IMG/VR virus record: IMGVR_UViG_3300044843_000488
Span: 1 to 64,000 of that record
DNA length: 64,000 bases
Strand: one strand, 5' to 3'
DNA from: a virus
The position numbers and the translations under genes were made by a program. The notes below the pieces were generated by a model. That model was not told the origin of the DNA. It searched no databases and saw only the letters and a list, made by a program, of their open reading frames with translations. This document shows positions 1 through 64,000 of this stretch, piece after piece. Positions within the stretch are counted from its first letter, which is position 1; every line of letters starts with the position of its first letter.

Positions 1-2
1 TT

Positions 3-1679
3 GGGCTGCCTGACAGGGTTTATGTCTTTGATTGCCGTCAGCTAGGGCAGGAGCTGCGTCACCTGGCTCCTGTTCTGCGAGCCTCCCGGATTGTCAAACT
101 CGGTCAGAACCTGGCGTTCGACTGGGGCTTCTTGGAAGCTAATGGGCTTCCGCTGCGGGGGCCTCTCCTTGACACGATGCTGGGTGCTCGGTTGGTCAAT
201 CTTGGGTTGCGGCACAAGAATGACCTGGGCTCCTTGGTGCAGCGCTATTTAGCGATGCGGCTGGAGGATAAGAAGGAACTTCAAAAGAGTTTCATCGGTC
301 ACGAGGGCCCATTCACTCAGGAGCAGCTGGAGTATGCCGCTCGTGACGTGATTCTGCTGTTTCCCCTTTATGAGAAACTTCGTGAAAAGCTTAAAAAGGA
401 GGAGCTGACTCACATCTTCAAGCTGGAGTGCCGCTGTCTACCGGCGTTTGCCAGCATGACGTACAACGGCTTTTTCCTCGACGTCGAACACTATGAGCGG
501 CTGCTGGTCGAACGACGAGCTGCTTGCGATGAGGTCGAAAAGGAGGTTGTGGCCCACCTTGAGGAGCTTGGGGTGCTTGACGAGTACAAGCATCCCGAAA
601 CCGGGGAAGTCATGATTCACCCCGCCTCTTATGGCCGGGGTAAGAACAAGATCAAGGGCTTTAATCTGCGCTCTCCTTCCCAGCTAGCTCCTGTATTCAG
701 AGCGGGTGGAGTTCCTGTGACCGGCAGTTTGGACCAGAATGTCCTGGCTTTCCTGGCACCGGACTATCCGATTGTCCGGCAGTATTTGCGCTATAAGCAC
801 GCGGCGACCGAGTGCTCACAGATCGAAAAGTTGATTGGGCACGCCAAGGAGTATCCCGATCACAGGATCCGGGCTTCCTACAGGCAGTGCGGCACGGACA
901 CGGGGCGAGCATCGTGCTCGGGACCCAACCTTCAACAGGTAAACCGCAGCAAGGAGCACCGGCAAGGATTCCGCGCTTCTCCTGGCCACAAGCTGGTCAT
1001 CGCAGACTACTCCCAGCTAGAGCTGCGGATTGCAGCAGAGTGCAGCGGAGAGGAGCGGATGGCTCAGGCTTATCGAGAAGATGCTGATTTGCACTTGCGA
1101 ACAGCTGCACTAATGCTTAACAAGCCGGAAGATCAAATTGATAAGGCTTCTAGAACCTCCGCCAAAATTATTAATTTTGGGGCTCTATACGGCGCGGGTG
1201 CGAAGACGATTCAAAAACAGGCCGTCGCTCAGTATGGCGTCGATATGCCCTTAAGGGAGGCAGAAGAAAAGCTGTCGCAGTGGCGCAGAGCTTATCCGCA
1301 GCTGATTGGTTGGCAGAAAACGCAGGGGAACCGGGCTGAGCTACAAGTCAAAACCTTGATGGGTAGGCGCCGTCTCTTGGTTCCAGGCGAGACAGATCGT
1401 TTTACGGTCAGGCTCAACACTCAAGTCCAGGGTACAGGCGGTGATTGCATGAAAGCCGCGCTGGCCATGCTTTGGGAAAGCTATCTCGCAGTCAATCCGG
1501 ATATGCGTTTAGTCGCATGCGTGCATGACGAATGCGTGATGGAAGTTCCTGAAGACAGGGTTCAGGAGGCCATGGACATGCTCAAGCACTGTATGGAAGC
1601 AGCGGCTTACGAGGTATGCATCACCAACGTCCCAATTGTGGCCGAGCCTGGATTCGGAGATGACTGGTCCGCTAAATAG
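3..1679 (+). CDS. polA: Family A DNA polymerase (3'-5' exonuclease + polymerase), 5'-truncated by the window edge
   Basis: Frame is open from base 3 (GLPDRVYVFDC...GQNLAFDWGFL, exonuclease motif). Contains TGRASCSGPNLQQ, motif A ADYSQLELR, motif B RTSAKIINFGALYG and motif C VHDE. Confidence 0.97.
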   Translation, partial: GLPDRVYVFDCRQLGQELRHLAPVLRASRIVKLGQNLAFDWGFLEANGLPLRGPLLDTMLGARLVNLGLRHKNDLGSLVQRYLAMRLEDKKELQKSFIGHEGPFTQEQLEYAARDVILLFPLYEKLREKLKKEELTHIFKLECRCLPAFASMTYNGFFLDVEHYERLLVERRAACDEVEKEVVAHLEELGVLDEYKHPETGEVMIHPASYGRGKNKIKGFNLRSPSQLAPVFRAGGVPVTGSLDQNVLAFLAPDYPIVRQYLRYKHAATECSQIEKLIGHAKEYPDHRIRASYRQCGTDTGRASCSGPNLQQVNRSKEHRQGFRASPGHKLVIADYSQLELRIAAECSGEERMAQAYREDADLHLRTAALMLNKPEDQIDKASRTSAKIINFGALYGAGAKTIQKQAVAQYGVDMPLREAEEKLSQWRRAYPQLIGWQKTQGNRAELQVKTLMGRRRLLVPGETDRFTVRLNTQVQGTGGDCMKAALAMLWESYLAVNPDMRLVACVHDECVMEVPEDRVQEAMDMLKHCMEAAAYEVCITNVPIVAEPGFGDDWSAK

Positions 1680-1790
1680 GGCTATCCTTATCCCGACAGA
1701 GACGTTGAGTGGCCCGTGAGGACCTCAAGGCGAAACTTGATCACATAGTTGATCAGCTTCCGATGGGGCTGCTGCATCGCTTGATAGACG

Positions 1791-2408
1791 ATGCTCAGTT
1801 TTTCCTCGATTGGTACCACTCCAAACGTCAACTCCGGCGCCAGTACCGGGGTAAAAAGAAAACTCGCTACTCCCGCTTTGATTGACCGTCGTATTGCCGA
1901 GCTTGCTGCCGCCGGCATGGTGCGCCCTTTTGTGGAGGACTGCGTTCAACCTTGCAGTTACGACGTGCACCTAGGTGAGGAGACCTTTGTCGAAGGCCGG
2001 GTTGGTTTTGAGCCTTTTAGCTTGGCTGACTATTCGCCTGATAAGCCTTTTATGCTTGGCCCTGGTCAGTTTATGTTGGGCGAAACAATCGAGTACTTGT
2101 CTATCCCGCCAAATGTGGAAGCTCATCTGCATTTGGTGAGTAGTCGAGCAAGAGAGGGACTTAACCACTCGCTCGCTGGTCTCATTGACTGCGGCTTTGA
2201 AGGGAAAATTACTTTGGAGCTTAAGAATATCTTGAACTGTGGTCATATCCCTATCTATCCAGGTCTTCGCATAGCTCAACTTACATTCTTTGAGTACGAC
2301 GAGCCTGCGCAAAGACCCTACGCCGGCCGTTATTTTGGAGATACAAAAGTCTCTTTAGCTAAGGATGGGGCGGATGTATTACGACTTTCACGGTATACGA
2401 ATCTTTGA
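1791..2408 (+). CDS. dcd: dCTP deaminase
   Basis: VQPCSYDVHL, SSRAREGL, AGLIDCGFEGKITLEL and PGLRIAQL motifs of the trimeric dUTPase/Dcd family. Start codon uncertain. Confidence 0.9.
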   Translation: MLSFSSIGTTPNVNSGASTGVKRKLATPALIDRRIAELAAAGMVRPFVEDCVQPCSYDVHLGEETFVEGRVGFEPFSLADYSPDKPFMLGPGQFMLGETIEYLSIPPNVEAHLHLVSSRAREGLNHSLAGLIDCGFEGKITLELKNILNCGHIPIYPGLRIAQLTFFEYDEPAQRPYAGRYFGDTKVSLAKDGADVLRLSRYTNL

Positions 2409-2473
2409 AGTTGGCTTTCCTGTTGGAGATGACGCTGCTTGGTTTTGTGTCATCGACAATAGCCGTCACTATT

Positions 2474-2683
2474 TCAGGACTCTTGCGGCGGCGAAGTCTT
2501 ACATTTCTCAGAAATATCCTGAGGAACCTCGTCGCTAGCAGCTTTCAGGCTAATGGTCCCATCCTCCCTGACATCCCATTCAAGGATGGTTCCCTCAGCC
2601 CAGCCCATCTTCTCGATTAGCTCTTCAGGAAAGGTAATGACACCGTCTTCGTCTACGGGTAGAACCCAGCTCTGTTCAGTCAT
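2474..2683 (-). CDS. AbrB/MazE-like small DNA-binding protein
   Basis: VDEDGVITFPEELIEKMGWAEGTILEW pattern of the swapped-hairpin AbrB fold. Confidence 0.7.
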   Translation of the reverse strand: MTEQSWVLPVDEDGVITFPEELIEKMGWAEGTILEWDVREDGTISLKAASDEVPQDISEKCKTSPPQES

Positions 2684-2885
2684 TTGATTCGAGGATACCT
2701 AAATAGTTTTCTAGCAGCTCAAAGAAGAGCGAGTTGTCTTCTGCGATTGCTGCGCAGAGATTTGCGTAAGGAGAGTCTTCATCCCAGTCGAGTGTTACTA
2801 CCCCGTTCTCCTGGTCAATCGAGATGGATAGCCCGTCTACTTTTTCCTCCGGCTCCAATGCCCGGTCAGAATTACTGTTTCTCAT
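2676..2885 (-). CDS. Hypothetical protein
   Basis: Acidic 69-aa ORF overlapping the start of the AbrB-like gene. Confidence 0.6.
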   Translation of the reverse strand: MRNSNSDRALEPEEKVDGLSISIDQENGVVTLDWDEDSPYANLCAAIAEDNSLFFELLENYLGILESND

Positions 2886-2947
2886 TGAGCTACTTAAGCG
2901 TCCTTATTTAAGCGAAGGGGCGCGGGCTTTAATAACGCTGCAGATAA

Positions 2948-3151
2948 TTAAACTTCAGGAGCAATTGAAGGCTGATCAACTTTGAGGTTTTCTCCTCTGT
3001 AGTTCACAGCATATTTTTGAGCGTTCCACTGTTCCAGGTACATCTCCGCCATCCAGCACGTACCGCAATAGGCTCGGTTGCCATCTGGGAACGTCACTCG
3101 GTAGTACACCGTTCCTTGAGGGTCAAAGAGTTGTTCGATCACAGCAGCCAC
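2948..3151 (-). CDS. Hypothetical protein
   Basis: 67-aa ORF co-oriented with the two preceding minus-strand ORFs. Confidence 0.5.
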   Translation of the reverse strand: MAAVIEQLFDPQGTVYYRVTFPDGNRAYCGTCWMAEMYLEQWNAQKYAVNYRGENLKVDQPSIAPEV

Positions 3152-3230
3152 GCCTGTTAGGCCATCCTAACGAGAACGGCTGGCGTCTCCATCCAAACAG
3201 AGCTATGCTGCGAGGACCTTCTGGCCTGGC

Positions 3231-3521
3231 ATGGCTTTGATTGAGCACCAAGGGGAAGAGACCCTTTGGCACGATGCTTTTACGGCGCAGCTCGCTGCAT
3301 ATTCAGAGCTGTGGGCGTATGTCGATCAGTATTTCAAGCAGCAGCTAAACGTCACCTTGCCACTTGACGTGCTGCGCAAGGTTGTCGACGACTTGATCTG
3401 GGACGCCAATGATGTGGTGCGCAACAAAAACACACATTCCGACCCAGCCCGCTCAGATATTGCTGCAGTCCTCAGAGAGGCGGCCAGCGTTTTCGACACT
3501 TCTGAAGAGGTCGTTACATGA
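3231..3521 (+). CDS. Hypothetical protein
   Basis: ATG start; ATGA overlap with the next gene. Confidence 0.65.
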   Translation: MALIEHQGEETLWHDAFTAQLAAYSELWAYVDQYFKQQLNVTLPLDVLRKVVDDLIWDANDVVRNKNTHSDPARSDIAAVLREAASVFDTSEEVVT

Positions 3522-3742
3522 CTCAATCAGTTTTTAAAGACCTCTTTCAGTTAAAGAAAGAACTTCGCGAAACACACTCATTCTTGTGTTTCTTTGTTGT
3601 GCTCTTACTGTTGGTCTTTGTTTGGCGCTTTCTTGTGGCCTTTGCCATCGGAGTAGCTGCCACGGCCATCTGGCCCACTATTCCTTTCTGGCCTGTTGTT
3701 GGCCTTGTGGTTTCTCTAACTTTTCTCATTCCCGCACAATGA
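3518..3742 (+). CDS. Small membrane protein
   Basis: Long hydrophobic segments; ATGA coupling on both sides. Confidence 0.6.
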   Translation: MTQSVFKDLFQLKKELRETHSFLCFFVVLLLLVFVWRFLVAFAIGVAATAIWPTIPFWPVVGLVVSLTFLIPAQ

Positions 3743-6018
3743 ATACTGACTTCTCTCCTTCGGCACCCGCAGCAAATCCCGTCTTTTACCGCACTTATAG
3801 CCGCAAACTTGATACAGGGCGAGAGAGTTGGAGTCATGTGGTTGAACGCACACTTGCTGGCATAGCTGACCTCGGTGAATTGTCTGAAGACGAAAAAGCT
3901 CTGATTTACCGCATGCAGGCGGAACAAAAAGTTTTGCCTTCGGGTCGTTGGCTTTGGGTTGGCGGAACTAAATGGATTGACGATCCTTCAAACTATTCCG
4001 GAGCTTACAACTGCACTTCCACTAATTTGGTGGATTGGGAAGCCTTTGGTCTCATGATGGATCTTGCCATGATGGGCTCTGGTACTGGCGCAATCCTTGA
4101 AGATCGTTGCATCAGTAAGCTTCCAGTTATCCGAAATAGTTTCAAGATTGTCGCTGTTTCGGCTATCGGTACTGTTCCCGCAGGTCAGCGCAAAGAAGTC
4201 ACTCATGTGACTTATACAGGTAATAAAGTCAGCATTTGTGTTGGCGACAGTCGTCAAGGATGGGTTGACAGCTATCAGGCTCTTCTTGAATGTGCAAGCG
4301 ATGAATGCCTTGATTCAACGTGCCCGGTTGAGGTCACTGTGGATCTTTCAAATGTTCGACCGGCTGGGGAGACACTGAAAGGCTTTGGTGGGACAGCAAA
4401 CCCAATTAAGCTTAAAGATCTATACGGTCGTATGGCCGCTATTCTCAACCGTGCTCAGGGTCGGAAACTGTCTTCCGTTGAATGTTGTCTGCTGATTGAT
4501 GAGGCCGCTGCTGTCGTAGTTGCAGGGAACATCCGCCGTTCCGCCGGTATGCGTCAGTTTTCTTCAGACGATGACTCTGCTCGTTTAGCTAAGCAGTACC
4601 TCTGGCAGCAGGACAGCGACGGCAACTGGCGTATCGACCCGGAGCGTGATGCATTGCGAATGGCTAACCACACCCTTGTTTTTCATACAAAGCCGTCGAG
4701 GGAGGTGGTTTATCAGTCGGTGCGAGACCAGTTCATTTCGGGTGAGGGTGCTATCCAATTTGCGCCAGAGGCCATTGCGCGTTCCAATGCCGACATCCTT
4801 AAAACGCCGGAGCAGCGGAAAATCTTTGTTGATCTTTACTGTGATGAGGGCATTGATACGGCGGCTTCTTATTTGTGGATGCAGCTTCCGGAATGCTCCT
4901 ATGAGGAAATGCAGCACCGCATGGGGCGTTATGGGCTAAATCCCTGTGGTGAAATTCTCGGTTCTGACTTTCACTGCAATTTGTCTGAGGTCCACCTTAA
5001 CCGGATTGATCCCACTGATATCCATGGCCAAACTGAAGCCTTCAAAGCCGCTGGAATTGCAGTGGCAGCCCTCCTCCACCACCGCTTTACCGTCAAGCGC
5101 TACAGAAAGAGTCGTGAGTTGGACCCTATCGTGGGAGTCAGCTTCACCGGTCTTTTCGACTTCTTTGTCCACTCCTTTGGAGTCGCTTGGCTCCAATGGT
5201 GGCAAGCCGGAAGACCTAATACAGACGAAGGAAAAGCGTTTAGGGCGGCTGAGCAAGGTTATTTGATGCGCTGGCGCCGAACTGTTGAGGATGCAGTTAG
5301 TGCCTATTGCGAGCGTAACGGACTCCGTGTTCCTAATCGCTGCACAACTGTTCAGCCCGCAGGGACCAAAAGTCTTCTGACGGGTGCATCTTCTGGGTGG
5401 CATCCTCCTAAGGCCGCACGCTTTGTTCGCCGCATTACCTTCCGCAAGGACGACCCTGTTGCCTTGGCTTGCCTTGACTTTGGTTATTCCGTCGTGCCTT
5501 CTCAGTCGGACAAGGATGATGAAGGCCGTCTTCTTACCGATCCTTTTGACCCTCGTTGCACAGAATGGCTTGTTGAAATCCCAACTGCTGTGAGCTGGGC
5601 AGGTATGGAAGGTGCCGATCAGATTGACATTAGTCAGTTTTCTGCACTAGCTCAGTTTGACTTCTACATGCAGGTGCAGAAGTACTACACCACGCACAAC
5701 ACCTCAGCCACAATTGAGTTTCGCGAGCATGAGATTGAGCCCTTGGCCGACGCCATATTTTCCGCCATTGACAACGGCGATGGCTATATCTCTGCGGCTC
5801 TATTGGCGCGTTTTGACGCCAATGAAACGTTCCCTCGGCTACCTTTTGAGCCTATTGATGAAGCTCGTTACGATGAGCTGCACGCCCAGGTTCTGGAGCG
5901 CAGACAAACCTCTGATTTCTTTGCCGCACTTCAAAAGTATGACAGCGGCGAACTGGTAGAGGCCGGTCCTGCTGGCTGCGATTCAGACAAGTGCCTTCTT
6001 CCCCTTGCAAAAGGTTGA
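3739..6018 (+). CDS. nrdJ: Class II (adenosylcobalamin-dependent) ribonucleoside-triphosphate reductase, cyanobacterial type
   Basis: True start is MNTDFSPSAPAANPVFYRTYSR at 3739. Contains PSGRWLWVGG, YNCT, GNIRRSA, NPCGEI (thiyl radical Cys), TTVQPAGT and the C-terminal CDSDKC redox pair. No intein seen. Confidence 0.96.
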   Translation: MNTDFSPSAPAANPVFYRTYSRKLDTGRESWSHVVERTLAGIADLGELSEDEKALIYRMQAEQKVLPSGRWLWVGGTKWIDDPSNYSGAYNCTSTNLVDWEAFGLMMDLAMMGSGTGAILEDRCISKLPVIRNSFKIVAVSAIGTVPAGQRKEVTHVTYTGNKVSICVGDSRQGWVDSYQALLECASDECLDSTCPVEVTVDLSNVRPAGETLKGFGGTANPIKLKDLYGRMAAILNRAQGRKLSSVECCLLIDEAAAVVVAGNIRRSAGMRQFSSDDDSARLAKQYLWQQDSDGNWRIDPERDALRMANHTLVFHTKPSREVVYQSVRDQFISGEGAIQFAPEAIARSNADILKTPEQRKIFVDLYCDEGIDTAASYLWMQLPECSYEEMQHRMGRYGLNPCGEILGSDFHCNLSEVHLNRIDPTDIHGQTEAFKAAGIAVAALLHHRFTVKRYRKSRELDPIVGVSFTGLFDFFVHSFGVAWLQWWQAGRPNTDEGKAFRAAEQGYLMRWRRTVEDAVSAYCERNGLRVPNRCTTVQPAGTKSLLTGASSGWHPPKAARFVRRITFRKDDPVALACLDFGYSVVPSQSDKDDEGRLLTDPFDPRCTEWLVEIPTAVSWAGMEGADQIDISQFSALAQFDFYMQVQKYYTTHNTSATIEFREHEIEPLADAIFSAIDNGDGYISAALLARFDANETFPRLPFEPIDEARYDELHAQVLERRQTSDFFAALQKYDSGELVEAGPAGCDSDKCLLPLAKG

Positions 6019-6365
6019 TGTACCAGGATTCTCACGTCACACTCAAGATTGAGATAAAGGAGTCCGGCGGATATGAGCTGGACTCCTTGGCTCCTCACAC
6101 TGTCTGCTTTGAAGCCGACATGCTCGACTGTAACGCCCACGGTTGGTTTGCTGCGTTTGAAAAAATCATGCGCCTGCAAGGCTTCTCGGAAGACGCCATT
6201 GCAAGGGGAGCTTGCCAATTGGCCTTTAACGAGTACAGGCCGAAGGAGTTGATGGCCTCAGTGGCTAAGGAGTACGACCTTATTCTTTTGGAGGATCAGG
6301 TTGAGATGGAAACCTCGCAAGATCTTGCCACCTTTACTATCACGTCTGCCACGACTGATGTGTGA
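6018..6365 (+). CDS. Hypothetical protein
   Basis: TGATG coupling to the nrdJ stop; starts MYQDSH. Confidence 0.65.
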   Translation: MYQDSHVTLKIEIKESGGYELDSLAPHTVCFEADMLDCNAHGWFAAFEKIMRLQGFSEDAIARGACQLAFNEYRPKELMASVAKEYDLILLEDQVEMETSQDLATFTITSATTDV

Positions 6366-6498
6366 CCTCCAGTGTTGGTCTGGTCTTTTTTACGAAGGCT
6401 TAGTCCTCTTTAATATCGCTGTAGGTATGACCTGTGTCGGCATTCTTGTAGCGGCTCTTGTTTATTTCTATTTAGGCGGAGGTCCGCCAGGTTTCTGA
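6358..6498 (+). CDS. Small membrane peptide
   Basis: 46 aa with one hydrophobic helix; overlaps the upstream stop. Confidence 0.45.
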   Translation: MCDLQCWSGLFYEGLVLFNIAVGMTCVGILVAALVYFYLGGGPPGF

Positions 6499-6499
6499 A

Positions 6500-6868
6500 A
6501 TGCCAAACCCTTCTCTGAGAACTAGAATCATAGACGCAATGAGGACCGCTTCGGACACTTCTGCGGCGTCTGATTGGTGGGATGTGGCTGCCACCAATGT
6601 TATGCAAGAAGTGGCACAAGCTTTTCGAGATGACGACCTCCAACTTTCTGCTGACTGGGTCGATCAACAACGTCGAGCAGCACGACCCTTGTGGCTTGAC
6701 ATGGAAGAAGCTTTTGACAGCCAGATTGACGACTGCTTCTACGAGTTTCATCAAGCAGCCGCTGCCATGCTCAAGGTAGTTGCAACCCGGCTCGAAAATA
6801 ATGTCTTCTTGGAGGCGGCAAAATACTTGAGACAGCAGGCTGAAATTGCGGAATCCCTTAAGAAGTGA
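6500..6868 (+). CDS. Hypothetical protein with internal duplication
   Basis: Two similar helical units (AATNVMQEVA..SADWV / AAAAMLKVVA..AAKYL). Confidence 0.6.
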   Translation: MPNPSLRTRIIDAMRTASDTSAASDWWDVAATNVMQEVAQAFRDDDLQLSADWVDQQRRAARPLWLDMEEAFDSQIDDCFYEFHQAAAAMLKVVATRLENNVFLEAAKYLRQQAEIAESLKK

Positions 6869-7098
6869 TGTGGCGACTATGGGCTAAAGCTTTAGGGGAT
6901 AAAGCATCTTCCTGCAGTCGTGAGTCCGATATCGTTGCTTTGATTAGGAGCTTGATTCTTCTTGCCTATCTAGTGACGAATGGTTTCATCGTGGCTGGTG
7001 TCTTGAGGAATTGGAATGACAACTCCAAATTTGTTCCTAATTTGAACCAAATTAGGAGTTGCGGGCAGGCCACTCTTTGCTTATACGCAACTAGTTGA
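6865..7098 (+). CDS. Cyanophage-type small membrane protein
   Basis: MWRLWAKALGDKAS...NGFIVAGVLRNW resembles small ORFs I recall from cyanophages. Confidence 0.6.
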   Translation: MMWRLWAKALGDKASSCSRESDIVALIRSLILLAYLVTNGFIVAGVLRNWNDNSKFVPNLNQIRSCGQATLCLYATS

Positions 7099-7208
7099 AG
7101 GGGGGCGTATAGAATGGCAAAGTCTGATAGCGGACACCGGTTGGCAGACCGATGACCGGTGTAAGCGTGCTGTAAGTCCCGCCGCGTTTTCTGAGTAATA
7201 GGCTATAA

Positions 7209-7391
7209 ATGCAGCTAGAAGAAGCGTTTCAAATTCTCTACCGTGGCCAGAGCAACGTTGCCCATGTTGCGGCTGCTGTCGACTTGCCTCTGGGCAAAAT
7301 GAAATCCCTCTTCCGCGAATACGTCTCCCGTAATCCGCTTGATGAGCAGGCTTGGCTTAACGACATTGTTATGACGTGGCCTTATGCTTAG
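7209..7391 (+). CDS. Small putative HTH protein
   Basis: NVAHVAAAVDLPLGKMKSLF helix-turn-helix-like pattern; converges on the integrase. Confidence 0.55.
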   Translation: MQLEEAFQILYRGQSNVAHVAAAVDLPLGKMKSLFREYVSRNPLDEQAWLNDIVMTWPYA

Positions 7392-8479
7392 GTCAGCCTG
7401 TCCTGGATAGATCGTTTGAGGTCTTCTTTTTTGCACCATTTCAAATAGGTCTTTTTATGGACGTCAACGCCGTGGCCCATCAGTTGCGCGGCGTCCTCTG
7501 TTCTCACATGGCTGTATGCCTGGTGCGTGTGGAGCCTGGCGGCGTAGGCGTGGCGAAGGTCGTAGCTCGATGGGCTGCTCCATTCAGCTAGGTGCTTCCA
7601 CCGGGTGAAGAAGGTCGAGACTTTGCTGCCCAGTTCCCGGTGGGTTGATTCCGGCACGAACTCGGGTATGTCCCCGGACCGGAGGCTCCAGCGCTCGATC
7701 CACTCCGGATGGGCGGGCATCACCGGGCGGTATCCGGTCTTGGAGTTGGCGGCGATCTCGATCCAACCCTTGGCGTCGGGTCTGGATTCGAGGCGGAAGA
7801 CCTCGTGGTTACGGAGGCCGTAGGTGGCGATCAGGCCCATGGCGGTTTTCCAAGGCCCGTCATGGAGGTTGTCGACAAACCCGACAACTTGCTCGTCAGT
7901 CGGCAGATCCCTGGGATCGAGGATTTTGTCGCCGCTAAAGGTGCTCTCGGCCCTGGTGCGGTCAAGCCAGTCCCGGTCGATCCCCACACCGATCTCGAAC
8001 AGCCGCCGGGCTGTGGTGACGCGACGAAGTCGTTCGCGGCTGTCAAAGGGGGCGCGGAGCACCCACCGTTTGACCGCTTCTGCGCTGACCCCACCCCGAA
8101 ACGCCTGCAGCTCGCGGATGTGGCGCGCGTAGTCGGTGTGGATGCTGGTGCCCCGCCGGGTGAGGTGCTCCTTGAGGCGCAGGGTCAGGGCCGTCCAGCC
8201 AGTCAGCTCCTCGGCGCTCCCAATTTGGGAGGTCTTGCGCTCGATCAGGGAGGGGGTCTCCTCCAGCTCCAGGCAGAAGCGGAAGGCCCGGTTCAGGGCG
8301 TCAGACTCACGTGAATCTATACACGTGGATTTGATCTTCGTGCCATCCGGAAATGGTTGCGTAGCACGGATGTAGTAGATGGGCGATTGAGACGTCAGTC
8401 GCAGCCTAAAGCGGCAGCCCATCTCAGCGAGGACAGCGTTGCGCTCCTGCCAGGCGGCCAGGCGTTGTTGTCTACTCAT
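7388..8479 (-). CDS. int: Tyrosine recombinase / phage integrase (cyanobacterial type)
   Basis: Catalytic residues R (YGLRNHE), K (SKTG), YDLRHAYA, H (MGH) and Y (KTY). ATG at 8479; alternative TTG at 8494. Confidence 0.93.
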   Translation of the reverse strand: MSRQQRLAAWQERNAVLAEMGCRFRLRLTSQSPIYYIRATQPFPDGTKIKSTCIDSRESDALNRAFRFCLELEETPSLIERKTSQIGSAEELTGWTALTLRLKEHLTRRGTSIHTDYARHIRELQAFRGGVSAEAVKRWVLRAPFDSRERLRRVTTARRLFEIGVGIDRDWLDRTRAESTFSGDKILDPRDLPTDEQVVGFVDNLHDGPWKTAMGLIATYGLRNHEVFRLESRPDAKGWIEIAANSKTGYRPVMPAHPEWIERWSLRSGDIPEFVPESTHRELGSKVSTFFTRWKHLAEWSSPSSYDLRHAYAARLHTHQAYSHVRTEDAAQLMGHGVDVHKKTYLKWCKKEDLKRSIQDRLT

Positions 8480-8716
8480 TTCTTTACTCCGCAACGCCTG
8501 TCCAAAATAGGATGAGACTGCTCGCGGCGCAAGGGATCCCAGTCCAGGACTGCTGTCCTGTTTTGTATAGGTGTCTCAAGTCAGTGCCCAAGCGGCTTTT
8601 GCGCGGCTTAGAAGGCAGACTAAGACCCCTGTCAACGACTGGGTTTCTCAAGCCGTCTCTATTTGGGCTTTACTCAGCAACACAAAACTGGATTGGATGC
8701 TGAGGCGATGAAAAGA

Positions 8717-8790
8717 CGGGCCGTGCTGGACTCGAACCAGCGACCGAGTACTTAGAAGGTACTTGCTCTATCCAGCTGAGCTAACGGCCC
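8717..8790 (-). tRNA. tRNA-Arg, anticodon UCU (no encoded CCA)
   Basis: Reverse complement is GGGCCGTTAGCTCAGCTGGATAGAGCAAGTACCTTCTAAGTACTCGGTCGCTGGTTCGAGTCCAGCACGGCCCG, a full cloverleaf with AGTAC/GTACT anticodon stem and CTTCTAA loop. Confidence 0.96.
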
Positions 8791-8850
8791 AAATCCCTTG
8801 CCAGGACAAGGTTGTTGCCACTGTAACGCGGGACCCAAAAAGTTCAGTTG

Positions 8851-8864
8851 GTAACAATTGTTAC
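8851..8864. promoter_or_regulatory. NtcA binding site (GTA-N8-TAC)
   Basis: Perfect palindrome GTAACAATTGTTAC, 8 nt upstream of a TAAAAT -10 box (8873-8878). This is the repressing geometry for the + strand promoter. Confidence 0.8.
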
Positions 8865-8885
8865 AGTTTCCCTAAAATGGGGTCA

Positions 8886-8944
8886 CGTTGAGTGCAGGAG
8901 TGCCTGCACCGCAGTTTGAGCTTGACCAAGCAACGGGGGTCAGG
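8886..8944 (+). ncRNA. Glutamine-II riboswitch (Downstream-peptide RNA motif)
   Basis: P1 CGTTG(8886-90)/CAACG(8931-35); P2 GTGCAGG/CCTGCAC; pseudoknot CTTGACC(8921-27)/GGTCAGG(8938-44). Lies directly 5' of a DUF4278 ORF, the canonical context. Confidence 0.8.
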
Positions 8945-8962
8945 CCGCTGTTGGGTTGACCC

Positions 8963-9145
8963 ATGACCGTTCTCAATCACCTGTCCCTGATCAAGGACCA
9001 GATCACCCGTCACAGGGCTCTGAGCGACGCCCAGATGATCTCGCTGAAGGCTTACCGGGGTGTGCCGTACACCGTGGCACCTCATGAGGAGCACGTCTCC
9101 ACCGAGCTCATGTACAGGGGGCAGCGCTACCACCTCGACCGGTGA
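8963..9145 (+). CDS. DUF4278 protein (putative glutamine synthetase inactivating factor, IF17/GifB-like)
   Basis: Two YRG motifs (AYRGVPY, LMYRGQRY); 60 aa; downstream of the riboswitch. Confidence 0.82.
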   Translation: MTVLNHLSLIKDQITRHRALSDAQMISLKAYRGVPYTVAPHEEHVSTELMYRGQRYHLDR

Positions 9146-9207
9146 CGGTTGGCGGATCGTCCACTATTTGATTAGCGTGCTTTATAGCATTTATTAGAAT
9201 CCATAAT

Positions 9208-9242
9208 GCCCAGTCTGAGATTTCCTCGGGACTGGGCTTTTT
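9208..9242 (+). terminator. Rho-independent terminator closing the DUF4278 transcript
   Basis: GCCCAGTCTGAG-loop-CTCGGGACTGGGC followed by TTTTT. Confidence 0.8.
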
Positions 9243-9559
9243 GACTACTAGTGTTTTCCGCAGTTTTTTCTGTCTCAAGACTGCTGAAAACCGGCGTCAC
9301 GACTGGCTTGACAGATCCGTTTTAATTGTTTGCCGCATTTTTCCCCCCATTAGTCCCCAGCTGCTGTAGGGGTATAAGCAAGCCTTAACACTGTGCCTGG
9401 TGTGCCAAGCGCGTTTCAGACCCCACCAGACCCCATACATTGAATTAGTCCGCTAATTCGACCGATGCGTCGTACCGCTTTTGCCTTGTGCTGCTGGGTG
9501 TCTGAGCTTGCTCTGGCGTGGTCTGAAATGGCGGCGACAGTCAGCGACCGGTTCGCTCC

Positions 9560-9790
9560 TTATGACGCCGCGTCGAAGGACTGGAGGGTTAGTGCGTCAC
9601 GGAGCCGCTCGCTGTAAGGCAGCATCACGACTCCGTTGGGGGCGTCCGGGCTTTTGATTAAGACCTGCTCGTAGGTGAGGTCTGATTCAAGTATCTGAGC
9701 GATCAGCTCGCCTGCGCCCTTCTCGGTAGTACGAACGGTCAATTCCCACTCCATTGTTGGTACATTCGGCTGCATCAAATGTATCGGCAA
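9560..9790 (-). CDS. Hypothetical protein
   Basis: Open frame with protein-like composition; start uncertain. Confidence 0.5.
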   Translation of the reverse strand: MPIHLMQPNVPTMEWELTVRTTEKGAGELIAQILESDLTYEQVLIKSPDAPNGVVMLPYSERLRDALTLQSFDAAS

Positions 9791-10111
9791 ATGTTTGCCC
9801 CAGTGTTTGGATCATCTGGAGAGGATCATCTCAGCTTCAGTCTGCCCTCGACGGAGAATGATGCTGCCAATCCAACTCATTACAACAAAGGAGTGTCGCC
9901 CTACGACGTAGGCGAATCCATGTATGGCTTGGCAGGGTTGTTGACATATGTGCTGATCAATTCGATAAAGTATATTCAGCGCTATCCTCATAAGTATTTG
10001 GGGGTGCCAGAAAAGCAACTAGAGGATTTGATTAAGGCTCGCCAGAGTCTAGATACAGCTATCGAGTTGCACAAAAAATTGCATTGCAACGGCACCATCC
10101 GCCATGGGTGA
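9779..10111 (+). CDS. DUF3310 family protein (T7 gp1.7-like nucleotide kinase family)
   Basis: NPTHYNKG ... NSIKYIQRY ... EDLIKARQSL signature. Confidence 0.75.
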   Translation: MYRQMFAPVFGSSGEDHLSFSLPSTENDAANPTHYNKGVSPYDVGESMYGLAGLLTYVLINSIKYIQRYPHKYLGVPEKQLEDLIKARQSLDTAIELHKKLHCNGTIRHG

Positions 10112-10295
10112 AAAGGTTAAGTACGTCAGATTTCGTTTTACTGGTACTCTTGAAGACTTGAACGAAATTAAGGATGAGATTGAAGAGGTTATGCGTCAGC
10201 ATAATTGGAAGCGTGGCTTTTCTGAGATGGCTCCTTTAGAAGCCAATCCTGAGATCTACGCATTAGCCACGGGTTGGAAACGTTTTCAAGAATAA
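10104..10295 (+). CDS. Hypothetical protein
   Basis: Coupled to the DUF3310 gene. Confidence 0.55.
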   Translation: MGEKVKYVRFRFTGTLEDLNEIKDEIEEVMRQHNWKRGFSEMAPLEANPEIYALATGWKRFQE

Positions 10296-10299
10296 ACTC

Positions 10300-10446
10300 A
10301 TGTCAATCACTCGTGAGGAAGTGCAAGAGCTGATTGACGCGGCTATTCGAAAACACAACAGAAACGCCAGCATCATCTCAGCCTTTTTGGGCTGGACGGT
10401 ACTGGCGTTTTACGCTGATGGTTTATTTAGGTTAGTTGGGCGCTAG
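10300..10446 (+). CDS. Small cyanophage membrane protein (below the ORF-track cutoff)
   Basis: MSITREEVQELIDAAIRKHNRNASIISAFLGWTVLAFYADGLFRLVGR, 48 aa. Confidence 0.65.
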   Translation: MSITREEVQELIDAAIRKHNRNASIISAFLGWTVLAFYADGLFRLVGR

Positions 10447-10607
10447 CCCTTACCTTGGCCTCTGTATTTTTTGCGAGCACTAGCACGCTTAGTGCGACCT
10501 GAAAAGACACGGGAACGCACACGCCAGCCGTCACCAATTCGTGTCCTTTTAGGCTTACCAGCGATATGAATAGTTCCGCTGAGTCCTTTCTTTGCGCGTA
10601 CAGCCAT
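10443..10607 (-). CDS. Small basic protein (KKYRGQG type)
   Basis: MAVRAKKG...KPKRTRIGDG...KKYRGQGKG, 54 aa; TAATG-coupled to the endolysin stop. Confidence 0.7.
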   Translation of the reverse strand: MAVRAKKGLSGTIHIAGKPKRTRIGDGWRVRSRVFSGRTKRASARKKYRGQGKG

Positions 10608-11797
10608 TATTTGTTAAGAAGAATACCCCACCCAGTTCCTGGACCTTCAACAGTCCATCTGGGAAGGAAGTTTTTGATTGAATACTTAAGGTGATCACCG
10701 TTCTTATTAGCGAGATATCCGCCAGTAATCACGGACATTTCTCCGTAGGGGTCGTTGACCACTAGATAGGAATCGTCAAGCAGTCCAACGACCAAAAGCC
10801 AGTGCCCCGTGCCAGTCGGCGCTGTATTCGGTCCTTTGTGCAGCACACCAATCGGCACTGGAATTCCCTTTTCCAGCTGAATCTTGATGTCGCTTAAGGC
10901 CAAATTCTGTCGATACGACCCACGAACACCAAATGACTCCATAGCTCTAAGTTGAGCCTTGTAGTCAGTGGTATCTCCGAATTGCTGTACGCGCTTCAAG
11001 TAGAAATCATCTTTTTGACTACTTTGAAGCTTTCCTGGTCTCAAAAAGTCAACAGCCATCGCACAAGTGCTTGAAAAGCACATGCGATACGCCTGATCTG
11101 TTTCGGAGTCAAGCTGGGAAAAGAAAGGAACCGGTAGATCTATGCCGGTGTCTTTATCTGATGGGAGTTTGGTAGTTGAACCGGCGTACTGATCAAGCAG
11201 CTTAATAAGCTTGCGACTGTATGCCGGATCAGTTGCGTAACCCTCTTTCACTAAGAGCTGAGCAGCTTCTTCCCGAGTCGCGGCTCTATTGATTCCTTTG
11301 TACGCGTCGTAGTCTTTGTACCAGCGGTTAACAACGTAGTCGACACCCTCTTGGATAGAGGCGAAATTCATGAAGCGAGCCTCAATGGTTACCCACTCGC
11401 CCTTGATAAACTCTTTCGTTGTCTTAATAGTTCCGCCAGTTCTACCTGTTTGCTTCACTCCCCAGAAATTGAACTTACCACTGGGGTAGCGGCCAAATCC
11501 AGACTCAAGTGCCCATTGTGCCGCAAGGACTTCAGGGAATTTAGCTCCGGCAATAGAGGCGGCTTTTTCAATACCTGCCCAGGTGTTTTCCACTTCGGCT
11601 GCAGGCTCTTGCTGAGGTGCTTTGGCGCGGAACAGCTCGATCCATTCAGCTTGTTCCACCATCAAGGATGGGTCAGCTTTTGCAACGTGTTGCTGAAGCA
11701 AGTCAACAGCAGCGAGATGCTGAGGGTTATCGGGATTGAAGTATTTGAAAAAATCTCGCAGTTTGCCTGGTGCGAGAGCTAGATCAGACATTGTCAT
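10607..11797 (-). CDS. Endolysin: GH73 glucosaminidase + C39-like peptidase
   Basis: AQWALESG, NFWGVK and GYATDPAY (GH73); PFFSQLD, CFSSTCAM, GHW and DPYG (C39-like Cys-His-Asp). Confidence 0.88.
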   Translation of the reverse strand: MTMSDLALAPGKLRDFFKYFNPDNPQHLAAVDLLQQHVAKADPSLMVEQAEWIELFRAKAPQQEPAAEVENTWAGIEKAASIAGAKFPEVLAAQWALESGFGRYPSGKFNFWGVKQTGRTGGTIKTTKEFIKGEWVTIEARFMNFASIQEGVDYVVNRWYKDYDAYKGINRAATREEAAQLLVKEGYATDPAYSRKLIKLLDQYAGSTTKLPSDKDTGIDLPVPFFSQLDSETDQAYRMCFSSTCAMAVDFLRPGKLQSSQKDDFYLKRVQQFGDTTDYKAQLRAMESFGVRGSYRQNLALSDIKIQLEKGIPVPIGVLHKGPNTAPTGTGHWLLVVGLLDDSYLVVNDPYGEMSVITGGYLANKNGDHLKYSIKNFLPRWTVEGPGTGWGILLNK

Positions 11798-12026
11798 TAT
11801 TTAACCAAGGTGCTCTAATTTCCATGGTCCCTCCAAGGAGTTCCTGGGCTTTAGAGCCATCGGGTGGATGCTCAACAAATTGGGGCTGGGGCTCTGATGG
11901 CTGGCCGGCATGCCACTCTTTCTCCGCCTGGTCAAGTTTTCCAGGAAGAGTGGTGTAGAACTTTTTAGCTTGAGCCCAGCGTAAAAACTCCTCCTGCCAA
12001 GAACGAGAGGAGAATCGCAGTTCTAC
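11784..12026 (-). CDS. Start-less ORF: predicted -1 frameshift extension of the holin-like protein
   Basis: 80 codons open (VELRFSSRSWQEEF...GGTMEIRAPWLNNDNV) beginning at the A_AAA_AAG heptamer at 12032-12026. No upstream start codon; fills the gap up to the endolysin. Confidence 0.7.
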   Translation of the reverse strand, partial: VELRFSSRSWQEEFLRWAQAKKFYTTLPGKLDQAEKEWHAGQPSEPQPQFVEHPPDGSKAQELLGGTMEIRAPWLNNDNV

Positions 12027-12181
12027 TTTTTTCCGGAACGGGCTTTCAGTACAAGCTGAAGCGCGGACGCGAGAAGCTGCAGCACGGAGTTTGATTTGAC
12101 TTTGTCATTGGGGATCAAAGCCAAGATCTCCGATACGGCAGTAAGGATTACCCAGAAAATGGGGGATTCAATAAGACCCAT
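12023..12181 (-). CDS. Holin-like small membrane protein
   Basis: MGLIESPIFWVILTAVSEILALIP..KSNSVLQL..GKK; hydrophobic and upstream of the endolysin. Confidence 0.7.
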   Translation of the reverse strand: MGLIESPIFWVILTAVSEILALIPNDKVKSNSVLQLLASALQLVLKARSGKK

Positions 12182-12473
12182 TGTGATGAGCTTCAGGGGC
12201 TGACTTATTGTAACCAATCAATATTTTGTCTAACTTGTAATCCATTCGGTCAATCCGGTTGTCAAGTCGCTCCATCAAGGCCGCAAGATCTTCCTTGTCC
12301 ACATATTCTTTAGCCAGCCGAATCTCGATAGCATTCATGCGCTGGTCGACTTGCTCAACTCGTGTTGCATTCAGCTTCTCCATATCGTCAAACCGCTTGC
12401 CCAGAGTAAGGAGAGCAGATGCCGCCCCGCCTACTAGGCTGAGCGCAATGCTCAGAGGTAGTACAGGCTCCAC
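12168..12473 (-). CDS. Membrane-anchored coiled-coil protein of the lysis module
   Basis: N-terminal TM helix, EYVDKEDL motif and a coiled coil. Confidence 0.7.
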   Translation of the reverse strand: MEPVLPLSIALSLVGGAASALLTLGKRFDDMEKLNATRVEQVDQRMNAIEIRLAKEYVDKEDLAALMERLDNRIDRMDYKLDKILIGYNKSAPEAHHNGSY

Positions 12474-12544
12474 AAGTTCAACGCTTTTCTTTTAATATAA
12501 CTAGATTTGTATTCTAAACTGTATTTATAGACTGGCTTTGTGCC

Positions 12545-12886
12545 GTGATTGAGCCGGGGACATACGACATCACCATTCATCAGGGTGCAACCTTTTCACT
12601 GGATCTCCAGTACAAGGATTCCACGGGTGCTGGTGTCAACATGACTGGTTATACAGTTGCTGGCAAGCTGGTCAATAGGCTCAATACTGCCGCCGTAGCT
12701 TCGTTCCAGACTTCTTGGGTAGACCAAAGCAACGGGAAGTTTCGCATTAAATTGTCTGCTCCTGTTACTGCTGGTATTACAAGCGAGTGTCAGTACGATG
12801 TGCTTATCACGGAACCTGGCGGTGATAAATACTACATATTGCAGGGAAGAGCCTTCCTTGATCCTGGATTTACGGGGGTCCCGTGA
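12545..12886 (+). CDS. Tail-fibre anchor / BppU-N-like virion protein
   Basis: YDITIHQGATF...YDVLI..PGG..ILQG pattern; first gene of the fibre cassette. Confidence 0.7.
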   Translation: MIEPGTYDITIHQGATFSLDLQYKDSTGAGVNMTGYTVAGKLVNRLNTAAVASFQTSWVDQSNGKFRIKLSAPVTAGITSECQYDVLITEPGGDKYYILQGRAFLDPGFTGVP

Positions 12887-13167
12887 TTAACCACCAAGTT
12901 CAGGTGTCTCGCACACTTTCTAGTGTGTTACGTGTGACTGAAACTGCGACACAAGTCGAGGTTAAAAAGCCAGTCACATCTGTTGTGACACTCACAGCGC
13001 AAGGCCCTCAAGGCCCGTCAACTGCCGAGACTGGTTATTTCAATATCGCTGCAATTGACGCCCTGAGCTCAGGGGACATCGGAAAAGTTCTGGAGTGGGA
13101 TGGTTCCGCTTTTACGCCCACAAATGAACTTGAAAACGACTTGACCATCACTGGAGGTGCCTTCTAA
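12883..13167 (+). CDS. Tail-fibre connector protein
   Basis: GPQGP motif; ends in ITGGAF. Confidence 0.6.
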   Translation: MINHQVQVSRTLSSVLRVTETATQVEVKKPVTSVVTLTAQGPQGPSTAETGYFNIAAIDALSSGDIGKVLEWDGSAFTPTNELENDLTITGGAF

Positions 13168-14456
13168 TGGCTGTCACTCTTAAAATCAAACGCAGAGCTA
13201 GTGCAGGTGCCGCTGGTGCCCCTAATGCTCTGAAGGCCGGCGAACTCGCTTACAACGAGAACACGGGCGATCAATCTCTTTACTACGGCTACGGCGACGA
13301 TGGCAGTGGTAATGCCACTAGCGTCATCGCAATTGGCGGTTCTGGTGCTTACGCCACACTAAGCACCAACCAAACTATTTCCGGCAACAAGACCTTTACA
13401 GGTACCGTTGCGCTTGGTAGTGCGACTGTTACTGGTCTGGACACTACTGAAGTTTCCGAGGGGACTAATCTCTATTACACCGATGCCCGGGCACGGGGAG
13501 CAATCTCTGTAACGGATTCTGGTGGCGACGGATCTCTCTCCTATAACAGTTCGACTGGGGTTCTGACCTATACCGGCCCCTCTGCTGCCGAAGTCCGAGC
13601 TCACTTTAGTGCTACGTCGGCCTCCGGTGTTACTTACAACTCTTCAACTGGTGTCATTGCTCTGTCAGCTGTCCCGAACAGCTCCCTAGCAAACAGCAGT
13701 TTTTCCATTAATTCAAATTCGGTCAGCCTAGGTGGCAGTGTCACCTTGGATACCGACGACATCGGTGAAGGTAGTACCAATAGGTACTACACCGACGCTC
13801 GGGCCCGTGCTGCAATTTCGGCAGCCAGTCCGACGACGGGGGTTGCCTACAACAGCACCACTGGTGTTATTAGCCTTGCGTCCATTCCCAATAGTGCGCT
13901 GTCTAACAGCAGCATCACTATTAATGGTGTTGCTACGCCCTTGGGGGGATCGACCACCACCACTGCGGTCACCACTTCCCTCGGCGCCACGATCACGCTG
14001 CAGGGTACAGCGGGCGAAGTTGATGTTGCTACTAATGCCGGGACCGGGACCTTCACCATTGGTCTCCCGGATATTGTCAACATTACAGACGATCTGAATG
14101 TTGGCGGTGATCTTACTGTTACAGGCGATCTGACTGTAAACGGTGCCATCACCAGCCTGTCAACGACCGAAGTAAAGGTCGAAGATAAGAATATTGTTCT
14201 TGGTGACACTGCTTCACCTACTAACACCACGGCTGACGGTGGTGGTATTACCCTTAAAGGCGCTAGCGATTACACCATCACTTGGGTTAACGCTACAAGC
14301 TCCTGGAGCTTTAACCAGTCGGTTAACGTCACCTCAGGTGGGTACAAAGTTGCTGGAACTGAAGTTTTGAGCAGTTCCCGAGTAATGAGCAATGTCGCCA
14401 TTACTGGTAGTGGCAACACTATTGATAACGTGACCCTTGATGGGGGAACTTTCTGA
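13167..14456 (+). CDS. Tail fibre protein
   Basis: N-terminus LKIKR..GELAYN; repeats EGxxxYYTDARAR (x2) and YNSxTGV (x3); ends TLDGGTF. Confidence 0.8.
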   Translation: MAVTLKIKRRASAGAAGAPNALKAGELAYNENTGDQSLYYGYGDDGSGNATSVIAIGGSGAYATLSTNQTISGNKTFTGTVALGSATVTGLDTTEVSEGTNLYYTDARARGAISVTDSGGDGSLSYNSSTGVLTYTGPSAAEVRAHFSATSASGVTYNSSTGVIALSAVPNSSLANSSFSINSNSVSLGGSVTLDTDDIGEGSTNRYYTDARARAAISAASPTTGVAYNSTTGVISLASIPNSALSNSSITINGVATPLGGSTTTTAVTTSLGATITLQGTAGEVDVATNAGTGTFTIGLPDIVNITDDLNVGGDLTVTGDLTVNGAITSLSTTEVKVEDKNIVLGDTASPTNTTADGGGITLKGASDYTITWVNATSSWSFNQSVNVTSGGYKVAGTEVLSSSRVMSNVAITGSGNTIDNVTLDGGTF

Positions 14457-14464
14457 TTTAACCT

Positions 14465-14791
14465 ATGGCTAACACTATCCGGATAAAAAGAAGCTCGGTT
14501 CCAGGCAAGGTACCAAGTGTTTCAGACCTTAGTGGAGGTGAGCTAGCTGTCAATATTGCAGATGGCAAGCTGTTTACCCGCAAGGAATCTGGTGGTGTTG
14601 CGTCGATCGTTGAAATTGGGTCCGCAGGCGGAGCCTCATCCGCTTCCGGACCTATTTTGCTTAGTCAACAAACAATTGCAGAAAGTATTGTTTTGACCTC
14701 TGGATACAATGGAGTATCGGTAGGCCCAGTTGAAGTGGCCGCTGGGGTGACCGTGGAGGTGCCCACCAACGCAACCTGGGCAGTTATCTGA
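14465..14791 (+). CDS. Tail-fibre connector protein
   Basis: MANTIRIKRS..GELAVN..DGKLF N-terminus; C-terminus GPVEVAAGVTVEVP..TWAVI. Confidence 0.7.
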   Translation: MANTIRIKRSSVPGKVPSVSDLSGGELAVNIADGKLFTRKESGGVASIVEIGSAGGASSASGPILLSQQTIAESIVLTSGYNGVSVGPVEVAAGVTVEVPTNATWAVI

Positions 14792-14792
14792 A

Positions 14793-15728
14793 ATGCCGTA
14801 CGGAACAGTAAAGGTCGATCAAATTACGACCAGCACCCAAACTGTAAATGTAGATGGACTGGCAGCTAAAGCGTCACCAGCGTTAACTGGTACGCCCACA
14901 GCACCAACTGCAGCAGTTGACACTAATACTACTCAGATTGCTACTACTGCCTTTGTTGTAGGTCAGGCAGGTGGCAATACCCCGGTGATGAACGGCGCGG
15001 CAGCTGCGGGAACAGCTACCCGTTTCTCGCGTGAAGATCATGTTCACGCCTCGGATACAAGTAAAGCAAACGTCGCAAGCCCGACGTTCACGGGGACGCC
15101 GGCCGCACCTACTGCTGCTGCGGATACCAATACGACACAGCTTGCCACCACTGCCTTTGTTGTGGGTCAGGCAAGCAGTTCGACGCCAGTTATGGACGGC
15201 GTCGCGGCCGTAGGTACTTCACTTAAATACGCGAGAGCTGATCACGTTCATGCCTCGGATACCTCGAAGGCCAACCTTGCTAGTCCCACGCTAACCGGCT
15301 CACCTTCAGCTCCGACAGCCGCCGCCGACACCAATACGACGCAGATTGCTACTACTGCTTTTGTTCTTGGACAAGCAGCCAGTACCACTCCCGCTACAAA
15401 TGGTACGGCTACGGTTGGCACGTCGCTCAAGTACGCCCGCGCTGACCACGTTCATGAGACCGATACTTCTAGGGCTCCTGCGGCAGCACCCGTTTTTACG
15501 AGCAGCGTCACACTAAACGCACAGGCACCGATTCGTTTTGCTGATTCCGACAGCACCCATTGGGTAGCTTTCAGAGCCCCTGCTGCCATTACCGCAAACG
15601 TGACCTGGACTCTGCCAGCGAGCGATGGCACGGCTAACCAAGTTCTCAGGACTGACGGATCTGCCAATCTTTCGTGGATGACTATCGCAGCTGGCGCATC
15701 GGTTGGTGTTGCAATTGCCCTGGGGTAA
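14793..15728 (+). CDS. Tail fibre protein with three 68-aa repeats
   Basis: ASPxxTGxPxAPTAAxDTNTTQxATTAFV..R.DHVH (x3); ends VGVAIALG. Confidence 0.82.
   Translation: MPYGTVKVDQITTSTQTVNVDGLAAKASPALTGTPTAPTAAVDTNTTQIATTAFVVGQAGGNTPVMNGAAAAGTATRFSREDHVHASDTSKANVASPTFTGTPAAPTAAADTNTTQLATTAFVVGQASSSTPVMDGVAAVGTSLKYARADHVHASDTSKANLASPTLTGSPSAPTAAADTNTTQIATTAFVLGQAASTTPATNGTATVGTSLKYARADHVHETDTSRAPAAAPVFTSSVTLNAQAPIRFADSDSTHWVAFRAPAAITANVTWTLPASDGTANQVLRTDGSANLSWMTIAAGASVGVAIALG
14871..15482 (+). repeat. Three degenerate tandem repeats, period 204 bp
   Basis: Repeat units start at about 14871, 15075 and 15279; differences are mostly synonymous. Confidence 0.8.
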
Positions 15729-15773
15729 CCCACTGAGCTCTTTTGCTACATTCGGCTGTACGCTCAAGGCGTT

Positions 15774-16574
15774 ATGCCATTTAACAGAAAAAATCTCTAT
15801 CTACATCTTCGGGAAGATTCGTATAGGGGCGTTCTCCCTCCTCCCGTTGCAGCAGCAAGAGAGCTGCCTAAGTGGTGGAAAAATATGGACTACACTGTCG
15901 ACCCTAAGCGGCATCCGCATCGGTTTGGCAATGTTTACGACCCCAAATTCTGGGCGGCTTTTAGCAAAAAAGATGCGGCCCTAATTTCGCAACCTTCAGT
16001 CAAGGGGTGTCCAGCAATCGCTGACTGGATGACCAGTGGCTTCATCATCAGACTTTGGTCCGATGTCCTTATTGTCAAAACTGAAGAAGGCGAAGTAAAG
16101 GTTAATCACGGCGACAAGCTTTTCGATGAACAAATCCATGGATTTGATGTCGATATGATGTTTGGCCCTGACTCCGGGATTGAGTCTAAAACCCTCATCA
16201 AGCTCAGTGCACCGTGGACGATTACCGGTGACCCTGGGGTCTCCGTTCTCTACGAACCGGTTCCTGGTTACTTTGATCGGCCTTGGCGAACGTTTTCTGG
16301 AATTGTTCCAGTTGATCAGTACCCCTTAGACGTGAAATGGATTTTTGAATTCACGGGGCCAGTCGGTGAGCATTTGGTCCCCGCTGGCACTCCGATTCTG
16401 AGGATGCTTCCTATTTATCGAACCAATTTCTCGTTAGAAGCTGGGAAGGATCTTGATCCCGCTGCAGATAGAAGCCGTTGTCCCTACTTCATGCTTAGAA
16501 AAGCTGTAGCTGACAGGTGGAGTTTCATGTCAAAACTGTTCTCCAATAAGTATGAAGACGGCAGTTCCAGTTGA
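15774..16574 (+). CDS. Conserved phage protein (beta-rich, often near 2OG-Fe(II) oxygenases)
   Basis: LPKWWK, KGCPAIADWMTSG, APW and GTPI motifs. Confidence 0.65.
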   Translation: MPFNRKNLYLHLREDSYRGVLPPPVAAARELPKWWKNMDYTVDPKRHPHRFGNVYDPKFWAAFSKKDAALISQPSVKGCPAIADWMTSGFIIRLWSDVLIVKTEEGEVKVNHGDKLFDEQIHGFDVDMMFGPDSGIESKTLIKLSAPWTITGDPGVSVLYEPVPGYFDRPWRTFSGIVPVDQYPLDVKWIFEFTGPVGEHLVPAGTPILRMLPIYRTNFSLEAGKDLDPAADRSRCPYFMLRKAVADRWSFMSKLFSNKYEDGSSS

Positions 16575-17220
16575 GCCACAATTACTTTTTCGGAACACCA
16601 TCATTCCGGCTACCCGGGCTATTGACCTGGGACGTTTAATCCTTGACAACAACGAGGATTTTGTAGACGGTGGGTGCTACATAGAACACCGGTGGCCCCA
16701 TGGCTATGACCAGTTCAACTGGCTCAGGACGTCCCTTGGTGATGAGCTAGTGCCTGGCATTCAGGCGGCTTTGACTGAACTGGGTTACTCACGCGCTTTT
16801 GCCGCAGCCTGCTGGGTCTCTATCTACCGTCCTGGGGACTGGATTGAGCCGCATATGCATGGCTGGGATAACGATCCCTACACTTTTCTCACAGGTACTC
16901 TGTGTCTGAGTGCCCCGAATAATGGCAAAGGTCTGGCTCTCGGTTTAGATGGTGCGGGGCAACCCTGGACTTGGATCGCTGACGTCCCGGGTCAAATGTT
17001 GCTGTTCAATTCCACTCTGATGCATGGGACTGATCCTCACGTAGGACCAGAGCCTAGAGTCATTGTGAGCTTTGATATTTATCCAGAGGGCGTCGCCCGT
17101 CCTGCAATCGTTGATAGCAACGAGCAGCGGTTTGCTCACTATTCTGCTTTCACTTCACTTTATTCCTTACCCGAATACGAGCTGTTAGACAGCAAAAGAC
17201 CACCATGTCAGGCAAGTTGA
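16552..17220 (+). CDS. Putative 2OG-Fe(II) oxygenase
   Basis: PHMH, LLFNSTLMHG and RVIVSFD (HxH...H...RxxxSF). Confidence 0.78.
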   Translation: MKTAVPVEPQLLFRNTIIPATRAIDLGRLILDNNEDFVDGGCYIEHRWPHGYDQFNWLRTSLGDELVPGIQAALTELGYSRAFAAACWVSIYRPGDWIEPHMHGWDNDPYTFLTGTLCLSAPNNGKGLALGLDGAGQPWTWIADVPGQMLLFNSTLMHGTDPHVGPEPRVIVSFDIYPEGVARPAIVDSNEQRFAHYSAFTSLYSLPEYELLDSKRPPCQAS

Positions 17221-17537
17221 GCCCGTCAGTTCTCCTCAAGTTTTCTTCTGAAAACTGCGGTTTATGCAAGAGGATGGCGTTTCATGATCAAGCCATTGCT
17301 GCTGAATTTGAGTTGGAATTCAAGGAGGTCTATCCAGACAGCTGCTCTGAACAAGCACTGACTCAACTCTTTAATAGTTTTGTGGCTGTTGACGAAATAT
17401 TCGGCTGGCCAACTTATGTCCTTGCGTCTCGTGGAGAGCAAGGAGAGTTGACCCCCTTGGCGAAATACCAAGGAGGGTTGCCTAAAGCTCGATTTAGAGA
17501 AGTTATTGCCGGGCTTGTCGAGCAGACAGCTATTTAG
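17205..17537 (+). CDS. Thioredoxin-fold protein
   Basis: KFSSENCGLC CxxC motif and GWPTY cis-Pro loop. Confidence 0.75.
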   Translation: MSGKLSPSVLLKFSSENCGLCKRMAFHDQAIAAEFELEFKEVYPDSCSEQALTQLFNSFVAVDEIFGWPTYVLASRGEQGELTPLAKYQGGLPKARFREVIAGLVEQTAI

Positions 17538-18772
17538 TACGCACTGTTTGAGAGCGTACCGCGCTCTCGGAAATAAACGCGCACGGTACCACCACCGCCG
17601 TACCCACTCCAGCTTGAATAGTCTGAGTAGCAATTCTGTTGGTAGCCAATATACGGGAAGATATACCAATAGCGTCTGACATTTCCGCAGTGGTCACCAC
17701 AACCATCAGAAGTTCCAGGGTCGGAGTGATAGCCTCGAAATACTTGGAAGTAGCCGTTATTCCACCCCGGCGAGTAGCCCGAGACGAAGTGATTGATATT
17801 CTGAGAACTAACGCAGTAGCTGCTGGTATTATTTAGCCTACCTGACCACCAACCAACTGTGTTGTTGTTAAACCAACCAAAATCAAAGTGCCCAGATGAG
17901 ATATTGCTGATATTCCTGGCATTTCTTGAGCCTACGCCAGGGTCTCCTTCCATAAAGCTGTCCATGGCAAACTTGTAGTTACCCGTGGTTTGCTCCAACA
18001 GGTATTCATGTCTACCGCTAGTGCTGTACGTTCTGCGACCCTCCATATACGCAAAGGCGTTGTAGTGGGACGTATCCGTATCAAATGAGGTAAGGTTGTA
18101 ATTGCTGACAGTATTGGATGGGGCGGTCTTGCTGGCCGATGAAATCGAAGGCTGATTAAAGAACCGAGTCCAGCCCCCGCCGTCAGTCGTCATGTCACAG
18201 TACAACTGCCTGGCATTCGTACCATCCACGCTCCTAATCCAATAGTTACCGGAACTGGTAAACCCCGAGTTGAGAAGACTTTTAGCGGAACCGGCGCCGT
18301 CGCTACTGTTGGCGCCTGAGGCTCTTCTTGCGGCAGTACCACTAAAACTGTTGCAGGAGAAACCTTCGGTCGTTCTAAAGCATCCGGCTGAGCAGCTATA
18401 CGTAAGATTTGTATTGGGACTTGCGTAGGCTGTGGTATTCGTGATCGTGAGGGTACCTCCCGAGATACTCCAGTTAGTACCCGAATAAGCTCCTGAGGCC
18501 ACGCTCAATGTCGTAGAACCTAAATCACCTGAAAGACTGATCGTCCCGCCGTTACCAACGATATTTTCAGAAAAACTAATCGTAAAGCTAGATACGGCAG
18601 TAAAGCTGCTCGGGGTAGCGGTAACTGTGGCAGCCGCTTTTGAACTTGGTCTGTTGTTTCTTCTACGCTGAGCCCCCTCGTATTCACGGCCAGCTAGACC
18701 CGGGTGAGCCGAAGTGTTTTGAGAGGGGCGGCCCGCCAAGTAACCACCCTGAGAGTTGTTAATCGATGCCAT
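17534..18772 (-). CDS. Putative receptor-binding protein with fibrinogen-like (YCDxxxxGGGW) domain, paralog 1
   Basis: Ig-like N-terminal half; YCDMTTDGGGWTR; Cys-rich C-terminus. Confidence 0.75.
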   Translation of the reverse strand: MASINNSQGGYLAGRPSQNTSAHPGLAGREYEGAQRRRNNRPSSKAAATVTATPSSFTAVSSFTISFSENIVGNGGTISLSGDLGSTTLSVASGAYSGTNWSISGGTLTITNTTAYASPNTNLTYSCSAGCFRTTEGFSCNSFSGTAARRASGANSSDGAGSAKSLLNSGFTSSGNYWIRSVDGTNARQLYCDMTTDGGGWTRFFNQPSISSASKTAPSNTVSNYNLTSFDTDTSHYNAFAYMEGRRTYSTSGRHEYLLEQTTGNYKFAMDSFMEGDPGVGSRNARNISNISSGHFDFGWFNNNTVGWWSGRLNNTSSYCVSSQNINHFVSGYSPGWNNGYFQVFRGYHSDPGTSDGCGDHCGNVRRYWYIFPYIGYQQNCYSDYSSWSGYGGGGTVRVYFRERGTLSNSAY

Positions 18773-18773
18773 T

Positions 18774-19637
18774 TTAGATAAGTTCCACTGTCAATACATC
18801 TTTGTTGCTGCAAAGCTGTCCGGCTTTGGTCGCTTTAAGTTCCAGCTCGTGTCTTCCCGTTCCGTTCAGCCTTACTTGGTCATGCTCGACAGTAAGCTCA
18901 ACCCCATTATCTGTGACCACTAACTCGTCGTACGACCCGTAGGCATTAATTAGTACATCTCCCGTAGCGTTGAAGTGATCTTCCACACGTGAGAAGAACG
19001 CTACGCAACTGTATTGAGCCTCCAGCGTGGCGCTAAGAAACTCGGGCATGACCGCTACCTTGTGCGCTTCAAACAACCCTTCATCGCGTATTTGAAGATC
19101 TTCTCCTTCAACGTGATAGCCGTGACTAAGATCAGACTCAAAATGCTGCTTTAGCCACTCGTGAAAGGGGTCGTTCAACGCTCTTACTCCGGGAACAATG
19201 CCAAGCAGAGTAAGAGATGGCAACCTCAGATAGAACGGGTTCTGGTTGTCTAACCCAATTGCGTTCAAGTAGGCTACAAACTGATCGACTGCAGCAGTAC
19301 TAAGTCCTAGTGCCTCAAGTTGTCCCTTACGAGCTACGGCTACAGCTCTGAGCTCTTTAATTACCTCGTTATTCTCTAGACCTTTCTGTAACCAGAGACT
19401 GGCTCGTTCCTCTTCTGACAGCTCAATTACCCGGTAGCTTTCTAGCTCAGAATCCCACTGCAGTTTCTCTGCCCCAAGCTCGAAAGGAGGTGGAGTGAAT
19501 GGCCCAGTCCAGCCAGCTTCCGCAAGCTCTTCAGTGCTGAGCTCACCCTCAGAGAGATAGTGCGTTCTACCCCCGGGGAATTTGATTCTATTAGGCAGCT
19601 CGGTAGGCTCCGCGCCTTGAAATGAGTACAACATCAA
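18774..19637 (-). CDS. Hypothetical protein (possible fibre/RBP chaperone)
   Basis: Acidic; N-terminus LYSFQGAEP..LPNRI..AGWTGP; lies between the two RBP paralogs. Confidence 0.6.
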   Translation of the reverse strand: MMLYSFQGAEPTELPNRIKFPGGRTHYLSEGELSTEELAEAGWTGPFTPPPFELGAEKLQWDSELESYRVIELSEEERASLWLQKGLENNEVIKELRAVAVARKGQLEALGLSTAAVDQFVAYLNAIGLDNQNPFYLRLPSLTLLGIVPGVRALNDPFHEWLKQHFESDLSHGYHVEGEDLQIRDEGLFEAHKVAVMPEFLSATLEAQYSCVAFFSRVEDHFNATGDVLINAYGSYDELVVTDNGVELTVEHDQVRLNGTGRHELELKATKAGQLCSNKDVLTVELI

Positions 19638-19638
19638 C

Positions 19639-20910
19639 TTACAACGAGCCTGAACCTAATGTACCAACTTCCCTGTAATAAATACGAAGCGTACCGGACG
19701 TTGTGGTGTCGCTTACGCTGTAATAGCTGCTAAAGCAGTTTTCCTGATACCACAATGAAGGAGATACATACCAATACTTTCTTGTGTTTCCGCAGTGATC
19801 TCCGCACCCAGCGCTTGTACCTGGATCTGAATGATACCCCCTCCAAAATGCGAAATAACCGCTGTTCCAGCTATTACTGCCCGATACCCCATGAACAACA
19901 TTGGTTGAACTTGAACAGCTGCTGTTAGTGCTGTTGTTGTAGCCCTGCCAATAACCATTGTTGCTATTGGCAAACCAGCCAAAGTCGAAATGTGAAGATG
20001 AAACCCCGGAAATGTGTGAAACGTTTCTATTGCCGGCGCCAGGGTCGCCTTCCATCAAGCCGCGAAAGCGATACTTAATATTGCCTGCTGTTTGCTCAAT
20101 TAAATAGTCAAGCCTTCCTCCACTGCTGTGGCTATCAGCTCGGCTTTTCCTATGAGTGGCTGCGCTGTAGTGCGACGTGTCAGTATTAAATGAGGCTAGG
20201 TTGTAATCAGCGATTGTCTGACTTGGCATGTTATTTCTCCATGCCCCAGGCATGTTGTACCACCGGGTCCAGCCACCGCCGTCAGTACTCATGTCACAGT
20301 ACAGCTGCCTAGCGTTTGTACCGTCTACGTTTTTGATCCAGTAGTTGCCACTCGTGGTCGTTCCCGTGACCTGCTGAATAGCCTTGGCAGAAGTTGCAGC
20401 GCTACCAGCTGCGCCTCCATAGGCAGCCGTTGTGCAGGCGACCGTAAACCCTGTGAGGTTAGGGAACCCGTCTGTGCTTTTGACAGCCTGCGCAGGGACG
20501 GTCAGCGTAAGTGCGGTACCAGCTGACAGGGAGCTTGTTGCAGTTCCCAGGACAGTCAACGTCAGAGAATTGTTTGAGATTGACCAGTTGGTACCTGACG
20601 TGGCTCCATTGGTCATCACCCAGGACGCAATCAGACTGCTATCGCTATCCCGTCGCAGTGTGATCGTCGTTCCGGCATTGCCTACGACATTTGCTGACCA
20701 TGTCAGGGCAAAAAGAACTGTATCGCGACCGCCAGTCAGCGACATCGTGCCCGAGCTATACGTTGACGTCAGCTCCGCAGTTCCCGCCCAGTTACCAGAT
20801 CTTTTTCTCTCTTCTCGGTACCTAGCACTATGCACGCCAGGTGTGGCCGAGGCATTCTGAGTGGGAGCGGCGCCTACGTACCCACCCGAACTATCGTGTT
20901 TTTCTGCCAT
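19639..20910 (-). CDS. Putative receptor-binding protein with fibrinogen-like domain, paralog 2
   Basis: YCDMSTDGGGWTR; RGYHSDPGTSxGCGDHCGN shared with paralog 1. Confidence 0.75.
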   Translation of the reverse strand: MAEKHDSSGGYVGAAPTQNASATPGVHSARYREERKRSGNWAGTAELTSTYSSGTMSLTGGRDTVLFALTWSANVVGNAGTTITLRRDSDSSLIASWVMTNGATSGTNWSISNNSLTLTVLGTATSSLSAGTALTLTVPAQAVKSTDGFPNLTGFTVACTTAAYGGAAGSAATSAKAIQQVTGTTTSGNYWIKNVDGTNARQLYCDMSTDGGGWTRWYNMPGAWRNNMPSQTIADYNLASFNTDTSHYSAATHRKSRADSHSSGGRLDYLIEQTAGNIKYRFRGLMEGDPGAGNRNVSHISGVSSSHFDFGWFANSNNGYWQGYNNSTNSSCSSSTNVVHGVSGSNSWNSGYFAFWRGYHSDPGTSAGCGDHCGNTRKYWYVSPSLWYQENCFSSYYSVSDTTTSGTLRIYYREVGTLGSGSL

Positions 20911-20920
20911 GTTTCACCTA

Positions 20921-21259
20921 TCAGGTGATATCCAAGTAAGAGACCACAAAGTCGAGAAAACCGCTTGCGTTATTAGAGATGGCTCGCAGCTTATCTCCAG
21001 TGGTCAGCACGAGCTTTGACGAGACCAGTTCCAGGGCGGAGTCTGCCGGGATCGGAATCGTGTGAGCAAGCTCGGCCAGCGAGGTGTTCGAGCTGTTCGT
21101 AATTTTCAGCGTACAGTCGACAGAACTTGTCGTGTCAATGGTGTTACAGGCCAACACCGACAGCACAATTCGGGTCGTAGCCGCTGGTACAGCCGCCAAG
21201 ACATCAGTCTCGGTGGTGTTGCTCAGCCTGGCCTTAGCGTTTGCGAAAGTTTCAGCCAT
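20921..21259 (-). CDS. Tail-fibre adaptor protein
   Basis: MAETF..VPAATT..IPADSAL..KLVL.TGD..SYLDIT small beta-sandwich protein following a fibre that ends in -ALG. Confidence 0.65.
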   Translation of the reverse strand: MAETFANAKARLSNTTETDVLAAVPAATTRIVLSVLACNTIDTTSSVDCTLKITNSSNTSLAELAHTIPIPADSALELVSSKLVLTTGDKLRAISNNASGFLDFVVSYLDIT

Positions 21260-21307
21260 ATCGGCCTGTTTTGAACTACAAGAAGTCTCTCAGTTAATTA
21301 TACCGAC

Positions 21308-23176
21308 TTAGCCCAGAGCCATTAGGAGGCCAACAGAGACCGATGCGGCCTGCGTAGATGCACTAATAGTCACATCTACCTCTTCATTTGCTGCATCGTC
21401 GGCAACAGCGATGGTTACGTTGGTGCCAGGAATGAACCGAATCGCTCTCCGGGTACCAGTGGCTCCACTGTCGGTGTTGAACCGGACAGCTACCCGAGCA
21501 TTGGTGTCGGCAGTGCTGGGCAGTGACAGACGAGCTGAATTGATTGTGGCGGACGTCGCCGCATTCACCAAGGCAACAAGCTGATCAGCGCTCAGATCAG
21601 AAACATTGCCTGTACCAGCCCCGGCTGCGCGGCCTTTCAGCGTGGCTTCACTAACCTGCTCAAGTTTGTCGTTGCTAATTGAATTAGTACCGATTACAGA
21701 GGTCCCGAAGACACTAAACGTTATGTCCGAGGCATCAATGGTAATGTTTCGCGTAGTTTGTACATACGCTTTGCCAGCACTGACGGAGCCAGCCTCCACA
21801 AACGTAAAGGTGCCAGCGCCAACCTCGGCACTCTGGTTAAAGTCCTCAGCTCTGGTCAGTACAAAGGGGGCTGAAGCGCTGCCTATAGTCGTTACGGTGT
21901 AAATACCGTTTTGCGATTTAGTCGTCTGATCTTTGATCAGTACTCGGTTGTGTACAGAAAGGGAGACTCCATCCAACGTGAGGGCACCGTTGGAGTTGCC
22001 GGTCAGAGTTTGACCGCTTCCGTTGTAGGTGGCTGCCAAGTTTGCTGTGGAGGCAGCTACACAGGAATCTTTGATATCCAGACCTGTCGTCTGCGCGTCG
22101 ACGTAAGCTTTGGTCGCTACGTCGTTCGAGCTGACAGGGGTGCCCGCGTTGCTAAGCCGGGCGCCATTCAGGTTGCGTGTACCACTGATGCCGTCAAGAA
22201 TATTATTTGGGTTAGCACCCAGCGCAATGTCTGATCCGTCAGTAGCAACGGTGATGTAGTTGGTACTCGTTGCTTTGATACCCCGAAGCTCGGCTCGATA
22301 CGAGCCCGAAACCAGGGTGGCAGACTGAAAAACAAGGTTTTCACCAGCTGCACCAACACCTGCGATGTTATTCAGACCTGCCAAGGCCCGCAGAGCCGCG
22401 TCAGCAGTATTTGCGCCTGTACCACCCTGACTGACCGACAGGGGTGTAGTCAGACCGCTCAGACTGGTGATGTCGCTATTGGCTCCACTTTTGGCCGCAC
22501 CCAGGTTGTTCCGCGCCGTCGATGAGGTGCTGGCCCCAGTACCCCCCACTGATACGCCCAATGGGGTGGTGGTGTTCAGGTCATTAATGTTGATGTTTCC
22601 CGGATCAACATCCAGCGTGATTGCTTGGTTGGAATCCGAATAACTTGCCGTGAGTTTCGAACTACCCAGCTTTAGGGGGCGAAGTTCGAGTGTTTTGGTT
22701 CCGTCTGTCTCCGTCGTAACAGAAGACAAGAATTCGTATCTCGTACCTGTGACGGTATTGTTTTCTGCGTTTACAACACCTGTGTTGGCAACTGTAATAT
22801 CAACACGATTGTTGGTCGTATTATCTGCAACAGTTACGTTGACACCAACACCGTCAATGAAATTGGCTTCTTGACGAGTTCCCTTAAGCGCTCCCCCTTC
22901 CGAATACCTAGCCCGTTGTGTGGAGGTGTCGTTTACGACGTGTGCGCTTAACGTGCCTGCAACATCGTCGTAGGTAACGGTTACCGTGCTAGGGGTAGCA
23001 GGGTCATTAATAAACTGTGAGCCAACAATGTCCTGAATTGCTTCTTGGACATTGCCCCACGTAATTTTCTTCGCTTCTGTACTGGTCGCACTGATCCTGT
23101 CAATAATCAGCAGAAGATCGTCAGCTGCCGGCGTGGTTAGCGCAGCAAGATCAGTAATGTTCCTGGTTGTGGGCAT
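21308..23176 (-). CDS. Tail fibre protein
   Basis: ITDL..DDLL N-terminus; GGTGA repeats; ATKAYVD; RVLIKDQT..QNGIY; ends GLLMALG. Confidence 0.82.
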   Translation of the reverse strand: MPTTRNITDLAALTTPAADDLLLIIDRISATSTEAKKITWGNVQEAIQDIVGSQFINDPATPSTVTVTYDDVAGTLSAHVVNDTSTQRARYSEGGALKGTRQEANFIDGVGVNVTVADNTTNNRVDITVANTGVVNAENNTVTGTRYEFLSSVTTETDGTKTLELRPLKLGSSKLTASYSDSNQAITLDVDPGNININDLNTTTPLGVSVGGTGASTSSTARNNLGAAKSGANSDITSLSGLTTPLSVSQGGTGANTADAALRALAGLNNIAGVGAAGENLVFQSATLVSGSYRAELRGIKATSTNYITVATDGSDIALGANPNNILDGISGTRNLNGARLSNAGTPVSSNDVATKAYVDAQTTGLDIKDSCVAASTANLAATYNGSGQTLTGNSNGALTLDGVSLSVHNRVLIKDQTTKSQNGIYTVTTIGSASAPFVLTRAEDFNQSAEVGAGTFTFVEAGSVSAGKAYVQTTRNITIDASDITFSVFGTSVIGTNSISNDKLEQVSEATLKGRAAGAGTGNVSDLSADQLVALVNAATSATINSARLSLPSTADTNARVAVRFNTDSGATGTRRAIRFIPGTNVTIAVADDAANEEVDVTISASTQAASVSVGLLMALG

Positions 23177-23988
23177 TAGGTGGCACCTCTTACCTTGACT
23201 TCCTTAACTAAGGGCGCCGTACTTGAGGCGGATTGTTCGCGACACCAGTAGAACAGGCGCAGGGGGCTTTGTTGATTCGTATTTGTAAATACGGCTATGG
23301 TATTGGCCCCTTTTCTCAGGGAGACAGCACCGGTAGCCCCGCTCCTGGTGAGAGTAAAGATCTCATCGGAGGCTACAGTAATTGTACCCGAGCCTGCTGC
23401 CTGAATATCGATCTCAGTGCCTGCAATTGCATCGGCATAACTTACAGCAACTTTAATGCTGTTAGTGCTGCTGTTTATGGCGTAGTATGCGGTATCCGTC
23501 GCCAGTCCGCCCGGCAAGCTGCCTGTAGAGGAGACAATAATGCGATCACCCGTTACAAAAGGATGATCATTCATTGCTAGTGTGTTTCCTGTGATGTCTA
23601 CAGAACTTACGTTCTGTGCCCTTGCAATCGTTGTGTACTGCGTGCCCTGAATATTTACGCCTACTTTGGCTGGCGCGGTTGTGGATCTCCCAAACCCTAC
23701 GGCAAACCTGTTGCCACTAGACGCAGAAATCTGGCTTTCTGTCCAGCTCGATAGGGTATTCAACTCGGCATCGGTCGCAAATCCAATAGCAAGGTTTGAC
23801 GTGCCTGCTGCCACGGTGTCAGCCAGCAACGTTGGGTTGACTTTGAACGACACCACAGCATCGGTAGGAGAATCCGCAGGATTCAAGAAGATCTGCGTAC
23901 TCATGGCAAAGCTAAACGGCCGGTCCTCTAGATCCGTGGGCCTACCTGTGCTGGAGGTATTAATGAGTTGAGAGCCTACGACTGGCAT
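23176..23988 (-). CDS. Virion structural protein
   Basis: HPFVTGD..LPGGL..YYAI beta-barrel insert typical of tail proteins. Confidence 0.65.
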   Translation of the reverse strand: MPVVGSQLINTSSTGRPTDLEDRPFSFAMSTQIFLNPADSPTDAVVSFKVNPTLLADTVAAGTSNLAIGFATDAELNTLSSWTESQISASSGNRFAVGFGRSTTAPAKVGVNIQGTQYTTIARAQNVSSVDITGNTLAMNDHPFVTGDRIIVSSTGSLPGGLATDTAYYAINSSTNSIKVAVSYADAIAGTEIDIQAAGSGTITVASDEIFTLTRSGATGAVSLRKGANTIAVFTNTNQQSPLRLFYWCREQSASSTAPLVKEVKVRGAT

Positions 23989-26135
23989 TAGACAACACCA
24001 TGAGTAATGTATAGATCCACAGTGGGAACCGAAAGCGGTGTAAAGGTGTTATCCGTCGTTGCGTTGACAGGATTCATCCACTGTGCATTTTCGTCCACAG
24101 ACGGTTGAGGACGCTCGGGTAATGCCATAAATGGCTTAGCCACAAACACCAATTCCGTGTTGTAGATAGGTGTAAGCTGCGTGGCTACGGCGCCCGATAG
24201 ATCGGCTTCGTAGTGAGCCACAAGCGTGTCTCCGGCAAGAATCCCTGCGGTAACAGCTGTTGTATTTACTTTAGCCGCTTTCAGAGTGAACGTCGTCGAT
24301 GAGGTGATTGCCAGAACATAGTAGTTTGTACTACCTAGCGACACCCGTTGATTGGGATATAGCCTTAGTGGAAACGCTCTTGAAACGCTGATTTCCCCGG
24401 TAACGCTGTTAAATGCACGGACTTCAATGCTGGTCGTACGGATCGGAAAGTCCGGCGGGCTATCAAACTCAGAGGTTATCGTTTCCCTCTGCCCACTAAA
24501 TATTTCTTCCAGGTTCAGCGACAGTCCTTTTGCATCAACCATGTAACTGCCGATCTTGCGGCCTCCCACCACTAAACGATGGTCATTCAGTGAAAGATCC
24601 AGGGTTACGGTACGCCCCGTGTAAGTTGTAGTGACTGCCAACGTGTTGTTGACTGGAGTCGCGTCGCTTAGTGCTATCTCAGTTCCAGCACTGTCGTACG
24701 AGGTGAGGACCTCGGGGACCATATTAAATGGAGACACGTAGTCTCCATCTCGATACGGCAGCTGCCCGTTAATGTGGCCAGTATTTTCAGGCTTGACCAT
24801 TATCGGGTCTTTCCAGATCTCCAGTTCCACTAGGGCGCTGGCTGTTGCACTCAACTTGAGTGGTTTAGTTACCAGCAAATTCTCCACCAATGCGTTGTCG
24901 TTATTGGTGAGAAAAGGTCTGGAGCGCAGTGTTAAAAGCGCTCTGCCTGCTCCGTGAGTCGTGCCTCCAATCGCGGGATCGGCAGGAATACCATTGACGG
25001 CGTCTACCGTGGCAACCTTGGCCTTGTTCTCGTCACCACCGTCGACAATGACAGATGCGCCATAGCGCTCTATAAACTCGGAACGCGCCAGGTTGCCACT
25101 GTTGGCAATCTCCACCCACACAGGCAGTCCAGGTCTGCGAAGTGAGGGCGCGTCATAGGTGCGCAATCCTCCAGCACCATCGCTTTCCTTCAAATCATTT
25201 CTCTTGGCTCTGTCTGAAAGAATCAGCTCGTGCGCCAGAATCCACCTTGCACGTGGAATCTGTGTGATTGATGTCGGGAGGTCTTTATTGTTATCAACTA
25301 GGTAGAAGTAAATTCTGACGTTGCTTGCTCCGTACCACCCCCACTCAATGAGGGTCATAAACGTCTTGGTCAGATCAAGCTTCTGCCCAGATTTTCCGCT
25401 GCCATCAACTTTGTCTCCGGTCCACTGTGACCTGGGAATCCGTGTTTCATATCTTAAGCCGCTTCCGCTGCTTGTTCGGTAAAGGATCTGCAGTCTGTCT
25501 CCTTCACCATCTCCTTTGGCCTCAACAAAGAAACCGTCGTTGGGGTCACCTACTCCCCATAGGCGCGTCACACTGATCGGCGTGTCGTCCAGCGACATCC
25601 TACAGGCCAGGCTGACACGAACAATTCTCCCCGGCTGGTAACGATATCTTTTCTTTGTGCAGACCCTGGCTCGTTGAAAACCTCCGTTTGCACTGTTGAG
25701 AATTAACTGAGCTGAGCTTGCACTAGGGTTGTATTTCACCTCCCCATACGGGGCCGGAAAGTAAATGGGCTTCGCTTTGGCTATCTGCATCCAACGAGCC
25801 GACTCAGTGCTGTCGACGTCTGGGCGCTCGTCAATTCCAGTGACGTCGTAGATCCAATCAGCCTCCGTCAGCTCATAGGCATCGTTCTGAGTAAGGAAGT
25901 TGTAAGGAGTTGTCGCTCTGGGGAAGCCCAGTAAGTCCCTGTCAACCTGTGTAGGTGCCCTGTAATTGTCAATAATCGGGAGTGTATAGCCATTCCTTGG
26001 CATAACCACTGGAAGGCTCTTTTCCTTTAGCGCTTGGCCACTAGGAAACTCCGAGGCGGCCTGTACTTCCTCCCCATTCCTGGAAATCGACTTTTGCCCG
26101 ATATCTTCCGGGAGTTGGTAGGCTTTATCCGCCAT
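23988..26135 (-). CDS. Virion structural protein (paralog of 26135-27751)
   Basis: SLPVV, DLLGFPR, YQPGRI and EWGWYG motifs shared with the neighbour. Confidence 0.7.
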   Translation of the reverse strand: MADKAYQLPEDIGQKSISRNGEEVQAASEFPSGQALKEKSLPVVMPRNGYTLPIIDNYRAPTQVDRDLLGFPRATTPYNFLTQNDAYELTEADWIYDVTGIDERPDVDSTESARWMQIAKAKPIYFPAPYGEVKYNPSASSAQLILNSANGGFQRARVCTKKRYRYQPGRIVRVSLACRMSLDDTPISVTRLWGVGDPNDGFFVEAKGDGEGDRLQILYRTSSGSGLRYETRIPRSQWTGDKVDGSGKSGQKLDLTKTFMTLIEWGWYGASNVRIYFYLVDNNKDLPTSITQIPRARWILAHELILSDRAKRNDLKESDGAGGLRTYDAPSLRRPGLPVWVEIANSGNLARSEFIERYGASVIVDGGDENKAKVATVDAVNGIPADPAIGGTTHGAGRALLTLRSRPFLTNNDNALVENLLVTKPLKLSATASALVELEIWKDPIMVKPENTGHINGQLPYRDGDYVSPFNMVPEVLTSYDSAGTEIALSDATPVNNTLAVTTTYTGRTVTLDLSLNDHRLVVGGRKIGSYMVDAKGLSLNLEEIFSGQRETITSEFDSPPDFPIRTTSIEVRAFNSVTGEISVSRAFPLRLYPNQRVSLGSTNYYVLAITSSTTFTLKAAKVNTTAVTAGILAGDTLVAHYEADLSGAVATQLTPIYNTELVFVAKPFMALPERPQPSVDENAQWMNPVNATTDNTFTPLSVPTVDLYITHGVV

Positions 26136-27751
26136 TAGCGCTGACCCCAGGTAATGCTGGCTTTACAGGAGTTAGACAGATTGTCGACGGATTTAGCAGC
26201 AATAATAAGTACATCCCCGGCTGTCCCGGATGCTGCGGTGGCTTCCCGAGTCAGATACTGACGGGCAAAGGCAAAAATTTCGGTGAGGTCGACCGTATCT
26301 GCTGACCCGTCGCCTGTAAAGAAACTAGCTAGTTGTTCGCCTCCCGTAAACGAAGTAATTGCGTTCGTAGCGCTTTCGGGGGAGTTGAACTCGATTGCTG
26401 AGAGGGTGCCAGTACTCGTAAACGCGGTTACCGGAGTCGAGGAGGCATCGCTCATCGTGGCCGGATTCTTAAACAGGGCAAACTGAGCTCTGGCTTCACT
26501 GCACATCGACAGCACCAGAGGGAACACCCTCATCAGGTTTCTTTTCGTCTGACCCTGATTATTGGTGATATTCTCTTTAATTCTCAGTGCGAGAAGTGGC
26601 TTGTACGAGGTCGTCCCGATGCTCGCCACTTTTGGACTATCCTTGCTGAAAATTGCAAGCTTGCTATAGTCGCCGCCATCAATGGAGATCTGGGCTCCGT
26701 ACTTGCGAATGTAGGAATTTGCCGACAGTGCACCAGTCTTCTCAATGCGGAACTGCATCGGAAGCGTTGGGTTCCCCAGCGACGGGTATGGGATTCTGTC
26801 TGAGCAGTTCAGATTGTGCGCAATGACCCAGCGGGAGGCTTTTACTGTTTCACCGCTAGGCAGGTTGGCATCGACAGGCACGTAAAACAACAGCCTTGAC
26901 CCGGTACCGCCATACCAGCCGTATTCAATACGGCACATCACCAGATTGGTCAGGCTGAGCTGGTGAGCCGATTTGGTATCAGCGGCACCCAGAATGGTCG
27001 TATTTGCACCGACCATCGTGTCGCCATTCCAAAAACGGCGCGGAACAATCTCTTCCATCACAGTGGGAGAGGTCGACACGAGTTGATAAACGGTGCCTCT
27101 ATCAGTACGGCTCGGTTGAGCGGTCATTACAGCCGCATCAACGGTAAAGGTGGTTGGGTCAGTACCTTGAGCCGTGTAGCCCTTCAGGTGGTCTTGTGGC
27201 CGCTCACCCGAGCTGGTCCGGCGCACGTAGTAGAGCTCGTCACCGACGATCCTCAGGAAATAGCCGTCCGTGCTGTCGAACATGCCAAACTCAATCTTGG
27301 CATTCGCGTCACGGCTCATGGCGACGCCAAAGGACGCCGAAGTAATGCGGCCGGTTTGGTACGGGAAGGCTTGCTTGGTGATCAAGCTAGCCAGCGCCCC
27401 ATTCGAAGCGGACGGGGTAACAAGCACTTCTGCTGCAGACTGCTGCAGAAGGTGATTGACCTGCGTTACCCGGCTTCCAGAGGCCGTTTGTTCATTCTTA
27501 GCCCAGATATTGGTGTCAATATCGAGCAGGTTAGTATCATCAAAAATTGCCAGGGGCGTTTGCACCCTTGGGATCCCCAGCAAGTCATCCCTGACTTGTG
27601 AAGGTGCAGACAAGTTGTCGAGGATTGGGATCGGACTCTGATCCGATGCCACCACCACAGGGAGGGAATTAGCCGAGGTCGCCTGACCAGCCGGAATAGG
27701 CGTTGTGCGACCTACTGTAATTACACTTACGCCTTCTTCAACGTCGGGCAT
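26135..27751 (-). CDS. Virion structural protein
   Basis: SLPVVVASDQ, DLLGIPR, YQTGRI and EYGWYG motifs. Confidence 0.7.
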   Translation of the reverse strand: MPDVEEGVSVITVGRTTPIPAGQATSANSLPVVVASDQSPIPILDNLSAPSQVRDDLLGIPRVQTPLAIFDDTNLLDIDTNIWAKNEQTASGSRVTQVNHLLQQSAAEVLVTPSASNGALASLITKQAFPYQTGRITSASFGVAMSRDANAKIEFGMFDSTDGYFLRIVGDELYYVRRTSSGERPQDHLKGYTAQGTDPTTFTVDAAVMTAQPSRTDRGTVYQLVSTSPTVMEEIVPRRFWNGDTMVGANTTILGAADTKSAHQLSLTNLVMCRIEYGWYGGTGSRLLFYVPVDANLPSGETVKASRWVIAHNLNCSDRIPYPSLGNPTLPMQFRIEKTGALSANSYIRKYGAQISIDGGDYSKLAIFSKDSPKVASIGTTSYKPLLALRIKENITNNQGQTKRNLMRVFPLVLSMCSEARAQFALFKNPATMSDASSTPVTAFTSTGTLSAIEFNSPESATNAITSFTGGEQLASFFTGDGSADTVDLTEIFAFARQYLTREATAASGTAGDVLIIAAKSVDNLSNSCKASITWGQR

Positions 27752-27762
27752 TGAAACAAACC

Positions 27763-28488
27763 TCAGCTAACTGAATCTCTTGAGATACGCGGAATCACTT
27801 CCAATGTGCCTATGGCCAGCGTATCTTCCTTATACACAGATATTGTACCCGAGCTCGCACTAACACTGAATGCGGGCGCACCTGCGGATGTGGGTACTAA
27901 TTCAAATACTGTTGGACTAATAATCTGAAGTGTATTTGCTGAGAAATTAACCCCGTCGTAAACCGTCTGCCCAGTTCCAGATATTAGGACCTGATCTTTT
28001 TCGGTCAAGCCGTGGTTGGTCGTAGTCGTAATTCTGACTCTGTTGCTAGTTACACCAGAGCTGCTTGTAAATGCTGTGCCAGCGGCTATCCCACTGATCT
28101 GAGCCTGAGTTTCAGCGAAATACTCTCGAAGATCCCATAGGTAAACACCTTGAGGTTCGTCGGAGGGGTCTACGCCAAAGGAAACACCCGATTGTGTCAG
28201 ACCTCGTTCTTCGTAGCCCAGGGGTACGTTTCTTCCTAGAGCTTCTGTTTGCCTGCTTGTTAGTTTCAGTGCAACAAGACCCTCCGTGGGCTTCAGCCGA
28301 ACTACCCCGAACGAGTCCACCGTTGACGATGGGGCCGTCGTGGTGTTGTTGAAGTATCTACGGATGTCTGCAACTAAGACCGAGTTGGTGTAGTTGTAGG
28401 GCTTACCCCAGGGCTTTTCGACTCGGAGGTACAGTTCATCAAAACTGTCCCCTTCGCGTACAGTGACTGTTATTGGGCTCAGTGCCAT
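27763..28488 (-). CDS. Tail-fibre anchor / BppU-N-like protein
   Basis: ITVREGDSF..ADIRR..YLWDL; similar architecture to 12545-12886. Confidence 0.6.
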   Translation of the reverse strand: MALSPITVTVREGDSFDELYLRVEKPWGKPYNYTNSVLVADIRRYFNNTTTAPSSTVDSFGVVRLKPTEGLVALKLTSRQTEALGRNVPLGYEERGLTQSGVSFGVDPSDEPQGVYLWDLREYFAETQAQISGIAAGTAFTSSSGVTSNRVRITTTTNHGLTEKDQVLISGTGQTVYDGVNFSANTLQIISPTVFELVPTSAGAPAFSVSASSGTISVYKEDTLAIGTLEVIPRISRDSVS

Positions 28489-28490
28489 AT

Positions 28491-29243
28491 CTACTTAGCT
28501 GCAAGCTGGTTAATTAGGCGCTGATGGGGCGTCAACTGACCCTCTCCCACTGCCGGACTTGTAGGAGCCGTAGGCGCTCTATCTAACTTTAACTGATATA
28601 GTTCGACCACGGATTTGTAGTACTCACTGTTTAACTGCTGTAGCTCTTTGTTCTGGGCCTCTAGGTTTCTGATGCGTTCCAGAAGTGCCTGATCAGCGAC
28701 GGGGACATATTCTTTTATCGTCTTGGTGAGTGGCTTCTTTGTCTCTCTTAGGGCCTCAAGCTCAGTATCTTTTAGCTGCATAGCCCTTTCGTGAGCCTGC
28801 TCTAGGCGGGTAACTTTTGCTTCAAGTTCCTCTTTATCTTCCTCCATAGCTTCCACACTGTCCTTAAACTTCTGGATTTCAGCCAGCAGCACGCTCACTT
28901 CCTCTGCCAGTCGCATCGCTTGCAGCTTGCAGAAAGTATCTGCTTGCTCGGTTTCCGCTCCCTCATTCCGCTGGTTATCGTCCTTTGGTGATAGGTCTAG
29001 TTCCTCTTGGTTGGGTATGCGCCACTTTAAGGTGTAGACCGTATCTCGGATATCTCCTTCTTCCTTATATCCGACCTCGTAGTAGATGCCAGGTGGAGTC
29101 GCTGTCAACTCAATATCGATTGCGCCATTCTTGACTGGATAATGACGTTCGTATTTGTCAGCACCAAAAAATGGTTTTGACGGTTTGATTGCGACTACAC
29201 CGTTTCTGTCATCCTCAAACAATCGGCCCAACACCCGTGTCAT
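28491..29243 (-). CDS. Coiled-coil hypothetical protein
   Basis: Likely start MTRVLG at 29243 (TGATG coupling); heptad-rich C-terminal half. Confidence 0.65.
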   Translation of the reverse strand: MTRVLGRLFEDDRNGVVAIKPSKPFFGADKYERHYPVKNGAIDIELTATPPGIYYEVGYKEEGDIRDTVYTLKWRIPNQEELDLSPKDDNQRNEGAETEQADTFCKLQAMRLAEEVSVLLAEIQKFKDSVEAMEEDKEELEAKVTRLEQAHERAMQLKDTELEALRETKKPLTKTIKEYVPVADQALLERIRNLEAQNKELQQLNSEYYKSVVELYQLKLDRAPTAPTSPAVGEGQLTPHQRLINQLAAK

Positions 29244-29656
29244 CAGACTTCGCGGTAAGCAATACTTATACCAATGGTAGTGCCCGCAGTTGGCAGCCAA
29301 GCATGCAACACATTGAGCTTTTCTCCTGCTCCCGTCTGAAATAGCCCCAATGGATTACTAATCGCAATTGTGCCATTCTTAGGGGCATAGATATGTCCAG
29401 TCAGGTTCGTTGTTGTATTTGACTGAAACTGCAATCTAAACGCCTCATCAGCACTGGCGATTAGGCTCATTACCCTGATTCGCTTTCCCGATACGGCACC
29501 GATAAGATCATCTGACCCGGTAATGTTGCCCGCCCAGAACTTTAGATCGCTGGTGAACTGGTCGTGAAACGTGATAAATGGGTCAGCGGTAGTCCCTGCT
29601 CCGCTTGACCTGATATACGCATCACTACCGTTTGCGTCTCTTCCAAACAGTGGCAT
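29243..29656 (-). CDS. Virion structural protein
   Basis: Coupled gene in the tail operon. Confidence 0.65.
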   Translation of the reverse strand: MPLFGRDANGSDAYIRSSGAGTTADPFITFHDQFTSDLKFWAGNITGSDDLIGAVSGKRIRVMSLIASADEAFRLQFQSNTTTNLTGHIYAPKNGTIAISNPLGLFQTGAGEKLNVLHAWLPTAGTTIGISIAYREV

Positions 29657-30022
29657 TTAAATAATCCCTAAATAGAACGAGGTGTTCCTGTAGTCGCGAA
29701 AATCCGAGGTAAAGCCGTACAGGGCTAGCCATCTTGAGGTTTCCCATGCAGAGGAGACCCCTGAGCGCAACATTGCTCTAACCCTAACTCTAACGGCTCT
29801 TTCAAACGTGAAATTCAGTACGGCCGAGTTTAGCGTCAGCTTACCCAGGCTGAACCATTCATCCTTGTCGCTGTCATTTGTTTGATATTCAAGCTCGTAG
29901 TTTGCCAGCCTAGGATCCGGTCTAACTTGTGCGAACGCCACTCCTGAGAACAGCATGTCCACAATTGAATAATCCTTAAACGTTAAGGCGGGCCAGTCTA
30001 CAGTAATCTTCGTGGTTGCCAT
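29657..30022 (-). CDS. Fn3-like tail tip-associated protein
   Basis: YELEYQ...VRVRAM..SAW Fn3-like pattern; follows the J-like gene. Confidence 0.55.
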   Translation of the reverse strand: MATTKITVDWPALTFKDYSIVDMLFSGVAFAQVRPDPRLANYELEYQTNDSDKDEWFSLGKLTLNSAVLNFTFERAVRVRVRAMLRSGVSSAWETSRWLALYGFTSDFRDYRNTSFYLGII

Positions 30023-32562
30023 TATGGACTGACCAAGATAGTGAAAGAGATAGGAGAACCAAGTTTTGGCGTTCCCGTAGGGCTAAACAAACTTGTTCCC
30101 AGAGTAGCGAGAGTGTCTTTTGTTTCTGATTCCATAAATTCAAACTTCTTTTGGTCATATTTAATTGCCACCACGTTATACGTCCCATTTCCTTCTTCTG
30201 AAATCTCCTGAATCCTGTAGCGGCGGAATGATTTCTCTTCAGATTCCTTTACCAGGATCCATGAGTGTTTGACTGTAGGCGTGGACGAATAGGTGCTTGT
30301 ACTCAGTACGCGGCCAGCCAAGCCAGAGACTGTTGCTTTCATGCAGACTCCAGTCGCCCCATACACGTATAGCGAGTATCCGGCGTAAATACCAGCTGGT
30401 AGGTCTCGGTCAATCGTGACTGAGGTAGTGGATGCGGCACTCACACGACCCCCGTACGTTCCCGGTGTCTTATTTCCATCAGCGATCATCACGATGTCGC
30501 CGGGCAGTAACAAGATGCCTTCGCTCGCGACCCTGAACGTCACAGTCTCTGTGTTATAGATATTACTTCCAATCGTGTAACGCCCAAGCCGCTGTGCTTG
30601 AGCTTGACTGGTACAACCCAGAGCTCGAATATTTACTGGCCGATAGCCATAGCGATCAATCCCTTCGGGGTGGTGAACTGCAACTTTTGTTTCTTGGTAA
30701 AACCTGTTTGGGTCTACAAAGCTTACATTTGCAATAGTTCTACGCGCGGCCTTTGCCACACCCTCATAAGTAAAGCAGGGCGCCTTGACAGTACCATCCT
30801 CTTCTTTTTCCTGAATCACATTTGATTCCGTAAATAGCTTTAGTTCGCTCTCCGACGTGTAGGCTTTATCTACGACAACACCAATCTTTCCGCCCGCGTA
30901 ATACAGCGATCCCTGGAATGTCGATGCTACGCCCTTTATGAGATCATAGGCGTCAGATGCTCCATCTATAACACCATTAAACGTTATACCTTTGTCTTCA
31001 CAGTAGTTTGCTGCTTCTTTAAACGAGCCTAAATCGACATCCTCCATCCGAATGCCCGGCTGAACAACTGTCCCGCCTCCCGAAGTTGTTTTTGTATAAC
31101 TACGTCCTCCCGCCCCATATCTAGGGTTGGTTATCAGATCGAGGAGTACATATACGGGATTTGTGCTGTATTGGTAGGTAATTGACAAGCTGCTTGTAAT
31201 GCATGGCACTTTTATCCCCTTACACTTTGCATAGATTGTCGGCATCTGAGTAAATTCAGACACATCAAACTTCAGTCCAAGCATTGCCGACTTAGGGAAT
31301 TTGAGTTTTTCACTCCACATGACATCAGCAGACACAAAGGTCACATCACCTTTGACCCATTGCCAACTTTCACTATCTTCATCTCCTGCTCGGCTCTCCG
31401 GATCGGGGACCCCGTCTCTGTCCAAGCGCGTAATCCTTATGCTGATTGGTTGAGGAACGCCGCTGATATCAACTTCTAGTACATCAAGCTTTTGGGATTT
31501 AACGGGACCGCTGTTCCCCCATTCAAATAGCTTGCTATAGAAAGTCAATCCATTTCCGTTAATACACTCGACGATATACCTTAGAAAATTTGTCTTGCCC
31601 CTAGTTGTGTAATCTCTGTACCTCGTCCATGAAGAGCCTTTTGCCCCGTAGCTGTTGACGCAGTAGCAGGGCCCATACGTCAGACGGATTTTTAACGTAT
31701 CCGCGTATGGCTGCTGAAATGAACGAATTACCTGTTGATTTGGCGTAGTACCCTCCATTGCCTGAAGGGTGGCGCCAGCTGAGAGGTGAAAACCACCTGA
31801 TTTAACAAATGAGCATGGTTGAGCTGTCTGTTCCCCGTCGCTTAGTTCGATGTTGTCAACGCTTGAGGAGGCTAGACGCGCCCCATTCAAATAAATGTTG
31901 TCCTTTGCCTCTCCTGCCAGCCCCTCAATCTGACCTTCTGATACTACGCCTAGGTAGTAGCCCTTATTGTCATCGATGTAGGAGCTAACAATTGGGATGC
32001 TCTGGCATAAAAACGTTCCATAGAGTAATGGAATCGGTGCGCCTTGACCGGCTGTAGATTGAGCTCCGTCAAATACAGCATCATCTGCTTCTCGCCCTTC
32101 GTCACTTTTATCCCCCTGCGGAGTTCCAGGCGCCAAGAGACCAGCAACTCCAGTGAATAACAAGCCAAAACCTAAAGCCGCGATCGCACTCTGTATACCA
32201 GCGGAAATAGTACCTACTGCGCCAAATGCAACCAAGCCAAAGCCGGTAAAGGCGAAGACTATAAGGACGATGCCCAAGAAGATATTAAGGATATTCTTCC
32301 AAAGATCTGCAGAGCCTGTAATAACCGGGACAAGGATAAGCTCTGAACACCCCATTGCAAGTTCTTCCGCGTTAACGCCCTCCTTATTCCTGTTCGTTAA
32401 TACCCGCCAGTAAATCCCAAACTCGTGTGAACCTTCCATGAAGGTCCTAAATCCGGGTATTCTATGGCTCAGTGCTCTGATGGCGTCGTTAGGACTATGT
32501 ACATCTAAATTAAATTCACGCCCAAAGCGCTTACCAGCTACTCCTTCCAGAATGATCTTCAT
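30022..32562 (-). CDS. Tail tip protein: lambda gpI-like N-terminus fused to a gpJ-like central fibre/hub
   Basis: I-like part: FGREF..AIRAL..VPVITG, hydrophobic stretch, PIPLLYG. J-like part: SEGQIEGL, NPVYVLLDLITNPRYG, GCTS..QAQRLG, PGDIV. Confidence 0.85.
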   Translation of the reverse strand: MKIILEGVAGKRFGREFNLDVHSPNDAIRALSHRIPGFRTFMEGSHEFGIYWRVLTNRNKEGVNAEELAMGCSELILVPVITGSADLWKNILNIFLGIVLIVFAFTGFGLVAFGAVGTISAGIQSAIAALGFGLLFTGVAGLLAPGTPQGDKSDEGREADDAVFDGAQSTAGQGAPIPLLYGTFLCQSIPIVSSYIDDNKGYYLGVVSEGQIEGLAGEAKDNIYLNGARLASSSVDNIELSDGEQTAQPCSFVKSGGFHLSAGATLQAMEGTTPNQQVIRSFQQPYADTLKIRLTYGPCYCVNSYGAKGSSWTRYRDYTTRGKTNFLRYIVECINGNGLTFYSKLFEWGNSGPVKSQKLDVLEVDISGVPQPISIRITRLDRDGVPDPESRAGDEDSESWQWVKGDVTFVSADVMWSEKLKFPKSAMLGLKFDVSEFTQMPTIYAKCKGIKVPCITSSLSITYQYSTNPVYVLLDLITNPRYGAGGRSYTKTTSGGGTVVQPGIRMEDVDLGSFKEAANYCEDKGITFNGVIDGASDAYDLIKGVASTFQGSLYYAGGKIGVVVDKAYTSESELKLFTESNVIQEKEEDGTVKAPCFTYEGVAKAARRTIANVSFVDPNRFYQETKVAVHHPEGIDRYGYRPVNIRALGCTSQAQAQRLGRYTIGSNIYNTETVTFRVASEGILLLPGDIVMIADGNKTPGTYGGRVSAASTTSVTIDRDLPAGIYAGYSLYVYGATGVCMKATVSGLAGRVLSTSTYSSTPTVKHSWILVKESEEKSFRRYRIQEISEEGNGTYNVVAIKYDQKKFEFMESETKDTLATLGTSLFSPTGTPKLGSPISFTILVSP

Positions 32563-32897
32563 AGCTCTTTAAGCACCTCTGCAAAAACCGTTAGTCCTTC
32601 ACTTGCTGTCCAACGTTCCAGTCTGTCGCTTTCGACGATGTACACGTAGGAAGTTAATTCCATATTCGCAGCTACTGCCAAGTCATGGTCGCTAAAACCC
32701 GAAGTTCCCTTTGGGTGCGAATGAAAGATCGTATCTGGTCTGTGCTTTAAGTAGTCCTCTGCAGATATGACAAAGCTGTCAATTGGATTATCAGATGAGT
32801 TCTTGCATCTAACGGCAGCGCCGTTTACCACGACCCCACAAGCTTCTTCAGGTAGAGCCTCAATGCACAACTGCGCTATGTGTTTGTGTAAGTTCAT
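32559..32897 (-). CDS. Tail assembly protein K-like, JAB/MPN domain only
   Basis: PEEACG, HSHP and SDHD metal-binding motif; no NlpC/P60 domain. Confidence 0.85.
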   Translation of the reverse strand: MNLHKHIAQLCIEALPEEACGVVVNGAAVRCKNSSDNPIDSFVISAEDYLKHRPDTIFHSHPKGTSGFSDHDLAVAANMELTSYVYIVESDRLERWTASEGLTVFAEVLKEL

Positions 32898-33535
32898 GCT
32901 GTTGTCGCTGGGAATCCCCCAAATGGGTAGGGCTCCGAGTTTCTTTCTTTACAGTCTTCTAGAGTCTTAGCGCACGTGAGCTTGGTCGATGTGGAGCCGC
33001 ACTCAGGGCTGCCATAGGCAAATGGACAGAAATTGGCGTATAACTTTCTGGTCGGTATCTGGAGTCCCTCTATATCCATCGCAGACGCTAATTCATAAAT
33101 CACACCTAGGTTTGTCTCTTCCGTCTTTCGGTTGAACCACCACAGCTCTGGTGTAAATACCGCTGCAGCGTCATACGTAGACTGCGTTACCCCTCCCACT
33201 GAGTGCAAATATTTTGCGTAGGTTCTCAGCCTCCACAATCTAAATCCAATGAGATCGTCAAAGTCGTACGACAGACTTGTCATTTGTCCGTCTACATTTG
33301 CAATTGACAGCTTTGGGTTGGGTAGCCGATTGCTTCCTGTGAGCTTGAAATCTGCCGCTGCAATTGGCACGGGTTGATAGTTGACCAAACTAGTAGCGTC
33401 TAATCTTTCGTCGACGTAGCGAACTGATTTTCCACCGGTTTGTTCCGGTGAAACGAGGTATATCTTTCCGCCCCATTTTGGGCTTAGGTGGCTACCGTCA
33501 ATAATGTACAGATTGATAAGGGCGTCTTGTTGCAT
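32894..33535 (-). CDS. Minor tail protein L
   Basis: PKLSIANVDG, RTYAKYL, ELAS..D, four C-terminal Cys and PFGGFP. Confidence 0.88.
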   Translation of the reverse strand: MQQDALINLYIIDGSHLSPKWGGKIYLVSPEQTGGKSVRYVDERLDATSLVNYQPVPIAAADFKLTGSNRLPNPKLSIANVDGQMTSLSYDFDDLIGFRLWRLRTYAKYLHSVGGVTQSTYDAAAVFTPELWWFNRKTEETNLGVIYELASAMDIEGLQIPTRKLYANFCPFAYGSPECGSTSTKLTCAKTLEDCKERNSEPYPFGGFPATTA

Positions 33536-33537
33536 TA

Positions 33538-34446
33538 CTAGATTCCGCGCAGCTCCTTAACCAATTTGACGCTTAGTTTCCCTGGTCTGTTTACTCCATT
33601 ACTCTCTGTCTGTTTATACCCCTCCCATAAACCCTTTGTGCTCGCAGAATCAAACACAAATGACGCGGCAGATTTGGATGAGTCTTGGTATTCCTTGAGC
33701 TTTTCTTTGTAAGTACCTAGAGTTGGTCCTACGCTGTCATTCCAGGCAAGGCCAACAAGCCTATTCATATGAGCTTCCCAGTCGCTCAGTCCTCCTTTAC
33801 CGTCATAAGCAATGGGAACATTGCCAAAGCCTGAGTAATAGTCAGTATTTCTGTCGACAGAACCCCACGAAAATCCGCTTAGTGTGTATGTTTGATGTGG
33901 CTCTCGCTTGGTGAACAGATTGTTATACCCACTCTCGGCGGCCAGGAGATCAATCCAGTTTGCTCCTCTGGTGGGTAAGTATCTCCACATCTTCGGGGTG
34001 TTTACATTCATACCTGTTTCGGGATCAGTTGTTGTCTCGATCCATACATACGGATATCCTTCACTCGGCGTAGATTGTGGAGATCCCGGCCAATTCATAT
34101 TTATCCAGAAACAGGTCTCCGTGCTATCTGCTAGCTCCTCGAATAAGGGATTCGATCCACCCACGCTAGGTGTGGGGTAGCTTCCGCTCTTCAAGGTTGA
34201 TCCAGAGGACTCATATCTCTTGAAATAATTCCAGGGCTCAACACCTATCTTTCTGTCGTACAGACTTTCAACCTCTATAGTCGTAAAGTCCTTGATTTTG
34301 CCTGGGTAGCTATTAAGTAAGTCCTTCCTGTCCTCGTAAAACTTCTGTTCCGCATCTTGCAATGCTTTTATGGCGCTGAGAACTTCCGTTGTCTTTGGCA
34401 ACGTGACATCCATGGTTCCCGTGTTGACAACAGGGTATCTGGCCAT
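33538..34446 (-). CDS. Hypothetical tail-tip region protein
   Basis: 302-aa ORF inserted between the M and L genes. Confidence 0.65.
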   Translation of the reverse strand: MARYPVVNTGTMDVTLPKTTEVLSAIKALQDAEQKFYEDRKDLLNSYPGKIKDFTTIEVESLYDRKIGVEPWNYFKRYESSGSTLKSGSYPTPSVGGSNPLFEELADSTETCFWINMNWPGSPQSTPSEGYPYVWIETTTDPETGMNVNTPKMWRYLPTRGANWIDLLAAESGYNNLFTKREPHQTYTLSGFSWGSVDRNTDYYSGFGNVPIAYDGKGGLSDWEAHMNRLVGLAWNDSVGPTLGTYKEKLKEYQDSSKSAASFVFDSASTKGLWEGYKQTESNGVNRPGKLSVKLVKELRGI

Positions 34447-34450
34447 ACGT

Positions 34451-34807
34451 TTAAGGAGTAAATGCTTCCTGCAGTGTGAACGTGTAAATCCTTCTGTTTG
34501 TAGAGGGTAGTACCTGTTCTGTGTAGCTACCGTTCTTTAGACGATACCTTTTTGACGAGCTTGAGAACGGCGTAATCGTTGCGAGGAAATAGTCTCCTAC
34601 CGCCACTAAGTCGAGATTGGCCTTCAGCGCACTGGCGTCGGCTGTCCGCAGTGGCTTGGTCGTTATCTCGTATTCAGTGATTTTCGAGTTTATGCCGTCC
34701 TTCTGGATTTGCTCGTAGCCATCGCCGAATCCGTACTTCTTTACCCTATGCGTCACCTTCTCGGTGACGTTAAGGGTCAGATCTAAGGCAAGTGCTCTAT
34801 CGGCCAC
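34451..34807 (-). CDS. Minor tail protein M (distal tail)
   Basis: FGDGYEQ..DGIN signature. Confidence 0.88.
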   Translation of the reverse strand: MADRALALDLTLNVTEKVTHRVKKYGFGDGYEQIQKDGINSKITEYEITTKPLRTADASALKANLDLVAVGDYFLATITPFSSSSKRYRLKNGSYTEQVLPSTNRRIYTFTLQEAFTP

Positions 34808-37800
34808 TCAACATGCCTCCTGGTCGCTTCTCTTCAAGGATGACGCGCTTAACAGCGCTATCAATAGCTTTACTGAGTTTACCGGCCTGGTCTCCAGACA
34901 TTTGCGTGTCTGTTTTACCTTCGTTGTTCACATTAACTGTGATATTGGTGGTTATAGGTGCTCCAGCACCGCCGCTACCTTTCATATCTACTGGAATCGC
35001 CTTCCCGTTGGGCAATGGCACAATCGCTTCGTTGTACGCGCCCTCCCCTACCAGGCCCAGCGTAGGTCGCTTTACGACACCTCCTTGAGCAAATGCCTGG
35101 AAGCCCCCAACAAGAATGTTCCCGTTCCGGCTGAATACTGCGGAGTAGTCCGGAGGCCCATCTTTGAGGAACATGCCGCCCCCGCCGGAACCCATTCCAC
35201 TCATTAGGCTCTCCAGCCCGAAGCCACTTGGTGCGCTCCCTCCTCCGCCTCCTCCGCCAAATAGCCCGCCAAATATCCCACCTCCTCCGCCTCCACCCAT
35301 TGTGTTGCCAAACAGTCCAAGTAGTGATTTCAGCACAATCATTTTGATCATGTCTGCAATGATCTTTTGTGCCATTTGGAAGAACGAATCGGCAACACTC
35401 GTAAACATGTCAGCGAGGACTTCCTTTACTGTCTTTGAGCCCGTAAGAATGTCGCGTACACCGAACGAAAATGCTTGACCAACGGCTTGGCCAACCCCAG
35501 ACGCCACATCGCTGAGCATTTGGAACTCATTGCGCATTGCCTCAAATTCGCCCTGTCGCTCAGCATCGAATAGCTTCTGCTGTCTGAATGCTTCAAATTT
35601 TGCTCTTAGCTCGTCGGCCGCATCCCCTGTAGCGGTACGCCAATCACCATTTTCTTGATCAAGACGTGCAGCTTCTGCTGCGATTTCACCTTCCGCCAGT
35701 ATGCGTTGCTGCTCGCGAGGGTCGTAGTACGTCTGGGCCTGCATCTGTGCACTTCCCGTGATGATGCCCTGGGTTGTTCCCAGTGCACTTTGACGGGTCT
35801 TATTCATCATGTCGATGATGGCTGCTTTTTGCCGTTCGGCATTCAGCGCTTGTAGCCGCATCTTTAATTCTGTGTCAAGCTGTTCTTTCGTTCCACCCGG
35901 TCCGTAGAAGCGTTTCTTCAAATCTGCTTCGATCTCTTTTAGTTTTTCCGCAGTCATCCCCCGCTGCTTTCCGGCTTGTTCAATAGCCTCCGCCATCTCT
36001 CTTTCGTAAATCCTGAGTTTTGCAAGTTGCTCGCCGTATATGGCAACTTTCTCAGGGTCCATCCCCTTCTTCGCAGCCTCAGCAAATGCTTGGACTTGAA
36101 TCGTGACGTCCTTAAACTGCTCTACAGGAATATTTGGAGCCAGAGCTTTAAAGAACTGCTCTAGGTTCTCTTGATTGGTAATTTCTTGGTTGCGTTTTTC
36201 GAAGGTTAGTAGCTGATCATTCAAACTAATTAGCCCTCGCTTCGCTTGTTCAATTCCTCCTGTCGAGGGGGCGGCCACTGTAGGAGTACTCATATCCGGT
36301 CTCGCAGTCGGCGCACTACCGGTCGCTTTACTACCCTGCTGAAGGTGCAGGAATCTATTGCCAAACCCAAATCTCGAGGGTGCGGTATACCCTCCCCCAC
36401 TGCTGTCGTATGCGACAGGTCCCACGGGTACAGGTACTGGTGTGCCCATCGGTACCGCTAGATCGATGGCCCCACTACTCGCCCCGGGACGTCTCCCTCG
36501 GGTCGCATCATGGGCTACCTGTTCCATTCTCAGCAGTCGCTGAAGCTCACTGGAGCTTGTGACCCTCGTGATGTCTTTGTTGATGTTTGACAGCACGATG
36601 TACTTCACTCCCATCTGTTGCCATGCTTTAATGATCGCTTCGGCTTCTTTTAGGACGTTTGCAGGGTTTGGTCCCCTTAGATCCAAATGAGGGCCACTGC
36701 TCCTACCGCTGCTTCCTACACGTGCTGTAGCGCCTGCCCCGCCGGGGAGCATGGCACCGCCCCCTGTGGGGGTGCTTCCACCAGGGGGGTTGCTTCCTCC
36801 TAAATTTGCAAGTTCTTGTTGCTTTCTTGCATATTCTGCGGCGTCCATCTCAATCTTGGCGCCTTGTTTCTTCATTTCCAGAATTTTCTGGGCAATGTCA
36901 TACTTGTAGTTTTCAATTTCTTTTTCGATCTCTGCTGCACGAAGTTGGAATTCTCTTCGGCGGGCCTCAATCGCAGTTTCCCCTTTCTCTTTTTCACTAA
37001 TGTAGGTATTCAGCGCCTCAAGGGCAGCTGCCGATGCTCCTTCTTGGCCATCGATCAGTTTTTTGTTGTAGATGTCAAGCTCTCTTACACGCAGCTCTTC
37101 GCCAGCTTGAAATACTTCTATTTGCTGGCGAGCCAGCTCCATGCGAGCCGAAAATTCGGCATTAGCTGTTTCGCGGGCTAGATCTGCTTGTTGTTTGGCC
37201 AGTTGTTCATTGGCTGCGCCGATCTCTTTCTTTCTGGTCTCTACCTCGTCTGACAGCGATTCTCTTTTCTTTGTCTTTTCGTAGTCTGTAAGAGTATCGG
37301 TATATTCTTTCTCTGCCGCGAAGCGTGCACCGACCGCTTTTTGTAGTTCTGACTCCTTACCCTGTAGCGCGCTTGTGAGCGCGTTTATACCTTGAATATC
37401 CAGTCCGAATGCAAACCCTTTTCTGTCTGCCAGCTCTTTCTTAAGCTTCTTGATGTCTTCTGTTAGTTGATTGACTTTCTTGTCTGCGTCGTTAAAAGCG
37501 TCTTTTTGCTCGGCAAGCTTACTAGTAACAATGCTCTCAGCCAGTTCTTTTTGTGCGCGGGATGCAGCAGATGAATTCTCATCGACGTATTTAAGTTCTC
37601 TATTCAGGCTCTGCAGAGCATCCTTAGCCCTTTTATCGCTAGCAACTTTTTCTTGAGCTCTCTGCCACCTGCCGAAGGCGTCTACAACAGCTGTTATCGC
37701 CAACTGAACCAGTAGCAAAATAGCGTTGAACTTAAGCATGTTCAACGCCAGCATCTTCATACCGTTACCAAGGGCATTTGCCGCAACATTGGCGGTCGTC

Positions 37801-39635
37801 ATTGCTGTACCTGCTCCCTTAGCAGCAGTGCCCGTAGCCGTAAGAGCAGCAGCTAATTGATTCACTGCTGGGACCGCTACTCCAAGACGAGCTATTAGCG
37901 CTGTGATTGCTTGCCCTAAGGCTGTCATCATCGTGCCCGCAGCAAGCAGTGCCTGACCTAGTGCACGTTGAATGGCTGCGGCAGCAGACGTAACTGCCGC
38001 CACAATTGTGCCCCACATCTGCGTGAACGCAATTCCGCCGGCTACCAGCTTCACAAAGCCCATTACACCGACAGTTTCCAGCAGCTTGAACTGGGCAGTT
38101 AGTGAACTGAAGTACTGGACAAGCGGAAGGTTTAGAAACTGCCCGTACAGCTGTAGTAGCGATGATGTTGCTGAGATTAAGGGCTGTGCTGCAGCCAGAA
38201 GGTTCTGGAACGCTTGCAGCAATTGCTGAAAGACTTCGACTTTAAGACCTACGAATCCAGAGGCTAAAGCACCTAAGCCTTGCGTGAGGCTCGCAATGCT
38301 TTTTGCTAAAAGATCAAATACGTTGCGCAGCGGCTCTGCCACTTTTGCCGCAAGAGCTGCGATCTTTGTTGAAATTCTGTCTAGGGCAGTGGCGGCATCT
38401 TCCGCAATTTGTTTGCTTTGCGCCTGCCCTCCACTCAACGCTCTTGAATTTCCAACTGATTGTGTTCCTAGGGTCGAGAAAGCCCCCGCAATTCCCCCTC
38501 CAAGAGCTTTGGCTGCGGCGAACGCCTGTTCTTTAATTCCACTTAAAAGTCCGTAGACCTTCCCAAGCCCAGCAACCAGGGGATCTACTAACGGTGCACC
38601 AAATTCCTTACCCAACAGCTCGGCAAGGTCTCGGAGGTTAGACGTGATTCCACTGAAGCTTTTAGCCGCTATGGCTTGGCCAGCTACAGCAGCTTGTAGT
38701 TTCTTGTTTAGGAAACCAACAACACCCTCTGTGCTTGTCTTCGCCTTACTGACGTCTTCGTTTGTTATGCCTAAAGCTTTTGCCAGGTATGAATCAGTTG
38801 TAATGTCACCCCGCAAGATTGAACCAATCTCTTGTCGGGCTTGGTATAGCGGTATGCCGAAAGTACCAAGAGCACCTGAGAATGCAATTGCTAGGTCTTC
38901 AGCATCTTTTAAGCTCCCTCCAACTGACCCGATTTGCTGGGCCACCATGCCAAAGACTTCAACAACTTCACCACTAGTAACACCAGCGAGATCCAGCGAC
39001 CGCTTTCGGATACTATCAATCCGCTTTTCAATCGTGCCGGTTAGAGCAACAATTGCTTTGTACGGGTCTGTTACTACTTTCCCGTTTACCAGCACGTCAT
39101 TGGTCGAAGCCAATGCAGTCTGTGTCTTTAGAAGCTGCTCGCGAAATGCAATCTCTTGGCCTAGTGTTGCTTTAAAGAAACCCCCAAATGCGCCCTGGAG
39201 TGCACCAACGATTTGCTGAAGACCGTAAAGCGCAAAGCCTGCTTTTGCCAGATTATTGGTTAGCTTTCCGACTGCACTTATTGAACCCTCGAATGAATTC
39301 TTTAGGATGTTTCCAGCCTTGGCGCCTTCCTTAAGATCCTGGCTGATCTGTGGAATTTGCTTTGTGGTCTGGATTAGCTTCTGCGCTGATTCAATCTTGT
39401 CTTGGAGAAAGGGTGTGCGTTGCGCAACATTTAACGTAGTCTTTAGGGCGCCCCCAATTTCTTCAATGTCTTTTTTGAGTCGTCGAATATTATTCGCTGC
39501 GGTGCTAATCGAGAAATCTATTTCACGTTTCTTATTCGCTACGTTATCGGCCGTCTTGCCGAGGTCGCTGATATCCTGCTTTGCCCTTCCGGTCTCAGCG
39601 GAAATAAAAAGAGTTAGGTCCCCAAGAGAAGCCAC
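34797..39635 (-). CDS. Tape measure protein with an embedded M23-like peptidase region
   Basis: 1612 aa, Ala-rich helical; C-terminal FAQGG..GEG..EAIVPL..EKRPGGML; follows the chaperone genes. Confidence 0.92.
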   Translation of the reverse strand: MASLGDLTLFISAETGRAKQDISDLGKTADNVANKKREIDFSISTAANNIRRLKKDIEEIGGALKTTLNVAQRTPFLQDKIESAQKLIQTTKQIPQISQDLKEGAKAGNILKNSFEGSISAVGKLTNNLAKAGFALYGLQQIVGALQGAFGGFFKATLGQEIAFREQLLKTQTALASTNDVLVNGKVVTDPYKAIVALTGTIEKRIDSIRKRSLDLAGVTSGEVVEVFGMVAQQIGSVGGSLKDAEDLAIAFSGALGTFGIPLYQARQEIGSILRGDITTDSYLAKALGITNEDVSKAKTSTEGVVGFLNKKLQAAVAGQAIAAKSFSGITSNLRDLAELLGKEFGAPLVDPLVAGLGKVYGLLSGIKEQAFAAAKALGGGIAGAFSTLGTQSVGNSRALSGGQAQSKQIAEDAATALDRISTKIAALAAKVAEPLRNVFDLLAKSIASLTQGLGALASGFVGLKVEVFQQLLQAFQNLLAAAQPLISATSSLLQLYGQFLNLPLVQYFSSLTAQFKLLETVGVMGFVKLVAGGIAFTQMWGTIVAAVTSAAAAIQRALGQALLAAGTMMTALGQAITALIARLGVAVPAVNQLAAALTATGTAAKGAGTAMTTANVAANALGNGMKMLALNMLKFNAILLLVQLAITAVVDAFGRWQRAQEKVASDKRAKDALQSLNRELKYVDENSSAASRAQKELAESIVTSKLAEQKDAFNDADKKVNQLTEDIKKLKKELADRKGFAFGLDIQGINALTSALQGKESELQKAVGARFAAEKEYTDTLTDYEKTKKRESLSDEVETRKKEIGAANEQLAKQQADLARETANAEFSARMELARQQIEVFQAGEELRVRELDIYNKKLIDGQEGASAAALEALNTYISEKEKGETAIEARRREFQLRAAEIEKEIENYKYDIAQKILEMKKQGAKIEMDAAEYARKQQELANLGGSNPPGGSTPTGGGAMLPGGAGATARVGSSGRSSGPHLDLRGPNPANVLKEAEAIIKAWQQMGVKYIVLSNINKDITRVTSSSELQRLLRMEQVAHDATRGRRPGASSGAIDLAVPMGTPVPVPVGPVAYDSSGGGYTAPSRFGFGNRFLHLQQGSKATGSAPTARPDMSTPTVAAPSTGGIEQAKRGLISLNDQLLTFEKRNQEITNQENLEQFFKALAPNIPVEQFKDVTIQVQAFAEAAKKGMDPEKVAIYGEQLAKLRIYEREMAEAIEQAGKQRGMTAEKLKEIEADLKKRFYGPGGTKEQLDTELKMRLQALNAERQKAAIIDMMNKTRQSALGTTQGIITGSAQMQAQTYYDPREQQRILAEGEIAAEAARLDQENGDWRTATGDAADELRAKFEAFRQQKLFDAERQGEFEAMRNEFQMLSDVASGVGQAVGQAFSFGVRDILTGSKTVKEVLADMFTSVADSFFQMAQKIIADMIKMIVLKSLLGLFGNTMGGGGGGGIFGGLFGGGGGGGSAPSGFGLESLMSGMGSGGGGMFLKDGPPDYSAVFSRNGNILVGGFQAFAQGGVVKRPTLGLVGEGAYNEAIVPLPNGKAIPVDMKGSGGAGAPITTNITVNVNNEGKTDTQMSGDQAGKLSKAIDSAVKRVILEEKRPGGMLSGR

Positions 39636-39670
39636 AGCGCACCTTTCCGTTTTCTTATTTTAGCTGGCTT

Positions 39671-40123
39671 CTAAATCGATGTGACCTTACTTAGCGCGGC
39701 TACTACGTGAACGGGTAGCTTCCTTTCTCTGATCACCTTATTTAAGATCTCCTCGGTTTCGGTCTGCTTTGCGGCTACTTCTTCGTTCAAAACAAAAGGC
39801 AATAGCTCGTCAAGCGTCAGCTTTGCCTCCTTCTTGCTACCTGCTAAGGCTTGAGCAACATTGACGACTACTAGTGCTAACTTTGCCGTCGATATAGAGG
39901 CTATATTGGCGCGCCTTTTTTCTTCCTCGTAGACGAACTCTAAGAGCATATTTACCTCTTTTAAAGGTGTTCGCAAAAAGGTTGCACGAGTATAGTCCTC
40001 CCCAAAAGGAGAGACTTTTAGTTTTAGGTACAGCTTGGTGACGTCGAGAGGCTTTTGCGCCAGGAACCTTCGATAACTGTCTATGTGCTTTTCTGGATCC
40101 TCGTCACCCTCATTCAGTTTCCC
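39671..40123 (-). CDS. Tail assembly chaperone T segment (gpGT via -1 frameshift)
   Basis: Frame is open from the G_GGA_AAC slippery site (40123-40117) through the 39671-39976 ORF. Confidence 0.8.
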   Translation of the reverse strand, partial: GKLNEGDEDPEKHIDSYRRFLAQKPLDVTKLYLKLKVSPFGEDYTRATFLRTPLKEVNMLLEFVYEEEKRRANIASISTAKLALVVVNVAQALAGSKKEAKLTLDELLPFVLNEEVAAKQTETEEILNKVIRERKLPVHVVAALSKVTSI

Positions 40124-40611
40124 GCTTCTTCCTCACCAGTGGGCCAGCCATTTCGCTCCCAATTAATGAACGTAAAAATGTCGTTCAACAACCGGCTGGG
40201 AATCAGAAGGGTGTCTTCTCGCGTCCAGTCACGAGTCTCTACCCATTCGTTAGTTTCCTTGATCTCCCCTCTGAACCGCAAGAAGAGTGTCACCATCTCA
40301 ATTTGCTGCTCAGCGACCGTCGAACTATCCTTTTGGATTTCTGCCAGTTCTTCGGCGTGCTCGTACAGAACCTCATTATCGCTTTCAGTATTGCTAAGCA
40401 ACTCCAACGCATCCTTGACGCCAATCTTGCGCTTTTTGGAAACCGCTTTTGCGATTTTAAGCAGGGAGTACGTGTTCTGTGCCTGCTTCCTGGCAATATC
40501 CTCGACGCCCTCTGCTTCGCCCGCAACAAGATCTTTATAGATCGGGAAACGAAACGGGAGAATCTCGTGATATTCCTTTTCTTTGAAAAAAAGCTTTGCG
40601 TAACGGCTCAT
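40114..40611 (-). CDS. Tail assembly chaperone G
   Basis: Between the tail tube and tape measure genes; ends GCG GGA AAC TGA. Confidence 0.82.
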   Translation of the reverse strand: MSRYAKLFFKEKEYHEILPFRFPIYKDLVAGEAEGVEDIARKQAQNTYSLLKIAKAVSKKRKIGVKDALELLSNTESDNEVLYEHAEELAEIQKDSSTVAEQQIEMVTLFLRFRGEIKETNEWVETRDWTREDTLLIPSRLLNDIFTFINWERNGWPTGEEEAGN

Positions 40612-40838
40612 CAGTCTATGAAAAACGATGTATCTGACGCCACAAGCTCTGTGGCTGAGTTTTCCGCGTCAGGTGGGATAACCACAGTCAATTTACCACC
40701 CTCTTCGGTAATGAGTGTCATCAATGAAGACGAAAAAGGGGCGATATAAACCGCCCCTACTTCCAGTAACTCGCCTGACACTGTGCAGTTAATAAAGTAC
40801 GATTGCTTGTCTTCTGAGACCAGCAGATCGTATTTCAT
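40611..40838 (-). CDS. Hypothetical protein
   Basis: TGATG-coupled on both sides. Confidence 0.6.
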   Translation of the reverse strand: MKYDLLVSEDKQSYFINCTVSGELLEVGAVYIAPFSSSLMTLITEEGGKLTVVIPPDAENSATELVASDTSFFID

Positions 40839-41407
40839 CAGTACACGGTCAGAGCAGTCGAGCTGGCGTCGTAGATTCCCGACCAGATGCGGCCACGGGA
40901 CTGGAACGTCCAGGAGTATTCGATCAGGCCGTCAGAAGGCGAAGCCTCAGACACGCCCGTGATACAAGCTTGGAACATGCGAGCGTGGTACTTGTGGTTG
41001 CCTGTGGTGTCGGCTCCGAGGTAGGTGAACTGTTCCACCCAAATCTCGGTATCAGGATCCGACTCGGCGTCCAGGACCAGCCTCAGACCGGGATCAACGT
41101 CAGCGTTCGGGACGCCACCAGTAGCCAGGCTATTGATGAAGTAGGCGGAGCAAGCCAGTTCACCAGCTTGGGTCACACCCACGGAGTCGCGCCAGCCGCT
41201 GTCACCCAGCAAATAGAACTCCTGAGAGTTGGGCGACGGGGTGAATTCTGCCTTCGTGGCCCCTTTGAGCCAGTTATAGGTCAGGCCAGTCGGAGCGGTG
41301 ATTGCGCCTGACGACACAGTAGCGGTTTTACGGGTGCTGCCAGGGTCAGCGACACGGACGATACGGTCCCGCCCCTTGGCAAATGCACCACCAGGAAGAT
41401 TAGCCAT
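40838..41407 (-). CDS. Major tail tube protein
   Basis: Position and size; ends ..DGLIEYSWTFQSRG; strongly biased codons. Confidence 0.8.
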   Translation of the reverse strand: MANLPGGAFAKGRDRIVRVADPGSTRKTATVSSGAITAPTGLTYNWLKGATKAEFTPSPNSQEFYLLGDSGWRDSVGVTQAGELACSAYFINSLATGGVPNADVDPGLRLVLDAESDPDTEIWVEQFTYLGADTTGNHKYHARMFQACITGVSEASPSDGLIEYSWTFQSRGRIWSGIYDASSTALTVY

Positions 41408-41808
41408 TAGCCTCTCTCAGGTTGAATCGAGTAATCGGGGATAAAAACTTTCAGCGTTTCAAATGAGATGTCAGTTTGCGGTACGTGGACTGCATCCTGA
41501 ATATCAGGGAACCACTGAAAGAGAAGCTCGCGCACCTCGGCTAGTGTTTGAGCCGTGTCGTAGCTGGTGAGATTGATCGGCCAACGGACGTCCAGAATCA
41601 CGGCTTGCGACAAGGTGGGCTTGTTCACCATTTCGGGGACTTCGTCGATGACACATTCAATGCCACTAACTGTCCAGTCTTTGGGAACTTGCTGCTGGCC
41701 CCGTACCCATAGGGCGGGGGACGTAGATCCATCTGGAAGATTATAGTTTCCCAATCTGGACCCAATTGCCGAGTTAATTAGGCCACGTATTTGTGTGATA
41801 CTAGCCAT
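41407..41808 (-). CDS. Tail terminator / completion protein (putative)
   Basis: Synteny and size. Confidence 0.6.
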   Translation of the reverse strand: MASITQIRGLINSAIGSRLGNYNLPDGSTSPALWVRGQQQVPKDWTVSGIECVIDEVPEMVNKPTLSQAVILDVRWPINLTSYDTAQTLAEVRELLFQWFPDIQDAVHVPQTDISFETLKVFIPDYSIQPERG

Positions 41809-42172
41809 TTAACTCTCTCCTAAGTATAGTCTCAAAGAACTTCTTAGGGTCTACGTTCTCCAGAGCCGTCTTTGTCCAAGGGCGTGCAGGCCATTCGCCG
41901 CCTCCCTTCAGCTTTGTACCTTCATGAACTTGAAGGGCATACTCAACGGGCCAGCTGAACTGATACCTATTGTTTCCGGCCTTTTGGACCGTCTGGCTTG
42001 CGCGCAGGCGGCCTGTGTCCACGATGTCGCGTAAGCTTCCATCATTCCACTTCCATTTATCAGCTGATATTTCACTGGTGTACTCAGCTGATAGCCGATT
42101 TACAAGTTCTTGAGTAGCGGCCGTAATCGCTCGATCTAATACCTTGGTATCGACCTTCTGTTGTTTAGCCAT
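41801..42172 (-). CDS. HK97-gp10-like neck/tail completion protein
   Basis: IVDTGRLRAS, YA..VHEG and ARPW; start MAKQQ at 42172. Confidence 0.78.
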   Translation of the reverse strand: MAKQQKVDTKVLDRAITAATQELVNRLSAEYTSEISADKWKWNDGSLRDIVDTGRLRASQTVQKAGNNRYQFSWPVEYALQVHEGTKLKGGGEWPARPWTKTALENVDPKKFFETILRRELNG

Positions 42173-42173
42173 T

Positions 42174-42551
42174 TCAGCCTCCTTTGCCAACTTGCTCAAA
42201 TACACCAGAAAACTCCTGGTGCAGTGTGTTTCGAGCAAAAGTGAGGGAGTTTGACCCTAGATCCGTTAATCGTAACGTCCCGGATACACCGTTCACGGTG
42301 CAGGAGGCAACGGCGCCTACTTTGACTTTTGGGCTGAACGTTGTCGGACTGAGTAAGCGACCCTTGCAACTGAACTTTGCCTCATCAATGCCAGCCTTAT
42401 AGTCTTGACTACTAGTCTGCAATTGGATATGAGCCGTATAAGTCTCCGCAGTATCTACGGGGACTTTGTTGCCCGTGTTTGGGTCTATGGCGTAAGTGCT
42501 ATAGACCTTAAACACCAAGGCTGCGTTATCAAAGGGTGCGTAGGCTCCCAT
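42174..42551 (-). CDS. Head closure protein (putative)
   Basis: Synteny and size. Confidence 0.6.
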   Translation of the reverse strand: MGAYAPFDNAALVFKVYSTYAIDPNTGNKVPVDTAETYTAHIQLQTSSQDYKAGIDEAKFSCKGRLLSPTTFSPKVKVGAVASCTVNGVSGTLRLTDLGSNSLTFARNTLHQEFSGVFEQVGKGG

Positions 42552-42856
42552 CAGAACGCAAATCCTACGTTAATGAGGCTGCGTTGTAAGGCGTTGAAGG
42601 TTGCACCGTATGCCGTTGCTGCGTAGCCCAGTTCGCTCTTGCTTCCTGAACCTACCCCGACTTGTGCACCTATAGCTTGGGTTCTGGAGGCCAACAGATG
42701 AGCAGCTAAGTAGCTTATGCCGTTATCGTGCTGAGCGCCCCAGACCTCACTATCACAGAAAAGCTGAGCTTCGGCGATTGCCCCCGCCACTACTGCAGGT
42801 TCCAGATTTCCAAATTCAGGGAATCTGGACAGAAAAGTGGTGGAGGTTACGGCCAT
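42551..42856 (-). CDS. DUF4054-like head-tail adaptor
   Basis: FLSRFPEF, YLAAHLL and TAYG. Confidence 0.8.
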   Translation of the reverse strand: MAVTSTTFLSRFPEFGNLEPAVVAGAIAEAQLFCDSEVWGAQHDNGISYLAAHLLASRTQAIGAQVGVGSGSKSELGYAATAYGATFNALQRSLINVGFAF

Positions 42857-43266
42857 CAGCCTTCTCCTTCAGTAATCGCCTTTACTCGCTTGGCAATCGC
42901 GTTCTTGATCCTGACGCGGTTTTCAGCAAAGTCCCACTCTTTGAGCAGGTCCAGGTCAAAGGTAGCGTCAATAGCATCAAGCGCATCTTTTACGGGCATA
43001 GTGGTGAGACCCCCGGCCGCTTTGACCGAGGTGTCCACCACTTCCACGTCTTCTTGCACTTTCAGAGCGCCGAGGGAGAGCAGGTCCTTTACCAGTGGCA
43101 GTCCCTGAATCTTCTCCCAGTCAGCCTGAGAGACATCACGGTTTACACCGGACTTAAGTTGGACGTGCTCGGTACCGCCTGCTTTGTTCCCGATGATCGA
43201 GAAACCAAGTGTGACTTCTTTGTCACGCGGCGGGTTTTCCAGCTGAGGCGTGTAAGTGATAATCAT
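42856..43266 (-). CDS. Hypothetical head-associated protein
   Basis: Directly after the capsid gene; C-terminal E.R..I..AI.KR helix. Confidence 0.65.
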   Translation of the reverse strand: MIITYTPQLENPPRDKEVTLGFSIIGNKAGGTEHVQLKSGVNRDVSQADWEKIQGLPLVKDLLSLGALKVQEDVEVVDTSVKAAGGLTTMPVKDALDAIDATFDLDLLKEWDFAENRVRIKNAIAKRVKAITEGEG

Positions 43267-43287
43267 GTTCTGAAAAACTAGGTCTTA

Positions 43288-44202
43288 TCAGGCTTTTTCG
43301 ACGTAAAGTGCGCTCTTGGGGTAGTACAGAGCGACGCCGCCGATGCGGGCGTGTGCCGCCACGGTGAACTCCAGGTTTTGGCGCACAGGGGGCAAAAACT
43401 CCAGAGTGCGGGGCACGTGCAGCTGCAGCTTTTCTGGGCTGCGGTCGTAGCAGATGATGCGGTCCTTGGACAGCTTGCTGCCAGACTTCGAAGCTTCCAG
43501 CTCGTTGATCGGCTCGATAGAGCGGATCATGGGGTTAGTGCGGAGGAAGAACTCCATCACCGTGGTATCCGAGGTGGTGCTACGGGGAGTGGTGCTGATA
43601 ACGCGATACACGTCGTAGGGCACCAGCATCGTGTTGGGAGCCTCCTTCATGTTGGAGTTCTGCACGATGCGGGTAGGAGCCTCATTCAGCAGCTCCAGCA
43701 TCTCGTCGGTGGTGATGGTTGCGTCGTCAAACCACTTCGAGGGGACAAGCTTGTCGACGTTGGCGTTGTTAAAGAAGCCGTCCATCGCCACGGCACCATC
43801 GCCGAAGTAGGCGACCTCTTGGACTTTCTCCTCATAGGCGCGACGCACAGCATTGGCGCGGCGCTGCTCCAGGTTCATGCCGGGCACCATGGCGGCAGCA
43901 CGAGTTTCCTGGATCGTGTAGGAGAAGGAGGCGCCCAGGCTGCGAACAGCATGAGTCACTTCCTTGCGCAGGACGTCCGCACGCGGCAGATCGCTTGCCT
44001 TGTCCTGAATAAGCTTCATTTTGCCCTGAGCATCAAAGATGCGGTAGGTGAAGCTGTCAGCACCAGGACCCACTTCAGTGGAAATGGGGATGATCTGGGA
44101 GTACTTGATGTCAGCGTATTGGACTTCAAAAGTCCGGGCCAGAATCTGCTCAAGCTCTCTAGCAAGAAACAGACCGGCGTCGTCGTTGCGAATATCAGTC
44201 AT
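43288..44202 (-). CDS. Major capsid protein (DUF2184 family)
   Basis: Start MTDIRNDD at 44202; FLARELEQI, DLPRAD, YTIQE, AYFGD and GGV..YYP. Confidence 0.9.
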   Translation of the reverse strand: MTDIRNDDAGLFLARELEQILARTFEVQYADIKYSQIIPISTEVGPGADSFTYRIFDAQGKMKLIQDKASDLPRADVLRKEVTHAVRSLGASFSYTIQETRAAAMVPGMNLEQRRANAVRRAYEEKVQEVAYFGDGAVAMDGFFNNANVDKLVPSKWFDDATITTDEMLELLNEAPTRIVQNSNMKEAPNTMLVPYDVYRVISTTPRSTTSDTTVMEFFLRTNPMIRSIEPINELEASKSGSKLSKDRIICYDRSPEKLQLHVPRTLEFLPPVRQNLEFTVAAHARIGGVALYYPKSALYVEKA

Positions 44203-44219
44203 TGGTTGGGTGCCTCCTA

Positions 44220-44846
44220 TCAGGTGTCTGCGGAAACAGTGAAGGTCGGGATGTCGATCTCCAGGAGGGCAATGCCACCGGCTGCAGCTGCGCTGAGCCA
44301 ACGGGCACCAGCAGTCACCTCGAAGGTCTTACCGGCAGAAGCGGTTTTGCCGAAACGGCCCTTGTATCCGCCATTGGTGGCGGCACTGGCGTGATCGGTG
44401 TGGTACAGCCGTACGGCGTCGCCCAGGGCAACGGCGTCAACGGAGTACACAAAAATGACGCCCTTGCTCAGGACATTCATCACTTGCTTGTTGGCGTAGC
44501 CGACTCGACCATCGGAGGTCTTAACGGTGCCAGGAATGGTGCCGGTGCCTTGGTAAGAACCATTGGCGTTGGCTTCAAAGGTGTAGCTGTCTGCAGCAAT
44601 GCCCAGGACTTTGGTTCCAGTAGCCCCGGCGGGGAGCTTGGCGCCAAGACCAGAGGTAGCGGCGCTATCAATGATCACGGCGTGACCAAAAGGAATGACA
44701 GCAGACGATTCATTGGTGTACGACCGGGAGACATAAGCCTGCAGGTCGCCGAGCATGCCTTCGTGACCAACAGTCAGGGTCTGAGGGTAGGAACCCTGAG
44801 CACCTGCGGGATTGGCGACGGTAGTGGTGGTGTAGGTAATAGCCAT
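44220..44846 (-). CDS. Head decoration/cement protein
   Basis: IPFGHAV, VMNVLSKG and ARW; between the scaffold and capsid genes. Confidence 0.75.
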   Translation of the reverse strand: MAITYTTTTVANPAGAQGSYPQTLTVGHEGMLGDLQAYVSRSYTNESSAVIPFGHAVIIDSAATSGLGAKLPAGATGTKVLGIAADSYTFEANANGSYQGTGTIPGTVKTSDGRVGYANKQVMNVLSKGVIFVYSVDAVALGDAVRLYHTDHASAATNGGYKGRFGKTASAGKTFEVTAGARWLSAAAAGGIALLEIDIPTFTVSADT

Positions 44847-44861
44847 TACTTTGCGCTCCTA

Positions 44862-46094
44862 TCAAACGTGAGCAGTGAGGTCTGACTTCCAACCGTTCAG
44901 CAGACGCTCACGGTAGGAGGATTGGCTGTCCATCTTCTCGGCCGCGTGGACTTGGGCCAGGGCAGCACGAACTTCAGCCACATTGGAGCCATCTTCCTCA
45001 GGCTGGAAGTCGGCGTCCTCTTTGATCTCCTCCTCGTCACCTTCCATGTCTTCCATGGCGGCAAGTACACCGTCAAGGACACCCAGAAGGTAGTCGTTGG
45101 AAGCGTCTTCGCGGGGGGCTTTCTCAAAGACGTTCTCGTATGCAAGCGCCATGATCTGGTGCTCGTTCTCGCCGTCAAACTTGTAGTTCTCAGGGAGAAT
45201 TGGGGAGAATTTGTCGAGGCAAGCCAGACGTGCATTAACAGCCTGGTTGATTTGATCAGCATCGCTGCGCTCTGAGGCGGCGTCAGCAACTTGCTTTTCC
45301 AATTCTTCAATCCGCTCAAGGGCGGCGTCAAGACGACCAAGAACTTCTTCGTTCTCGGTCACAACAGCTTGGATCTGTTCTTCCTGCGAATCAAGCTTTT
45401 TAATAAGCTCGGCCTTGGCACGATCACTCTCCTTCACGAAGGATTGGACCACACCGGCAGTATCTGCTGGAAGTTCAAGATCCAGGCCGTCGAGGGTGAT
45501 TCGTGCCATGGAAGTTACGGGCGAATTCGACGGGTTTTCGTCCCATGCCACCGCATCGTTGCGGTCACATGAGTCGAGGATCAGACGGACATCACGACCG
45601 GCACGACCACGTGGGACAATCGCGATGTGATTAACGCGAATGTTCCGTTGGATGCCGTCGTAACTCTCGCCTGCGGGTGTGACGCCAGGGGTGGGGTCAT
45701 AGTCGACGCGGTAGCCGGCACTGACCTCTTGTGCGTCACCCCGCTGGATACGTTCAATCGCTGCTTTGTCCGTGACGACAAGCGCGACTTCTACGAAGCC
45801 ATCGGAGAATCGAACTTGCGAGCCAGCATGTCCGATCTGATGAACCTTTGTATTTTCAGCATCCAACAGAACCGGGGGATGACCCATGGTTACTGCTTTC
45901 ATGCCGAAAGAGGCTAGAGACTCAGGTTTCGCTACTTCTTCTTCAGGGCGATATTCACGCACTTGCGTTCCATCACCCCTGGTATAAAGCTGCGTCCCTA
46001 CTCGGGCCGCCTTACACCACACTTTCAAGTAACCTTCGTCCGTTGTTTCGGACTTGGTTACCTGACCGTAATCGTAGCGACTTACAGTCTCCAT
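44862..46094 (-). CDS. DUF2213 prohead protease/scaffold
   Basis: TDEGYL, ARVG, EYRPEEEV, TMGHP, EVSAGY and NHIAIVPRGRAG; acidic coiled-coil C-terminus. Confidence 0.9.
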   Translation of the reverse strand: METVSRYDYGQVTKSETTDEGYLKVWCKAARVGTQLYTRGDGTQVREYRPEEEVAKPESLASFGMKAVTMGHPPVLLDAENTKVHQIGHAGSQVRFSDGFVEVALVVTDKAAIERIQRGDAQEVSAGYRVDYDPTPGVTPAGESYDGIQRNIRVNHIAIVPRGRAGRDVRLILDSCDRNDAVAWDENPSNSPVTSMARITLDGLDLELPADTAGVVQSFVKESDRAKAELIKKLDSQEEQIQAVVTENEEVLGRLDAALERIEELEKQVADAASERSDADQINQAVNARLACLDKFSPILPENYKFDGENEHQIMALAYENVFEKAPREDASNDYLLGVLDGVLAAMEDMEGDEEEIKEDADFQPEEDGSNVAEVRAALAQVHAAEKMDSQSSYRERLLNGWKSDLTAHV

Positions 46095-46103
46095 ATCCTG
46101 ATA

Positions 46104-46568
46104 CTAACTAAATTTAGCGCTATAAGTATCAGAACTTCTGATGCACCCTTTGTTTATGAGGTAAGGGGACCAGTTAAAGCTGTCAAAACGTCTTCTGTGA
46201 TTCTTTTCGGGTGGGTGCCAGCGTAAGGATGTGACACCTTTCGTTGCCGAAAGCGGTACCATCCAGATTCTCTCGTATTCGAGGCTAACGACTCCGAGAT
46301 AGTCGATTTCTTCGCTGGTGTAGGCACGGTTTCCTTTGGACCCGTTGCTTGTCTTCGTGTCTGCCTGGTAGTACTTCCCGGAGGGAACCCAGTGCAGCGT
46401 TTTCACGTTGACGCGCTGGAGGCCACCGTTCCATTCGACTACGTAGTCGACACGGTGGAGGTCGTGCTTAGGAGCGGCGATGAACACACCTTGTTCAAGG
46501 AAATAGCCCTCAAACATGTGCTCGCCCTTCGCGCCCCGGTGGGCTGAGTGCGTGCTGATACAGGTCAC
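46104..46568 (-). mobile_element. Free-standing PD-(D/E)XK homing-type endonuclease
   Basis: G..GE, DYVVE, RVNVKT and Y...EIDY of the group-I-intron-associated PD-(D/E)XK family. Confidence 0.75.
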
Positions 46569-46604
46569 GTACTGTCATCAGTTACGCCTATTTAGCAGAT
46601 CAAA

Positions 46605-46688
46605 TCAGTTGGCTACTTGCGTTAACCATACTGTTGCTATCAGCATCCCACCTAGCCAGGTCAAGCCAAATATGACAACTGGGGGCAT
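46605..46688 (-). CDS. Possible 27-aa transmembrane peptide
   Basis: MPPVVIFGLTWLGGMLIATVWLTQVAN; TAATG-coupled to the upstream stop. Confidence 0.35.
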   Translation of the reverse strand: MPPVVIFGLTWLGGMLIATVWLTQVAN

Positions 46689-47302
46689 TAGGGTCTCGAC
46701 TTCTTGTAGCCATCCATAATCGTGGATAAGCGTTCGCGTACTTTCTTGGTCTCTGACCCTGCATCTTTGTAAAAACTGCCGAGATCTCTGCGGCGTCTAT
46801 AGCCAGGTTCATATTTGCGTCGCATTTTCTCCACAGTCAGGTTGTGGGTTCGCATGCCGCTCGTCAGTGAAGCCCGAGTTGCCTTCCCTGCCTTGTACAT
46901 GGCCTCGCCTACTGCCATGGCACGGTTCACCTCTGCAGTGGCAGCGCGCTTCATGGCACCTTCAGCTGCAACGTTGGCTGACCTGGCAGTCTCGCGAAGG
47001 CGCTCAGTCTTCGAGGGTGGACGCATGTTGTTCAGCGCCTCCCCCGAGAAATTCATTTTTTTCTTGTTTGTAGCAATCTTCTCGACCGCGTTCACCAGGG
47101 CCTTGTTCCCAGCACGGCGCGCAGCTCCTGGAGCAGACAGGATCGCTTTTCTGGAGTTTCTGTTCAGCAGAGCACCAGTTACAGCGACACCACCGGCTGC
47201 TACTGCAGCCTTGGCCACCGTGCTGCCGATGGATCCCTTGTTGCAGCGCCTGTTATCGGGTATCCCGGAGGCGCCGCACTTTTTGTCGAGCCGGCGTTTC
47301 AT
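46688..47302 (-). CDS. Basic head-region protein with a DKKCG..C.KG motif
   Basis: Very Arg/Lys-rich; shares the Cys motif with its neighbours. Confidence 0.7.
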   Translation of the reverse strand: MKRRLDKKCGASGIPDNRRCNKGSIGSTVAKAAVAAGGVAVTGALLNRNSRKAILSAPGAARRAGNKALVNAVEKIATNKKKMNFSGEALNNMRPPSKTERLRETARSANVAAEGAMKRAATAEVNRAMAVGEAMYKAGKATRASLTSGMRTHNLTVEKMRRKYEPGYRRRRDLGSFYKDAGSETKKVRERLSTIMDGYKKSRP

Positions 47303-47307
47303 CTCCT

Positions 47308-48216
47308 TCAGGCGTTGCGGGGCATACGGCGAATCCCGGATGCGCGCTCGCGGGCACGCCAGTAGAGATCCTTCAGGGGAGGAACACTACCGTTATTGGC
47401 ACGCTTGTACCCTTTCGCAGCTTCGCCGCCGACATAACCAGCCAGACCAGCGGCATTACCGAGGGTCTGACGCTTAAAGCCTCGTCCAATGTTGCCGGAG
47501 GCGAAGGCGTTAGCGCCTGTGAGATTGCCAGCCGCCATAGCGCCCTGGCTCACGGCTTTGCCGTACTGACCCTTAGACAGTGCCTCACCTGCTTGGACAG
47601 CGTTACTGATCCCGGAGGCAGCTGCCATCGTGGCGAGGTAGGTGCTGAGAGCACGCTTGCCTGCGCCCATTTTCTTCCCTTTATTGGGCTTGTTGATTTC
47701 CGCAGCTTTTGCCTGGGCCTGAGCCTTCACATCCGAGTCTTTGCCCTTTGGTGCAGCTCCGGTCCCCTTATTGCATTTTTTATTGTCTGCGATACCAGAG
47801 GCGCCGCACTTTTTGTCATCTCGGTCGTCGTCTGGCTCCTCTTCGCCCTTGGAGATCTTTTCAACGCCCATGCTGTCCAGGACAGCGTTGAAGTCAGCGG
47901 CCACGCTGTCCTTCATGTAGCCGCAACCGTCGGCGTAGGGAGACTTCTTCATGCCGCCGTCCTTCTTGCCGCAGGAGCACTTGCCCTTAGTGCCGTCGGT
48001 GCAGTCACAGCCTTTCTTCATACCCATGTCCTTTTTCTCCTCTGGTTTGGCAGTTTTGGCGGCTTGTTTGAAATCAGAAGCGCTGGGAGCCCCTTTCTGA
48101 CCCGGCTTCTTCATCTTTTCACCGGAACCAGCGGCGATGCGTTCGCGCTTTTTGCGGATGTTTTCGTAGAGACCGGGCTTGTTGCCATCGGCTTTGCCTA
48201 TGCGTGTCTCTTTCAT
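47308..48216 (-). CDS. Basic modular head-region protein
   Basis: KPGLYENIRKKR module, CDC/CSC module and DKKCG motif. Confidence 0.7.
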   Translation of the reverse strand: MKETRIGKADGNKPGLYENIRKKRERIAAGSGEKMKKPGQKGAPSASDFKQAAKTAKPEEKKDMGMKKGCDCTDGTKGKCSCGKKDGGMKKSPYADGCGYMKDSVAADFNAVLDSMGVEKISKGEEEPDDDRDDKKCGASGIADNKKCNKGTGAAPKGKDSDVKAQAQAKAAEINKPNKGKKMGAGKRALSTYLATMAAASGISNAVQAGEALSKGQYGKAVSQGAMAAGNLTGANAFASGNIGRGFKRQTLGNAAGLAGYVGGEAAKGYKRANNGSVPPLKDLYWRARERASGIRRMPRNA

Positions 48217-49073
48217 GTTTCCCTCGTCGGGATAGGAGCTAATTCTTCGAAAACGGATGGACCGTAACTTAAGTCCACACCTTTATTCCTAGCGTAACGC
48301 AGTACTTCTTGGCGATGCTTCTTTCGGAGGTTGTCGTATTCAGGATCGACCTCCCAGACATTGTCGCTATAGGGCGCTAAATAGCATCTGCAGCGGGGAT
48401 GCCTGGGTACAGCAATTGCCCCTCGCTTAAAGATGTTCCCGGCGTGGGCAGTGCAGTAGGGGCAGGAGCGGTCGTCAGTTGTGGCGTAGTACATCACAAG
48501 GTCGATCCCGTTTTGGGTGTAGTACGCATTAGCCGCTTCGTTGTGGGCGCGCAGAGACTCTGTTCTTACAATGACTTCAGCTCTCGACTTGGTAACTTTC
48601 AGACGGCGCTGCAGATCTTTTGTCATTTCTTCAGTAGGGCGCCCTTCTGCTACACCTTGCGATAACACCTCTGCGGCGGCGGTAGAAAATGTTGCTCCAT
48701 GTCTCTCTAAGTATCCTCGCGCTGTCCTTGCTGCTGCTACAACTGCTTCTACTGGGACGGTTACGCCAACTTGAGAATCTTTTACAGACTTCGATAGCTG
48801 TCCAGCTAGATCTAGGCCAAAAGATGTTGACCGAGATAACAGGCGTTGAAACGCAGATAAGTATTCGTCAGCCTGGTCAGGCCGTAGTGGAGGAATCAGC
48901 TCCAAAGCCCGAGCGTTTCTCTCTGCAGTCTGAAATCGACCGCTACGTAACTGACCGTATGTACGGCGAAGAAGACGATTGAATGCTCGGTCCAGTGATC
49001 CGTTGACAATATCAATTATCTTTTGCTCTTCGTTCTTGAGAGCTGTGTTGTAAGCTTCGATCAGGTCTTCCAC
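48213..49073 (-). CDS. Head morphogenesis protein (SPP1 gp7 / MuF)
   Basis: RAEVIVRTE, DDRSCPYC and PRHPRCRC. Confidence 0.9.
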   Translation of the reverse strand: MEDLIEAYNTALKNEEQKIIDIVNGSLDRAFNRLLRRTYGQLRSGRFQTAERNARALELIPPLRPDQADEYLSAFQRLLSRSTSFGLDLAGQLSKSVKDSQVGVTVPVEAVVAAARTARGYLERHGATFSTAAAEVLSQGVAEGRPTEEMTKDLQRRLKVTKSRAEVIVRTESLRAHNEAANAYYTQNGIDLVMYYATTDDRSCPYCTAHAGNIFKRGAIAVPRHPRCRCYLAPYSDNVWEVDPEYDNLRKKHRQEVLRYARNKGVDLSYGPSVFEELAPIPTRET

Positions 49074-49076
49074 AGC

Positions 49077-50618
49077 TCACCATTTGGCTTGATTTGCCCA
49101 GTAGGCTGCGCTCATCTTGCCCTTTGCAATGTTCGACGCATGGCGTGCTTTCCAGGCGCGGCGTCGAGATGCATATGCCTTTGACTCACCTTGTTTCGGT
49201 GGGCTCCCTTCGACACCTTGCTGGCCAAAGCGGATCAGCTTCACATCACCACCTTCACGGGCCAGTACGGCGTGCGATTTGGTCGGGTGGTTGGGGGTGC
49301 GCTTCGGCTTGTTGTAGTCGGAGAATGTTTCGCCGTGATGCTCCACCGCATCCCCAGTACGGCGCCTAGGCTGAGCTCCGTATTTACCTTGACCTTTTTC
49401 GCGCATCCGGCGGAGAGCTTCTACCTCCTTGACGGTCATTCGCCGGCCTTTTGACGCCACCCAGGGACCCTTAGGTACCAGGGTGGCCTGCGTCTTTCCC
49501 AGGCTGGCTTTGCTCGCGTGACGGAGCGCAACGGCGCCGCCGGCTACCAGGGCAGCGGTTGCAGCCGCTTTGGCGACCTGGCGTCCTTCGCCAGATCCCT
49601 TGTGGCACTTCTTCGACTCCTCGATTGCTGAGGAGCCGCACTTCTTGTCTGCACGCTGCTCCTCGGCATCGAGCCCGAAGCGCTCCTGCCAACTACGGCG
49701 ATCTGGCTTAGGCCCCCGGCGGCGTTGGGGCCGGAGGTTGCTGGTCTGGCGGCGCCCTGAGCGGAAGTCCTTTGCTCTCTGCTCGATGGTGCGAACTACC
49801 TTCTCAGCTGTGTTGTAGTTGCCTGTCAGGAGTCCCTCAATGTTTCGGGTCGCCTTGGTGATGCTGGCGATTCTGCGTGTGGTGACCGATCTGGCTGTCT
49901 CTTTCTCCTGAATCTGCCGAGTCAGGCGATTAAGTGTCGTGTCCAGGGAGCGAAGGCTCCGGCGTTGGGCAGTTGTTCCTCCCTGAGTCCCCATGCGGGT
50001 CATCAGGCTGGAGCGTTCACGCTCGTAAACCTCACGCTTGCTCTTGAGCTTGCCGATGCTTTCACCCATTCGGCGAGAAGCGATCTGCGTCTGTGCCAAC
50101 ACACCTTTTAGTTGCCTGAGTCGTGTTCGCCCTCTCTGGTTCTGGGCCAGGCTGGCTCCCATGTTTGCGCCAGCTTGAAAAGCGCCAACGCCCATGTTTA
50201 CGACACCTGCCGCAGCGCCTGTTGGGCCGGGAAGGTTGGATGCCATACCTGCAATGTTGGACATCACACCCATACGGTTCGCTACACGGCGAGTGGCTTG
50301 AGGATTCTTGCTGGCCAGGTAGCCAGCCCCCACAGCCGCCCCCGCCACGCCAGCAGCACCAGCCAGCACCCGGATAGTCTGATTTCTCCGGCGGCGGGTT
50401 CGTAGCCCCCTCAGTCTTTCTTTTTGAGCGCCACTCAGCTGGACCTCATTCCCCCGGGTTGGGGGTGTATCGCCTTCGCCCCGGATCCGGCAGTTCCAGT
50501 TTTTTGGGATGCAACGGCCCCCGCAGGGCTTTCCGTTTGCGGTGCACTTTCTCTGAGCGGCTACGTCACCACGCAGTGCTGCGAGGTAGAGATCTTTGGC
50601 TTCTTCTCTCTTCGTCAC
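49077..50618 (-). CDS. Large basic modular head-region protein
   Basis: KPCGGRCIP...C, DKKCG..C.KG, and C-terminal YNKPKRTPNHPTKSH..IRFGQQG..SAAYWA module. Confidence 0.72.
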   Translation of the reverse strand: MTKREEAKDLYLAALRGDVAAQRKCTANGKPCGGRCIPKNWNCRIRGEGDTPPTRGNEVQLSGAQKERLRGLRTRRRRNQTIRVLAGAAGVAGAAVGAGYLASKNPQATRRVANRMGVMSNIAGMASNLPGPTGAAAGVVNMGVGAFQAGANMGASLAQNQRGRTRLRQLKGVLAQTQIASRRMGESIGKLKSKREVYERERSSLMTRMGTQGGTTAQRRSLRSLDTTLNRLTRQIQEKETARSVTTRRIASITKATRNIEGLLTGNYNTAEKVVRTIEQRAKDFRSGRRQTSNLRPQRRRGPKPDRRSWQERFGLDAEEQRADKKCGSSAIEESKKCHKGSGEGRQVAKAAATAALVAGGAVALRHASKASLGKTQATLVPKGPWVASKGRRMTVKEVEALRRMREKGQGKYGAQPRRRTGDAVEHHGETFSDYNKPKRTPNHPTKSHAVLAREGGDVKLIRFGQQGVEGSPPKQGESKAYASRRRAWKARHASNIAKGKMSAAYWANQAKW

Positions 50619-52423
50619 GGGTAATCAAAGACAGATGTTTGCAGATGCTCGATATCGCTTTCCTTGATTTGCTGCACTCCAGTGTTCCTGCCAGGAGCGA
50701 AAGTTTGCAGGGCTTTAGAGGCGGAACGCGATGAGTAGAAGCCGAGCAGAAGCGGTCCTACTTCCATTGTGCCGTCTTCCCGCACAAAATGACCGCGATA
50801 AATCTTACGGTCGTTGAATCGATTTCCCACCAATACTACGTTTTCGGCGTCCTTCCTGTGGCCCAGGGTGTCCGTCAAAACACACATTCGATACACCCCA
50901 TTTGACGCATTGGCTTGGAGGGTCAAACCATGCATGTGGATGATCTCTTCAGAGTCGGTGTTGACCTGCTGCTCTTCCGCAGAGGTAGTCTGCTCGGTTT
51001 GCGGGGTGAGCTGTTGCTCCAGCGCTGCTTGTTGACCGACAAAGCCCTGAACCATGGACTCCTGCTCAAGTTCCCGCTTGAGCTGCAGGGCTTGCTCTTC
51101 TTCCTCCAGGAGTACCGTATCCATGCTGTACTCAGTGCCACCGAAACGGGATTGTCGGATCTCCATAGGTGTCAGCACGCCCATGTCGACGTAGAGCTTG
51201 TCTGTGTCGGCGACTTGCTTGCGTAATTCGGATTTGTCCTTATCAGACTCCGAGAAGTAGGGAGGGAAGTAGACGCTCCATTCCTCGGGTACTTGACCCC
51301 TGGTTGGTCCTTGCGGCATGGAGAGAACCAGCTGGAAGAACTGGTTCAAGGGCTTGCGGAGACTGTGGGTCTGGTAGCGCTCCACTGATTGCGCCCAGGA
51401 CTTGTCTTCGTACTTACCAGATTCGGACAATCCTCCAGCAGGTGACTGGCCGAACAGCAGGGTTTTGGGCATGTCCGCTGCTGCTACGAGGTCGTCGAGC
51501 AGCCGGTCAAACAGATCCTGTGCCCCAGAAAGGCTACGGGAAGCAAAACTTACTTCCTCCTCCGTGTCCAGAGCCATGCCGCCGTAGAGCGATCTGGCCA
51601 GCGCATTCGCCTCCATGCGAGCCCGCAACGCAGACTCTTTACCTGCGGTGACTTTGCTCGCTAAGCCCGGGATCTTGTGGACAAACAGGTCCATTTCGTT
51701 GAGCATCGTGGCCATACCGTCTGTTGCACCCCGGTACCGCTTCCACACCTCGTAGAAGGGTTGCAGGTACGACATACCCCAACCCTCATTGATCAGCCGT
51801 TGTCGCCAGGGGAGGAATAGTCCGTCGAAGCGCAGAACCCTTGAGCTGTGGACGAGCAGGTATTGAAGGTCGTTTTCTTGAAAGACGGCTTTGCTAGTTG
51901 AGATCCGGTAGAACTCGGGGTTCCTGTAGTTGAGGTAGTTGTAGTCGTTGGGCGTAATTTCTCGTCTGGAGAGGGGGACGAGGTCTGCAATGCCCCGTAT
52001 AAGCTCAGGCCGTACAGGCTGATCAGGAGCCAGCCCATCATCGAGCACCATAAAGAGTGCAGCCCCTCCGTACAAGCGTTGGAGCTTGAGCGCCTCTTCG
52101 CTGTAGTCAAAGAAATTGAGATCTTCTAGATAGTTCTCAAACGACTTTACTGTCCCTTCGTAGTCTTCTGTCTCTTCGCTGATCTTGATTGTCGGTTGCT
52201 CCGTTACAGCTGCTTCGGCATAAATATCGATTACCCGGCGGCACAGCGGGTCGTAGTACAGCGCCTCCAGTTCCTGCTCAGCCAGCAGCCTTGGGGTACG
52301 GACGGCGTAATACTCGCTCTTATCTTTGGTAGTGCCCAGGCCGGTGATGGCATTGATCAATACGCCGTCGTTCCGGACCTCGGAATCAAGCCTAATATCA
52401 GGAGTTTCAGAAGTTTCCGACAA
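50615..52423 (-). CDS. Portal protein (DUF1073 family)
   Basis: N.ITGLG..DK, RLYGGA, HSSRVLRF, GWGMS and P.T.LFG.SP.G. Confidence 0.9.
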   Translation of the reverse strand: MSETSETPDIRLDSEVRNDGVLINAITGLGTTKDKSEYYAVRTPRLLAEQELEALYYDPLCRRVIDIYAEAAVTEQPTIKISEETEDYEGTVKSFENYLEDLNFFDYSEEALKLQRLYGGAALFMVLDDGLAPDQPVRPELIRGIADLVPLSRREITPNDYNYLNYRNPEFYRISTSKAVFQENDLQYLLVHSSRVLRFDGLFLPWRQRLINEGWGMSYLQPFYEVWKRYRGATDGMATMLNEMDLFVHKIPGLASKVTAGKESALRARMEANALARSLYGGMALDTEEEVSFASRSLSGAQDLFDRLLDDLVAAADMPKTLLFGQSPAGGLSESGKYEDKSWAQSVERYQTHSLRKPLNQFFQLVLSMPQGPTRGQVPEEWSVYFPPYFSESDKDKSELRKQVADTDKLYVDMGVLTPMEIRQSRFGGTEYSMDTVLLEEEEQALQLKRELEQESMVQGFVGQQAALEQQLTPQTEQTTSAEEQQVNTDSEEIIHMHGLTLQANASNGVYRMCVLTDTLGHRKDAENVVLVGNRFNDRKIYRGHFVREDGTMEVGPLLLGFYSSRSASKALQTFAPGRNTGVQQIKESDIEHLQTSVFDYP

Positions 52424-52458
52424 AGTTTCAGCGCAAACTCTTTAACTCCAGCGTAACG

Positions 52459-52689
52459 TCAACCGTTTTCCTGTGCGTCGGTTTTTCCGTACATATAGCC
52501 TGTCACGTAAGCCAAATGGATCCACTTGTACATCAAGTCCTCTCTTGTCTTCAAATCCTCTACGGCGCAGTCACCGTAGAAGTATTCAGACATGAAGGTA
52601 AAAGGTCCGCTGAAACTCTGAAACCACTCCTGGAATGAGATTTGAGAGGCGTCATCCCAGTCCCATTGCTGAGTCGGGATCTTGCTCAC
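52459..52689 (-). CDS. Hypothetical protein
   Basis: Small ORF between TerL and portal. Confidence 0.6.
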   Translation of the reverse strand: MSKIPTQQWDWDDASQISFQEWFQSFSGPFTFMSEYFYGDCAVEDLKTREDLMYKWIHLAYVTGYMYGKTDAQENG

Positions 52690-52907
52690 TGTGTTGCTTC
52701 CATCATGAGAACATCCGATGCTTGCCAGAAACCTTCTTCCGCTAGCCAGTTAGCCACGCACTCCAGTACCAGGCGTGCATCGTCTTCGTAGTCAACTCTG
52801 TCATTCCAATCAGCAATGATGTCGGCAATCTGAGTGATGAGAGCCGGGGGATGAATTTCCGTCATTTGTTCTGACCGTATGAGATCTTCAGCATTTTCTG
52901 TATTCAA
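52686..52907 (-). CDS. Hypothetical protein
   Basis: Small acidic ORF; start uncertain. Confidence 0.55.
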   Translation of the reverse strand: MNTENAEDLIRSEQMTEIHPPALITQIADIIADWNDRVDYEDDARLVLECVANWLAEEGFWQASDVLMMEATQ

Positions 52908-52913
52908 TCGTGG

Positions 52914-53126
52914 CTAGGTCGGTGTCAGTCCTTCAGGTAACGCCAGAGTGGTCATGATCGATTCCCATTCGGAGTCGGATACCATCTGGTCGTCAGCTGC
53001 AGCTCCCCACTCATCGAGTTTCTGGAGCCACTGCTGAATTCGTGAGTGATCCATCGTGATGTTCCTGTAGACATAGAGACGGCTCAGGAACTTCCGATAG
53101 GTGTCCGCCCTCTGCTTGTCGTTCAT
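52914..53126 (-). CDS. Hypothetical protein
   Basis: ATGA-coupled to the upstream gene. Confidence 0.6.
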   Translation of the reverse strand: MNDKQRADTYRKFLSRLYVYRNITMDHSRIQQWLQKLDEWGAAADDQMVSDSEWESIMTTLALPEGLTPT

Positions 53127-53371
53127 TGCTCACCCATTTCCGGGGTGCTTTCACCCTCGGCTGGGGTGGTTTTGAAAAGCTTGTCGTGAGCTGCTCGAAA
53201 CCATAGGGCCTGCTGCATGAAGCGGTCCTCCTCTTCCACGAGCACGGCCTTGAGGTCCGTTAGGAACGTCACTATGTTCCCCTCGTCGAGGTACTCCGCT
53301 ACGGCGCCTCGCAACAGCCGCTTGTGATGGCTGTCGTCCTCTGTATTGAAAGCGGGGGTCGAAAATGGCAC
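53123..53371 (-). CDS. Hypothetical protein
   Basis: Coupled to the TerL stop. Confidence 0.6.
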   Translation of the reverse strand: MPFSTPAFNTEDDSHHKRLLRGAVAEYLDEGNIVTFLTDLKAVLVEEEDRFMQQALWFRAAHDKLFKTTPAEGESTPEMGEQ

Positions 53372-54786
53372 TAGATCAAGTCCAACCAGTCAGTCGTGGG
53401 CGTTGTAGCAACTGCAGACAGCGCCAGCGCAAGAGCCATGACTGAGTCGTCGTGAGCACCATCGCCTGCACAGCGATCTCCGGTTTCGAGCTGCCGGAAC
53501 ATCAGCATCTCGTGATAAAAGGGCTCTCTTGGAACGACGAGCTCCTCCCGCTCTAGGAAGTAGGTGATGCGGTCGGTATTGCTGATCTTGTTGGGACGGT
53601 TGGTGTTGTAGGGCTCGACCATGTACTTGGCCAGTGCCTTAGAAAGAACCTCAGATACGACAGCACCAACGCCGTTCTTTTCGCAGATCACCTTGTTAGG
53701 GGTGAAGTTCTCTGCCTGCTCGATGATCTGTTGGATGCAGTAGTCGCTGGACTTGTAGCGGGTGCGGAAGATGTTGACGACTCGGTAGGGCGGCTTGGTT
53801 ATATCCAGGACGACAGAGCACCAGAAGTCGTCGCCACCTGCTGCCGGGTCGACGGCCATGATGTAGTCGCGGTTCATCAGACCGCACTCGATAAGCTCCC
53901 CGTGGCATGCCTTCTCCACCAGGAGCGGGGGGAAGATCTGAGCGTCGGAGGCGACGAAGTCCATTTCGTACTCCTGACGCCAAGCCCGGTCTGTCAGCTT
54001 GGCCTTCGCCTTGGTCTTCTCCGCCCACTGAGGGTCGGCGGCGTAGATCGGGATGTCGGAGTAGTGGATGCGGAAGCGGTTCCAGCCGTCTTCCTCTTCG
54101 CCATGCCAAAGGTTGGCGAACATGTTGCCCATGCCATTCGGCGTGGACAGCAGGATGAGCTTGCCCCGGTCGCCCAGGGTGGCCATCGTGGGTTGCGCTG
54201 CGGTGTAGATCTCTTCAGCGCCGTCTAGGAAAGCGGCCTCATCCAGGACAACAACCGAAACGCTTGGGATTCCACGAGCTGCGCGAGGCGTCGCAGGGAG
54301 GAAGTAAATCGTGCCAAGGCCCTTAAACGAGAGCTCACTATTTGATTCTGTCGTGAACTCGATTCCTGAATCAGCAATACTGGCCGCTTGTGCGCGAATC
54401 CTTTTACCCAGCGCACCAGAGTCAGAGGCAGTTTTAGAGAACACAACCGCTGCAAACCCAGGCTCAGTCAGGGCTCGACACAGTAAATAGGAGCACACCG
54501 TTTCCGATGCGCCCACCTGGCGACTTTTTAGGACAATTGTGTACTGACTCTGACAAATGGAGTTGATCAGCTGCTTCTGAATATCGAAGGGCTGGAAGGG
54601 TTTGACGCTACCGGATGTACGAATCCAGGTCAGCGGGGCGAATTGATCCCAGTGATCAGCAGTGGGGAAGCGAGGTTTGAAGCCAACGGCGGTGGAGGTG
54701 AGGCGTTTTTGTTCCTCTTCCTTCTCACGCTGCGCTTGTAATTTCTCTAACCTCTCCAACCGGGTTAAGAGCTTGGCGCTGGGCAT
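53371..54786 (-). CDS. terL: Terminase large subunit
   Basis: Walker A KSRQVGAS, Walker B VVLDEAAF, STPNG; nuclease AVDPA and HDDSVMA. Confidence 0.95.
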   Translation of the reverse strand: MPSAKLLTRLERLEKLQAQREKEEEQKRLTSTAVGFKPRFPTADHWDQFAPLTWIRTSGSVKPFQPFDIQKQLINSICQSQYTIVLKSRQVGASETVCSYLLCRALTEPGFAAVVFSKTASDSGALGKRIRAQAASIADSGIEFTTESNSELSFKGLGTIYFLPATPRAARGIPSVSVVVLDEAAFLDGAEEIYTAAQPTMATLGDRGKLILLSTPNGMGNMFANLWHGEEEDGWNRFRIHYSDIPIYAADPQWAEKTKAKAKLTDRAWRQEYEMDFVASDAQIFPPLLVEKACHGELIECGLMNRDYIMAVDPAAGGDDFWCSVVLDITKPPYRVVNIFRTRYKSSDYCIQQIIEQAENFTPNKVICEKNGVGAVVSEVLSKALAKYMVEPYNTNRPNKISNTDRITYFLEREELVVPREPFYHEMLMFRQLETGDRCAGDGAHDDSVMALALALSAVATTPTTDWLDLI

Positions 54787-55153
54787 TGGCTTCTAGATGT
54801 TCCAGGCGGCGCTCAATCGTTCTCGCTTCGTATTGCTTATGAGCCGAGTCGATGAGGATCTTGATAGCCTGAACTTTAACGCTCACACTGATTTCCGGAT
54901 CGTCGTTATCGATGATCTCTCGGAGCTTCTGGATCGCCTCGGGCAGAGCTTCTGAGGTGACACCGAAGGTTCGGTGGAAAATTTCTTGCTGGTACTGCCA
55001 GATGGCGTCGTTGAACTCTTCCAGTTGCTTCCACGCGCGGATGCCCTCGGTTGAGCACTTGGCACGCTTCGCTGCCTCCCGCCAGGTTAAGCCAGCTGCT
55101 AGTCCCTGGGCCGCCAGAACCTGGCGCTCATTCAACTCCTTTGGTCTTTCCAT
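54725..55153 (-). CDS. Putative terminase small subunit (HTH)
   Basis: N-terminal HTH (LTWREAAKRAKCS..IRAW); directly upstream of terL. Confidence 0.7.
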   Translation of the reverse strand: MERPKELNERQVLAAQGLAAGLTWREAAKRAKCSTEGIRAWKQLEEFNDAIWQYQQEIFHRTFGVTSEALPEAIQKLREIIDNDDPEISVSVKVQAIKILIDSAHKQYEARTIERRLEHLEANAQRQALNPVGEVREITSAA

Positions 55154-55373
55154 TGAATTGTTCTGAGAGATTCTGTGCTGCTTCCATCGCCGCCCAACGC
55201 ATTCCCGCTGGCTGGATGACGAAGGCGAGTCGAGCTAGCTCGATTGCGGTCTTAAGGAGTTGCTCATGGCTCATCTTTTCAAGCCCTTTTACCAGATTGG
55301 CGTAACGAAGCTGATCGTTAACACTGGCCTCAATCTTCGTCATCGTCGCTCTCGCTTGCGGAGATGCCCTCAT
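55128..55373 (-). CDS. Hypothetical protein
   Basis: Overlap-coupled; start may be MTKIE. Confidence 0.55.
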   Translation of the reverse strand: MRASPQARATMTKIEASVNDQLRYANLVKGLEKMSHEQLLKTAIELARLAFVIQPAGMRWAAMEAAQNLSEQFNGKTKGVE

Positions 55374-55734
55374 GCTGTTCAGCCAGAGCGGATCCCAGAC
55401 GAGAAATGAGTGTGCGGGCGAAGGGGTAGGCAGCTGCCTCGTTCCCTGCTTTGATCCCCCGCTTGATCATGCGAAATAGTTCTTTGTTTTCTGAGCGGCT
55501 GTGCCTTGACTCTTCAAGGCAGGCTCCCATGATTTCTTCCATCGTGCTGTAGTCAGCACGTGCCGCGACCTTGCGGGTGTAGGCGTATGTCAGAACTGAG
55601 GCCAGGCCCCACTCGTCGTAACTCCGTACTAGATCACCGTCGTCATCGATCTCCTCGAACTGTTTGGCAAGAGGATGAACGTACGCTGAAGGAATCAGCG
55701 CGAGCGGTACAGCACAATCTGTGGTGTATTCCAC
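55330..55734 (-). CDS. Hypothetical protein
   Basis: 134-aa ORF with protein-like composition. Confidence 0.6.
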   Translation of the reverse strand: MEYTTDCAVPLALIPSAYVHPLAKQFEEIDDDGDLVRSYDEWGLASVLTYAYTRKVAARADYSTMEEIMGACLEESRHSRSENKELFRMIKRGIKAGNEAAAYPFARTLISRLGSALAEQHEGISASESDDDED

Positions 55735-55768
55735 TGGCAGTAGAAGTACCTGCCCTATTCAAGCGTTT

Positions 55769-55933
55769 TTATAGCGCAAATTTTTTCCCGGGAGTACGGC
55801 GGATACGGTACGGCGCGTCTCCACTGATAAATCTGTTGTTTGCTTGCCTGATTTCCTCGTCAGTGATCGACATAATCGTGTACAGATCCCCAGAGGGTTC
55901 TGTGAGCTTGACCATTACTGCGGGAGCGCCCAT
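55769..55933 (-). CDS. Hypothetical protein (54 aa)
   Basis: MGAPAVMVKLTEPSGDLYTIMSITDEEIRQANNRF...; fills a gap in the operon. Confidence 0.45.
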   Translation of the reverse strand: MGAPAVMVKLTEPSGDLYTIMSITDEEIRQANNRFISGDAPYRIRRTPGKKFAL

Positions 55934-55995
55934 TCTTCGGCTTTCGGCGATCCCAAAATTAGCCTCAAATGCTGCCTCAAGCCTTAAGACAAAAC

Positions 55996-56187
55996 CTAGT
56001 CTTGCCAGTCATCGTCGTACACCGATACCGAGCTAAATCTCGATTCTTTAGGGGTACGCTTTGGCTGCCTGTGGACTCGTATTATCTCGAATCCCAATAA
56101 ACGACAAATACGCGAAATCCAGCTAAACCGCTTGCCCATGGCGTTTTTCGCTTTTTCCAGTTTTACATCAATGGTGAATCTTTGCAT
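55996..56187 (-). CDS. Hypothetical protein
   Basis: Small basic ORF. Confidence 0.45.
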   Translation of the reverse strand: MQRFTIDVKLEKAKNAMGKRFSWISRICRLLGFEIIRVHRQPKRTPKESRFSSVSVYDDDWQD

Positions 56188-56193
56188 CCATTG

Positions 56194-56225
56194 AAAAAGC
56201 CAGGCTGGGTGGTCCCAACCTGGCT
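56194..56225 (-). terminator. Rho-independent terminator near the early/late boundary
   Basis: Minus strand AGCCAGGTTGGG-ACCA-CCCAGCCTGGC followed by TTTTT. Confidence 0.75.
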
Positions 56226-56366
56226 GGTTTGGTTTTTAAAGCTACAGAATCTCTTTTGATTCGTTAGATTGAGTCCGCACCGAAGAACAAGCTCGTCAGG
56301 TGCTTACTACCGGTGGGGGAGTGGAGTTAGAGCTTGTCCACTCCTGAAATGAGGCGGGTCCTCTGA

Positions 56367-56513
56367 TCAAGGATCCACCTCGCCCTCCAGCTGGTACCCC
56401 CACTCCGATGCGAGGGCTTCAGCCTCTTTCATTTTTGCCTGATCTAGCAGCTCTATAACTCTCTCGCTGCACCAAAGCGTGTTTAGGTCAGCGAGAGACA
56501 CAACTGTGTACAT
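56367..56513 (-). CDS. Hypothetical protein (48 aa)
   Basis: MYTVVSLADLNTLWCSERVIELL..AEALASEWG. Confidence 0.5.
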   Translation of the reverse strand: MYTVVSLADLNTLWCSERVIELLDQAKMKEAEALASEWGYQLEGEVDP

Positions 56514-56518
56514 TGCCT

Positions 56519-56719
56519 TCACATTGCCACGTCTACTTTAGTGGTAGCTGTAGTAGTTGTGGGCTCTGTAACGGGTTCGGTGTTCAGCACTTCTAGCCGA
56601 GTGGTTGCCGAAACTATGCCGTCTGCAATTGCGCATCCTGCTTCCAGAATTTCAATTGCACGCGGTTTCAGCGCCTCTAGAAAGAACGAAACAAAAAGTG
56701 CGCGGCGTTTGAGGCTCAT
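56519..56719 (-). CDS. Hypothetical protein
   Basis: GGAGGAAG RBS before the ATG. Confidence 0.55.
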   Translation of the reverse strand: MSLKRRALFVSFFLEALKPRAIEILEAGCAIADGIVSATTRLEVLNTEPVTEPTTTTATTKVDVAM

Positions 56720-56998
56720 TCTTCCTCCATTTCAAAAACAGTTTCTAGTGCGCGTATGTATCCATCCCAGTAGATCCTGGCGTAATGCTCCTTCTCTTCT
56801 GTGTTTCGGCTGTTCTCTCTCGCATACGAGAGGAGACGGATGAGGGCTGGCCTTGAGACGTCGATTGAGGGTTCTGTGGTGATTGGCATGGTGGTAGTAC
56901 GTGAGAGCCGTCTGAATAGATTTGATTAGCCCAGAAGCGTTGCATTGCCCCAGAGAGCATCCTGAAACTCTTCTTGCGCTGTTGACGTGAGGGCATTT

Positions 56999-57349
56999 TT
57001 AGCTATGAGCTTCTATGAAGCAGTCAATGAAATCATTAACGTCAAAAGGTTTCTCGTGATGCTCGCTATACAAAGCAATTGAGTTCTCCAGTGCATCCTT
57101 AGAGCGCTTCAGCTTCGCTGCCTTTTCCGGGTAGTTATTGTCTAACTCGCATAAGCATGCGGTTAGGTCAGCGAGCATAATCCTTGCGTGATCTGTTGTG
57201 CTTGCGTTTAGCGGAACGATCAGGCTGAGTTTTATTGAACGACACCCTTCTGGATCCATTCCAAACTTGCGCATGAACTGCGCCAGCGGATCGTTGGCTA
57301 TGTCCTCGTCAGCAATGGTCACGAGGCACTCGTGCATTAGTTTTGTCAT
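56999..57349 (-). CDS. Hypothetical early protein
   Basis: Start MTKLMH directly after CTCTCTCACC. Confidence 0.65.
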   Translation of the reverse strand: MTKLMHECLVTIADEDIANDPLAQFMRKFGMDPEGCRSIKLSLIVPLNASTTDHARIMLADLTACLCELDNNYPEKAAKLKRSKDALENSIALYSEHHEKPFDVNDFIDCFIEAHS

Positions 57350-57607
57350 GGTGAGAGAGAGAGAGCTGGTTCGGTGCAAAAAATAAAAATGGTGGCTGGG
57401 CTTACGGCTGAGCTCTTGCATCCGGCCTGGAACGAGCATTACGCGGAATCACCGGATGTCCTCGACGGGACCCATTGGCTTCAGGGAGAGGCTTGCCGCC
57501 ATGTCTGGAAACACAGTGGTCCCCACCACCTGACCCGGGTAGTGGCAAGCATCACCAGGGAGAGCTAGGGGAGCATGCAAGCTCCCCATCCACCTGCCAG
57601 CTATCAA

Positions 57608-58747
57608 TCAGACGAGCTCCATGCAAGCCTCACGAGCGCGGCTGATGCGCTCAGCGCCCTGGCCACCCCACAGGGATTCCAGGCGTGTGCGTGCCCTCTC
57701 GATCTCGTCCTTGGACCGACCGGCGTCGTGGGTTTCGAACTGGCTGATGGCCTGGAACATGGCCCAGACGCTGCCGGGTTCAATGCCGAAACCGGTGTTG
57801 CCGCTGTAGTGGGAGCGGATGGTTGCGATCTGGGGCAGGTCTGAGAGCTTTCGCTCCCGCTTCACCTTCGTATCCTTGTCCGTAATAGGACGGGCGAGGA
57901 CGTCTGAATAGGTGCTTTCCAGGATGTGCCGTGCCATCTCCTCGTTCAGCTTCAGGGTGGTGAGGGGCTTTAGGGCTTCCAGGTCGCGGCTGAACTTCTG
58001 CTGCTCAAGATTGATCAGCGCGGGGAGGCTCTTGGCGAACTGCTCGACGCTCTTGGTGTGGCGCATCACCAGACCAGCATCGGCGTGCTGGGCTTTGCGG
58101 GCACCCTTGCCGCTCAGGTAGCGGAGCTGGTTGGCGCAGACCAGGCGGACGTCGCTGAAGAACACGCCAAAGGCGCTGGAGCCGTCGAAGCTGTTGAAGG
58201 CGTGGAGGTACCGGCGGACCTTGTCGCCTTCGGTGACCTCACCCTCGATGTTGCAGGAGGCGGTGACGAAGACCTTGCGCCCGTCGCGGATGCTGACGAT
58301 GTTGTCGATCTCGACGTCCTCGCGGAGGTACTCGAAGAGCTGGATCAGACTGTCGTTCTGGACAGGGGTGTAGCCCTTGCCCATGATGCCCAGCAGCGCT
58401 CCGGTGTCGCAGCGGGTGATGGCGCAGTGGTCCGGAGACTCATCCATCACCCGATCCAGGATGCTATCTGGCGTTGCAAAGAACACTGGGGTCTGAGCGA
58501 CGCGGAAGTCGGCGCCGGCCATCTGGAAGGCTTGGCGGGGGGTGGCGTCTTGAGGCACCACAGTGCCGCCTGCCTGGGCTGCCAGGGGGTTAACGCTGTA
58601 GCCCCGGTCCTGGAAACGACCAGGCTTGAGGAGCTGCTTCTCCCGGGCAAACTCTTGGGAGATGCTGTTGACGAGCTGGGTGCGGAACTGCATGTCCGAC
58701 ATGGACAGAGCTTCGGGGGTGTCGGCGTGAGTGGGGGTGATGGTCAT
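57608..58747 (-). CDS. DUF932 (DUF945/TIGR03299-like) family protein
   Basis: Y.PVQN, G.KVF, NSFDGSS, VRLVCANQ, RHT and W....A..F..H motifs. Confidence 0.85.
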   Translation of the reverse strand: MTITPTHADTPEALSMSDMQFRTQLVNSISQEFAREKQLLKPGRFQDRGYSVNPLAAQAGGTVVPQDATPRQAFQMAGADFRVAQTPVFFATPDSILDRVMDESPDHCAITRCDTGALLGIMGKGYTPVQNDSLIQLFEYLREDVEIDNIVSIRDGRKVFVTASCNIEGEVTEGDKVRRYLHAFNSFDGSSAFGVFFSDVRLVCANQLRYLSGKGARKAQHADAGLVMRHTKSVEQFAKSLPALINLEQQKFSRDLEALKPLTTLKLNEEMARHILESTYSDVLARPITDKDTKVKRERKLSDLPQIATIRSHYSGNTGFGIEPGSVWAMFQAISQFETHDAGRSKDEIERARTRLESLWGGQGAERISRAREACMELV

Positions 58748-58919
58748 GGTGAGAAAAGGGTTGGTGAGAGAGTCCAGGCGGCAGTGGTGCCGCTGTACAA
58801 ATCAGGATACGTGGCCTGTCCAAACAAAACCGGACAGATAAGCGATCCTGATGTGGTTGTGGTATTTTGATCCTGCACCACCCGTCCGCTTCGATGCGGG
58901 TGGATGGTGAGAGAGTCCC

Positions 58920-58947
58920 GCCCCGGTGTGAGAGCCGGGGCTTTTTT
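58920..58947 (+). terminator. Hairpin with U-tract on the + strand (antisense to the early genes; possibly bidirectional)
   Basis: GCCCCGG-TGTGAGAG-CCGGGGC followed by TTTTTT. Confidence 0.55.
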
Positions 58948-58950
58948 GTG

Positions 58951-59106
58951 TCAGGACGCTGCCGGCAGTCGGACCTCAAGGGTCTGGCCATCGTCACAGG
59001 GCACTGATAGGTCGGTGGTGCCGTCAGGCTTGGTCACGACCGTGATAATGCGGCCACCTGGCAGCTCAATGCGTGCCACCTGGCCAACGGGGATGTCGAG
59101 CCACAT
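58951..59106 (-). CDS. Hypothetical protein (51 aa)
   Basis: MWLDIPVGQVARIELPGG... Confidence 0.5.
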   Translation of the reverse strand: MWLDIPVGQVARIELPGGRIITVVTKPDGTTDLSVPCDDGQTLEVRLPAAS

Positions 59107-59108
59107 GC

Positions 59109-59306
59109 TCAGAACTCGTAGTAGAAGGCGCCCTCCCAGGTGTCAAAGGGAGGGCTGGTTTCGAGGCGGCGCATCTTGAGGGCCTCCCAGTAGGGGAAGC
59201 ACCTGCTGATCTCGCAGACCGTCTTGGTGGCCAAGGTGTCGGAGTCGAACACCAGGCCAGGGGTGGCACTGGCCCCGTTGCTGAAGCGCACTTTGCGGAA
59301 GGTCAT
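59109..59306 (-). CDS. Hypothetical protein
   Basis: Closely spaced small ORF with GC3-rich codons. Confidence 0.55.
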   Translation of the reverse strand: MTFRKVRFSNGASATPGLVFDSDTLATKTVCEISRCFPYWEALKMRRLETSPPFDTWEGAFYYEF

Positions 59307-59309
59307 AGC

Positions 59310-59537
59310 TCAGTGCACCGTGAAGTAGAGCCGATCCTGTTTGCGGACTTTGCCCCGCTGGATCAGCTTCTCCAGCAGGCCGTAGCTGAACCACTGCCTG
59401 GAGTCGTTGTACCCAATGGCTTTGCCTACATCGGCGTTGCGAACGCCACTTGGGTTGCAATCCAGGAAGTCAATGATGTGCCGCTCAAGGGTGTAGGAGT
59501 CGATGAGAGGCTCTGGGAAGGTGACGGGCTTGGTCAT
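59310..59537 (-). CDS. Winged-helix DNA-binding protein (putative)
   Basis: GVRNADVGKAIG..YGLLEKLIQRGKV wHTH pattern. Confidence 0.65.
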   Translation of the reverse strand: MTKPVTFPEPLIDSYTLERHIIDFLDCNPSGVRNADVGKAIGYNDSRQWFSYGLLEKLIQRGKVRKQDRLYFTVH

Positions 59538-59610
59538 GGTGAGAGTTGTTGGTGAGAGAGGGGGAGGTGAGTCCCCAAGAGAGCCCCGGAGGGCTCCGTT
59601 GGGGATTCAG

Positions 59611-59955
59611 TTAGAAGCGCTGAATGGAGACCCGACCGATTCCGTCAGTCGGTACGCCAAGAGCTTTGGCGGCGGCGTAGGAAAGGTCGATGCCACAGGC
59701 ACACCTGTCGTTCACACGCACTGGGAGCTCTCGCCCTTTGTGGCGGATCAGGAGCTTCGTCCCGCAGGGATAGTGCGGGTGAGCTGCTGAGATCACAGAG
59801 TCCTGGTAAATATCACCGCAGGCTGTTCTGCGGCCGATGTACCAGGGGTGGTAGACAGTTGCCGTTGTGTGATCACCAGTGTGGTGAGCAAACGACGGGG
59901 TGGCTGACACCACTGCGAAAAGCGTCAGTGCGCAGTTACGAAGAAAAGTCATCAA
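59611..59955 (-). CDS. RlpA-like double-psi beta-barrel (lytic transglycosylase-like) protein with signal peptide
   Basis: GRRTACG, SAAHP.YPCGT, VRVNDR and IDLSYAAAKALG. Confidence 0.85.
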   Translation of the reverse strand: MMTFLRNCALTLFAVVSATPSFAHHTGDHTTATVYHPWYIGRRTACGDIYQDSVISAAHPHYPCGTKLLIRHKGRELPVRVNDRCACGIDLSYAAAKALGVPTDGIGRVSIQRF

Positions 59956-60310
59956 TCAATTGCAGGGAACAAGCAACAGGACTCACAGGTGTACACAAGA
60001 GGGAATCGAAAGCGCGAGTCTGTTGATTGGGCGACGGCCGATTGATTCGGTCGTAGGAGCGGATAGGTGAGCGTCGGGTGGAATACCGATCTTCAATCTC
60101 CACTTCAATGCCCTGGGAAGCACACATTTCCAGAAAGAACGGGGCATCGCAGTCTTCTTCGAGATAGAGAGACTTGCCCTGTTCGTAGGAGTAGTCGGAA
60201 ATGCATGTAAGCGTTCCGACTACTTCTTCTACTATCTCTCGTTTGACAGATAGCCATGCGTGACCAGGGTCGTGGCGCATGATCAATTTGAGCTTTTTAG
60301 GTCTGTTCAT
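59936..60310 (-). CDS. Conserved phage hypothetical protein
   Basis: DPGHAWL, ISDYSY and YLEEDCDA motifs. Confidence 0.7.
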   Translation of the reverse strand: MNRPKKLKLIMRHDPGHAWLSVKREIVEEVVGTLTCISDYSYEQGKSLYLEEDCDAPFFLEMCASQGIEVEIEDRYSTRRSPIRSYDRINRPSPNQQTRAFDSLLCTPVSPVACSLQLIDDFSS

Positions 60311-60555
60311 TCGGTTGGGTCGAAGTTCACAATGCGGTCAAGAGCGTCGAGGGCTTCCTCTAGCCACTCCTCAAAGGGGTGACCAAGAGCGTCCATCTGA
60401 TGACGCTCGGCGTCCTGGTATTGGATCTCAAGCAGTTCGCGATAGATCCGTTCGATCTGGGAAAGATGGCCCAGGCCGTAACGGTTCTCGCGAGCTCGCA
60501 TACGATTCAAAATCTCCAGGTTTTGATCGCGACGGGTTAGTTCGTGGAGTTTCAT
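60307..60555 (-). CDS. Hypothetical protein
   Basis: Start MKLHEL (ATGA coupling). Confidence 0.55.
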   Translation of the reverse strand: MKLHELTRRDQNLEILNRMRARENRYGLGHLSQIERIYRELLEIQYQDAERHQMDALGHPFEEWLEEALDALDRIVNFDPTE

Positions 60556-60728
60556 ACAGGAATGGGCCAGATGGCTTTTGGTTGAGCAACTCGAAGGATT
60601 TGCGTGCGAGTGGTCGGAGAATCTGTGACGAAGATCTGGCCAGTATTTGTGTCGGTAACGACAAAGAAACAGCGATTCGTAACAGTCGCGCATGTACGAG
60701 CGCGGAACTCAAGATCATCGAGAGACAT
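60552..60728 (-). CDS. Hypothetical protein
   Basis: Start MSLDDL after the TCTCTCACC motif. Confidence 0.55.
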   Translation of the reverse strand: MSLDDLEFRARTCATVTNRCFFVVTDTNTGQIFVTDSPTTRTQILRVAQPKAIWPIPV

Positions 60729-60870
60729 TGTTAGAGGTGAGAGATGGAGATGCGTGGGTCGAGAACAGCTCATCTGTGGAAGGCCACGGTGTAAAAGCGA
60801 GAACTGTTGTGCAGAAGATGATCACTGCACCCGTGAGAAGCCGCTCTGTGACTGAGGTTTGGGGAAACAT
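60715..60870 (-). CDS. Small membrane peptide (51 aa)
   Basis: MFPQTSVTERLLTGAVIIFCTTVLAFTPW... Confidence 0.4.
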   Translation of the reverse strand: MFPQTSVTERLLTGAVIIFCTTVLAFTPWPSTDELFSTHASPSLTSNNVSR

Positions 60871-60872
60871 GC

Positions 60873-61280
60873 TCAATCCTCTTCGGCGGCCAGACCCGTA
60901 GCTTTGACAGTCAGATAGACAGATTCGCTGGCGGTAGCGATGCCATCTTCCTGCTCCTTGCGTTGTGCATGTTTGATGCGCTCTGCTTCACGACGCAGCT
61001 CATCGCTGTAGCGCCACACCTTTCGGCGGCAGATCACAACCTGTTTGTCATCCAGCTGGGCAGCCTGAATGTCACGGCTATCCATGTAGGTGAGCAGTTG
61101 AGCCTGCAGAGCTTTGATGTCGCTCTCCATCTGGCTGTACTGCCCTTTGAGATTTAAGTAGATCTGCAGCTGTCGCTCGTAGATCTCTTCATTCCAGGAT
61201 TCAGCAGTCATCTTGCGAGATGCAGTGGTTGAGAACTTGATGCGTTGTTTGGGGCGATTGCGAGTTGTTGAGATTGTCAT
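60873..61280 (-). CDS. Coiled-coil hypothetical protein
   Basis: Start follows CTCTCTCACC; heptad-rich. Confidence 0.65.
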   Translation of the reverse strand: MTISTTRNRPKQRIKFSTTASRKMTAESWNEEIYERQLQIYLNLKGQYSQMESDIKALQAQLLTYMDSRDIQAAQLDDKQVVICRRKVWRYSDELRREAERIKHAQRKEQEDGIATASESVYLTVKATGLAAEED

Positions 61281-61338
61281 GGTGAGAGAGTTGATGTGAC
61301 TGTCCGCGTGTGGGATGCGCGGCCCCCATAAATAGGAA

Positions 61339-61692
61339 TCAGCGGAGAGCCCAGGCGCGGCGCTCTGTGAGGACTACTTGCCTGGATGTGGTGAACTCGC
61401 TGTAGTCGTGGCGCCACACAAAGGTGTCGTGAATTGTGGGGACGTAGGCGAGCTGTTTGTGGTCCGGTGTGAGATCGAATAGGCCGGTCTCGACATCACC
61501 TTCTAGGAAGGCGTGCACATACTTCTTGCCCTCACGACGGGTGCGCTCCTGGCCATGTTTGTGAATGACAGGCTGCACGTTGTTTAAGGCAAGGAAGTTG
61601 GTATGAGTGCACAAACGCCAACCTTTGCCGGGCTCACGTTTGAGGACACTCCAGCACTTTTGGTGGAGGTTGAAATAAACACGCACTTTCAT
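61339..61692 (-). CDS. Conserved phage hypothetical protein
   Basis: VRVYFNLH..WSV and R.R.E.KKYVHAF motifs. Confidence 0.7.
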   Translation of the reverse strand: MKVRVYFNLHQKCWSVLKREPGKGWRLCTHTNFLALNNVQPVIHKHGQERTRREGKKYVHAFLEGDVETGLFDLTPDHKQLAYVPTIHDTFVWRHDYSEFTTSRQVVLTERRAWALR

Positions 61693-61931
61693 GGTTCGGT
61701 GATTGTGATGTTTGTGGTCTCACAGATAGGGAGTCCGGCCCAGTCAGGGTCGCCATGTTTCTTGACCCAACGACACCAGCGGCGGTTGTTGGATACAACA
61801 AACCAATCCGTATCTGTTTCTTGTTCAATCAGCACAACGGGCTCGTTGTTCATTGCATTGGCAAGTCGATTCCTCGCCTTTTTGCTTTGAGGAATTAACC
61901 AGAGCTGGTTTGTCATGTTCATTGGCCACAT
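61689..61931 (-). CDS. Hypothetical protein
   Basis: SKKARNRLANAM..W..K..DPDW. Confidence 0.6.
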   Translation of the reverse strand: MWPMNMTNQLWLIPQSKKARNRLANAMNNEPVVLIEQETDTDWFVVSNNRRWCRWVKKHGDPDWAGLPICETTNITITEP

Positions 61932-62149
61932 CCGTAGATTTCACGACGACGATCACGCAATCCATCACAGCAACCGTCATCTTCTGCGCTGCATTGCATA
62001 TACACAGAAGCGTGTCTGCGTTGCTTAAATGTCACATCACGCCACTGAGTGATGAAATTTTTGCGCCTGTAGATGTTGGCTTCGGTCTTTGCTTGTGCGA
62101 ATGTGTCAGCCGAGGCAACAACTTGTCCTTTGTAGTAAATGTCAAACAT
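61919..62149 (-). CDS. Hypothetical protein
   Basis: Coupled small ORF. Confidence 0.5.
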   Translation of the reverse strand: MFDIYYKGQVVASADTFAQAKTEANIYRRKNFITQWRDVTFKQRRHASVYMQCSAEDDGCCDGLRDRRREIYGCGQ

Positions 62150-62324
62150 GATTGGCCTCCTTAATGTCTGCGTGGGTTAGTTCTTCTTCAGAGAGAATGT
62201 CTATGTAGCCGTGCGGATACACATTGCAGAAGTAATCAAGGTTGTGATCAGCTTCGGTATATGTGAAATAGACAGCGAGCTTTTCGTAGCCGTACGGCGT
62301 CACGTTGACGATGTAGTGTTCCAT
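62142..62324 (-). CDS. Hypothetical protein
   Basis: Start MEHYIV downstream of CTCTCTCACC. Confidence 0.55.
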   Translation of the reverse strand: MEHYIVNVTPYGYEKLAVYFTYTEADHNLDYFCNVYPHGYIDILSEEELTHADIKEANHV

Positions 62325-62365
62325 GGAAGATACGGTGAGAGAGCTTACAAGACCAGATAAGGACA

Positions 62366-63112
62366 TCAGGCGCCGGCAAAATGCTTGGCGCCTGTGCCAT
62401 GGGCCTCGACAAAGATGTCAGTCTTTGCGCCGTCGCAGAGAGCACACGTGCGGCACTGCGCAGAGGAATTGTCAATGGTGGCAGGGCATTGTTTGCCGCT
62501 GAATGCCTCAGAACCTTTGGGCACAACGGCAAACGTCTTCCAACCGTGCGCAGATGCGTCGAGATAATCTGCCAAACCGTCGCAGCTTGCCTGAAACACA
62601 CCTTTGCACCATTGAGCAAATGGCTGACGCCACTGGTGCGTGTAGCCGGTGTGACCAGCAGCAAAGATGTTAATGTCGCGAACAACATGCTCATCGAGGA
62701 TGCTGGGATCGCCATATGCACCCCAGCGAATCTTGCGATTGTTGAGATACATAGAAATGTTGATGCTGGCAGCTACTGCTGCATCGGTAAGGTCAACATA
62801 CCCACCAGCTTTGTAGGTTCGCCACACTGACAGCGGGGCCTGGCCGACGTTGACATAGCAGGAGCGCTTGCCGTTGGATTGCTTGCGGTGTATGCAGTTT
62901 CCGCATATTGTGTAGTCTTCGCCGAGCATGAGAGCATCGACTGGGTTGATGTCGTCACGCAGAATCCAGACCTGGCACATGTTGCCGGTCTTACGGTTGC
63001 CTGATTCGAGCGTCATAACGGCCACAAAAGGTTTGCCGTCGATAGGGGAATTGCCACGTTGAATGACAAAACCCAGGGGCTTTTTAAAGCCACGTGCTGA
63101 CTTGTTAGTCAT
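62366..63112 (-). CDS. Cys-rich conserved phage protein (possible Fe-S / radical-SAM-like fold)
   Basis: NRKTG, ICGNC..CYV, RWGAYGDP, TGYTHQW and CPA..CRTCALC..AHG; start MTNKS at 63112. Confidence 0.7.
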   Translation of the reverse strand: MTNKSARGFKKPLGFVIQRGNSPIDGKPFVAVMTLESGNRKTGNMCQVWILRDDINPVDALMLGEDYTICGNCIHRKQSNGKRSCYVNVGQAPLSVWRTYKAGGYVDLTDAAVAASINISMYLNNRKIRWGAYGDPSILDEHVVRDINIFAAGHTGYTHQWRQPFAQWCKGVFQASCDGLADYLDASAHGWKTFAVVPKGSEAFSGKQCPATIDNSSAQCRTCALCDGAKTDIFVEAHGTGAKHFAGA

Positions 63113-63173
63113 GGTGAGAGAGTTGCTGAATGCACAGCTTGAGAGGTGAGAGAGTGCCACAAAGTGTGGCAAT

Positions 63174-63284
63174 CACACAAGGTGGGAATTGAACCCACTT
63201 ACTGTGTGCAAATACGTTGCCTGTTGATATACACCGGGTCAGTATTTGCACAGAGCGCCGTTCTAGCTGTTAACTAGCTTGTGC
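63174..63284 (-). ncRNA. tRNA-like RNA with an elongated anticodon arm
   Basis: Acceptor stem GCACAAG/CTTGTGT; T-arm GTGGG-TTCAATT-CCCAC; D-like hairpin; perfect 11-bp stem TGTGCAAATAC/GTATTTGCACA closing a 26-nt loop. Confidence 0.65.
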
Positions 63285-63769
63285 AAGATCTGAAGGGATG
63301 ATCAGTCACCCTGGCCCACATTAAATACGCTTCAGTGCTGAAGGGACACCACACCTATCGCGTAAGTTGCAGTCCTAAATGTTAAATATTCAAGGCCGGG
63401 TTGGCAGCAGTTCCTAGCAGATCCGGGATGATGAAATCAGTCACACCTATGGCGTGGCCTACGTTTGCCCCTCTAAACCTGCCAGCACTTGCTGACAAAC
63501 AAGCCAGACCGTTTGCACCTGTCGCAAGCGTCGGGGCCTGGTTCCTTTCGGTCACCCCCATCGGATCGCTGTCGCGGGTTGCGCGTGCCTTATGTCGCCG
63601 GATGCTCGGCGGCTGGTTTCGGTCGTTGCGGGCCTCTCCGCTTCGGTCCCCTCAGTCTGCATCCTCAACCGGACGGAGACGAGAGCCCGTGTGTCAGAGA
63701 TCCAATTGGCACTAGTACAGGCTAGTACAGGCGTCGCTCCCGCCACACATAAAAAGAACCGCACACGCG

Positions 63770-63797
63770 CGCTTACCATGAAAAATCTTTTTGTCAA
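63770..63797 (-). promoter_or_regulatory. Candidate sigma70-type early promoter
   Basis: TTGACA (63797-63792), 16-nt spacer ending TGG, then TAAGCG (weak -10). Confidence 0.35.
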
Positions 63798-64000
63798 GGA
63801 ATTCTTAATAATTCTTAACTACTGCGGGATCCGTTGTCTCGACATGGGTCTCGTGAGTCGATATTACTTTGCTAACTCTTGATTAATACTTTACATTTAG
63901 TTGTTTTATATCTTGTATTAAACGCTGGACTAGTGTAATTAAATATACATACATAGATGCATCAAGCTACGTTAGCGCTGGGGTTTTGGCCTGTCAACCC

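Follow-up and report, generated by a model that had tools for sequence, protein, structure and literature searches.

A basic residue two positions before Asp as the probable cleavage code of a DUF2213 prohead protease in a cyanosiphovirus

Introduction

In bacteriophage T4, the prohead protease gp21 digests the scaffolding core and strips short N-terminal targeting peptides from internal proteins. The latter are small, basic and head-internal, are encoded in a hypervariable region and begin with a short leader whose last residues are the protease motif. The preference of gp21 is for I/LxE, and its autoproteolysis is self-limiting (PMC12991175). In giant phages, the proteases SPN3US gp245 and phiKZ gp175 cut at A-x-E↓, with a free middle position and Ser preferred after the cut, and free the portal, the capsid protein and abundant ejection proteins of their N-terminal propeptides; these propeptides are cut at several sites, and cleavage was shown by mass spectrometry (PMC10052503). 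For the T1-like coliphages T1 and TLS, Edman sequencing of the mature TLS capsid protein gave ASDMGIW (PMC11447400), and the cryo-EM capsid model of T1 begins at residue 27 (PMC11945409). A literature search found no paper stating a shared (R/K)xD consensus.

The window analysed here is a stretch of 64,000 nt representing most of a complete 74-kb cyanosiphovirus genome. An initial annotation had proposed that its head proteins are matured at (R/K)xD by a DUF2213 protease, and that three basic ORFs are polyproteins chopped into many small peptides.

Head module and distribution of the motif

All features given below with coordinates lie on the minus strand of the window. The head module encodes a portal protein (50615..52423; 602 aa; PF06381, 2e-62; phrog_146) with a C-terminal extension (~aa 488-602) beyond the portal fold, basic cargo ORF 1 (49077..50618; 513 aa, pI 11.4, net charge +67), a MuF-like head morphogenesis protein (48213..49073; 286 aa; PF04233, 2e-14; phrog_115), basic cargo ORFs 2 (47308..48216; 302 aa, pI 9.8) and 3 (46688..47302; 204 aa, pI 11.1), the DUF2213 protein, a cement (decoration) protein without motif sites (44220..44846; 208 aa; PF22758, 5e-20) and the major capsid protein (43288..44202; 304 aa from the ATG at 44202; PF09950, 4e-54; phrog_264). 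The capsid start was picked by alignment with relatives, a 337-aa form from an upstream TTG being unlikely to be real. A PD-(D/E)XK endonuclease gene (46104..46568; PF11645, 2e-11) also lies within the module, as it does at the same position in 49 related loci; it is a neighbour outside the motif system. The window shares its protease, capsid, MuF and portal families, as well as gene order, with T1 and TLS, but in those two phages no large basic cargo ORFs separate the portal gene from the protease gene. As in MuF polymorphic toxins, variable cargo sits beside the MuF head protein, between portal and scaffold; here, however, the MuF ORF consists of the MuF domain only, without a C-terminal toxin, and the cargo occupies separate ORFs, in which Pfam and PHROG profile matches detected no toxin domain.

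The tripeptides listed in the initial annotation are all present in the proteins and places named: IRND↓DA in the capsid protein; RLD↓SE, RND↓GV and RKD↓AE in the portal; RYD, RND↓AV, RSD↓AD, KED↓AD and KMD↓SQ in the protease-scaffold; and RGD↓VA, RAD↓KK, KAD↓GN, KKD↓MG, KKD↓GG, RDD↓KK, RLD↓KK and RRD↓LG in the basic ORFs (arrows mark the bond after Asp). Measured against composition-preserving shuffles, the (R/K)xD excess is genuine but uneven among the head proteins. The DUF2213 protein contains 13 [RK]xD (3.8 expected) and 10 [RK]xD[AGST] (1.0 expected), and the nine [RK]xD of its scaffold half alone (2.3 expected) were reached by no shuffle; the control patterns [RK]xE, [RK]D, Dx[RK] and [RK]xxD were not enriched in this protease. 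The portal has five [RK]xD[AGST] (1.0 expected, p=0.004). Among the eight head proteins, six have [RK]xD within their first 20 residues (0.9 expected), versus only 2 of 25 other proteins (Fisher p=6e-4). Capsid, MuF, cement and tail proteins do not exceed their expected counts, and the three basic ORFs pooled are at chance level (9 vs 7.2, p=0.29).

DUF2213 protease-scaffold

The N-terminal prohead protease domain of the DUF2213 protein (aa 1-175; 45570..46094; PF09979, 8e-43) has, in the AlphaFold2 model (pLDDT above 95), the fold of T4 gp21 and the herpesvirus proteases: its best structural match is T4 gp21 (Z 11.6, rmsd 2.9 Å, 130 residues aligned), followed by the herpesvirus proteases (Z 7-9), and all 88 sequences compared have H72, S125 and H156. 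The scaffold domain (aa 176-410; 44865..45569) carries the nine sites RND↓A 178, KLD↓S 233, RLD↓A 254, RSD↓A 276, KFD↓G 305, RED↓A 328, KED↓A 358, KMD↓S 387 and KSD↓L 403, of which seven fall in linkers or loops between helices in the same model. Among 42 relatives all 13 [RK]xD sites of the protein are retained, with Asp and the basic residue 96-97% conserved against a background of 81% and the middle residue free (RLD, RAD, RVD, RID or RSD, for example). Four of the conserved tripeptides sit within the folded protease domain and may have a structural role.

The excess extends to the family. Among 136 DUF2213 proteins, each representing one cluster at 50% identity, [RK]xD occurs 1792 times (705 expected) and [RK]xD[AGST] 1190 times (208 expected), and the T1 and TLS proteases, both DUF2213, hold 11-12 extended sites (1.3 expected). 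Because the sites are scattered over 127 different scaffold alignment columns, it is site density that is maintained rather than particular positions. Arg or Lys stands at -2 of 39% of all scaffold Asp (2.5x) but at only 0.64-0.95x ahead of Glu, Ser, Thr, Asn and Gln; Asp alone shows this preference for a basic -2 residue. The residue after Asp is Ala, Gly or Ser in 63% of scaffold sites, and Lys is depleted about five-fold there. No obvious motif excess was seen in PB1 gp22, also DUF2213, on inspection by eye only, and cleavage specificity may differ between DUF2213 subfamilies.

In principle, such a pattern could arise if the motif were never cleaved and served structure or docking instead, for example by capping helix N-termini or by touching the inside of the capsid, with the T1 and TLS matches being coincidence: in the model several scaffold sites lie immediately before helix starts, and the hydrophobic residues favoured before Asp in DUF2213 scaffolds (Phe 3.7x, Leu 1.8x) resemble the "hydrophobic staple" of helix caps. 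We regard this as very improbable, since the basic -2 residue is lacking for the capping residues Ser, Thr and Asn, and the 1612-aa tape measure protein, assumed to be largely helical, has no motif excess (8 vs 7.9). The N-termini of portal, capsid and cargo proteins, which are unstructured, bear the motif too, and two independent mature capsid N-termini start exactly after it.

Portal and capsid protein

The predicted N-terminal trimming site of the portal, R17-N-D19↓G (52367..52375), is kept as RxD↓G in 17 of 17 relatives, with E, N, A, S or L in the middle, and the same end of the protein reads KHD↓G in T1, KED↓G in TLS and RAD↓G in S-CBS4. A second N-terminal site, RLD↓S, lies at 52385-52393. 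In the C-terminal extension (50774..50857), RKD↓A (aa 523-525) and RED↓G (aa 548-550) are conserved in 16/17 and 14/17 relatives, respectively.

The capsid protein would lose a seven-residue N-terminal peptide at R5-N-D7↓D (44182..44190). R-(N/T)-D is retained there in all 35 relatives, and BLASTP aligns the RND of the window with K25-N-D27 of TLS, whose capsid protein is likewise PF09950. In the TLS gene the published ASDMGIW is preceded by ...AKND, and residue 27 of the T1 protein comes immediately after K24-Q-D26; since one mature protein starts after K-N-D and the other model after K-Q-D, both capsid N-termini fit cleavage. Disorder rather than cleavage could in principle explain the start of the T1 model, but the TLS Edman result argues otherwise. 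The capsid propeptide of T1 and TLS has 26-27 residues against seven here. In S-CBS4 the capsid, portal and MuF proteins bear the motif at their N-termini too. These N-termini, together with the family-wide scaffold enrichment, support the proposed Asp-specific maturation at (R/K)xD by the DUF2213 protease. The residue after the predicted capsid cut, Asp or Glu, and the Lys at the cargo junctions described below count against this reading.

Basic cargo ORFs

The description of the basic ORFs as otherwise poor in Asp suits ORF 1 (513 aa, 2.1%) and ORF 3 (204 aa, 2.5%) but not ORF 2 (302 aa, 6.3%). ORF 1 has two modules with a Cys knuckle, and behind each lies an Ala/Gly-rich hydrophobic helix (aa 80-103 and 347-366); the ORF is hypervariable, given that its homologues in close relatives range from 469 to 1722 aa at 29-76% identity. 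The initial annotation likened segments of the ORFs to stand-alone small phage ORFs, and profile matches agree. The C-terminus of ORF 1 (aa 426-513; 49080..49343) is a DUF5754-like module matching phrog_7595 (96 aa; 1e-34), found in 46 phage records as a ~90-aa gene by itself, joined to the portal C-terminus in L019, L020, L032, L042, L044, L048 and L052, and represented in the Atlas by DUF5754 clusters and portal-fusion clusters. ORF 2 consists of a leader ending in KAD↓G, a phrog_16028 module (aa 12-58; 48043-48183; 5e-22), a Cys-rich stretch, an RDD↓KKCG module (aa 132-151; 47764-47823) and an Ala/Gly-rich tail; in 75 phage records phrog_16028 (50 aa) forms a gene of its own, of ~50 aa. Each of the two modules is encoded by a small gene of its own in many marine phages. 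ORF 3 comprises the six-residue leader MKRRLD, a KKCG module, a hydrophobic helix (aa 23-47) and a basic helical hairpin, its AlphaFold2 model being confident for helix 98-164 only. Together, the three ORFs are hypervariable mosaics and presumably head cargo, packaged as head-internal proteins.

That these ORFs are true polyproteins, cut inside the prohead at every (R/K)xD and its variants into many DNA-condensing or injected basic peptides, is favoured by their mosaic make-up from modules found elsewhere as separate genes. KKCG-led units are either fused or separate ORFs of 140-200 aa in relatives, with RxD at the junction of each unit in 23 of 27 distinct copies, and 63 of 69 ORF 3 homologues have [RK]xD within the first 16 residues (5.6 expected), ending a leader of 5-13 residues. 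In a distant subfamily (MALTP...RLD↓AxGRPCG) RxD stands at another distance from the Cys pair, and [RK]xD borders both sides of an optional cassette. We nevertheless consider wholesale chopping unlikely. The motif is at chance both in the three ORFs and in 95 distinct basic cargo ORFs of relatives (234 vs 204±13, no more than control patterns); Lys, strongly disfavoured after Asp in the scaffold, follows several of the cargo sites; and the sequences ahead of the DUF5754-like module (TGD, YD, KKD, RLD) have no conserved basic residue at -2. Conserved sites are few, namely an RGD near the ORF 1 start, three RxD↓KKCG junctions and one KKD, and cuts there would release some five to seven pieces 100-300 aa long instead of many small peptides. 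Within ORF 1, RxD stands ahead of the RAD↓KKCGSSAIEESKKCHKG junction module (aa 322-341; 49596..49655) in 22 of the 24 homologues aligned, its middle residue being free.

The conserved cargo RxD could instead be part of the Cys-knuckle, contacting metal, DNA or the portal, with the cargo remaining intact as internal or ejection proteins and the protease acting on scaffold, portal and capsid protein only. In 57 sequences R4 and D6 are nearly invariant beside the invariant C9, G10, I14 and C20, the spacing of two residues to the Cys pair is fixed in most copies, and the Lys after Asp is again at odds with the scaffold preference. The distant subfamily, however, combines its altered spacing with A, S, T, G or N after Asp, as at scaffold sites, and a short dispensable-looking leader always stands ahead of RxD when the module opens an ORF. 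An intact cargo is a serious possibility, although we do not hold it to be the probable one. With conserved N-terminal RxD leaders and three conserved RxD↓KKCG junctions, limited processing at these places is plausible, suggesting at most a handful of products of 100-300 aa.

Discussion

The DUF2213 prohead protease probably uses (R/K)-x-D, with a small residue behind it, as its cleavage code, and we infer that the same cuts occur in this phage. The enzyme would be a serine protease whose fold is that of T4 gp21 and herpesvirus assemblin and whose chain continues into its own helical scaffold. The acidic protease-scaffold would co-assemble with the capsid protein, portal and basic cargo; once activated, the protease would cut after Asp, breaking up the attached scaffold at some nine positions, most of them in interhelix loops, beginning with the RND↓A linker between protease and scaffold, and the fragments could then exit the shell. 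It would also shorten the portal by ~19 N-terminal residues, and perhaps by parts of its C-terminal extension, take seven residues off the capsid protein and probably remove the short N-terminal leaders of the cargo proteins. Splitting of the basic ORFs at RxD↓KKCG junctions may accompany these steps.

As with the giant-phage proteases, the code would comprise three residues with a free middle position, but the motif is different, the predicted propeptides have 5-20 residues as opposed to 111-254, and cleavage is here deduced. The cargo, if packaged as predicted, would resemble T4 internal proteins in having a leader that ends in the protease motif, but shares no sequence similarity with them and has a two-Cys knuckle and an Ala/Gly-rich hydrophobic helix, often fused in tandem. 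T4 gp21 shares with the modelled enzyme the fold, an acidic P1 and a specificity fixed two residues upstream; here, by contrast, P1 would be Asp rather than Glu and P3 basic rather than aliphatic, protease and scaffold share a single chain, only ~10% of the sequence is identical, and Pfam assigns another family (DUF2213). Taken together, the motif data and a protease domain of the T4 gp21/herpesvirus fold suggest that (R/K)-x-D↓(A/G/S) would serve as a code parallel to (I/L)xE in T4.

Organization of the head module

The virus record is complete (74,307 bp, with direct terminal repeats), the window being its first 64 kb, and its closest isolate is the Synechococcus siphovirus S-CBS4. The head module spans positions 43288-54786 and lies entirely on the minus strand, with genes for a large terminase (53371-54786, 471 aa), a portal protein (PF06381; 50615-52423, 602 aa), basic ORF 1 (49077-50618, 513 aa), a MuF protein (PF04233; 48213-49073, 286 aa), basic ORF 2 (47308-48216, 302 aa), basic ORF 3 (46688-47302, 204 aa), a PD-(D/E)XK endonuclease (46104-46568, 154 aa), a DUF2213 protease-scaffold (44862-46094, 410 aa), a cement protein (PF22758; 44220-44846, 208 aa) and a capsid protein (PF09950; 43288-44202, 304 aa). 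The endonuclease gene (PD-(D/E)XK_5) lies between the basic, or cargo, ORFs and the protease gene and occupies the same place in 49 related loci, which is unusual within a head module. In MuF polymorphic toxins the toxin domain is found at the MuF C-terminus, whereas the 286-aa MuF ORF of the window lacks it and contains PF04233 alone (aa 135-232). The longest capsid ORF (43288-44301, minus strand) begins at a TTG codon 33 codons upstream and overlaps the cement gene; this 337-aa form is probably not made, because the ATG at 44202 is the start in most relatives.

Distribution of the (R/K)xD motif

The initial annotation had proposed that (R/K)xD tripeptides in head proteins are Asp-specific cut sites of the DUF2213 protease, and all tripeptides that it named were found at their places in the window proteins. 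Compared with the counts expected from shuffling the residues of each protein, the DUF2213 protease-scaffold was strongly enriched in the motif (13 vs. 3.8 expected, and 9 vs. 2.3 in the scaffold half alone), while six related control patterns were flat in this protein. The presence of a small residue after Asp sharpened the signal, with 10 sites against 1.0 expected in the protease and 5 against 1.0 in the portal protein. The motif also occurred within the first 20 residues of six out of eight head proteins, against 0.9 expected, and in just two of the 25 other proteins. The same shuffles revealed no enrichment in the capsid protein, MuF, cement and tail proteins, nor in the three basic ORFs (9 vs. 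7.2 expected, p = 0.29), and the 95 distinct basic cargo ORFs of relatives (234 vs. 204±13) did not rise above the control patterns. The anticipated excess in head over tail proteins thus held for the protease-scaffold, the portal and N-terminal positions, but not for the basic ORFs, capsid protein, MuF and cement. Chance is accepted as an explanation of the bulk cargo counts but rejected for the scaffold and portal sites and for the N-terminal placement. The signal was real, but its weight had been put on the wrong proteins.

Fold of the protease-scaffold

The protease matches PF09979 (146.8 bits against a cut-off of 22, aa 17-171) and phrog_530, annotated as head maturation protease (4e-83), and its gene is positioned between the portal/MuF and capsid protein genes. 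All 88 aligned protease sequences share H72, S125 and H156, which are putatively catalytic. The AlphaFold2 model (mean pLDDT 86) displays a compact domain (aa 1-175, pLDDT above 95), a disordered linker (aa 176-188) holding RND↓A (here and below, the arrow marks the predicted cut point), then a hairpin and six predicted scaffold helices (residues 210-275, 279-299, 311-323, 333-351, 372-382 and 391-403). In this model, linkers or interhelix loops accommodate seven of the nine scaffold sites, and the four motif copies inside the folded protease domain may be structural. Searching the PDB by protease sequence gave no match, and matches were obtained by fold search alone: the top structural match of the protease domain was T4 gp21 (Z 11.6, rmsd 2.9 Å, 130 residues aligned), followed by herpesvirus proteases (Z 7-9).

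Conservation in relatives and across the DUF2213 family

A scan of viral contigs yielded 56 related loci. All 13 sites of the protease-scaffold are kept in 42 distinct relatives with 49-96% identity, the basic residue and Asp of the motif being 96-97% conserved against a background of 81% (77% for non-motif Asp), while the middle residue varies freely. The portal R-x-D↓G (residues 17-19) is likewise kept in 17 out of 17 relatives, although five different residues occupy its middle position, and the capsid R-(N/T)-D (residues 5-7) in 35 out of 35.

An exhaustive profile search (E≤1e-3) retrieved 11,878 cluster representatives related to the DUF2213 protease, a family which includes T1-like coliphages and many Klebsiella, Vibrio and cyanobacterial phages. 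In a set of 136 full-length proteins, each representing one cluster at 50% identity, [RK]xD was counted 1792 times against 705 expected, and [RK]xD[AGST] 1190 times against 208. Residue preferences around Asp were derived from the scaffold domains of 142 representatives with a C-terminal region of at least 120 residues. Two residues before Asp (position -2), Arg, His and Lys were enriched 3.6-, 2.1- and 1.9-fold, respectively, with Phe/Leu preferred directly before Asp and Gly/Ser/Ala after it; Glu in the same domains had no comparable surrounding pattern. Simple helix N-capping, considered as another source of this pattern, is rejected, since R/K at -2 is raised for Asp (2.5-fold) and not for Glu, Ser, Thr, Asn or Gln (0.64-0.95-fold), and the tape measure protein exhibits no excess. 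The sites are spread over 127 different scaffold alignment columns, and therefore it is the site density that is maintained, not fixed positions.

The code may have its limits within the family. The head maturation protease of phage PB1, gp22 (L059:5172-6569), is a DUF2213 protein in which no obvious (R/K)xD excess was seen by eye. For Pa193 gp24, residues 286-326 were reported as a remnant scaffold fragment (PMC11456595), and RxD sites flanking such a fragment were sought in the PB1 homologue and none were found. Specificity may differ between DUF2213 subfamilies.

Mature capsid termini in T1-like phages

T1-like coliphages share the protease and capsid families with the window phage, and it is for these homologous capsid proteins, of T1 and TLS, that published data place mature termini after the motif. 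Edman sequencing of the mature TLS capsid protein gave ASDMGIW (PMC11447400). In the deposited gene (L057:15087-16061) this sequence starts at residue 28 and is directly preceded by ...RGAKND, which defines the cut as K-N-D↓A-S. The cryo-EM model of the T1 capsid begins at residue 27 (PMC11945409), where the sequence reads ...GVKQD26↓A27AATMGIW. BLASTP aligned the R-N-D of the window capsid protein with the K-N-D of TLS. The T1 and TLS proteases harbor 11-12 extended sites against 1.3 expected, and the portal N-termini of these phages read MKIVKHD↓G and ...TKED↓G, respectively. In S-CBS4, the capsid, portal and MuF proteins carry RMD↓E, RAD↓G and RFD↓A, respectively, close to their N-termini. 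Publications on Rogue1, phage 7-7-1, roseophage R4C and Pam3 contained no usable mature termini. The TLS paper itself surmises a loss of 45 capsid residues (PMC11447400), as opposed to the start at residue 28, after K-N-D, of its own Edman sequence.

Asp-specific maturation by the DUF2213 protease is the best-supported reading of the scaffold and family enrichment and of the T1 and TLS capsid termini after K-x-D. On these sequence patterns, a family-wide cleavage code appears likely, by which the protease would cut its own scaffold, the ends of the portal protein and the N-terminus of the capsid protein.

The basic cargo proteins

Basic ORFs 1, 2 and 3 have pI values of 11.4, 9.8 and 11.1 and net charges of +67, +27 and +31, respectively; the scaffold and portal are acidic (-36 and -32). 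Pfam detected no domain in these ORFs. ORF 1 matches phrog_7595 (DUF5754-like) over its last 88 residues, and ORF 2 matches phrog_16028 over residues 12-58. As the initial annotation had suspected, these modules also exist as stand-alone small genes, phrog_7595 in 46 and phrog_16028 in 75 phage records, many of them of marine phages; in cyanophage KBS-S-2A, for example, a DUF5754-like gene lies between the MuF and coat genes. Both occur as separate genes a few hundred bases apart in roseophages CRP-4 (L061, 14142-14870), CRP-5 and CRP-810 and in MW202701, a proximity which hints that they work together.

In the window, the DUF5754-like module ends ORF 1, the ORF after the portal, while in seven related loci (L019, L020, L032, L042, L044, L048 and L052) it is fused directly to the portal C-terminus, which argues that it resides inside the head. 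A conserved portal C-terminal extension of about 115 residues (50618-50962, minus strand) is joined to this module in several relatives. The region is hypervariable: homologues of ORF 1 range from 469 to 1722 aa with 29-76% identity, and the flanking genes are 75-95% identical in relatives with recognisable basic-ORF homologues.

All three ORFs contain a repeated unit, RxD-K(K/P)CGxSxI-x4-5-KCxKG with an Ala/Gly-rich hydrophobic helix behind it; of 27 distinct copies in relatives, 23 retain the RxD. Such KKCG-led units are split or fused, depending on the relative. Of 69 homologues of ORF 3, 63 start with a leader of 5-13 residues ending in [RK]xD, against 5.6 expected. A distant ORF 3 subfamily reads MALTPxxLRLD↓AxGRPCGQSHI, with another spacing to the Cys pair and a small residue after Asp. 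Members of this subfamily (P0168-P0193, alignment A2) have an optional Cys-containing cassette, ACWEGY...QKD, with [RK]xD on both sides, which stands before a Cys-rich DUF5754-like domain. For the 204-aa cargo protein, AlphaFold2 modelled the N-terminal module poorly (pLDDT below 50, residues 1-47).

The conserved RxD leaders and junctions and the features of the distant subfamily speak for removal of the leaders and for some cutting between units. Against this stand the chance motif density, the Lys that follows Asp at the window cargo junctions and in most repeat-unit copies, a residue depleted to 0.22-fold among 1205 scaffold sites, and the junction before the DUF5754-like module, where no basic residue is conserved. 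At module boundaries the picture is mixed: RxD is conserved before KKCG, albeit with a disfavoured Lys next, but not before the DUF5754-like module. The proposed polyprotein nature of the basic ORFs agrees with the independence of their modules elsewhere, but not with the site counts, and there is no support for a release of many small basic peptides. The modular basic cargo proteins, which are probably head-internal, could plausibly undergo limited processing. Less likely, the code extends to a whole hypervariable cargo system, in which shuffled, fused or portal-hung cassettes would be freed by the prohead protease and delivered preformed with the DNA. Each cassette would begin with an RxD leader and also comprise a knuckle with two Cys, a hydrophobic helix and an effector that varies and is basic or of DUF5754 type, and the small proteins so delivered would correspond to separate genes of other marine phages.

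Comparison with known prohead proteases and implications

T4 gp21 cuts after (I/L)xE (PMC12991175), and giant-phage proteases cut after AxE with Ser preferred next (PMC10052503). The (R/K)xD motif is of this type, being a recurrent tripeptide that is enriched in the scaffold and has an acidic residue at the predicted P1 and a free P2. The predicted (R/K)xD↓(A/G/S) code would be a natural variation on theirs. No stated DUF2213 or T1-type cleavage consensus was found in the literature, which is weak evidence of novelty because coverage was incomplete.

Type I CBASS escape mutants map to the prohead protease of Drexlerviridae (bioRxiv 10.1101/2023.05.21.541620), and according to a 2026 preprint prohead proteases activate CBASS through cutting loops of the sensor enzyme (PMC12991175). 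If DUF2213 proteases cut after (R/K)xD, one could ask which CBASS sensors carry such bait. Packaging of the modular cargo region, if it occurs, would add a new case of proteins delivered by the virions of marine siphoviruses. The DUF2213 protease-scaffold family is very large, and a simple code, if true, would account for the clearance of this type of scaffold from the shell and would allow annotators to predict the termini of mature capsid, portal and internal proteins from sequence, which would help in the fitting of cryo-EM maps and the interpretation of virion proteomics.

Follow-up and report, generated by a model that had tools for sequence, protein, structure and literature searches.

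A conserved tRNA-shaped module with an invariant hairpin between the structured leader and the first early gene of a probable picocyanobacterial phage

Between a long structured leader and the 5' untranslated region (5' UTR) of the first early gene of a phage from lake water lies a 111-nt element on the minus strand, which joins the acceptor and T-arm half of a tRNA to a long helix standing in the place of the anticodon arm and ending in a 19-nt hairpin of nearly invariant sequence. The four-way fold, its conservation and covariation among relatives, the strand that carries it and the independent occurrence of the same hairpin in other phages are all directly observed. On comparative grounds, the element is a real selected structure and not a product of chance or decay. 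Our favoured explanation, to which we give a probability of about 0.45, is that RNase P and RNase Z would excise the element, thereby trimming the leader from the early mRNA and releasing a small RNA that displays the hairpin.

The window, by which we mean the whole stretch of 64,000 nucleotides that was analysed, comprises bases 1-64000 of a 74,307-bp IMG/VR virus record carrying a direct terminal repeat of 127 bp. The phage is a siphovirus which encodes a tape measure protein, a J-type tail fibre, a portal and a large terminase, together with ribonucleotide reductase and a family-A DNA polymerase. A glutamine-II riboswitch identified in the window with Rfam, a CP12 domain in the neighbouring HNH protein and the presence of relatives of the first early gene product, P0001, in Synechococcus genomes together point to picocyanobacteria as the host. 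The DNA runs containing the locus are all lake-water metagenomes, none of the runs listed for 62900-63800 being of RNA, and contigs from four lake DNA runs gave an identical locus sequence with no new variant. P0001 has hundreds of viral relatives, whereas the tRNA-shaped element is rare.

Some further observations concern the genomic surroundings. Upstream of the non-coding region, an HNH endonuclease gene occupies genome positions 64274-64765 on the minus strand (L001:2601-3092), and the C-terminal segment of its product is CP12-like (Pfam PF02672, 28 bits), an odd fusion for a motif of a Calvin-cycle regulator. The stretch between the AT-rich region and this gene (genome 64000-64273, L001:2327-2600) is GC-rich, free of open reading frames and not conserved in the related contig L002; a plus-strand terminator-like hairpin with a T run at L001:2571-2600 may mark a divergent small RNA. 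Elsewhere in the window, the open reading frame 7388-8494 (minus strand), which adjoins the tRNA-Arg gene, shows by eye a pattern of the R..HxxR..Y type, and searches of Pfam, PHROGs and PDB sequences gave no match to it.

The features of the locus, in the order of transcription, are the following.

63770..63797, minus strand: possible promoter, TTGACA, 16 nt, TAAGCG, preceded by TGG, read by eye
63285..63606, minus strand: conserved structured leader core of about 320 nt, with 80-93% identity against about 65% at synonymous sites
63174..63284, minus strand: whole tRNA-shaped module, a four-way junction of 111 nt (CM R1, 124 bits; a separate domain in RNAalifold)
63278..63284, minus strand: 5' strand of the acceptor-like stem, GCACAAG, pairing with CTTGTGT
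63263..63277, minus strand: 6-bp hairpin CTAGTT-AAC-AGCTAG, directly after the acceptor without an 8-9 linker
63257..63262, minus strand: junction linker with an invariant GG (63259-63258; invariant columns G26 and G27)
63240..63256, minus strand: 5' strand of the long arm (helix 3) that replaces the anticodon arm, with compensatory pairs
63220..63238, minus strand: tip, CCCGGTGTATATCAACAGG, 19 nt, essentially invariant in the homolog alignment
63201..63217, minus strand: 3' strand of the long arm, from comparative pairing
63182..63198, minus strand: canonical T arm GTGGG-TTCAATT-CCCAC, stacked on the acceptor with a 0-nt linker
63175..63181, minus strand: 3' strand of the acceptor-like stem, CTTGTGT, completing 7 bp in which pair 1:72 is G-U
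63174, minus strand: discriminator G, which is A in clade B
63156..63170, minus strand: small conserved hairpin GCCACA-CTT-TGTGGC, 3 nt after the module
63113..63173, minus strand: 5' UTR of the first early gene, 61 nt, about 96% identical between clades
62366..63112, minus strand: first downstream gene, P0001, 248 aa, phrog_2554 / DUF7227-GP88-like

A first-pass annotation of the window had described here a 7-bp acceptor stem with discriminator G, a T arm and the hairpin CTAGTT-AAC-AGCTAG, and each of these was found base for base on the minus strand. The minimum-energy fold of the module is a cloverleaf of -38.7 kcal/mol (z = -3.4), equalled by 1 of 200 shuffles, and a homolog from clade B, defined below, folds with z = -4.8; the linkers at the junction measure 0, about 6, 2 and 0 nt. 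The hairpin at 63263..63277, which takes the general form CTAG(Y)-loop-(R)CTAG with a loop of 3-4 nt, had been called D-like. It is present as described and occupies the place of the D arm, yet it is not a D arm, following the acceptor without any linker. In the junction linker behind it, the GG at 63259-63258 is a candidate partner of the T loop that would substitute for G18-G19. As to the long arm, the perfect 11-bp helix reported earlier exists (TGTGCAAATAC/GTATTTGCACA, 63252-63242 with 63215-63205) and does cap 26 nt, but the helix is longer than had been drawn: three GCU/AGU pairs are added below it by the minimum-energy fold and further pairs are contributed by clade B, which brings the arm to 15-17 bp with its extensions. 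The 26 nt, for their part, are not an open loop but themselves a small conserved hairpin, in which CC/GG, an internal loop and GU/AC close an 8-nt loop, GUAUAUCA, in every member of the family. Canonical T arms occur twice in the 74-kb genome, once in the tRNA-Arg and once in the module, against 0.34 in shuffled genomes. The module encodes no CCA at its 3' end and has U at position -1, and it has both of these in common with the phage's own tRNA-Arg. According to RNAalifold, the UU at 63286-63285 is able to pair with positions 73-74 and so to extend the acceptor-like stem by 2 bp, the pairs in the leader alignment being U-1 with R73 and U-2 with A74.

Compared with the tRNA family (RF00005), the module possesses the 7-bp acceptor stem continuous with a 5-bp T stem and the 7-nt UUCRANY loop; it possesses neither a D arm with G18-G19 after a 2-nt 8-9 linker nor a 5-bp anticodon stem with a 7-nt anticodon loop, the corresponding arm being one of 15-17 bp with a 19-nt hairpin. 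Having no 7-nt anticodon loop and no D arm, the module cannot decode, just as had been stated from the first drawing. The expectation that it would attract no normal tRNA call was likewise borne out, since ARAGORN in default and intron mode made no call at the module and Rfam 15 gave no family there, either at the gathering score or at E up to 10, RF00005 included. An ARAGORN search of the module for tmRNA found nothing, and the module also departs from tmRNA in being 111 nt only and in having A-U at pair 3:70 in clade A. Neither the GOLLD nor the ROOL model of Rfam matched in 3.1 kb around the element. What the element does have is the tRNA-like top half at a transcript boundary that characterizes mascRNA and the t-elements. 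A conserved aminoacylation identity is absent: clade A has A-U at pair 3:70, clade B has G-U there, and the base at position 73 can be G or A. The best match of model R1 was a genuine tRNA-Leu(CAA), found in 13 of 151 host-family genomes at about 26 bits, the T arm of which is identical to that of the module at 16 of 17 positions; as the Rfam tRNA model is blind to the module while R1 finds this tRNA, only the acceptor/T-arm half is common to the element and tRNA. No DNA similar to the element was found among GenBank phages, and no tRNA-like element in a cyanophage leader was found in the literature. Judged by these searches, the element is a member of a small family uncatalogued in Rfam 15. 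A separate ARAGORN call in the window, 'tRNA-Gln(TTG)' at 26988-27066 (minus strand), sits within a 538-aa virion structural open reading frame (26135-27751), has no confirmation from Rfam and is probably a false positive; the likeness of our element to it was rejected as a 10-nt chance match.

Relatives of the element were collected by DNA pattern scans of viral and metagenome contigs. The viral contigs yielded members only in L002/L100, L096 and L097, and the metagenome contigs added L122 and L179, with L121 being the L097 contig again. They fall into two clades: clade A consists of the window and L002:2825-2935, which are 5 differences apart, and clade B of L096:153-262, whose sequence is the same in L097 and L179, together with the variant L122:1450-1558. 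The other 80-odd metagenome matches and 12 viral matches to CCGGTGAATATCAACAGG were set aside as chance or as the coding region of an unrelated phage, and L102 as a chance match. L101 was left out of the family, although a 22-nt variable/T-arm stretch is common to it and R1 scores it at 20.8 bits, because its acceptor pairs poorly and the contig begins inside the element. Model R1 found nothing in 80 loci neighbouring P0001 relatives or in 17 genome loci, and nhmmer with the 1.2-kb non-coding region retrieved L002 and L064 only. In L064, whose P0001 is 88% identical, the module is absent and unrelated hairpins lie between the same flanks, so the module is dispensable.

Among the 4 distinct homologs, 92.8% of the cells pair, compared with 25-49% when the partners are slid. 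Double compensatory changes, which amount to one deep comparison and a handful of events rather than to statistics because the family is effectively two lineages, occur at five pairs: 5:106 in the acceptor (A-U in one clade, G-C in the other), 36:77, 37:76 and 39:74 in the long arm, and 89:101 in the T stem (G-C, becoming A-U in clade B). Pair 6:105 of the acceptor is broken in clade B. The hairpin at 63263..63277 keeps five pairs invariant and changes one from U-G to C-G, the T loop with its G53-C61 pair is invariant throughout the homolog alignment, and the linker GGCGCU is invariant or nearly so. L096 shows 27 differences from the window, with 20 falling in stem columns, and of the 14 pairs changed 8 stay paired, 3 gain pairing and 3 lose it. 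Each sequence contains 3 to 5 G-U pairs (pair 1:110 having been added by hand), and since these become A-C mismatches on the plus strand, the RNA is that of the minus strand. The module is 95.6% identical to that of L002 and 76% identical to clade B, while the adjacent P0001 gene reaches only about 65% identity at the third-codon positions of identical residues. The compensatory changes and a conservation well above that of synonymous sites thus argue for selection and not drift. The earlier argument from the intactness of the stems, that this is no decaying pseudo-tRNA, now has comparative backing, and the homolog search that was proposed along with it did return covariation and assigned no Rfam family.

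Within the family the tip varies at two places, with G to A in the internal loop of L002 and C to U in L122, the latter yielding a U-G pair. The same tip hairpin, CCGGUGCAUAUCAACAGG, stands free in the leaders of L024, L026, L083, L091 and L094, which belong to a more distant phage group with P0001 about 63% identical, and it has extra closing pairs there. About 60-90 nt downstream of it, the leaders of the L024/L026 type contain a three-way junction whose hairpins abut a closing stem of 7-8 bp (in L026 both without a linker) and which has no true T loop. As more distant phages have the hairpin by itself in their leaders, it seems that the tip does the work and that the tRNA-like body frames it; in sequence terms the hairpin is a deeply conserved unit that has been mounted on a tRNA-shaped frame in the lineage of the window. 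The suggestion of the first-pass annotation that the RNA might be a scaffold presenting its loop therefore gains real support from the invariant tip, the covarying stems and the free-standing hairpins of other phage leaders. The complementary targets for which it had proposed a search did not appear: the phage genome has no perfect complement of at least 10 nt to the tip and 9-mers at chance level, two Synechococcus genomes gave no target, and neither the T loop nor the tip was found to have a long-range partner within the leader. The tip could pair with itself over 10 bp, 4 of them G-U, at -11 kcal/mol; we do not propose dimerisation, because a U-to-C change in the L024-type phages would break the self-duplex, as judged by pairing it by hand.

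The module exactly fills the interval that separates the conserved leader from the conserved 5' UTR, in which CTCTCACC abuts the AUG of the first early gene. Taken by itself, the leader core has the look of a large structured phage RNA, with hairpin loops that include the GNRA-type GAAA/GCAA. When five leaders are aligned, the mean column identity is 82%, and for the whole leader including the module RNAalifold predicts 143 pairs, 15 of which still pair after two-sided changes, with the module folding independently of the rest. Rfam gives no match to the core (63285-63606), and leader and module together are a plausible new RNA family. The possible promoter lies about 650 nt upstream of the AUG, and its -35 box recurs in L002 and L064; because a strict sigma-70 scan found no promoter, we treat it as a candidate.

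Three further observations belong to this region. Just inside the leader, CTGTACTAG occurs in tandem at 63712-63730 (minus strand), and in the L024-type leader a perfect palindrome, TGTACTAGTACA, adjoins a TATATA box (L024:2055-2075); the two may represent a shared early-promoter operator. The 5' UTR block CTCAAGCTGTGCATTCAGC with CTCTCAC(C)-ATG (63113-63150, minus strand) recurs before unrelated first genes in the viral contigs L104-L107 and is perhaps a portable cassette for starting translation, with no Shine-Dalgarno sequence. Compared with L002, the stretch 62366-63606 is a mosaic, in which leader, module and 5' UTR are 93-96% identical and the P0001 gene reaches 83% identity in its DNA as a whole but about 66% at synonymous sites, a pattern that suggests either strong constraint or a recent exchange of the non-coding block.

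In the excision reading, we infer that the candidate promoter is used and that the module would be transcribed from the minus strand as the last domain of the long structured leader of the early operon. The acceptor-like stem stacked on the T arm would then offer a 12-bp top half to RNase P, RNase Z and the CCA enzyme. RNase P would cut at 63285/63284 and RNase Z after 63174, whereupon the mRNA would start 61 nt before the AUG, separated from the structured leader, and a tRNA-like RNA of about 111 nt, predicted to be stable, would be released. Its long arm would display the invariant hairpin with the loop as a binding site for a putative protein or RNA partner. We favour excision because RNase P, RNase Z and the CCA enzyme all recognise the top half of a tRNA, and because U at -1 and the lack of an encoded CCA fit the enzymology of cyanobacterial tRNA genes. 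The first-pass annotation had suggested a processing signal for the early transcript, a role to which the anatomy and the position of the module are suited. Excision also has precedents, as tRNA-like modules in long transcripts and phage leaders are known to be cut out by RNase P and RNase Z, and the C4 and M3 RNAs of phages are RNase P substrates (PMC4919922, PMC11143913). Against excision count the 2-bp extension of the closing stem, which is unusual in a pre-tRNA and fits an uncut structural domain, the silence of RF00005 at E = 10, the absence of the module in L064 and the failure to find a tip partner; without a D arm, moreover, the module may not form an L-shaped elbow. In a bolder and rather unlikely version, the module would be a natural 'tRNA scaffold', by which a temperate cyanophage excises, with the tRNA-processing enzymes of its host, a stable RNA whose invariant hairpin, its sole functional end, captures a host or phage factor early in infection; the relatives would employ the hairpin free of its scaffold, and the leader core and the module together would represent a new GOLLD/ROOL-like class of large structured phage RNA, one with a tRNA-type domain built in.

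Possible, though on balance doubtful, is the explanation that the module is never cut and is one domain of a single large leader RNA that acts on the early operon in cis. In that case the T loop and the four-way junction would be modules for tertiary contacts or protein docking, T loops being known as contact modules in RNase P RNA, T-box leaders and rRNA, and the leader might control, for example, antitermination, stability or translation, the hairpin serving as a factor site of the nut or boxB kind. Several of the above results fit such a domain well: it is embedded in the conserved leader core of about 320 nt, with GNRA-type loops and 15 two-sided pair changes across the alignment; its closing stem can be extended past position 73; and the tip in leaders of the L024 and L026 types is an ordinary leader hairpin, followed by a three-way junction without a true T loop. 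The leader also precedes the first early gene, which is where lambdoid nut sites stand. However, the canonical T arm, the invariant 7-nt loop and the zero linker are more tRNA-like than a generic junction needs, the module folds apart from the rest of the leader in RNAalifold, and the leader holds no long-range partner for T loop or tip.

A decoy for tRNA-targeting defences had also been put forward. In a wider form, the module would be a decoy or sponge for host factors directed at tRNA through the acceptor/T-arm elbow, among them defence nucleases, toxins and modification enzymes. The conserved tRNA top half would suit this role, as would a place in the early transcript, when counter-defence is needed, but the idea fared poorly and we consider it quite unlikely. 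There is no anticodon loop to attract anticodon nucleases, no encoded CCA and no D arm; the identity elements are not conserved but vary at pair 3:70 and position 73; the most conserved part is the tip, which is not tRNA-like, rather than the part that is; and L064, a close relative, manages without the module.

More improbable still is that a tRNA gene, perhaps for tRNA-Leu, survives here as a functionless, drifting relic or rearranged copy, or that an intron splits a genuine tRNA. This reading could appeal to the T arm that is 16/17 identical to host-family tRNA-Leu(CAA) and to ARAGORN, which draws a 'tRNA-Leu(GAG) with a 28-nt intron' once its threshold is lowered to 80% and introns are permitted; such forced drawings at lowered thresholds are mutually inconsistent and were disregarded, and at the default threshold there is no call with introns (-i) or without. 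Bacterial tRNA introns, moreover, are group I introns of more than 200 nt, and Rfam finds no group I intron here. The inserted part is the most conserved part of the element, and the compensatory changes and a conservation well above synonymous sites speak against drift. Finally, a site acting at the DNA level is hardly credible, whether a cruciform, an operator, an origin or an attP core that copies a host tRNA 3' end (the attP sites of phages are often such copies of tRNA 3' halves, and P0001 relatives do sit in Synechococcus genomes). Both stem halves are conserved and covary, a property for which an attP core has no need; the G-U pairs speak for a single RNA strand; the phage has the motif only once; and the T arm plus 3' acceptor (24 nt, at most 3 mismatches) matched 0 of 301 host-family genomes in the sample searched.

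Modules of tRNA shape that direct RNase P and RNase Z occur in eukaryotic long non-coding RNAs, in plant mitochondria and in a few coliphage RNAs; to our knowledge none has been described from the early leader of a cyanophage. If the module is processed, the phage would set the 5' end of its early mRNA and make a stable small RNA by means of host tRNA enzymes. If it is not, the module would offer a clear T-loop four-way junction as a building block in a large phage RNA. The hairpin is portable and compact, and its partner could reveal an early step of host take-over in freshwater picocyanobacteria.

Among known systems, a canonical tRNA (RF00005) resembles the module in the 7-bp acceptor-type stem on a 5-bp T stem, the UUCAAUU loop, the discriminator and the four-way junction, and differs from it in having a D arm, a 7-nt anticodon loop and a variable region. 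In MALAT1/mascRNA, menRNA and the t-elements of plant mitochondria, tRNA-like modules are cut by RNase P and RNase Z (PMC4919922). The module is like them in lying at the edge of a long structured transcript and in the proposed logic, by which cleavage would set the ends of the flanking RNA and free a small tRNA-like RNA. Those systems, however, are eukaryotic or organellar, whereas ours belongs to a cyanobacterial DNA phage, has a long arm with a conserved hairpin and is processed by prediction only.

The C4 RNA matures out of the leader belonging to the very operon that it targets, and its loops pair with downstream sites in the same mRNA. In phages P1 and P7, this antisense RNA is an RNase P substrate (PMC11143913, PMC4919922). 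The module shares with it the character of a small structured RNA in the leader of a phage operon and maturation by tRNA enzymes, a feature of C4 that is predicted for the module; unlike C4, it has no complementary site beyond chance in the phage genome, no sequence similarity and no Rfam match. The tRNA-like domain of tmRNA likewise combines an acceptor and T arm with a long helix for the anticodon arm and a reduced D region, but the module, at 111 nt, has no tag reading frame and no pseudoknots, and G3-U70 is not conserved in it. In YrlA the free ends lie at the Ro-binding stem and the acceptor is closed, whereas the module ends at the acceptor and has no Rfam match. The likeness here is the mimicry of the tRNA elbow by a non-coding RNA, phages included, for which the Y RNA-like YrlA of bacteria and phages is the example (PMC4201824).

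On L078:5936-6035 (plus strand), within the 71.8-kb contig of a distant relative, there is an intergenic 100-nt element with a 7-bp closing stem and four hairpins, two of which are canonical T arms (GACGG-TTCGATT-CCGTC and GAGGG-TTCGAAT-CCCTC); ARAGORN makes no tRNA call at it. The large phage RNAs GOLLD and ROOL often stand beside tRNAs or contain them, and the present locus likewise joins a large, ornate and conserved phage non-coding RNA to a tRNA-type element, although its leader is smaller, lies directly before an open reading frame and matches no model. The last comparison is with the engineered 'tRNA scaffold' of the laboratory. The module differs from it in being natural and in having no D arm, and its stability and processing are predictions; it is like it in the design itself, in which the anticodon arm is swapped for a helix that displays a functional hairpin.
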